DNA of 28,846 nt from an uncultured Acidimicrobiia bacterium (GTDB lineage: Bacteria; Actinomycetota; Acidimicrobiia; Spongiisociales; UBA11373), in assembly GCA_964471875.1 (NCBI GenBank), contig CAYYIA010000001.1, positions 1-28,846 of the forward strand, written 5' to 3'. Below are positions 1 through 28,846 of the stretch, one piece after another. The translations under genes were made by a program, and so were the position numbers. Positions within the stretch are counted from its first letter, which is position 1. Every line of letters starts with the position of its first letter. The notes below the pieces were generated by a model. It had not been told where the DNA came from and did not search any database. It saw only the letters and a list, made by a program, of their open reading frames with translations.

Positions 1-13
1 AGGGCGATGCGCA

Positions 14-136
14 TCAGACCGGGGTCCAGGTGCCTCGCATGGGCGGCGCCGCCTCGGTCTTCCAGGCCCGCGCCACCGCGACCCCGGCGGCGGCCAGCAA
101 TGCCACGAGCACGATCCGCGCCACACGGGAAGGCAT
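14..136 (-). CDS. Small (40 aa) predicted single-TM protein
   Basis: MPSRVARIVLVALLAAAGVAVARAWKTEAAPPMRGTWTPV. TACACT -10 box 6 nt upstream of ATG. Its TGA overlaps (TGATG) a downstream ATG CGC ATC GCC that runs off the window. Confidence 0.5.
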   Translation of the reverse strand: MPSRVARIVLVALLAAAGVAVARAWKTEAAPPMRGTWTPV

Positions 137-176
137 TGGGGGAGTGTAGGGGAGGCTCGGGCCTTCGGCCCGAGCT

Positions 177-236
177 GCGAAAGGCGAAGGGCGAAAGGCG
201 AAGGCCGGTCCTGCTCTTCGCTCTTCGCCCTTCGCC
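177..236. repeat. Heptamer tandem repeats forming an inverted pair (GCGAA(A/G)G x4 / C(T/C)CTTCG x3)
   Basis: gcgaaag-gcgaagg-gcgaaag-gcgaagg at 177-204, then ctcttcg-ctcttcg-cccttcg at 214-234; intergenic between divergent genes. Confidence 0.85.
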
Positions 237-274
237 ACGCCCCGAGGGTCAGCCCGCACGACTACGCTCCGCCC

Positions 275-385
275 ATCGGTCAATAGACCGTGACGCGACG
301 TCCAGCGAAGTCCGGTGAGACTCCGGCGCTGTCCCGCAACCGTGAAGCCCCCTCGAGGGGACGAGTCGGGTCGCCTGACGTCGGG
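275..385 (+). ncRNA. Cobalamin riboswitch
   Basis: Core motifs AGCGAAG-TCCGGTGAGACTCCGG-CGCTGTCCCGCAACCGTG...GAGTCGG, directly upstream of a BtuFCD-type operon. Possible -10 TACGCT at 263-268. Boundaries approximate. Confidence 0.88.
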
Positions 386-437
386 TCGGAGAGGACACCT
401 TCGGAGGAAGGGTCGCCCGCCAACCGGCACGACACCT

Positions 438-464
438 CCTCCTCGGATATCGAGGAGGTTTTTT
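438..464 (+). terminator. Riboswitch expression platform: hairpin with U-tract that also sequesters the SD
   Basis: CCTCCTCG-gatat-CGAGGAGG followed by TTTTTT; the 3' arm is the GAGGAGG RBS of the ATG at 466. Confidence 0.75.
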
Positions 465-465
465 C

Positions 466-1353
466 ATGAAGCGACCACTTGTGGTCATCACGCTGCTGCT
501 GGCGATCGCCGCGTGCGGCGATTCCAGCGACGCCACCACTTCGGCGACGGTTGCGGGATTCCCGCGCGAGATCGCCGGGATCACCCTCACGGAGCCACCG
601 ACGCGGATCATCTCCGGATCGGCCACTCACACCGAGATCCTGTTTGCCATCGGCGCCGGCGAGGCGGTGGTGGCGGTGGACGCCTTCTCGGACTTCCCGG
701 CCGAGGCTGCCGAGCTGCCGCAACTCGATGCGTTCAACCCCAGCGTCGAGGGCTTTGCCGCCCTCGACCCCGATCTCGTCATCGTCACCTTCGATCCCAA
801 TGACCTGGTCGGCGGGTTGGGTGCGCTCGGAATCCCGGTGTGGGTGCTCGACGCCCCGACGACGGTGGACGGCGTGTACGAGCAGATCGCCGAGATCGGC
901 ATGGTCACGGGGCACTCCGACGAAGCGGCAGCGGTCGTCTCCGGGATGCGTGCCGAGATCGCCGAGATCGTCGCCGCCGTGGCCGCGCCTGCCGCCCCCT
1001 CCACGTACTACCACGAGCTCGACCCGACCTTGTTCACCATCGGGTCGGACACGTTCCTCGGATCGCTCTACGGGATGCTCGGTCTGACGAGCATCGCCGA
1101 TGCGGCAGGTGGCGGTTACCCGCAACTCTCCGCGGAGTTCGTGATCGCGGCCGATCCCGACTTCGTGTTCCTGGGTGATGGGGCCTGTTGCGGACAGACG
1201 GCCGAGGCCGTGGCGCAGCGACCCGGGTGGGACGCCATGTCGGCGGTGGCGCAGGACAAGGTCTTCGTCATCGACGAGGCGTTGGCTTCGCGCTGGGGAC
1301 CGCGCATCGTGGACTTCCTCGCCGCAGTCGCTGCCGCGATCGAGGAGATCTGA
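466..1353 (+). CDS. btuF: Cobalamin ABC transporter substrate-binding lipoprotein
   Basis: Lipobox (LAIAAC), periplasmic-binding-protein type III motifs (P.RIIS, E...ALDPDLV, E.VIAADPDFVFL, RWGPRI), downstream of a Cbl riboswitch. Confidence 0.88.
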   Translation: MKRPLVVITLLLAIAACGDSSDATTSATVAGFPREIAGITLTEPPTRIISGSATHTEILFAIGAGEAVVAVDAFSDFPAEAAELPQLDAFNPSVEGFAALDPDLVIVTFDPNDLVGGLGALGIPVWVLDAPTTVDGVYEQIAEIGMVTGHSDEAAAVVSGMRAEIAEIVAAVAAPAAPSTYYHELDPTLFTIGSDTFLGSLYGMLGLTSIADAAGGGYPQLSAEFVIAADPDFVFLGDGACCGQTAEAVAQRPGWDAMSAVAQDKVFVIDEALASRWGPRIVDFLAAVAAAIEEI

Positions 1354-2378
1354 TCAGTCGCCGCATTCCTCGCCGGGCGCTGCTCATCGCCACCGTGGTG
1401 GCGGTGGGCGCCGCTCTGGCTGGGGTGCTCGTCGGCCCGGCGGCACTGCGGCCCGACCGGGTGATCGCGGCACTGCTCGACCGCCTGCCGCTGGTCACCA
1501 TCGACTCGGGCCTCTCGGAGCGGGAGACGGCGATCCTCTTCCAGTTGCGGCTGCCCCGGGTCGTGCTCGGCCTGCTCGTCGGCGCCGTGCTCGCGGTGTC
1601 GGGTGGGGCCTACCAGGGTGTGTTCCGCAACGCCCTTGCCGATCCGTATCTGCTCGGTGTCGCCGCCGGTGCCGGCCTCGGCGCCACGCTGGCAATCGTC
1701 ACGGTCGGATCGGGTTCGGTGCTCGTCGGCGTTGCCGCATTCCTCACCGCGTTGGCCGCGGTGGTGGCGGCCTACGGGTTGGGGGCCGCAGCCGGGGGGA
1801 GGCGTTCCGGCTCGACGCTGATCCTGGCCGGCGTTGCCGTGGCAGCCTTTCTCACCGCGGCGCAGACCTTCATTCAGCAGCGCAACACCGACACCATCCG
1901 CGAGGTCTACTCGTGGATCCTCGGCCGATTGGGCACGGTGGGGTGGCGCGAGGTGGGTCTGCTGGCACCGTACGCCGCGATCTCGATCGTGGTGGTGCTG
2001 CTGCACCGCCGTCTGTTGGATGCGCTCGCCGTCGGCGAGGACGAGGCCCGCAGCCTCGGGGTGCGGCCGGAGCGGGTGCGGTTGACCGTGGTGCTCGCTG
2101 CCACCCTGGGCACCGCCGGAGCGGTGGCGGTGAGCGGGCTCATCGGCTTCGTCGGGATCATCGTCCCCCACATCATCCGGCTGCTCGTCGGCGGGTCGTA
2201 TCGGGTGATCCTTCCGCTCAGCGTCCTCGGTGGCGGAGCCTTCCTCGTCGTCGCCGACCTCATCGCCCGGACGGTGCTCAGCCCGGCCGAGGTTCCCATC
2301 GGGGTCATCACCGCCTTTGTCGGTGCGCCCTTCTTCCTGCTGGTGCTGCGGACCTCACAGCGGACGGGGGGGCGATGA
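1350..2378 (+). CDS. btuC: Cobalamin/iron-chelate ABC permease (FecCD family); start uncertain
   Basis: RLPRVVLG, FRNALADPYLLG, GEDEARSLGV, VSGLIGFVGIIVPH, EVPIGVITAFVGAPFF. The real start lies near 1350-1395, not at 1188. Confidence 0.88.
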   Translation: MISRRIPRRALLIATVVAVGAALAGVLVGPAALRPDRVIAALLDRLPLVTIDSGLSERETAILFQLRLPRVVLGLLVGAVLAVSGGAYQGVFRNALADPYLLGVAAGAGLGATLAIVTVGSGSVLVGVAAFLTALAAVVAAYGLGAAAGGRRSGSTLILAGVAVAAFLTAAQTFIQQRNTDTIREVYSWILGRLGTVGWREVGLLAPYAAISIVVVLLHRRLLDALAVGEDEARSLGVRPERVRLTVVLAATLGTAGAVAVSGLIGFVGIIVPHIIRLLVGGSYRVILPLSVLGGGAFLVVADLIARTVLSPAEVPIGVITAFVGAPFFLLVLRTSQRTGGR

Positions 2379-3145
2379 GCACCGTCGCCACCACGGATCT
2401 GATCGTCGCCTTCGGGGAGCGGCGCGCGGTCGATGGCGTCACCGTGAGCGTGTCCGCGGGGGAGTGGCTCGCCGTGGTGGGTCCCAATGGTGCCGGCAAG
2501 ACCTCACTGCTGCGGGCCATCGCCGGCACCGTCGCCTACCGCGGCTCGGTGCGGGTCGGAGGGGAGGAGGTGGCGGGCATGTCACCGCGGCGCGCCGCAG
2601 CGGCGATCGCGGTGGTCCCCCAGCACCGGGTGCTTCCCGACGACATGACGGTGTTCGACTACACCCTCCTGGGGAGGATCCCCCATACCGGCTACTTCGG
2701 CATCGAAGGTCCCCGCGATCTGGCGGCGGCCCGACACGCGCTGGAGCGCCTCGATGCGGCCGAACTCGAGTCGCGTCGTCTTGGCACCCTGTCGGGAGGC
2801 GAGTTGCAGCGGGTGGTATTGGCGCGCGCCCTCGCCCAGGAGTCCGGTGTGTTGCTCCTCGATGAACCCACGACCTCGCTCGACATCGGCCACACCCAAC
2901 AGGTGCTCGACCTCGTCGATGGTCTGCGAACCGAACGGGGTATCGCGGTGATCGCCGCGATCCACGATCTCACCTTCGCCGCTCAATACGCCGACTGGGT
3001 GCTGCTCCTCGATGGCGGGTCTGCCATCGCCCACGGGACCGCCAGCGATGTGCTCACCGAGGGCGCCATCTCGAGGTTCTCAGGAGCCCGCGTCCACCTG
3101 ATGCGAGGCCCCGGCGGCGAACCCGTGATCGTGCCTCGCCGTTGA
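2375..3145 (+). CDS. btuD: Cobalamin/iron-chelate ABC ATPase
   Basis: Walker A GPNGAGKT, signature LSGGELQR, Walker B LLLDEPT, H-loop IHDL; ATGA overlap with the permease. Confidence 0.9.
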   Translation: MSTVATTDLIVAFGERRAVDGVTVSVSAGEWLAVVGPNGAGKTSLLRAIAGTVAYRGSVRVGGEEVAGMSPRRAAAAIAVVPQHRVLPDDMTVFDYTLLGRIPHTGYFGIEGPRDLAAARHALERLDAAELESRRLGTLSGGELQRVVLARALAQESGVLLLDEPTTSLDIGHTQQVLDLVDGLRTERGIAVIAAIHDLTFAAQYADWVLLLDGGSAIAHGTASDVLTEGAISRFSGARVHLMRGPGGEPVIVPRR

Positions 3146-3550
3146 TCAGCCGGTGACGGTGATCGACCCGCTCATGCCGGGGTGGAACTCACAGAAGAAC
3201 TCGTAGCTTCCGGCGGCCTCGAACACGAAGGTGAACGACCCACCAGCGGGTATCGAGCCCGAAGCGAACGATCCGCCGACTGCGGTCCAGGTGTGTGACG
3301 AGCTGCTCTGGTTCGACACCGTCACCGTGTCACCTACCGCTGCCGTGGTGTCGCCTCCGAAAGCGAAGCCGATGATGGTGATCACGGCACCGGGCGTCGT
3401 GGTCGTCGTGGTGGATCCCGTGGCATAGGGGTTCACCGCTGGGGGCTCGTCGGAGAGGAAGCCCGAGGCGAACCCGAAGAGGGCTGCCACCCAGATGGCG
3501 GCCGCCACCACCAGCACGATCGCCACGATGCGTTGGGTGATGCGCTTCAT
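3146..3550 (-). CDS. Membrane-anchored cupredoxin (plastocyanin/azurin-like)
   Basis: N-terminal TM helix, Thr-rich linker, His (SHTWT) and C-x2-H-x2-M (FFCEFHPGM) type-1 copper ligands. Confidence 0.85.
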   Translation of the reverse strand: MKRITQRIVAIVLVVAAAIWVAALFGFASGFLSDEPPAVNPYATGSTTTTTTPGAVITIIGFAFGGDTTAAVGDTVTVSNQSSSSHTWTAVGGSFASGSIPAGGSFTFVFEAAGSYEFFCEFHPGMSGSITVTG

Positions 3551-3551
3551 G

Positions 3552-4106
3552 TCAGAACCCAGGGAACTCGACGGAGGTGAAGAACCACAGCGAGCTCGTC
3601 ATCCACAGCACGACGAGTCCGGTGAACACGACGCCTCCCGCCCAGGGAAGCGCCCATCCCGGAACCGACCGGTTGCGCACGATGAGCACCTTGGCGGCAA
3701 AGGCGCCGTAGAAGAAACAACCCACGAGTGAGTGCACCAGGATCCGGGTGCCGGCATCGCCGGTGAATCCCAGCGCCCACAGGCAGTGGTACGACACCGG
3801 GAGGGTGAAGACGAAGGCGAGGGTGCCCGAGATGCGGTGGGCGGAACCCAGCCACGAGGGTGCCGGCCCGCTCCCGAGCTTGCCGTAGATCCGCAGTGCC
3901 GATCCCAGTTGAAAGAGCCCGAGAGCCATGGCCGCGGTGGCGAGCCACACCTTGGCATTGATGGTGGCGGTGAAGAAGAGGCTCACCAGGGAGCGCCCGG
4001 TCGGATCATGCACGTTGCCGTACACCCCGAGGCCGATGGCCACGGCGCACCCGAGCAGCAGCGCCACCAGCAGGCCGGTCTTGCCAGGACGTACTGCGCT
4101 GGTCAT
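3552..4106 (-). CDS. DUF6529-like 4-TM membrane protein
   Basis: MTSAVRPG... start with GGGGAGAGG RBS; motifs KVWLAT, HRISG, YHCLWALGF, HSLVGCFFYGAFAAK, W.TSSLWFF; ends 1 nt before the cupredoxin start. Confidence 0.7.
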   Translation of the reverse strand: MTSAVRPGKTGLLVALLLGCAVAIGLGVYGNVHDPTGRSLVSLFFTATINAKVWLATAAMALGLFQLGSALRIYGKLGSGPAPSWLGSAHRISGTLAFVFTLPVSYHCLWALGFTGDAGTRILVHSLVGCFFYGAFAAKVLIVRNRSVPGWALPWAGGVVFTGLVVLWMTSSLWFFTSVEFPGF

Positions 4107-4199
4107 GCCTCTCCCCCTCAGAAGGACCCGGACCCTACTCGGGAGCACGGTCCCCTGTCGGGCAAACGCGATCCCGGCGGGTTCTAGGCTCGCGGCCCG

Positions 4200-5099
4200 A
4201 TGGTGCGTGTCGTCGCAGCCGTGTTCGTGCTGGTCGTCGGGTCGGGCGTGGCCTCGGCCCAGGAAACCGACGCGCCCGGCACGCCCCGCCTCATTCCCAT
4301 CGCCGAACTCACCACACGAGCGACGGCCCGCCTGGCGGCGATCCACGATCTCACCACCATGGTCGGCGCCGACTGGGCGACCGTGGCCCGCGCCGACATC
4401 GTCCACCTCGATGTGTTCATCGGGACACTGCGGATGGAGGCGGATCGCACGCTACGAGCCTCTCTGAGCCGGGAGGCAGTGGAGGGATTGCGGTCGTTGC
4501 CGCTCGATGCGGTGGCTCCGGCGATCACCGACACCCTCGGAGCCATCGGCCTCGACAGCGTGGAGACCTGGAGGGCCGAGGGGTTGGCCCCGGAGTGGTT
4601 GGCGTTCGCGGCGGTGATCGCCGAATTGCAGGAGGTCGCCGGAGGCTTGGGACCGGAGCGGGTGTGTCCCGTGGTAGGTGCCACCTGGTTCACCAACACC
4701 TGGGGAGAGGATCGACCCGGGGCCCGGTCGCACAAGGGCATCGACATGACCGGCAACCGCGGCATCCCGGTGCAGGCGATCGAGGACGGTGTCGTAATCC
4801 AGGCGAACTGGCATCGCCAGGGCGGTCGTCAGATCTGGGTGCGCGCCTTCGCCACCGGCGACGTCTACTACTACGCCCACCTCGACTACTGGGAGAAGTG
4901 GATCTGGACCGGCACCCGGGTCGAAGCCGGTGACGTCATGGGAACCCTGGGCTCGTCGGGCAACGCCGACTCGCCGCATCTGCACTTCGGTTGGATGCCC
5001 GGGTCCTATCGAGTGGATCTGGAGAACCTGCAGAACCCGTACCCGCTGTTGCTCGAGATCTGCCCACAGAACGACGTGCCGGAGTGGTTCTCGTGGTGA
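4200..5099 (+). CDS. Secreted M23-family metallopeptidase
   Basis: Signal peptide; HKGID (HxxxD) and PHLHF (HxH) zinc motifs; YYYAHL. Confidence 0.88.
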   Translation: MVRVVAAVFVLVVGSGVASAQETDAPGTPRLIPIAELTTRATARLAAIHDLTTMVGADWATVARADIVHLDVFIGTLRMEADRTLRASLSREAVEGLRSLPLDAVAPAITDTLGAIGLDSVETWRAEGLAPEWLAFAAVIAELQEVAGGLGPERVCPVVGATWFTNTWGEDRPGARSHKGIDMTGNRGIPVQAIEDGVVIQANWHRQGGRQIWVRAFATGDVYYYAHLDYWEKWIWTGTRVEAGDVMGTLGSSGNADSPHLHFGWMPGSYRVDLENLQNPYPLLLEICPQNDVPEWFSW

Positions 5100-5112
5100 C
5101 AGTGGTCGAGGC

Positions 5113-5337
5113 TCAGCCAGTGCCCTGCAGACGACCCCGGATCGATTCGACGCGCTTCACGTCCTTGGCGGTCACCAGGAGTCGGTGACCCTGGACGATC
5201 CCCATCACCGGATCGACACCCGACTCGTCGGCGGTGAGTAGCTCGAGCCGTATGCCGGCTCGACGGCAGGCCTCGGCAATCACTTGGGCCTGCAATCGGT
5301 CGGAACCGACAGGAACGTAGACCAGATCGGCGTTCAC
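5113..5337 (-). CDS. Small DUF2007-like (putative signal-transducing) protein
   Basis: VNADLVYV...LQAQVIAEACRRAGI...HRLLV pattern. GTG start supported by TACGAT -10 box 6 nt upstream. Confidence 0.55.
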   Translation of the reverse strand: MNADLVYVPVGSDRLQAQVIAEACRRAGIRLELLTADESGVDPVMGIVQGHRLLVTAKDVKRVESIRGRLQGTG

Positions 5338-5458
5338 GAGGGGATCGTACGACGGCGGGGATGCGTCGATCGGTCGTCGTGTCCCGAATTCGTACGACGA
5401 AAGTCCGTATCCCCATGGGAGGGTGGCGACTCGCCCGTGGGTAGAGGGAACCGGCCAC

Positions 5459-6475
5459 TCAGACGGTGAGCAACACCTTGATCGCACGCCGTCGATCCAT
5501 CGCCGCGTATCCCTCGGCGACCTCAGCGAGCGGCAGGGTCAGGTCGAAGACCCTTCCCGGATCGATCGTTCGGTCCCAAATGAGATCGATCAGGTGGGGG
5601 AGGAACCGTCGCACCGGCGCCGGTCCGCCGTGGAGGCGGACATGGGAGAAGAACAACTCGACACCAGGGATAGCGACGCCGTGGGGTACACCGACGAAGC
5701 CGACGTGACCCCCGGGACGCGTGACGCCGATCGCCTGCATCATGGCCTCTTGGGTGCCGACGGCCTCGACCGTCGAGTGCACACCGATCCCGTCCGTCAA
5801 CTCCTTGACCACCGCAACGCCATCGTCGCCCCGTTCCTCGATGATGTCGGTGGCACCGAACTCGCGGGCGAGGCGCTGGCGCGGCTCATGGCGGCTCATC
5901 GCGATGACCCGTTCGGAGCCGAGCATCCGGGCCGCCATCACGGCGAGGAGGCCGACGGCCCCGTCCCCCACCACGACCACCGTCTTGCCCGGACCGGCTT
6001 CGGCGGCGACGGCACCAAACCATCCCGTGCCGAGGACGTCTGAAGCCGCGAGCAGACTGGGAACGAGATCGGGTGGGGGCACCTCGGGTGTGGCGACCAG
6101 GGTGCCGTCGGCGAGGGGGATGCGGGCGTACTCGGACTGGGTGCCGCCCAAGCCCCGCCGATCCACGCATGACGTCTGGTACCCGTCGCGGCAGGGCGCA
6201 CAGGTGTTGTCGGATGCGAAGAACGAGCCGACCACGAACTGACCCGGTTTGACCGAGGTCACCGCCTTGCCGACCTCCTCGACGATGCCGGCGTACTCGT
6301 GACCCATGGGCGTCGGCTTGCGAATCGCGGAGATCCCCCGGTACGGCCACAGGTCCGACCCGCAGATGCAGGCGGCCGACAGTCGGATGATGGCGTCGGT
6401 CGACTCGACGATGGTTGGATCGTCCCGGACCTCGAGTCGGATGTCGCCGGGAGCGTGGAGGACGGCTGCTCTCAT
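5459..6475 (-). CDS. Zinc-dependent alcohol dehydrogenase family protein (MDR)
   Basis: MRAAVLH, CICGSDL, GHEYAG, structural Cys motif, GDGAVG Rossmann motif. Confidence 0.92.
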   Translation of the reverse strand: MRAAVLHAPGDIRLEVRDDPTIVESTDAIIRLSAACICGSDLWPYRGISAIRKPTPMGHEYAGIVEEVGKAVTSVKPGQFVVGSFFASDNTCAPCRDGYQTSCVDRRGLGGTQSEYARIPLADGTLVATPEVPPPDLVPSLLAASDVLGTGWFGAVAAEAGPGKTVVVVGDGAVGLLAVMAARMLGSERVIAMSRHEPRQRLAREFGATDIIEERGDDGVAVVKELTDGIGVHSTVEAVGTQEAMMQAIGVTRPGGHVGFVGVPHGVAIPGVELFFSHVRLHGGPAPVRRFLPHLIDLIWDRTIDPGRVFDLTLPLAEVAEGYAAMDRRRAIKVLLTV

Positions 6476-6565
6476 CGTCGTGACATGTTGGCAGCATCGT
6501 CCTGATGGTGTGATCGGCCTGCGACTCCCAGCCGACGATTTCGTGAGTCCCGTTACGCTGCTCCC

Positions 6566-7225
6566 ATGAGGGGGCTCCGGTCGACGCTGCTGCTTCCGCT
6601 CGTGGCGGCGTGTGCGTCGCCCACGGCGACACCGACATCGGTCCCGACGACCACGGTGGCTGCGACGACCACGCTGGCGCCACGGTTGGCATTCCCTCCG
6701 GAGACGGCGGTGTCCCTCGAGGCCGGTCGATACTCGAGCCAGCCTCCGTTCGACGTTGCGTTCAGCTTTGCGATTCCGGTCGAGGGATGGGGTACTGCCC
6801 ACCACCATGGCGAGTTCCTCGACGTCATGCAGCCGGTGGCGCTGGGGGTGTCACCGACGCGCTGGGTGGCTTTCGCCCGACCGCAGGTGATCCACGGGGC
6901 GGAGGACGTCGATGCCGCCGGTCTCGCACCGCTCGAGGTCGTCGCCGCCTTCGCAAGCCGCGGCGACATCGACATCGGCCAGGCCGAGGCGTACAGCATC
7001 GACGGCATCGAAGGCCTCCTGGTGGACATGTCCACCGATCAGCCCGACGTCAAGCCCTTCGGTGGGGAGGCGGGCGACCTCCAGCTCGACCCGGCGTACG
7101 AGGCGCGGACGATCATCGTCACCGTGGATGGCGCCCCGCTGCTCGTCATGGTCTTTGGCCGCCTCGGCGAGCTCGAGGAGGCGTGGGCCGACAGCCGTCC
7201 GATCGTCGACAGCATCGACTGGTGA
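6566..7225 (+). CDS. Hypothetical lipoprotein
   Basis: Lipobox LVAAC, Pro/Thr-rich linker; TACGCT -10 box 6 nt before ATG. Confidence 0.7.
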   Translation: MRGLRSTLLLPLVAACASPTATPTSVPTTTVAATTTLAPRLAFPPETAVSLEAGRYSSQPPFDVAFSFAIPVEGWGTAHHHGEFLDVMQPVALGVSPTRWVAFARPQVIHGAEDVDAAGLAPLEVVAAFASRGDIDIGQAEAYSIDGIEGLLVDMSTDQPDVKPFGGEAGDLQLDPAYEARTIIVTVDGAPLLVMVFGRLGELEEAWADSRPIVDSIDW

Positions 7226-7266
7226 ACCGACGGGGATGATCCCCGGAACCACACGGGAGGTTTCTC

Positions 7267-7659
7267 ATGCAGACTCGCTCGATCCCCTCCACCCCGGATG
7301 GCCGCTCCCCGGCCGGTGCCGAGATCCGGTACCTGATGGAGGGCGAGACCGGCGGCATGATCCACTCCACCGTGCCGCCGGGTCAGGTGAATCGAGCGAC
7401 CGTCCACGCCACCGTGAGCGAGTTCTGGCACGTGCTCTCGGGCGTGGGGCAGATCTGGCGACGAGACAACACCGGTGAGGAGACGACCGTTCTCGAGAGA
7501 GGCGTCTCCATCGACATACCCGTCGGGACCGCATTCCAGTACCGCTGCACCGGTGTGGACCCACTCCAGTTTCTCTGCATCACCATGCCTCCGTGGCCCG
7601 GCCATCACGAAGCGACGATCATCGAAGGGCCGTGGACGCCGAACGCGCCTGAGAGTTGA
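7267..7659 (+). CDS. Cupin domain protein
   Basis: ATVHATVSEFWHVLSGVG...IDIPVGTAFQYR cupin-like motifs; GGGAGG RBS. Confidence 0.8.
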   Translation: MQTRSIPSTPDGRSPAGAEIRYLMEGETGGMIHSTVPPGQVNRATVHATVSEFWHVLSGVGQIWRRDNTGEETTVLERGVSIDIPVGTAFQYRCTGVDPLQFLCITMPPWPGHHEATIIEGPWTPNAPES

Positions 7660-7688
7660 CGACGGCGGCACCCCTGAGCGCCGGGGCG

Positions 7689-8720
7689 CTACAGGCGGTT
7701 GGCGAGCACCTGTTGGATCGCCCACAGCGCCATCGGGGTGACCACGACACTGGTGAACCTGCGGAGGGTGCCCGGCCGCCACGGCCAGGTCGGAATCGCC
7801 CTGAGTTCATCACGGGCGCGCAGGAGTCCCGACATGACGCTGTCGACTCTCGTCGCATCTTCGAGGCGATCGTCGGCGATGGCCCGATACAGCTTGGCGC
7901 GGGTGCTCTCGATCACGGCCGCGTTCTCGTCGATCAACTCGGTCCTGGCGTCTTCCAGCCGCTGGTGGATGCCGCGCAGCGGGACCAGGAAGAGTGCGAA
8001 GGCCGCGATGATGGCGATCACCGAGAACGAGCCAACGATCGCCCAGTCACCTCCCGTGGAGGTGTCCTCCAGGAAGATCGCCGAAGCGAGGTTGGCGTTG
8101 GACACCAGCACCCAGAGCAGGCCCGCCTGCATCGTCAGGTTGGACAAGGCGAACAGCGGGCGCTGATGGAGGAGCGGAACCCGCTCCACCAGGTCGTAGA
8201 TCGACTTCACCGACCGCAGGAGCCGAACGGTGAAGTAGACGAGCACCGGGACCAGGCCGAAGGCAAGCATCATCACCGGGAAGCCCAGGGCATAGGACGC
8301 CGGGTGTTGCACGGTCGAATCGAAGGCGATCCCGATCGCGAGCGCGGCTGCGGTGACGACGGTCATCAGGAGGACCGGTCGGGCCGGCATCGTCAGCATC
8401 CGATAACGGGCCTCCGCGTACTCACGCGGTCGGTCTGACACGACCGGGGCGAACCGATCGAGGCCGCGTCGGGCCAGGCGACCCAGGTAGTGGATCCAGC
8501 CGAGGGGAAGCGCCACCCAAACGGTGTTGGCCAACCACGCCCGGTCTAGTTCGCCGACGGGAAGCTCGCCGTCGAGCCACATGGTGGTGTGCTGCATGAG
8601 CGACCCGACGACGTACAGGCCCACGTAGAAGATCCATTTCGGAAACGGCAGGCGATCGATCTGGGCGATGAGACGGTCGACCCAACTCGGACGGTACGGG
8701 GGTTCAGGGGTGTCGGGCAT
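7689..8720 (-). CDS. Hypothetical multi-pass membrane protein
   Basis: About 7 hydrophobic segments; no recognisable catalytic motif. Confidence 0.75.
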   Translation of the reverse strand: MPDTPEPPYRPSWVDRLIAQIDRLPFPKWIFYVGLYVVGSLMQHTTMWLDGELPVGELDRAWLANTVWVALPLGWIHYLGRLARRGLDRFAPVVSDRPREYAEARYRMLTMPARPVLLMTVVTAAALAIGIAFDSTVQHPASYALGFPVMMLAFGLVPVLVYFTVRLLRSVKSIYDLVERVPLLHQRPLFALSNLTMQAGLLWVLVSNANLASAIFLEDTSTGGDWAIVGSFSVIAIIAAFALFLVPLRGIHQRLEDARTELIDENAAVIESTRAKLYRAIADDRLEDATRVDSVMSGLLRARDELRAIPTWPWRPGTLRRFTSVVVTPMALWAIQQVLANRL

Positions 8721-8775
8721 GGGGGGCGACCCTAGCGGCGTGTCCGGGAGGACTTGGGCCCCCTTCCTTGCCGCA

Positions 8776-9558
8776 CTACACCAATCGACTCAGGTCCACC
8801 TTCCGCACCGCATCTCCGGCACCGCTGATCGGGCTGATCGAGATGACGCCCTCTTCGCCGGCGCCGACGTCGGTGGTGCCGTCGATGCCGTCGGGGGCGT
8901 GCACCAACCCGCCGTAGGAGTGCACGTACACGCCGGGGCTCTGCTCGGCGAAGAGGCGGTCGTAACCGACCCGTCCCACGCGGGTGATTCTGCGCGGAGT
9001 GGTCGCATCGGCGCGATCCGGGATGCCGACGTTGAGGACATCTCCAGGCGATAGGAGCGGGTAGGCGTCGGCGACGATGCCGACGGCGATGCCGGCGACC
9101 CGCTCCCACATCTCGGTGGCGTCGGGGGTCAGCGACCAGGCCTTCCACTCCTTCCAGTCCACGATCTCGGAACCGGTGGAGAAGGCGATGCCGGGTACCC
9201 CGGCGATGCCCGCTTCGAGGGCGGCGGCGGCGGTGCCGCTCGACTGCAGGTAGGCGGTCCCGTGGTTGTACCCGATGTTCACCCCCGAGACGACGACGTC
9301 GGGCTTGGTGGGAGAGAGCACGTGGATGCCGAGTTGCACGCAATCGGCCGGGTACCCGCTGCAGGTTCGGACCTCGACACCGCCGACGGTGCGGCGCTCC
9401 ACGGTCACGGGATCGAATCGGGTGATCGCCTTGGCAACCCAGGAACGCTCCTGATCCGGAACGACCACGGAGACCTCACCCAGCGATTGCAGGGCCCGGG
9501 CAAAGGGGATGAGGCCGGGGGCGTCGATACCGTCGTCGTTGGAGAGCAGGATGCGCAT
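8776..9558 (-). CDS. surE: 5'/3'-nucleotidase SurE
   Basis: MRILLSNDDG, GYPADCV, VSGVNIGYN, SGTAAAA. Start at 9558 supported by TACCGT -10 box 7 nt upstream. Confidence 0.9.
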   Translation of the reverse strand: MRILLSNDDGIDAPGLIPFARALQSLGEVSVVVPDQERSWVAKAITRFDPVTVERRTVGGVEVRTCSGYPADCVQLGIHVLSPTKPDVVVSGVNIGYNHGTAYLQSSGTAAAALEAGIAGVPGIAFSTGSEIVDWKEWKAWSLTPDATEMWERVAGIAVGIVADAYPLLSPGDVLNVGIPDRADATTPRRITRVGRVGYDRLFAEQSPGVYVHSYGGLVHAPDGIDGTTDVGAGEEGVISISPISGAGDAVRKVDLSRLV

Positions 9559-9634
9559 TCCGGAAACGGTACCCGGGAACCGGACGGTGCCGGGATATCG
9601 TCCCAATGGAGACCCCACCACGAAGGACCCGTCC

Positions 9635-11860
9635 ATGCGCCGGATGCTCACCCTCGTCGCCGTCCTCGCCATCGCCGCCTCGGCGTGTACCTCTGACTCG
9701 ACCCAGACGACCTCGGGAGGTGGACTCACCTCGGGCCTGACCTCGGGGTTCAACCCCCGCAACCTCACGTTCTCGGCGCGGCTGGTGCCGTTCTCGGCGT
9801 GTGACGCCGTGCTGGCGCACTTCCAGGCCGAGGCGCTGGAGCGGGTTGGCCCGTACGGTCTCGACGGTGGCCCCTATTGGTACGGCCCGGTGATGGCCGA
9901 GGGCGACGTGGTGCGCTAGGACTCCAATGACATGGCCGCCACGACCGTGGCAGGGTCGCTTCCGACCCCCACCGGCACCGAAGGCGGGGACGGCTTCTCC
10001 GGCACCAACGTCCAGGTGGCCGGCGTCGACGAGCCGGACATCGTGAAGACCGACGGCACCCGGATCGTTTCGATCGTCGACGGGGTGATGCGGTACGTCG
10101 ACGTCACCGGCGAGAACCCCGTGCTTCGTGACGAGGTCCGCCTGGAATCGGGCTGGGGACACCGCTTCTTCATCAGCGGCGATCGCGCCTTCGTCTTCTC
10201 CCAGGGTGACATCTGGGCGATCCCGATGTTTGCCGAGGATGCCGCTCGCATCGCCCCCGGAGGCTGGGGAGCCCCGGTGTCGATCGTCCAGGAGGTCGAT
10301 CTCAGCGATCCCGACTCGCTGCGGGTGGTGCGCACCGTCCGCCTCGACGGTACCTACCTGAGTGCCCGCGCCATCGGGGACACCGTGCGCATGGTGGTGT
10401 CGTCGTACCCGGCGCAGCTCCCCTTCGTGTACCCCTCCAATCCCAATGCCGAGGACTTCGCCCTCGAGGCCAACCGCCAGATCGTCCGCGACTCGAAGAT
10501 CGAGACCTGGCTCCCCGGCTACACCACCTACGACGCCTCCGGCAACGAGACCGCCTCGGGTCTGCTCGTCGACTGTGCCCGCATGCATCGCCCCGAAGAG
10601 TTCGCCGGCTTCGACACCCTCTCGGTGACGACCCTGGATCTCGGTGCCGCGCTCGAGATCGGCGGGGGCACCGGGGTGATCGCCGAGGGCCAGACGGTGT
10701 ATGCCTCGCAGGAGGCGTTGTACGTCTCGACCAACGTGTACATCCCAGACGACGCCTGGGAGCGGTTCCCCAACGACATGCCGCTCCTGGAGCAGACCTA
10801 CGAAACGGCGATCCACAAGTTCGACATCGCCGGGGAGGGTCCCGCCGAGTACCTGGCGAGCGGATCGGTGGAGGGTCACCTGCTCAACCAGTTCGCCATG
10901 GATGAGCACGAGGGCTTCCTCCGCATCGCCACCACCACCGGTACCCCTTGGGGTGGTGACGACTCCGAATCCCAGGTCGTGGTGCTGGCGGAACGCGATG
11001 GAGCGCTCACCGAGGTCGGATCGGTGGGCGACATGGGTGAGGGCGAGCGCATCTACTCGGTGCGGTTCATCGGCGAGACGGGTTACGTGGTCACGTTCCG
11101 CCAGGTGGATCCCCTCTACGTCCTCGACCTGCGCGACCCGGAGCATCCGGTGATCTCGGGCGAACTGAAGATCCCGGGATACTCCGCCTATCTCCATCCG
11201 ATGGGTGACGGTCTCATCCTCGGCGTCGGTCAAGACGCCGACTCCGACGGTCGCACTCTCGGCGCCAAGGCGACGATGTTCGATGTCTCCGACCCCGCCA
11301 ACCCGCGCGAGATCGGGTCGTGGTCGAAGCGCGACGGGTACACCGACGTCGAGTGGGACCACCTGGCATTCCTCGCCTGGGCACCCGAAGACATCGCGGT
11401 CCTGCCGCTGTCGCTGTGGCAGGAGCAGTTCTTCGGCGCCGTCGTGCTGAAGACCGATGACGGGTTGCGTGAGTTCGGCCGGATCAGCCATCACCGCGAG
11501 GAAGGTGCTACCCCCACCACGGATTGCCGCATCGTCGAGACCACGGGCGACGCCAAGGCGTCGGGGATGGTCGTCCTGGTGTGCGGTGAGGACGAGATCG
11601 GCGGCTATGCCGGCACCTACTGCGAACGCATCCCTGCCGTGGAGGCCCGGTCCTGGGTGGAGCAGTCCTACGGGATCGAGATCGGAGAACTCAGTGACAC
11701 CGACCGCGTCGAGATCTGCTGGCCCGACTACGCCAACCAGGATCCGCAGATCATGCGATCGCTCGTGATCGGCGACACGCTGTGGACCCTGTCATGGAAG
11801 GCGCTGCAAGCGAACTCGATCAGCGACCTGTCGGTGGAGCAGACGATCTGGTTCAACTAG
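9635..11860 (+). pseudogene. Beta-propeller-domain lipoprotein interrupted by one in-frame TAG (9917-9919)
   Basis: ORFs 9635-9919 (lipobox AASAC, LVPFSACD..L..F..EAL..VGPYGL) and 9932-11860 (FSGTNVQVAGVDEPDIVKTDG, YVVTFRQVDPL) share a frame and are separated only by TAG GAC TCC AAT GAC. Confidence 0.7.
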
Positions 11861-11870
11861 AGGGGTGATC

Positions 11871-11929
11871 GCAGAAAGCAGATGGCAGATGGCAGATGGA
11901 ACCCGATCTGCAATCTGCTGTCTGCCGTC
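11871..11929. repeat. Heptamer inverted repeat cluster (GCAGATG x3 / (A/G)TCTGC(A/T/C) x3)
   Basis: gcagaaa-gcagatg-gcagatg-gcagatg ... atctgca-atctgct-gtctgcc, between convergent genes; could act as a bidirectional terminator. Confidence 0.85.
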
Positions 11930-11953
11930 TAGTCGGTCGGCCAGGCCGATCGA

Positions 11954-12244
11954 CTACCTCTTGAACCACCCACCCACTCGGCCGGCACCGCGTTTGGCAC
12001 CGTCCACGGCGGAGATCGCCATGCCCTTGCTCTTGTCGGCGGCGCGGCGGGCGCGGGGAAACTCCCGGCCGAGGATCGACAACCCGGCAATGATCACCAG
12101 GGTGCCCGGGCCGGGAAGGACGAGCAGCGCCACTCCCGCAGCCACGGTCGAGCCGCCGGCCACGGCCACGGTGACCCGGCGGGCATGGCGGCTCATCGCC
12201 GGACGGGCGGCGGGTTGACTGCGTTCAGGGACGGTGGTGGCCAT
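11954..12244 (-). CDS. PGPGW-domain small membrane protein
   Basis: GVALLVLPGPGTLVIIAGLSILGREF..AR motif; start may be the downstream MSRHAR. Confidence 0.8.
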   Translation of the reverse strand: MATTVPERSQPAARPAMSRHARRVTVAVAGGSTVAAGVALLVLPGPGTLVIIAGLSILGREFPRARRAADKSKGMAISAVDGAKRGAGRVGGWFKR

Positions 12245-12315
12245 CGGTTCTTGGACTCGTGATCGTGCTCAGGGGTTGCGCGTTACTCAACCACGGCGGC
12301 GGCTCAGGACTTCCG

Positions 12316-12395
12316 GGGATCGGGGCAATGGGCGATGGGCAACCGCCCGGCTGGCAACGCTCATTGCTCATTGCGGGAAACGGGCAACGGGTATA
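12316..12395. repeat. Heptamer repeat cluster (GGGC(A/G)A(T/C), GCTCATT)
   Basis: gggcaat-gggcgat-gggcaac, gctcatt-gctcatt, gggaaac-gggcaac; intergenic. Confidence 0.75.
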
Positions 12396-12404
12396 ACCCC
12401 CCCA

Positions 12405-12446
12405 CCGACCGGACGGAGTCCGGTCGGCTCCCCCACAAAGGGGGAG
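12405..12446. terminator. Twin GC-rich hairpins (terminator or REP-like)
   Basis: CCGACCGGA-cggag-TCCGGTCGG and GCTCCCC-acaaag-GGGGAGC, starting 3 nt past the stop of the 12450-14261 gene. Confidence 0.55.
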
Positions 12447-12449
12447 CGA

Positions 12450-14261
12450 TCACTTCTTCCTTGCCACCAGCACCAGGCTGTCGAGGCGCCACCGGTTGGC
12501 GGAGCGCAGCGGACTGGTCACCATTCGCACTTCCTCGAGTCCCGTCTCGGCGAGGAGGCGGCGCAGATCCTTGCGGGTGAAGTGCCAGATGTGCTTGTGC
12601 GGCTTGAGCGTCCACCACCTGGTGCGGGTGAGTCGCGCCGCCAGTGAGTCGAACCGCGGGCAGGAGAGAGCGACCACCCCACCGGGGCGGATGAGTCGCA
12701 CCGCGGCGTCCATGAATGCCTTTGGATCGGGGACGTGTTCGATGGTGTCCCAAAAGGCGACCACGTCGTAATCGGCGGCGGGGAGATCCACCACCTCCCC
12801 CACGAAGATCTCGGTGCCGAGGCGCTGTGATGCCATCTCGGCGGCGACGGGCGAGAATTCGAGCCCACCCACGGAGTAGCCCCGGCTCTTGGCGGCTTCG
12901 AGGAACATGCCGTAGGCGCACCCCACCTCGTAGAGGCTGGTGCGACGGCCATCGCCAAGTGCGGCGTCGATGAGATCGAGACGGCCATCGGACCAGGTGC
13001 GCTGCAGACCCTTGGCCCCCTCGGTCTTGTACACACCCGAGTCGAAGTAGGACCTCGCCCCGTAGAGGGCAAGCCGTCCTTCGTGGTTGAGTCGTGGGCT
13101 CATGAAGGCCTGACCGCAGGTGGGGCAGGTGACCAGAGCGAATTGGTCGAGTTGCCACCGTCGCTTTCCGGCGACTCGGCAGCGAAAACAGACGGCATTC
13201 TCGAAGTGCTCGGCGGGGTAGGTACCCCAGCGTCCCGGTCGCATTCCACTCGCTTTCGATCGGTTCCAGACGATCGCGGCGAAGGCTCCCGCGACGGTGG
13301 GCACAGCGTAGGTGAGGAAGCGAAAGACCAGGACGCCGGCCGCCACCAGAGCCGAATCGGCGCTGTCGAGTCCCGTGGCGAGCAGCCCGGTGAGTCCGAC
13401 TTCGGTGACCCCCAGGGAACCCGGGGTGATCGGGATCGCCGATATGAGCCGTACCAGGGCGAAGGCGGCGAGCACCGACGCCCAGTGCACCTCGTCGGCG
13501 TCAACCCCGATGTCGCGCAGCGCCACCAACAGGCAGGCGTAGAGAGAGAGGTGGTAGGCGAGTGTGGTCGCCATCAGTCGCAGCCAGCGAGTACCCACGG
13601 CATCTCCGAGGACGTCGAGGAACCGCTGGGAAGGCGAGTCGTCGGGATGGGGAGGCTTGTGCATCCGACGACGCACCCAGGCGACGAAGCGGTCGATGGG
13701 GCGGAGGACGCGATCCTTGAGGTGGGAACGCAGCACGACGACGATGGCCAGTGATGCCACGAGGAGGGAGGCGATGCCGATGAGCGTCCCGCTCACCAGG
13801 CTGGGCATCTCGACACCGCTCATGGCTGCGGCTGCCAACGCCACCGCCGGGAGCAGCATGCGGGCGAGGTTGTTCCAGATGCCGGTGAGGGCGACCGAGG
13901 CTCCGATTTCGGCGCCGGTATGGCCCCACCTCCCCAGCATCACGTAGGTGATGCCGACGCCGATCGCGCCACCGCCCGGGATGGTGTTGGCGGCGGTGGT
14001 GGCCACGGTGCGCGAGTAGAGGGCGCGTCCGAATCGCAGCGAGGGGATCACCGCCATCGTGGGGAGCGGTCCGATCAGGAAACTGATCGTCGCCACCGCC
14101 ACCAGCCATACCAGCCCCGTAGCCGACACCCCCTGGATGGCCCGCCACACCTCGTCGTAGTCGGCGAGCGCCGGCATGAGCCCGAGGAAGGCGACGCCGA
14201 TGAGAGCCGCGGTGATGAGGCCGACGAGGACGCGGCGCAGGCGGGGCGAGGGAGCGGACAC
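12450..14261 (-). CDS. Fusion: LPG-synthase-TM/YbhN (flippase-like) membrane domain + Zn-ribbon class I SAM methyltransferase
   Basis: N-terminal ~335 aa multi-TM (ANTIPGGGAIG, IPITPGSLGVTE, VFRFLTY); C-terminal CxxC...CxxC, EVGCAYG (motif I), DVVAFWDTIEHVPDP; TACACT -10 box 7 nt before GTG. Confidence 0.82.
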   Translation of the reverse strand: MSAPSPRLRRVLVGLITAALIGVAFLGLMPALADYDEVWRAIQGVSATGLVWLVAVATISFLIGPLPTMAVIPSLRFGRALYSRTVATTAANTIPGGGAIGVGITYVMLGRWGHTGAEIGASVALTGIWNNLARMLLPAVALAAAAMSGVEMPSLVSGTLIGIASLLVASLAIVVVLRSHLKDRVLRPIDRFVAWVRRRMHKPPHPDDSPSQRFLDVLGDAVGTRWLRLMATTLAYHLSLYACLLVALRDIGVDADEVHWASVLAAFALVRLISAIPITPGSLGVTEVGLTGLLATGLDSADSALVAAGVLVFRFLTYAVPTVAGAFAAIVWNRSKASGMRPGRWGTYPAEHFENAVCFRCRVAGKRRWQLDQFALVTCPTCGQAFMSPRLNHEGRLALYGARSYFDSGVYKTEGAKGLQRTWSDGRLDLIDAALGDGRRTSLYEVGCAYGMFLEAAKSRGYSVGGLEFSPVAAEMASQRLGTEIFVGEVVDLPAADYDVVAFWDTIEHVPDPKAFMDAAVRLIRPGGVVALSCPRFDSLAARLTRTRWWTLKPHKHIWHFTRKDLRRLLAETGLEEVRMVTSPLRSANRWRLDSLVLVARKK

Positions 14262-14280
14262 TCAGGGAAGTGTAAGGAGA

Positions 14281-14404
14281 GGGGCTAGGGGCTAGGGCTA
14301 GGGGCGAAGGGCGAAGGGCGAAGAGCGAAAAGGCGAACCGTCGGCCTACCTGCTGCCTGCTCCCTGGTGCCTTGCTGGTGACTGGCGACTGGAGACTGGA
14401 GACT
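14281..14404. repeat. Heptamer repeat cluster (GGGGCTA, AGGGCGA, CCTGCT(G/C), GG(A/C/T)GACT)
   Basis: Several consecutive 7-nt-period runs; one run matches the 177-236 unit. Confidence 0.85.
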
Positions 14405-14411
14405 TCCTTGC

Positions 14412-17144
14412 TCACCACTCCGTCAGCAGCCACACCTCCGGGCTCCAGGCTTCTCCCGTTCCCGTGGTGATCTCGGTGAAGAGCGACACCGCTTCCGTGA
14501 GCGATGCCATCGAGGCCTCGCTCTTGCCGGCTCGATGCAGGGCATCGGCCATCGTGTTGTGCAGCACGGCCATGAGGTGGCGGTCGCCGCTTTCGATGGC
14601 CAACTCGAGCGCCTCGCGGGCGAGACGCACGGCCTCCTCGGGGTCCGAGGCGGCCGCCGCCAGGTTGTTGAGGACCGCCATGCGCTCTGCCGGCTCGGCG
14701 GCACCGGTCAGGGCCCGACGCAGGTGGCCGAGGCGTTCGTCGCCGGTGGCCATCAACCCCGCAACGTTCTCGGCGCGCGTCGATGCCCGGGCGCTGGCGG
14801 AGTCCGCTGCCAATCGCAGGGCCTCCATCACCAGGGGACGAGCCGCCGCGGGCCCGCGTCGCTTGCCCTCGATGAAGGCGCGATCGGCGGCCACGATGGC
14901 GCGCAGTTCGGGGTCGGCTGCCTGCTCGGCGGCCCGGTCGTAGTGGGCAGCGGCGAGGTCCCAGCGCTGCAGTCGGCGGTGGATCTCTCCGAGGCGATGC
15001 TCGACCACCGGATCCGGGCCACCCTCGGCCAACGCCGCCTGGTAGCCGGCGACCGCCCGGTCGTAGCGTCCGGCGAGCAACGCACTGTGCGCTGCCGACC
15101 GGTGCAGCGTCGCCCGCTCGGGATGCCCCGCGGCGAGTGCGGATTCATAGTGCTCGATCGCCTCGCCGTGGGCGAAGACCGCGGCGGCCTCGTCGCCGGC
15201 CACGCGAAACCAGGTGGCGGCGAGACGATCGTCGCCGGCAGTGAGGCGGTGTCGGGCGATGCGGATGGCGGAACCCGGGCGCGGCCGTGCCTCGAGGGCA
15301 ACGGCGGCGCGGCGGTGGAGCAGGCGCCGACGAGCCGCGGTGTGACGGCCGGTGACCACGGCGGCGAGGTACTCGTGGGCGATGGTGACCGTGCCGTCGT
15401 CGGATTCGCCCACCATGCCCCGACGGGTGAGGGAGTCGAGGGCGTTGTCGGTTTCGTCGAGAGACCGTCCCGATACCGCGGCGAGCAGCGATGGATCGGC
15501 ATGACGTCCCACCACGACCACGGCGTCGAGCACCTGAGCGGCGGCACCATCGAGGGCGGCGATACGGTCGGTGAACAGTCGGCGCACCTGATCGGGCACC
15601 GCCTCGGTGCGGCCCCCGGCGGCGGCGCGGATCGCTTCGGTGACGAACAGCGGCAGCCCACCGGTGCGTCCGGTGAGTTCCCTCGCGTCGAGATCCACAC
15701 CGGCGGTGGCGATCAGTGCGGCGATGTCGTCTGCCGTCAGGGGTTCGAGGACGACCGTGGTTCCCCGGCGTGCCAGATCGGCAAGCATCGCCGCCACCGG
15801 GCCCTCTTCGGGGGCGTCACCCGCGGCCGAACCGACGACGAGCGAGATGCCGAAGCGGCGGGACCGCGCCGCGAGAAAGGCGATCATCTCGGCGGAGGCT
15901 TCGTCGCAGCGGTGGGCGTCGTCGACGATCAGTACCGGGGCAGGGAAGGCGGCGATGACGCGTGCCATGGCGTCGAGAAAGCGGGTCCGGGTCCCGGTCT
16001 CGGTTCGGGGTGGTGTCACCGAGAGACCGGGGAACACGCGCGAAGCCTCGGCGAGGACGGGGGCGGGAAGCATCGTCACCCTGCGGACCACGTCGGGATC
16101 CGATAGGGCCTCGAGAAGGGCGTCGTGGATCACTCCGAAAGGGATGCCCACGCCGGTGGCCGTGCCGCTGCCGGCGAGCACCGTGGCGCCATCGTTGCGC
16201 AACCGCGTCGCGATCTCGTGGAGGAAGCGGCTTACCCCCATTCCCGTCGATCCGACGGCTGTGGCCATCCCTCCCGGTGTGGCGATGGCGGCGAGGGCCA
16301 CGGCGAGTTGTGGGTCACGACCGAGCAGCGGCAGCGATACCGCGGTGGGCTCAGCCACTGCGGGCAGCGGACGACGCACCGGCGCCGGAGCACGGGGCAG
16401 GTCCTCTTCGAGGATCGCCTCGTACAACTCGGTCGTCTCCTCGAGGGGAGACACGCCGAGTTCGGTGTCGAGGGTCGCCACCAGACTGCGATAGGCATCC
16501 ACGGCACCGGAGCGATCACCCGACCAGGCCCGGAGCAGCATCAGACGGCGGTAGGCGTCCTCGTTGAGAGCGTCGATGCCGGTCCGACGGGTGGTCGTGT
16601 CGATGGCCGCTGCGTAGTCGCCGGCGGCGGCCTGAACGGCAGCGAGGCGTGTGAAGAGCCGGTCGGCGCGTCGGCGCACCTGCTCGTTTCGGGTGCGGAC
16701 CCACGACTCGAACTCGGGAGCGTCGCGCAGCACGAACCCCGACATGAACTCGCCGCGGTAGAGCGATGCCGCGTGGCGAAGGGCCGGCAGGCAGCGCGGG
16801 CAGGTGGCGGTGGCGTCGTGGCCGTGGAGGTCGTCGATGGCAGCGTCGAACTCGTCGAGGTCGATCGACATGTCGGCGTCCTGGACGGAGACCGCGGCCC
16901 GGTCGGCCTCCACCCAACGGTTGCCGAGTGCGGTGCGGAGCGTGGACAGCGTGCGGCGCAGGCTGGAGCGCGATTTCTCCGGATCCCCGTCCGGCCAGAG
17001 CAACTCGACCAATCGGTCCCGCGGGTGCTCGCCTCCCTCGACGGCGAGGTAGGCGAGCAGGGCCACGGCTTTGCGCGTGTCGACCTGCAGTGGGGCGCCA
17101 TCGACGGCCACCTCGGGCGATCCGAGAAGAGAAAGAGAGAGCAC
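14412..17144 (-). CDS. SARP/AfsR-like transcriptional regulator (wHTH-BTAD-AAA ATPase-TPR)
   Basis: LSLLG.PEV, RKAVALLAYLA, RDRLVELLWP, LYRGEF, E.AYRRLM; NTPase region with Walker B VLIVDDAH; helical repeats at the C-terminus. Confidence 0.9.
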   Translation of the reverse strand: MLSLSLLGSPEVAVDGAPLQVDTRKAVALLAYLAVEGGEHPRDRLVELLWPDGDPEKSRSSLRRTLSTLRTALGNRWVEADRAAVSVQDADMSIDLDEFDAAIDDLHGHDATATCPRCLPALRHAASLYRGEFMSGFVLRDAPEFESWVRTRNEQVRRRADRLFTRLAAVQAAAGDYAAAIDTTTRRTGIDALNEDAYRRLMLLRAWSGDRSGAVDAYRSLVATLDTELGVSPLEETTELYEAILEEDLPRAPAPVRRPLPAVAEPTAVSLPLLGRDPQLAVALAAIATPGGMATAVGSTGMGVSRFLHEIATRLRNDGATVLAGSGTATGVGIPFGVIHDALLEALSDPDVVRRVTMLPAPVLAEASRVFPGLSVTPPRTETGTRTRFLDAMARVIAAFPAPVLIVDDAHRCDEASAEMIAFLAARSRRFGISLVVGSAAGDAPEEGPVAAMLADLARRGTTVVLEPLTADDIAALIATAGVDLDARELTGRTGGLPLFVTEAIRAAAGGRTEAVPDQVRRLFTDRIAALDGAAAQVLDAVVVVGRHADPSLLAAVSGRSLDETDNALDSLTRRGMVGESDDGTVTIAHEYLAAVVTGRHTAARRRLLHRRAAVALEARPRPGSAIRIARHRLTAGDDRLAATWFRVAGDEAAAVFAHGEAIEHYESALAAGHPERATLHRSAAHSALLAGRYDRAVAGYQAALAEGGPDPVVEHRLGEIHRRLQRWDLAAAHYDRAAEQAADPELRAIVAADRAFIEGKRRGPAAARPLVMEALRLAADSASARASTRAENVAGLMATGDERLGHLRRALTGAAEPAERMAVLNNLAAAASDPEEAVRLAREALELAIESGDRHLMAVLHNTMADALHRAGKSEASMASLTEAVSLFTEITTGTGEAWSPEVWLLTEW

Positions 17145-17160
17145 GGCGCCGGAGGCTACC

Positions 17161-17222
17161 CGTTACGGTGTTGGTGGCGCCCGGTGCCCGTAACGCTGCC
17201 GTAGCGGCCGATTCTGTAGGTT
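17161..17222. promoter_or_regulatory. Divergent promoter region with CCGTAACG boxes
   Basis: Plus strand: CCGTAACG (17188-95) and CCGTAGCG (17199-206), 11-bp period, then TAGGTT (17217-22) 6 nt before ATG 17229. Minus strand: CCGTAACG (17161-68) next to the TAGCCT -10 box of the regulator. Confidence 0.65.
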
Positions 17223-17228
17223 GCCGCG

Positions 17229-18482
17229 ATGCGTGACGGGGTCGAAGCGAGGGAGGCTGCTGCCAAACGGAGGGTGTGGTGGCGCTGGCCGGTGCTGGTG
17301 GTGCTCGTCGCCGCGACCCTGACCTGTGTCGCCGCCTACGAGATCTGGTTTCTCACCACCGATCTGGACACCGTCGCCAACAACTTCGCCATCCCCTGGG
17401 CGAAGGTGGTCGATCTCCTCCTCTCGGTGAACGCGTTGTTTTGGATGGTTCCCGGACTGGTGGTGTTGCGTCGGGCGAACTGGCATCCGGTTGGGTGGAT
17501 GCTGTTGGCAACCGGACTCGGGTTCTCGCTGAGCTTCGACATGGCGGAGCCCGAGGTGTGGGACGTGCTCGGGGTTCCGCATCATTGGGCGGCCTGGGTG
17601 GCCGACGGGTGGGGCAACTCGGTGTCGTTTGCTTTCACCGCCCTTCTCCTCTGCGTCTTCCCCGCCGGGATTCCCCAGGAACCGAAGGCGCGCCGCTGGA
17701 CATGGATCCGCATCACGGTCGCACTCACCGGGCTTGTCGCATCGGGTCTGGGTACAACCGTTGGGGGTCACGAGGACGCCACCTTCGACAGGAGGAGCTT
17801 CGACAACCCGACGGGTCTTGGAATCATCCCGATCGAGGTGGCGGGATGGATGTTCCTGCTGATCCTGATGAGCATGGTGGGAGCCGCCATAGCGCTGTGG
17901 CGGCGATCCCGCAGTGCCACCGAGCTTCAGCGCGGCCAGTACACCTGGGTGCTATTCCCCTTCGGTTTGATGATCACCACCGTGCTGGTGTCGATCCCTC
18001 TGTCCGGCCTGCTCGGAGACGGCGTATGGCTCGGCGCGGTCTGTATGTACTTCCTTGTTCCGATCGCGTTCTCGATCGCCATCGTGCGCCAGCGCCTGTT
18101 CGATATCGATCGCCTCGTGAGTCGCACGGTGAGTTACGCCGCCATCGCCTTGGTCATCGCGGCGGTCTATGCCGTGCCGGTGGTGATCCTGCCGAACTTG
18201 CTGGGGTTATCGAGCGATCTGTCGGTGGCGTTGGCGACGCTGGCGGCAGCGGCGGTCTTCAGCCCGGTGCGACGGCGGCTGCAGTCGATGACGGCGCAGC
18301 GGTTCGATCGGGATCGGTATGACGCCGAGCGGGTGGTGGCGGCCTTCTCGGGGAGGCTGCAGACGGCGGTGGATCTCGGTGTGTTGACCGACGAGCTGAG
18401 GAGTGCGGTCGGCGTGGCGCTGCGCCCCGCCGCGGTCTTCGTGTGGTTCAACGATTCCGTAACGGTTCCGGAACGATCCTGA
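17229..18482 (+). CDS. Multi-TM sensor-like protein 1 ending in an N-terminal GAF fragment
   Basis: About 10 TM segments; R.Q..W, IAI.R.RLFDIDRLVSRT, RFDRDRYDAE...VDLGVL.DEL...LRPAAVFVW; no output domain. Confidence 0.8.
   Translation: MRDGVEAREAAAKRRVWWRWPVLVVLVAATLTCVAAYEIWFLTTDLDTVANNFAIPWAKVVDLLLSVNALFWMVPGLVVLRRANWHPVGWMLLATGLGFSLSFDMAEPEVWDVLGVPHHWAAWVADGWGNSVSFAFTALLLCVFPAGIPQEPKARRWTWIRITVALTGLVASGLGTTVGGHEDATFDRRSFDNPTGLGIIPIEVAGWMFLLILMSMVGAAIALWRRSRSATELQRGQYTWVLFPFGLMITTVLVSIPLSGLLGDGVWLGAVCMYFLVPIAFSIAIVRQRLFDIDRLVSRTVSYAAIALVIAAVYAVPVVILPNLLGLSSDLSVALATLAAAAVFSPVRRRLQSMTAQRFDRDRYDAERVVAAFSGRLQTAVDLGVLTDELRSAVGVALRPAAVFVWFNDSVTVPERS
18446..18475 (+). promoter_or_regulatory. Triple 11-bp-period repeat upstream of the phosphatase gene
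   Basis: gttcAACG-att-CCGTAACG-gtt-CCGGAACG. Confidence 0.6.
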
Positions 18483-18497
18483 GCGAGGGTGGGTGAC

Positions 18498-20072
18498 ATG
18501 GCGCTATGGAAACGCAAGCGTGCGGTGCCCGACACGGTGACGCCGACCCAGACGGCAACGGCACCGGTCACCCCGGGCATCCCCATCGCACCGAACGATC
18601 CTTTGCACGCCTATCTCCTCCAGGCGGGGGGACCGGTGGAGTTGGCAAAGCTGGAACTCGAGTCGGATGCGGTGGCGGCGCTGCGCGCCGCCGGCTCCGT
18701 CCTCGTGGTGCCGCTCATCAGCCAGGGCGAGTTGCTCGGGACCCTGAGCCTGGGACCGCGGCTCTCCGACCAGCCGTACTCGTCAGACGACCGCCGGCTG
18801 TTGTCCAGCCTGGCGTCCCAGGTGGCCCCCGCGGTCAAGGTGGCCAATCTGGTGAAAGAACAGCAGGTCGAGACCAAGCAGCGGGAGCGCATCGAGCAGG
18901 AACTGCGCGTCGCCGCACTCATCCAACAGACCCTGCTTCCGAAGGAACTCCCCAGCCCTCCCGGATGGCAGATCGATGCCTTCTACCGACCTGCGCGCGC
19001 CGTCGGCGGCGACTTCTACGACTTCATCGCCCTCAGCGACGGAAGGTTGGGCTTCGTCATCGGTGACGTCACCGATAAGGGAGTGCCCGCAGCCCTGGTG
19101 ATGGCGACCACCCGTTCGCATCTGCGCGCCGCGGCACAGCGGTCCGATTCGCCCGGTGCGGTACTCGCCGACGCCAATGACATCCTGGTCGACGAGATCC
19201 CGCCGGGGATGTTCGTGACGTGTCTGTTCGGGGTACTCGACACCCACTCCGGCGAGATCCGCTTTGCCAACGCCGGGCACAATCTGCCCTACGTGTGTGG
19301 TGCCACCGGCGTCAACGAACTCCGCGCCACCGGGATGCCACTCGGTCTCATGGCCGGGATGCGTTACGACGAGGTGGTGGCGACCCTGCACCCGGGCGAA
19401 CTCATGGTGCTGTCGTCGGACGGGATCGTCGAAGCCCACGGGCCGGCGGGCGACATGTTCGGGTTCGGGTCCGTGCGGGCCACCATTGGCACCGCACCCG
19501 ACACCGATGTCATCGGTCACCTGCTCGAAGGATTTGGGCAGTTCACCGGACCCGGTCACGAACAGGAGGACGACATCACGCTGGTGTCGATCCGCCGGGT
19601 GGCCGGTGCCGAAGAGTCCGCCGCGGTCTTTGCCGGAAGCATCACCACCGTGCACGACGAGTTTTCGATGCCGTCTGCCGAGGGCAATGAGCGGGCCGTC
19701 ATGGAGCGCGTCGCCACGGTGGTCACCCCCCTCGGTCTGGCGCCCTCGCGTTTGGAGCGCCTCAAGACGGCGGTGGCGGAGGCGGCGATGAACGCCATCG
19801 AGCACGGCAATCACGGCGATCCCGAACTCCCGGTAGGCGTGCTCGTCGAATCGACATCGCGGACCGTGACGGTGCGCATCACCGATCAGGGCGGCGCCAC
19901 CGCCATTCCCGCCGCCCAGGTCCCCGACATCGAAGCCAAGCTGGCCGGCGATCAGAAACCTCGGGGTTGGGGCTTGTTCCTGATCGAGAAGATGGTGGAC
20001 GAGATGCGCACGCACTCGGAAGGCGAGCGGCATGTCATCGAGCTGGTGATGAATCGAGGGGAGTCCCGATGA
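18498..20072 (+). CDS. Half-GAF + PP2C (SpoIIE/RsbU-like) phosphatase + HATPase_c anti-sigma-type kinase (RsbW-like) fusion
   Basis: VVPLISQGELLGTLSLG...YSSDDRRLL (GAF C-half); VGGDFYD, IGDVTDKG, NAGH, SDGIVEA, EDDIT (PP2C); EAAMNAIEHGN, D.G, RGWGLFLI (HATPase). Alternative start GTG 18489. Confidence 0.92.
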   Translation: MALWKRKRAVPDTVTPTQTATAPVTPGIPIAPNDPLHAYLLQAGGPVELAKLELESDAVAALRAAGSVLVVPLISQGELLGTLSLGPRLSDQPYSSDDRRLLSSLASQVAPAVKVANLVKEQQVETKQRERIEQELRVAALIQQTLLPKELPSPPGWQIDAFYRPARAVGGDFYDFIALSDGRLGFVIGDVTDKGVPAALVMATTRSHLRAAAQRSDSPGAVLADANDILVDEIPPGMFVTCLFGVLDTHSGEIRFANAGHNLPYVCGATGVNELRATGMPLGLMAGMRYDEVVATLHPGELMVLSSDGIVEAHGPAGDMFGFGSVRATIGTAPDTDVIGHLLEGFGQFTGPGHEQEDDITLVSIRRVAGAEESAAVFAGSITTVHDEFSMPSAEGNERAVMERVATVVTPLGLAPSRLERLKTAVAEAAMNAIEHGNHGDPELPVGVLVESTSRTVTVRITDQGGATAIPAAQVPDIEAKLAGDQKPRGWGLFLIEKMVDEMRTHSEGERHVIELVMNRGESR

Positions 20073-20407
20073 ACGCATTCGAAGCATCTATCCGATCCGA
20101 GGGTTCGGCGACCGTCGTCGACATGACCGGTCTGCTCGATCGCTCGGCGGAGGCAGCGATGAACGAGGTCTTTGCCGCCGCTCTGGCGACGGGGTCGGGG
20201 ACCATCGTGTTCAACTTCGCCGGGGTGGAGTACATCAACTCCACCGGCATCGCCCTCGTGGTGGGGGCGCTGGCCAAGGCGCGTACCGCGGGCCGCCCGG
20301 TGCGGGCGTTCGGGCTCTCCGACCACTACCGGGAGATCTTCACGATCACCCGTCTGTCGGACTTCATGGGGATCTTCAGTGACGAGTCCGCCGCGGTGGC
20401 GGGATAG
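20069..20407 (+). CDS. STAS-domain anti-anti-sigma factor 1
   Basis: FNFAGVEYINSTGIAL with the phosphoacceptor-position Ser; ATGA overlap with the phosphatase. Confidence 0.9.
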   Translation: MNAFEASIRSEGSATVVDMTGLLDRSAEAAMNEVFAAALATGSGTIVFNFAGVEYINSTGIALVVGALAKARTAGRPVRAFGLSDHYREIFTITRLSDFMGIFSDESAAVAG

Positions 20408-20419
20408 GGAGAGGGAGCA

Positions 20420-20770
20420 ATGCCCGAGGCAAATGTGGCCATGACGGTGCGTGACGCTGCACCGACGATTCGCATCATCGATATCTCCGGAGAGGTGACG
20501 GCGTTTGCCGAGCCAGTGCTCGCCGAAGCCTTTGGTCAGGCGAGCAGCGGAGACACCAAGGCCGTGGTGTTCAACTTCGCCGGCATGGAGTACATGAACA
20601 GTGGTGGCATCGGCCTGCTGGTGACGACGCTGATTCGGGCCAACCGCAACCACCAGCAGATGCGGGCATTCGGTCTCTCTCAGCACTACCGCGAGATCCT
20701 GTCGCTCACCCGTCTCGACGAGGCCATTCGCATCTACGAGAACGAGGCCGCCGCGGTTGCGGGCGGGTGA
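20420..20770 (+). CDS. STAS-domain anti-anti-sigma factor 2
   Basis: IIDISGEV, FNFAGMEYMNSGGIGLL; GGGAG RBS. Confidence 0.9.
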   Translation: MPEANVAMTVRDAAPTIRIIDISGEVTAFAEPVLAEAFGQASSGDTKAVVFNFAGMEYMNSGGIGLLVTTLIRANRNHQQMRAFGLSQHYREILSLTRLDEAIRIYENEAAAVAGG

Positions 20771-20815
20771 TGACACCGCTTCCTCGATGCCCACTGCGGT
20801 GAAGGTCTGCCTCGC

Positions 20816-22027
20816 GTGGCGATGAATCGACGCGCACTCGTCGCCTGCGCGGCCGTGGCACTGACCGCCATCGGCGGTTGCGTCATGGTGATCGCCATGG
20901 CGGGAGCGCTTCCGGCGGGCGATCCCGAGGGCGCCACCCTTCCCTTCGTCCTGAGCGTGCTCGCAATCACCGCGTTCGCGTTCGGTGTGGTCGGGGCCGT
21001 GGTGCTGATCCGTCGCCCCGAGAACCGGCTCGGGGGTCTCCTCGTCGCCGCCGGACCGTTGATCATCCTCACCTTTGGCGGGTTCGTGGCTGCCGGGATC
21101 AAGACGGTCTCGGCGGATTGGGACCCAGCCCGCGCCGACTGGGCGGGATGGGTGGGCAGCGTCGCCTTCTATCCGATGTTCCTCGTGTTTGGACAGATCG
21201 TCATTCGCTTCCCTGATGGCCGCCTGCCCTCGCTGCGTTGGCGATGGGCAGTGCGGGGGCTCGTCGTGGCCATCCTCGCGGTGACGCTGCTGTTCGCGGT
21301 GATGCCGGGGAACCTGGGCGACGAGCTTGGCAGTAATCCCATCGGACTGGAACTGGCCCCCCTCGAAGCGCTAGCGCCCTTCACCTATGCGCTCGGCTCG
21401 ATCGTGGTGATCGTGGCCATGGCGATGGGGGTCGTCGCGGTGATCGTGCGGTTTCGTCGTGCCCGGGGGGTGGCACGAGAGCAGCACAAGTGGTTGCTCG
21501 CCGCGATCGCGATCCTGGCTGTCGCCCTCCCGCCGTCGTTCATCGACGGTTCCGAGGGCGTCACCGCCTTCGACGTCCTTGGTTTCACCAGCCTGCTGTT
21601 CGTACCGGTCTCCATCGGGATCGCGGTGACTCGCTACCGGCTGTACGAGATCGATCGGATCTTCAGTCGAACCCTCACCTTCACCGTGGTGGTGCTGGTT
21701 CTCGGAGCAATGTACGTCCTGGTTGTGGTGTTGCCCTTCACCCTGGTGTTGGGGAGGGGCGGGGGCGAGGTACCGGCGTGGATGGTGGCCGGTGCCACCC
21801 TCGGTGCGGCAGCCCTCTTCTCGCCGCTGCGTCGCAGGGTGCAGGCGGCAGTAGATCGCAGGTTCAATCGCTCGCGATACGACGCCGAGTTGGTGGTCGA
21901 GCGATTTGCCTCGCAGGTGCGGGACTACACGGACGTGATATCGATCTCCTCGGGGCTGCGGGTTGCGGTGTCCGGAGCCCTGCAACCCGCCGGGGTGTCG
22001 ATCTGGGTCCGCGAGGTGGGATCGTGA
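20816..22027 (+). CDS. Multi-TM sensor-like protein 2 ending in an N-terminal GAF fragment
   Basis: RRPENRLG.LL, FPDGRLPS.RWRW, NPIG, REQHKW, RYRLYEIDR, RFNRSRYDAE...LQPAGVSIW. Confidence 0.82.
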   Translation: MAMNRRALVACAAVALTAIGGCVMVIAMAGALPAGDPEGATLPFVLSVLAITAFAFGVVGAVVLIRRPENRLGGLLVAAGPLIILTFGGFVAAGIKTVSADWDPARADWAGWVGSVAFYPMFLVFGQIVIRFPDGRLPSLRWRWAVRGLVVAILAVTLLFAVMPGNLGDELGSNPIGLELAPLEALAPFTYALGSIVVIVAMAMGVVAVIVRFRRARGVAREQHKWLLAAIAILAVALPPSFIDGSEGVTAFDVLGFTSLLFVPVSIGIAVTRYRLYEIDRIFSRTLTFTVVVLVLGAMYVLVVVLPFTLVLGRGGGEVPAWMVAGATLGAAALFSPLRRRVQAAVDRRFNRSRYDAELVVERFASQVRDYTDVISISSGLRVAVSGALQPAGVSIWVREVGS

Positions 22028-23277
22028 CTCGGCGGCGCAGCTTCCGGGTTGGCGTCTCCATCGTCGTGGTGCTCGGGCTTCTCAGCCTCGCGCTGTCTGT
22101 TGCCGGGACGGTGTTCGCCACCCGGAACAGCCGCCTGCTCGGTGAAGCGGTGGACTGGTCGGGGTTGGCATGGGGTCTGTGGCCGGCAGCCTTCGTCGTG
22201 GTTGGGGCGGTCGTCGCTGTGGCGCGACCCGCGGTCTTCGTGGGCTGGGGTCTCCTCACTGCGGGGTTCGCCGTGGAGGTCGGGGCGTTCGGCGGCGCCT
22301 ATGGCGGATGGGCGGCCCTGTCCGGAAGGTCGGCTCCGATGTCCGATGTCGCCATCTGGCTCGGGATGGTCTCTGGGGGCGTAGCCGCGACGATGGTGCT
22401 GCAGGTGGTCACAAGGCTTCCCTCGGGTCTGCCCGACACCCCCATCGCCCAACAGACGGCGCGGGTCGCATGGGTGCTCGGCACCGCCCTCGTCGCTTGG
22501 TGGGCGTTCAGCGACGAGGTGCTCTCGATCAACACGATGTCCGGCGATGCCGTGCACACCCCGGACCTCCCCAACCCCGTGGCGTTGATACACACGAGCC
22601 GCGCTGTGACGTCGGCAGTCACCGGTTCGCTCACACTCGGCTTGGTCTTGTGCTTTCTGTGGTCGGTGGGGTTGATCCTGAACCGCCGTCGTCGGGCCTC
22701 GGTGGCAGAGCGCGCTCAATTGCGGTGGCTGGCGCTGGGGCTCCTCGCCCTTCCGGTGGTGGCGGGCGTCACCACGGTGCTTGCCAACCTGGTGACCATC
22801 CCGCAATCCGTCGCCGACATCCTGTTCGTCTCACTCGTGGTCGTCGGTCTCGGCGCCATCCCGGTGTCGATTGCGGTTTCGGTCCTCAAGTTCCGGCTCT
22901 TCGACATCGATCGGCTGATCAGCCGAACGCTGGCGTTCGCCGTCGTGGCGCTCGTCCTGGGCTCGTGCTACGCGGTGCTGGCGGTGCTCCCCTTCACGCT
23001 GGTGGCCGGCATGAGTGGTGGTGATACGCCCTCCTGGGTGGTGGCCTCTGCAACCCTTGCGGTGGCGGTGTTGTTCTCGCCGCTGCGGAAGCGAGTGCGG
23101 CGCGTGGTGGATCGGCGCTTCAACCGATCGCACTATGACGCCGAGCGAGTTGCTGAGCGCTTCGCATCCCGGGTGCGCGAGTTCAGCGATTTGGGCACCA
23201 TCACGACAGATCTCGGTATGGCCGTGCAGGGTGCGCTGCAGCCGGCGATGTTGGCCGTGTGGGTCCGAAACCCGTAA
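22024..23277 (+). CDS. Multi-TM sensor-like protein 3 ending in an N-terminal GAF fragment
   Basis: GTGA overlap with sensor 2; RAQLRW, KFRLFDIDRLISRT, RFNRSHYDAE...LQPAMLAVW. Confidence 0.8.
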   Translation: MTRRRSFRVGVSIVVVLGLLSLALSVAGTVFATRNSRLLGEAVDWSGLAWGLWPAAFVVVGAVVAVARPAVFVGWGLLTAGFAVEVGAFGGAYGGWAALSGRSAPMSDVAIWLGMVSGGVAATMVLQVVTRLPSGLPDTPIAQQTARVAWVLGTALVAWWAFSDEVLSINTMSGDAVHTPDLPNPVALIHTSRAVTSAVTGSLTLGLVLCFLWSVGLILNRRRRASVAERAQLRWLALGLLALPVVAGVTTVLANLVTIPQSVADILFVSLVVVGLGAIPVSIAVSVLKFRLFDIDRLISRTLAFAVVALVLGSCYAVLAVLPFTLVAGMSGGDTPSWVVASATLAVAVLFSPLRKRVRRVVDRRFNRSHYDAERVAERFASRVREFSDLGTITTDLGMAVQGALQPAMLAVWVRNP

Positions 23278-23290
23278 CGATCCCGTGACG
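23272..23290 (+). promoter_or_regulatory. 11-bp-period repeat upstream of the 23326 gene
   Basis: CCGTAACG-atc-CCGTGACG. Confidence 0.6.
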
Positions 23291-23325
23291 GCGTGGTGGT
23301 GTCATGGGTCACGAGGAGGAACGAG

Positions 23326-24006
23326 ATGAGTGGAGTGAGGGACGACGACAACTGGGCGAAACCGGTGGAACGCCTCGAGGTGGGGTCGGTTCCGGAGGGC
23401 GCCAAGGGCCAGACCGTGCAGGGCCGCAAACTCACCGGACCGCTGCAGGGCTTCGGCCAGATGTGGCAAAAGACCTACCAGGTGCGCATCGACGGGAAGA
23501 ACCCCGAAGAGATCATCGCGGTGTGGAAGTCGTCGTACGGCCGGTTCTGGCCCAAGACCAACCGGTTCTACGCACCGATCGCCGGCATCAAGCCCGGTGA
23601 GGTCGGCCTCATCACCGGCAAGACCGGTCCGGTGAAGCTCTCCACCGGGGTGATGGTGCTCTACGCCGACGATCGCTCGTTCACCTACATGACCCCGGAG
23701 GGTCACCCGTTTGCCGGATGGATCACCTTCAGCGCTCACGACGAGGCCGACCACTCCATCGCCCAGGTGTCGGCACTGATCCGGTCCAACGATCCCATCT
23801 ACGAAGCGGGGTTCATCGCCTACGGGAACCGCGCCGAGGACAAGATGTGGCAGCACACCTTGCGGTCGCTCGCCCGTCACCTCGGATCCCCCCACGAGCC
23901 CACCACCGAGCGGGTCAAGGTCGATCGCAAGCGCATGTGGCGCAACTTCGGGAACATCCGGCGCAACGCGATGCTCACGGGGTTGTTTCGGAGGAAGGCG
24001 AAGTAG
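23326..24006 (+). CDS. Uncharacterised protein, possibly DUF1990/SRPBCC-like fold
   Basis: Strong GAGGAGG RBS; GPLQGFGQMWQKTY, MTPEGHPFAGWITFS, E...WQHTL..LA; fold assignment is a guess. Confidence 0.7.
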   Translation: MSGVRDDDNWAKPVERLEVGSVPEGAKGQTVQGRKLTGPLQGFGQMWQKTYQVRIDGKNPEEIIAVWKSSYGRFWPKTNRFYAPIAGIKPGEVGLITGKTGPVKLSTGVMVLYADDRSFTYMTPEGHPFAGWITFSAHDEADHSIAQVSALIRSNDPIYEAGFIAYGNRAEDKMWQHTLRSLARHLGSPHEPTTERVKVDRKRMWRNFGNIRRNAMLTGLFRRKAK

Positions 24007-24158
24007 GTACCAGGCACCAGGCACCAGAAGGTCGGGTGCCGGGTCTCGGGTACCGGGTACCCGGGACGGGGTCCCGTCGGCCTCGTCGCTCTCCGCCTCG
24101 GGTGTCTGGTATCGGGTATCGGGCCTCCGGTACCTGGCACCCGGCACCCGGCTTCCGG
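24007..24158. repeat. Large heptamer repeat cluster with inverted arms (GCACCAG, CGGGTAC, CCGGCAC)
   Basis: About 16 7-nt units; cgggtgccgggt can pair with acccggcacccg. Confidence 0.85.
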
Positions 24159-24229
24159 CCCATCGGCCCTAAAGCGGGTCGGCCGGGGTTGATACGGTCG
24201 GCGGGTCCCCTCAGCGAACGGGAGCAGCC

Positions 24230-25561
24230 ATGCCCGCACCGACGAGGCGTTGGACCGTCGTGGTCGGCGCCATCCTCATCCAGCTCTGTCTCGGCGCCAT
24301 CTACGCGTGGTCGGTGTTCACCACGCCCCTCAAGGACTCGGGCTGGTCCAAGGTCGAGACCCAGATCGTGTTTTCGGTTGGTCTCGGAACCTTCGCCCTG
24401 GTGATGGTGTTCGCCGGCCGCCGGCTCAAGACCTACGGCCCCCGGCGGCTCGCCCTGCTCGGCGGCATCACGCTCGGTCTTGGCTACGCCATCGCCGGTC
24501 TCGACGGTGGCACGAACTTCTGGATCGTGCTGCTCGGCGTCGGCCTCATCGGTGGCGCCGGCATCGGCCTTGCCTACGTGGTGCCCATCGCCGTCGGAAT
24601 GCGGTGGTTTCCGGATCGGAAGGGGATGATCACCGGGGTCGCGGTGGCCGGGTTCGGTTTCGGCGCTCTGGGGTGGGTGAAGATCGCCGGGGAGTGGGGC
24701 AACCTCATCGACGATCTCGGCATCGATGTCACCTTCTTCATCTACGGCGCCGCCTTTGCCACCCTGGTACTCCTCGGGAGCCGGTGGATGGTGATGCCGC
24801 CGGAGGGATGGCTGCCGGCCGGGTTCACCCCGCAGGTGGTCAAGGGCAAGGGCGGCGAGGACTTCTCTCCGCAGGAGATGCTGCGCACCCCGCAGTTCCA
24901 CCTGATCTCGCTCACGTTCGCCGTGTCCGCGGGAGCGGGACTCATGGCGATCGGGCTGATGAAGCTGTGGCCCGTCGAGGCACTCGTGGACAACGGGGTG
25001 GGTGCCGATCAGGCGGATGCGATTGCCGGCACGGCCATGGCGGTGTTCTTCTCGCTGGCCAACGGGATCGGCCGCCTCGCCTGGGGCGCCATCAGCGACC
25101 GGCTGGGTCGTAAGCGTTCGGTCGTGATCATGGCGGCGTCGCAAGGCCTGCTGCTCTTCGCCTTCATCCCGATGGCGGGTAGCGAGTGGCTGCTCTACCT
25201 CGGCGCCACGCTGATCGGGTTCAACTTCGGCGGCAACTTCAGCCTGTTCCCGGCGCTGACCGCCGACGAGTTCGGCAACACCGCGGTGGGCCAGAACTAC
25301 CCGTGGGTGTTCCTGGCGTACGGAGCGGGTGGCATCGTCTTCCCCATCCTCGGTGGATGGCTGGGCGACACCGGCAACTTCCCCATGGCCTTCGCCATCT
25401 GTGCGGTGGCGTGCCTGGTCGGGGCGATGGCCACCGCGGTCGTGTTTCCGCCGAGCAAGCAGGAGGCCGCCAAGCCGTTCTCCGTGGAGGGGTTCGTGGG
25501 CAATGCCCACTTTCTTCGATCACGACCGGGTCGGGTCCCGGTCGTGATGCACCGCCGGTAG
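24230..25561 (+). CDS. MFS transporter, oxalate:formate antiporter (OFA) family
   Basis: CLGAIYAWSVF, GLAYVVPI....RWFPDRKGMITG..VAGFGFG, NGIGRLAWGAISDRLGR, FGGNFSLFP. Confidence 0.88.
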   Translation: MPAPTRRWTVVVGAILIQLCLGAIYAWSVFTTPLKDSGWSKVETQIVFSVGLGTFALVMVFAGRRLKTYGPRRLALLGGITLGLGYAIAGLDGGTNFWIVLLGVGLIGGAGIGLAYVVPIAVGMRWFPDRKGMITGVAVAGFGFGALGWVKIAGEWGNLIDDLGIDVTFFIYGAAFATLVLLGSRWMVMPPEGWLPAGFTPQVVKGKGGEDFSPQEMLRTPQFHLISLTFAVSAGAGLMAIGLMKLWPVEALVDNGVGADQADAIAGTAMAVFFSLANGIGRLAWGAISDRLGRKRSVVIMAASQGLLLFAFIPMAGSEWLLYLGATLIGFNFGGNFSLFPALTADEFGNTAVGQNYPWVFLAYGAGGIVFPILGGWLGDTGNFPMAFAICAVACLVGAMATAVVFPPSKQEAAKPFSVEGFVGNAHFLRSRPGRVPVVMHRR

Positions 25562-25611
25562 CGGCAGACTCCGGGGCATCCTGGAGTGGTCACGAGCTGA
25601 GAGGGAGGGTC

Positions 25612-26127
25612 ATGGAGACCTGGGCCGCGATCACGGCGCGTCGCAACGTACGCACCTTTGCCGATCGGGCGATCCCGTCCGGCGACCTGGACCGGATCCT
25701 CGAGGCGGCGCGCCGCACCCCCTCGTCGCGCAACTCCCAACCCTGGGACTTCGTCGTGGTGACGGATCGGGCTCGGCTCGGCCGGCTCGCCAAGGTGTGG
25801 CAGGGTGCCGGTCACGTCGCCGGTTCGGCGGCGTCGGTGGGAGTGGTGATCGCCGCCTCGACCGACCCCAAGCACCGTGAGATGGTGGCGTTCGACCTTG
25901 GTCAGGCCGTCATGCAGATGATGATCGCCGCCGCCGGCATGGGCATCGGGAGCGCCCACGGTTGGGTCGTGGATCAAGAGCTGGCGCGAGGGGTGCTGTC
26001 ACTTCCCGCCGACCGCGAGTTGGCCTGGGTGGTGTCGTTTGGGTATCCCGCGGATCGCCCGCTCGCGCCGATTCGGAAGCTCAATCGTCGCCCCTTCGAC
26101 GAAGTGGTGCATCGGGAGACGTGGTGA
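25612..26127 (+). CDS. Nitroreductase family protein
   Basis: I.ARRNVR.F, ILEAARRTPSSRNSQPW.FVVV, GIGS, FGYP; GAGGGAGG RBS. Confidence 0.9.
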   Translation: METWAAITARRNVRTFADRAIPSGDLDRILEAARRTPSSRNSQPWDFVVVTDRARLGRLAKVWQGAGHVAGSAASVGVVIAASTDPKHREMVAFDLGQAVMQMMIAAAGMGIGSAHGWVVDQELARGVLSLPADRELAWVVSFGYPADRPLAPIRKLNRRPFDEVVHRETW

Positions 26128-26128
26128 G

Positions 26129-26908
26129 GTGCCCCCCAGGACCATCCCCATCAGCGGCCTGCAGCTCTTTGCCCGCTACGCCTACCCGCCCAACCAGCGC
26201 GGGTACTGCGGTCCCGACGAGGCGCGCACGCTGATCGAGTACGCCGCCGCCGGCATCACCGATCCCGGACTCGCCGCCCTCGCCCAGGCGTTCCACGGAC
26301 CGCTGCCGTATCTGACCGTGATGGCCGGTGTCACCGGGATCGCCGATCCGTTCGACCGGCGTCTGGTCGAGGCGTACTGGGTGGGCAATTCCATCTTGGA
26401 CCGGGTGGATGTGGCTTCGTTCGGCCGGGTGCTCGACGAGGGCTTCCGCCGCCGCATGGGTGGGGGTTGGGGCTTCTTCGAGGAGGCGATTCCGGCCGGT
26501 GGCGTGCCGCACCATTCGTTCCATGTGTTGGCGGTGTATCCGTGGGTGGGGATGCTGCGCGGAGAACGGGCCGAACCGCTCGAGATCCTGGACCGTTGCA
26601 GGATCCGCTGGGGCACGGTGCTCTCGGTTGCGGGTGACACCGCGGTGGTGTCGTCACAGCCGCTGCAATGGGATGGGCGGCACCTGTTCTTCGGAGTGGA
26701 GCGCCCGGAGACGGTCACCCTTGGGAGCGATGGGCTCAGCCTGGCCGGAGCGGTCGGCCCGGGCGACACGGTGTCGATGCACTGGGACTGGGTGTGCGAC
26801 CGCCTCGACTCCGCTGCGGTCGGCCACCTGAGCAGCTACACGATGCGTCACCTCGACATGGTGAACACCCGCCTCGCCCACTCCGGTCCGGCGAAGGTGC
26901 TGGACTGA
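26129..26908 (+). CDS. DUF6390-like protein
   Basis: LFARYAYPPN..GYCGP, VEAYWVGN, PHHSFHV, CRIRWG.V, VSMHWDWVC. Confidence 0.7.
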   Translation: MPPRTIPISGLQLFARYAYPPNQRGYCGPDEARTLIEYAAAGITDPGLAALAQAFHGPLPYLTVMAGVTGIADPFDRRLVEAYWVGNSILDRVDVASFGRVLDEGFRRRMGGGWGFFEEAIPAGGVPHHSFHVLAVYPWVGMLRGERAEPLEILDRCRIRWGTVLSVAGDTAVVSSQPLQWDGRHLFFGVERPETVTLGSDGLSLAGAVGPGDTVSMHWDWVCDRLDSAAVGHLSSYTMRHLDMVNTRLAHSGPAKVLD

Positions 26909-26914
26909 TCGCCG

Positions 26915-27856
26915 ATGAGACGAACCGCCGTCGCCCTGCTCCTCGCGCTCGCCGCAGTGCCGTCATGCGCCGATGACTCGGGGGGCGATGTCCTGGTCCT
27001 CTACACCTCGGTGACCCAGGACACGGTCGAGGCGGTGGTGGCCGGTTATGAAGCACGTCATCCGGGGATCGAGGTCGAGGTGTTCCGCGCTCCTACCGGC
27101 GAGCTCAACGCACGGATCGCCGCCGACCTGCGGCAGGGTGCGGTCGGTGCCGACGTGCTCTGGCTCACCGATCCTCTGTCGATGCAGCAGTGGGAAGCGC
27201 AGGGGGTGCTGCGGCCCGCCACACCCGACGCCGATGCAGTACCGGCCCAGTACCGGGAGGATCGCTTCTGGGGGACTCGGGTGCTCGACATGGTGGTGGT
27301 GAGACACGTCGACGCTCCGCCTGTGGACTCGTGGGATGACCTCGTCGCGGTGGCGGCTGATGGCGGGGTGGCGCTACCCAATCCGGAGTTCGCCGGATCG
27401 GCATTCGCCGCCGTCGCCTTTTTCGCGCTCGATCACGACTACGGCTTGGAATTCCTGCAGGACCTTCACGATGCCGGTGCCGTGGTGGTCGCCGCCCCCG
27501 GTGACGTCATCACCGGTGTGGCCGAGGGCCAGTTCGCCGCCGGGATCACCCTCGACGTCCCGGCGCGCGACGCCGTCGCCGATGGATCACCGATCGAGAT
27601 CATCTGGCCCGATCCGGGAGCCATCGCCCTCTACAGCCCGATTGCGGTGACGTCCGCGTCCGGTGCGGCCACCGGGTTCGTCACCTTTGTGCTCGGCGTC
27701 GACGCACAGACCGCCATCGCCTCCACGGGATGGCAGCCGGTGCATCCCGATGTGCCGTGGGAGGGTCGCGGGCCGGAGGTGACCCTCGATTGGGAGCAGG
27801 CCTTCGATCGTCAGCAGGAGTTGCTCGATGCGTTCCGCGCCATCTTCGGCGGCTGA
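26915..27856 (+). CDS. ABC transporter substrate-binding lipoprotein (Fe3+/thiamine/AfuA-like class)
   Basis: Lipoprotein-like signal ending in SC, LVLYTS, ADVLW, P.P..AGSA, IIWP..GA, A..FV.FVL. Confidence 0.8.
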   Translation: MRRTAVALLLALAAVPSCADDSGGDVLVLYTSVTQDTVEAVVAGYEARHPGIEVEVFRAPTGELNARIAADLRQGAVGADVLWLTDPLSMQQWEAQGVLRPATPDADAVPAQYREDRFWGTRVLDMVVVRHVDAPPVDSWDDLVAVAADGGVALPNPEFAGSAFAAVAFFALDHDYGLEFLQDLHDAGAVVVAAPGDVITGVAEGQFAAGITLDVPARDAVADGSPIEIIWPDPGAIALYSPIAVTSASGAATGFVTFVLGVDAQTAIASTGWQPVHPDVPWEGRGPEVTLDWEQAFDRQQELLDAFRAIFGG

Positions 27857-28846
27857 CCGCCTGCTGCCGGGGTCGGCCACGGCGCTACCGCTCGGCCTTG
27901 CCGTGGTGGCCCTGGTGGTCCTTCCCCTGTTCGATCTGGTGAGGACGACGATCGACACCACCGCCGGATCCGTGGTCGGTGCGCTCGACGGAGAAGCGAT
28001 CGTGAACTCGCTGTGGACTGCTTCGGTGGCGGCCGCACTGGCCACGGCGATCGGGGTGGCGACGGCCCTGGCCATGTCCCGCCGGGGCCGGATCCCTCGG
28101 GTATGGCACGTGGCGATCCTGCTGCCCTTGCTCGTGCCGCCGTTCGTGTCCGCGCTGGCGTGGACCCGAGCCTTTGGTCCCGGTGGGCTCACCGACGACC
28201 TGGCCGGCTGGACTCTCCCCGGTCTCATCGGTCCCATGGGGATCGTGCTGGTGCTGGCGGTGCATGCCGCCCCTCTGGTGTACCTCGTTGCCGGGAGTGC
28301 CCTCCGCACCCGTGCCCGGCCCGAGTTGGAGTGGGCGGCACGGGCATCCGGTGCGGATGCGAGGCAGGCGTTCCGACGGGTCACGGTTCCGTTGCTCACA
28401 CCCGCCATCGCCGGGGGTGGGTTGCTCGCCTTCGTCGTCTCGCTGAACTCGTTCGGAATCCCCGCGGTCCTCGGTGTCCCTGCCGGGTTCCCCACCATCA
28501 CCACCCGGATCTTCGGCGATCTTGCCCGGTCGGCCGATCCCGGTGCCTTCCATCGGGTGCTGCTGCTCTCGACGGTGCTCATGGTGTTCGTGGTCGTCGC
28601 CGTCGCCGTCGCCGGCCGTGCCCTGCGCACCGCTGGCGGAGGTGGTCTGTCGGGATCGCGCGAGCCCTCCCGGACTCGCGGTGCCGGCCGCCCACCGATC
28701 GCGTTGTCAGGGTTTGTCGTGCTCACGGCGTTGCTTCCTCTCGCCGCGCTCGTCCTCACCGGGCTGACCCGGGCTGCGGGGCTCGATCCGTGGCCGACCA
28801 ACTGGACCCTGGCCAACTTCGCCGAGGCATGGGAGGGAGGTGCTTG
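27828..28846 (+). CDS. ABC permease (Fe3+/AfuB-like), 3'-truncated by the window end
   Basis: Absent from the ORF track because it has no stop. AGGAG RBS then ATG 27828; NSLWTA, LLPLLVPPFV.ALAW, ELEWAARASGA (EAA loop), FGIPAVLG. Confidence 0.82.
   Translation, partial: MRSAPSSAADRLLPGSATALPLGLAVVALVVLPLFDLVRTTIDTTAGSVVGALDGEAIVNSLWTASVAAALATAIGVATALAMSRRGRIPRVWHVAILLPLLVPPFVSALAWTRAFGPGGLTDDLAGWTLPGLIGPMGIVLVLAVHAAPLVYLVAGSALRTRARPELEWAARASGADARQAFRRVTVPLLTPAIAGGGLLAFVVSLNSFGIPAVLGVPAGFPTITTRIFGDLARSADPGAFHRVLLLSTVLMVFVVVAVAVAGRALRTAGGGGLSGSREPSRTRGAGRPPIALSGFVVLTALLPLAALVLTGLTRAAGLDPWPTNWTLANFAEAWEGGA

Follow-up and report, generated by a model that had tools for sequence, protein, structure and literature searches.

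In this study, a window of DNA from an uncultured Acidimicrobiia bacterium (the whole stretch analysed, 28,846 nucleotides) was found to carry what is probably a partner-switching module with a GAF input domain encoded in two pieces, in which the tail of a membrane sensor completes the GAF domain of a soluble phosphatase/kinase. An earlier note on this DNA had proposed that each membrane subunit may complete the GAF domain of the phosphatase in trans. The present analysis supports this proposal, every point open to computation having come out in its favour, and GAF completion in trans is the best-supported mechanism. All of the open reading frames that the note had named were present where it had placed them, and the features of the locus are as follows.

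14412..17144, minus strand: divergent BTAD-AAA_16-TPR (SARP/AfsR-like) regulator (Pfam: BTAD 4.2e-19, AAA_16, TPR_12).
17229..18482, plus strand: sensor 1, polytopic membrane protein of 417 aa without output domain, with a GAF a1-b1 fragment at its end.
18375..18449, plus strand: GAF N-terminal fragment, sensor 1 residues 383-407 (helix a1, conserved Pro, strand b1 with invariant Trp).
18457..18475, plus strand: direct repeat CCGTAACG / CCGGAACG, 11-bp spacing, just 5' of the phosphatase start.
18498..20072, plus strand: half-GAF / PP2C (SpoIIE) / RsbW-like HATPase_c_2 kinase, soluble, 524 aa from ATG 18498.
18579..18863, plus strand: C-terminal two thirds of the GAF domain, phosphatase residues 31-125 (AlphaFold2 block-mean pLDDT 85-98, core 96-98).
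20069..20407, plus strand: STAS protein 1, anti-sigma antagonist type (Pfam STAS 2.7e-10; INSTG motif).
20420..20770, plus strand: STAS protein 2 (Pfam STAS 2.9e-11; MNSGG motif).
20816..22027, plus strand: sensor 2, 403 aa, GAF a1-b1 fragment at about 21932-22009.
22024..23277, plus strand: sensor 3, 417 aa, GAF a1-b1 fragment at about 23188-23265.
23326..24006, plus strand: DUF1990-like protein (Pfam DUF1990 2e-4, below cut-off).

The start of STAS protein 1 is coupled to the phosphatase stop by an ATGA overlap, and the genes of sensors 2 and 3 are joined by a GTGA overlap. The reading frame of the DUF1990-like protein opens at 23293, and its ATG at 23326 is preceded by an AGGAGG site. This gene forms the conserved end of the cassette, with a homologue behind the STAS genes in the majority of loci that extend far enough, and the BTAD-AAA_16-TPR regulator is a conserved neighbour that is likewise divergent in loci L008, L027 and L028. 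Direct-repeat pairs similar to that before the phosphatase also lie at 17188-17206 and 23272-23290, and CCGTAACGNNNCCG was observed about 30-40 nt 5' of the phosphatase reading frame in at least eight related loci.

The phosphatase reading frame opens at GTG 18489, and the true start is probably ATG 18498, giving MALWKRKR, as in the database protein and its homologues. As the earlier note had held, the protein has no transmembrane segment, its highest 19-residue hydropathy (1.65) falling within the PP2C core. Its SpoIIE match (Pfam, 4.6e-46) covers profile positions 1-191, and the metal-binding Asp motifs of PP2C (GGDFYD, GDVTDKG, SDG and EDDIT) are present and invariant in alignment A4. A kinase of the RsbW/SpoIIAB type is indicated by the HATPase_c_2 match (6.1e-22), and the anti-sigma F and RsbW models match below threshold. 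The phosphorylatable serine is kept in the INSTG motif of STAS protein 1; its assignment there and in the MNSGG motif presumably follows that of SpoIIAA/RsbV. With a PP2C domain, an RsbW-type kinase and STAS proteins all encoded, the module appears from its sequence to fit partner switching of the RsbU/RsbV/RsbW type. No sigma factor was found among the conserved neighbours in loci with precomputed Pfam annotation or among the scanned genes of the window, and the module is sigma-less by neighbourhood only; the cassette itself encodes no output target of this kind.

The three membrane proteins (417, 403 and 417 aa) are divergent 10-TM paralogues without an output domain, and none of them gave a match in Pfam or NCBIfam. 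The common end point described in the earlier note is present in all three, RF.R..YDAE being followed by a helix and L.P.....W, and the chains stop 11, 6 and 4 residues past the Trp in sensors 1, 2 and 3, respectively. They belong to a family of more than 3,400 database members, mostly of 390-420 aa, with this same end point; five stand-alone copies are found in the source genome and up to 13 in relatives. When sensor 2 was modelled alone with AlphaFold2, 10 transmembrane helices were followed by two helices and a coil tail. Paralogues of one locus share about 27% identity over TM1-8, equal to the between-genome level, and their GAF fragments share 53% identity compared with 33% between genomes; the tails of sensors 2 and 3 are 61% identical. 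The higher similarity of tails within a locus could reflect gene conversion, or recent duplication combined with saturated transmembrane divergence.

The identity of the two pieces as parts of one GAF domain was apparent from profiles and from fused homologues. Phosphatase residues 31-115 correspond to positions 47-133 of the 133-position Pfam GAF profile (E 2.8e-8), which agrees with the earlier view that this protein starts with the C-terminal part of a GAF domain, and the same part, which comprises strands b3-b6 and the last helix, also matches GAF_2 and GAF_3. By profile the phosphatase N-terminus is incomplete alone, and helix a1 and strand b1 are absent from it in the model. The source genome itself encodes a fused paralogue of 775 aa (locus L006, contig C11) in which the tail is directly followed by the rest of the GAF domain and PP2C, and full TM-GAF-SpoIIE-HATPase_c_2 fusions of 947 aa (P0265) and 1008 aa occur elsewhere (reported range 947-1008 aa). 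In five fused homologues, the Pfam GAF match runs from profile position 1 or 3 to 133 and starts at the tail helix (residues 371-491 in P0258 and 342-475 in P0254). The fusions are colinear with the sensor tail plus the phosphatase N-terminus, and the break falls where a variable loop follows the Trp strand (alignment A2). The A2 profile, composed of sensor tails, half-GAFs and fusions, aligned with solved GAF domains from tail helix a1 to the last helix (6oap, 1.2e-8; 3eea, residues 5-160 of 162). Thus the sensor tail, too short alone for Pfam, aligns with a1-b1 of 6oap and 3eea, as expected if it is the N-terminal part of a GAF domain. In solved GAF domains, b1 is separated from the next conserved element by a further 22-27 residues, and some fused members carry insertions at this position. 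Because the canonical b2 region appears to be absent from the sensor/enzyme family, this minimal domain may behave differently from known GAF domains.

The in-frame read-through junction was predicted by AlphaFold2 to adopt a GAF fold (pLDDT 84.7, pTM 0.74), in which the sensor fragment forms a helix at model residues 48-63 and a strand at model residues 68-72, with block-mean pLDDT of about 85-95. This sensor segment is assigned as a beta strand that pairs with phosphatase strands, the other strands all belonging to the phosphatase, and the top Foldseek matches of the composite were all GAF domains (target TM-score up to 0.65). In a lone-sensor model this segment is coil, the last residues having a mean pLDDT of about 64. 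Because the modelled chain was covalently linked and the alignment included fused homologues, which biases the prediction towards a composite, the model shows compatibility of the two pieces and not binding.

Further copies of the cassette are found in Actinomycetota and Chloroflexota, the cultured Ktedonobacter racemifer and Blastococcus saxobsidens among them, and the same arrangement was seen in every related locus examined, far beyond chance. Among the 201 genomes of the class that were scanned, strong stand-alone sensor matches and a strong half-GAF enzyme match were found in the same 14, each of which has one strong-matching enzyme and 1-13 sensor matches. The transmembrane genes and the half-GAF proteins therefore co-occur genome by genome, usually adjacent, which bears out the neighbourhood expectation of the earlier note. 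The end of a sensor gene adjoins the enzyme gene in most loci; in one genome (locus L021), no sensor lies within 6 kb of the enzyme.

The membrane module and the phosphatase are not one polypeptide, as a stop codon ends the former and the latter has its own start. The TGA of sensor 1 is 15 nt 5' of the phosphatase ATG, and the frames at 17229 and 18489 are the same with a single TGA between them; together with the P0265 fusion, which has the same length, this could suggest that the TGA is read through to yield a single chain of sensor 1 and phosphatase, and that this fusion is the working form. Such read-through is very improbable, however, as in-frame adjacent sensor/enzyme pairs occur at the chance rate (5 of 14, the other nine being out of frame or overlapping), the enzyme start has a GAGGG site ahead of it and a conserved N-terminus led by Met, and no enzyme follows sensors 2 and 3. 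Since some junctions are ATGA overlaps and the frames are mixed, the sensor and the enzyme are separate genes. It may also be argued that a fused gene was broken by a nonsense mutation and accompanied by truncated duplicates, or that the assembly is in error, given that the source is a fragmented metagenome-assembled genome of 408 contigs and that small tail-only remnants and tandem-fused copies exist in some relatives. This reading has next to no probability and is effectively refuted by thousands of intact homologues of about 400 aa with the same end point, by hundreds of enzymes of 520-550 aa with the same start point, and by the conservation of both halves over two phyla, isolate genomes included. 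The split is ancient and conserved, and it is neither a nonsense artefact nor read-through.

Two further explanations accept the split and assign the tail another role. The membrane proteins may be independent of the phosphatase, acting as transporters or enzymes or signalling to another partner, and be just co-regulated or co-inherited with the cassette, with the tail being a dimerisation stub from an old fission. Two of the source-genome copies (contigs C196 and C117) do lie away from the cassette, some databases name family members 'MFS family permease', and no solved relative of the sensor transmembrane fold was found. Nevertheless, independence is improbable in view of the co-occurrence with the half-GAF enzyme (14/14 versus 0/187 genomes), the strong purifying selection on the tail, and the fact that fused PP2C phosphatases and HisKA_3 histidine kinases have the same transmembrane module plus tail as their N-terminal input. 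It is also conceivable, if unlikely, that the sensors regulate the enzyme via a different interface, such as the juxtamembrane helix packing on the long linker helix of the enzyme, or the basic N-terminal leader, so that a1-b1 is not inserted and the half-GAF is stable or dimeric alone. The juxtamembrane helix is indeed the most conserved part of the sensors (mean pairwise identity 61% versus 36% for the a1-b1 fragment), and the conserved hydrophobic and polybasic N-terminus of the enzyme could contact the membrane or the sensor. Moreover, a mirror-tree type test, coarse in nature, of sensor GAF fragments against half-GAFs detected no covariation beyond shared phylogeny (partial r = -0.05). 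On the other hand, the terminal-strand residues P391 and W397 are invariant in 108 aligned members of a family otherwise without cytoplasmic beta structure; the tail Trp is found in 100% of stand-alone sensors versus 66% of fusions, and the Pro is likewise invariant among the stand-alone sensors. In addition, the two chains are divided within the core of one fold, and the composite is predicted with high confidence, while the strand is coil in the lone sensor.

If the GAF domain is completed in trans, the following mechanism may be envisaged. One chain holds both the PP2C phosphatase and the RsbW-type kinase, with the two STAS proteins as its probable substrates, and contributes the GAF strands and helices from 'I.IP..DPL' onwards together with a long exit helix into the PP2C domain. 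The cytoplasmic tail of the 10-TM protein would supply helix a1 and strand b1, and the sensor, probably dimeric, would dock this tail into the incomplete GAF domain, thereby completing the fold and tethering the enzyme to the membrane. The juxtamembrane helix, a1 and the exit helix of the GAF domain could then relay the sensor's conformational state to the PP2C switch element, which would shift the balance between kinase and phosphatase action on the STAS proteins. We infer the physical association of the chains, the direction of regulation and the service of one enzyme to all paralogues, such that the divergent sensors would share, or compete for, the single enzyme.

The closest relatives are the uncharacterised single-chain polytopic-TM/GAF/SpoIIE-PP2C(/HATPase_c_2) proteins, such as the 775-aa paralogue and P0265, which have the same transmembrane module, RF.R..YD motif, GAF domain, coiled linker and PP2C domain in the same order and are colinear residue by residue. 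In the present system, by contrast, the cut falls in the GAF domain after b1, and a single enzyme half is accompanied by a membrane half that has multiplied and diversified. Alternative sensors likewise converge on one PP2C in the Bacillus subtilis stressosome (RsbRA-RD/YtvA to RsbT to RsbU; PMC12143880), and a sensing module is likewise distributed over two proteins in RsbQ-RsbP (PMC12143880; PMC3183031). In both cases the partners interact as complete folded domains, whereas a single fold is apparently divided between the partners here. In the general stress response proteins Rv1364c of Mycobacterium tuberculosis and RsbZ of Clostridioides difficile, a coiled-coil linker likewise connects a PPM phosphatase with a PAS or GAF sensor, and the Rv1364c chain further includes kinase and STAS (PMC12143880). 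Signal transfer from sensor domain through coiled-coil linker to PPM switch is established in related phosphatases (PMC12143880). The sensor domains of Rv1364c and RsbZ are complete and soluble with no separate membrane subunits known, unlike the split and membrane-borne domain here. HsbR/HsbA of Pseudomonas and CrsR/CrsA of Shewanella also combine an input domain, PP2C and an anti-sigma-type kinase in one protein acting on a STAS protein, and the state of the input domain switches kinase versus phosphatase activity, HsbR showing that a fused PP2C/kinase can be toggled in this way (bioRxiv 10.1101/2024.11.25.625174). In these systems, HptB phosphorylates a complete receiver domain that serves as the input, whereas the present enzyme has an incomplete GAF domain with membrane-borne complements, two STAS proteins and no known target. 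A literature search found no paper describing split-GAF sensor/phosphatase wiring.

In conclusion, bacterial sensors are normally seen as chains of complete domains, and accessory membrane proteins as binding partners of folded domains. In the present system, one sensory fold appears to be shared between a single enzyme and a membrane subunit that has multiplied and diversified, which offers a simple evolutionary route to many-inputs-one-output signalling. With somewhat more reserve than for the two-piece module itself, we lean towards viewing the system as a natural protein-fragment-complementation device, in which each member of a receptor family equipped with just helix a1 and strand b1 of a GAF domain is able to complete, recruit and switch one soluble phosphatase/kinase; a new input would need one added membrane gene, and the same plug may serve GAF-linked histidine kinases. 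The cultured K. racemifer DSM 44963 and B. saxobsidens DSM 44509 both carry the cassette, so that the idea can be tested directly. If true, it would be a natural example of regulated domain completion and would give a role to this very large, unannotated family of 'hypothetical' membrane proteins of about 400 aa in Actinomycetota and Chloroflexota.

The cassette lies on contig C1. The genome was assembled from a metagenome and is fragmented, comprising 2.08 Mb in 408 contigs with 82% completeness and approximately 68% G+C. Among named homologues, those nearest to the cassette phosphatase belong to Acidimicrobiia. The cassette genes are arranged as follows.

Genes of the cassette and its divergent neighbour
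14412-17144, - strand: BTAD-AAA_16-TPR regulator, divergent, upstream of sensor 1
17229-18482, + strand: sensor 1, membrane protein of 417 aa
18489 (GTG, opening of the ORF) or 18498 (ATG, likely start), + strand: phosphatase/kinase (the enzyme), GAGGG site upstream of the ATG
20069-20407, + strand: STAS 1, ATGA overlap with the phosphatase stop
20420-20770, + strand: STAS 2
20816-22027, + strand: sensor 2, membrane protein of 403 aa
22024-23277, + strand: sensor 3, membrane protein of 417 aa, GTGA overlap with sensor 2
about 23326-24006, + strand: DUF1990-like protein

The ATG at 18498 was taken as the likely enzyme start because of the GAGGG site and because the N-terminus MALWKRKR is common to the database protein and its homologues. 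The related loci repeat the cassette: a divergent BTAD regulator, 2-9 sensors and a half-GAF-PP2C-kinase are accompanied by a pair of STAS genes and a DUF1990-like gene, and often also by an amine oxidase. The cassette contains no sigma factor. The DUF1990-like protein (approximately 240 aa, below the Pfam cut-off) has homologues in almost every locus; where the sequence extends far enough, its gene usually comes after the STAS genes, and an FAD amine oxidase often comes next. Further upstream in the window (12450-14261, - strand) lies a 603-aa protein with a lysyl-phosphatidylglycerol-synthase-type TM region fused to a class I methyltransferase domain.

Neither Pfam nor NCBIfam gave a family match for the three membrane proteins of the window, and a curated family model for these sensors was not found. 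Ten TM helices with both ends cytoplasmic were indicated by an AlphaFold2 model (pLDDT 87.6), by hydropathy and by the positive-inside pattern. All three carry the RF.R..YDAE motif, then a helix, then L.P.....W, and stop 11, 6 and 4 residues past the Trp. The enzyme has no TM segment; it contains SpoIIE/PP2C (4.6e-46) and HATPase_c_2 (6.1e-22) domains, and its GAF match was limited to profile positions 47-133, at residues 31-115. Thus, the earlier note was accurate in describing three membrane proteins that lack an output domain and end at a common point, and a co-encoded PP2C/kinase that begins with the C-terminal part of a GAF domain.

Both proteins belong to large families. More than 3,400 database proteins belong to the sensor family, nearly all of them unnamed and 390-420 aa long, and Pro391 and Trp397 of the terminal strand were among the invariant columns in an alignment of 108 members. 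A Foldseek search of the whole sensor model against the PDB gave no significant match (best E 0.013, TM approximately 0.3, generic helical bundles), and the Atlas matches were limited to Actinomycetota clusters without a name and one distant lead to HisKA_7TM. The enzyme family includes hundreds of members of 520-550 aa, all covering only the enzyme part of the junction query, in which the end of sensor 1 was read through in frame into the enzyme. Among ten N-terminal half-GAF proteins checked, nine carried SpoIIE and the tenth showed GAF only, and no output domain other than PP2C was seen. The N-terminus of the enzyme family (window 18498-18524; P0129-P0173) has a conserved short hydrophobic and polybasic motif of the MALLKRRR or MVQLMRRRR type, after which comes a leader of approximately 20 aa that is variable and disordered. 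The motif might bind membranes, or might take the place of the absent strand b1 when the enzyme is free.

Several relatives vary the sensor itself. In L020 (5992-7839, - strand), a 615-aa sensor directly upstream of its own half-GAF phosphatase has the usual tail and a non-homologous front part, with a cupredoxin-like insert that precedes the conserved RF/RY..D.DR motif and carries a type-1-copper-like Cys-His-Met motif; this protein is a different 'head' on the same plug. Moreover, HisKA_3/HATPase_c histidine kinases of 700-790 aa (L024, L025, L026) have the same TM module and tail as their N-terminus, and the input module is therefore not phosphatase-specific. The sensor arrays showed signs of turnover, namely copies fused in tandem (595-814 aa) and remnants consisting of the tail alone (75-99 aa) (L008:8001-9788, L017:8632-11076, G178:C3:26957-27187 and G102:C2:211218-211418).

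Comparison with single-chain homologues indicates that the sensor tail and the enzyme N-terminus belong to one GAF domain. On contig C11 of the same genome, the tail of a fused 775-aa paralogue runs straight into the remaining GAF and then PP2C. A search of 1.84 billion representative proteins with this fusion region returned many fused proteins of 735-860 aa that matched it end to end, and two of the fused proteins (947 and 1008 aa) also contained the kinase domain and thus represent the whole architecture in unsplit form. The proposal that the sensor tails are the N-terminal GAF part was borne out by five fused proteins, in which the Pfam GAF match started at the tail helix and ran from profile position 1 or 3 to 130-133, and by a combined alignment (A2) in which 34 fusions, 42 sensor tails and 38 half-GAFs were aligned with the read-through junction. 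A2 was built after the enzyme leaders had been trimmed; the untrimmed MAFFT alignment (A1) had put the query tail in a gap. A2 was colinear, the break falling beyond the Trp strand in a loop that varies in length, and the A2 profile matched GAF domains of known structure from helix a1 through the final helix (6oap_A, 1.2e-8; 3eea_A, residues 5-160 of 162), the sensor tail falling on a1-b1 in both.

The in-frame junction, with TGA read as W and A2 as the alignment, was also modelled with AlphaFold2 (pLDDT 84.7, pTM 0.74). The sensor-derived helix (sensor 1 residues 383-398) had a block-mean pLDDT of approximately 85-95, a beta strand was assigned at sensor 1 residues 403-407, the sole other strands were phosphatase residues 72-78 and 81-88, and the 40-residue leader between the two pieces was disordered. 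The top Foldseek matches of this model in the PDB were GAF domains only, with target TM-scores up to 0.65. When sensor 2 was modelled alone, helix a1 formed and the last 14 residues, with the invariant Pro and Trp, were coil (mean pLDDT approximately 64 over the last residues). Because the read-through chain is covalent and fused homologues are in the alignment, these models show compatibility of the two GAF pieces rather than binding.

The sensor/enzyme split is real, old and conserved. When 201 genomes of the class were searched with each half separately, strong stand-alone sensor matches (open frames mostly of approximately 400 aa) were found in 14. The genomes with strong half-GAF enzyme matches (frames of 529-563 aa where contigs were complete) were precisely these 14, with one strong-matching enzyme and 1-13 sensor matches in each; in most of them, a sensor gene ended within approximately 100 nt of the enzyme start. 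The expectation that such TM genes co-occur with half-GAF proteins therefore held in this survey. In the window genome, five sensors stand alone, alongside a single enzyme and a single fusion. In the same search, the other eight genomes of its family had neither half, so the distribution is patchy, which horizontal transfer, loss in some lineages or misbinning of a contig might explain; in a sister family, 12-13 of 20 genomes have sensors or the half-GAF enzyme. Named genomes with the cassette belong to Acidimicrobiia, Gaiellales, Thermoleophilia, Rubrobacteraceae, Blastococcus saxobsidens DSM 44509, Ktedonobacter racemifer DSM 44963 and Chloroflexia, and in most sufficiently long loci among them the sensors lie within 10 kb.

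A nonsense mutation or assembly artefact was rejected, as separate genes are kept in thousands of sensor and hundreds of enzyme homologues. Programmed TGA read-through as a conserved feature was likewise rejected: sensor and enzyme genes share a frame in five of 14 adjacent pairs, which is the chance rate, and several pairs have ATGA overlaps (L007, for example), so the in-frame TGA of the window carries no conserved meaning. GAF completion in trans by the sensor tail is probable. An interaction of sensor and enzyme by another mode is unlikely, and what is left of our confidence falls to independent function, read-through or decay. A mirror-tree/partial-Mantel analysis with PP2C divergence controlled found no covariation of tail and half-GAF beyond phylogeny (partial r = -0.05; 1397 of 2000 permutations as high).

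The window paralogues are 18-22% identical over TM1-8 versus 44-62% in the tail. Among 82 sensors from 33 distinct loci, TM1-8 identity was 27% within a locus versus 26% between genomes, whereas the corresponding values were 53% versus 33% for the GAF fragment and 66% versus 53% for the juxtamembrane helix. The within-locus similarity of the tails fits a shared partner, and would also fit gene conversion, or recent duplication with saturated TM divergence.

Four exact copies of CCGTAACG occur in the window, all in the cassette cluster (17188-17206, 18457-18475 and 23272-23290, and 17161-17168 on the - strand), and three of them, which immediately precede sensor 1, the phosphatase and the DUF1990-like gene, are followed 11 bp downstream by a near-copy. 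Furthermore, at least eight related loci (L010, L013, L030, L033, L039, L042, L064 and others) have CCGTAACGNNNCCG approximately 30-40 nt before the phosphatase ORF, partly within the 3' end of the preceding sensor gene. The element probably serves as an operator or internal promoter, and a candidate for binding it is the BTAD regulator.

The mechanism proposed for GAF completion is drawn by analogy with HsbR/CrsR, receiver-PP2C-kinase proteins whose input domain toggles kinase versus phosphatase activity on a STAS protein (bioRxiv 10.1101/2024.11.25.625174). The enzyme with an incomplete GAF would sit in one default state, the sensor tail would complete the GAF fold at the membrane, and this completion would couple the state of the sensor to the linker of the enzyme. 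The output would be carried by the two STAS proteins, both of which keep the phosphorylatable Ser. The DUF1990-like protein and the FAD amine oxidase may be part of the output and, like the conserved BTAD regulator, are no more than candidate output targets. In the literature on split GAF domains, GAF gene fission, membrane GAF-PP2C partner switching and HisKA_7TM, no description of this arrangement or of the sensor family was found. The component parts were already known; what is new is that a single domain appears to be divided among alternative partners.
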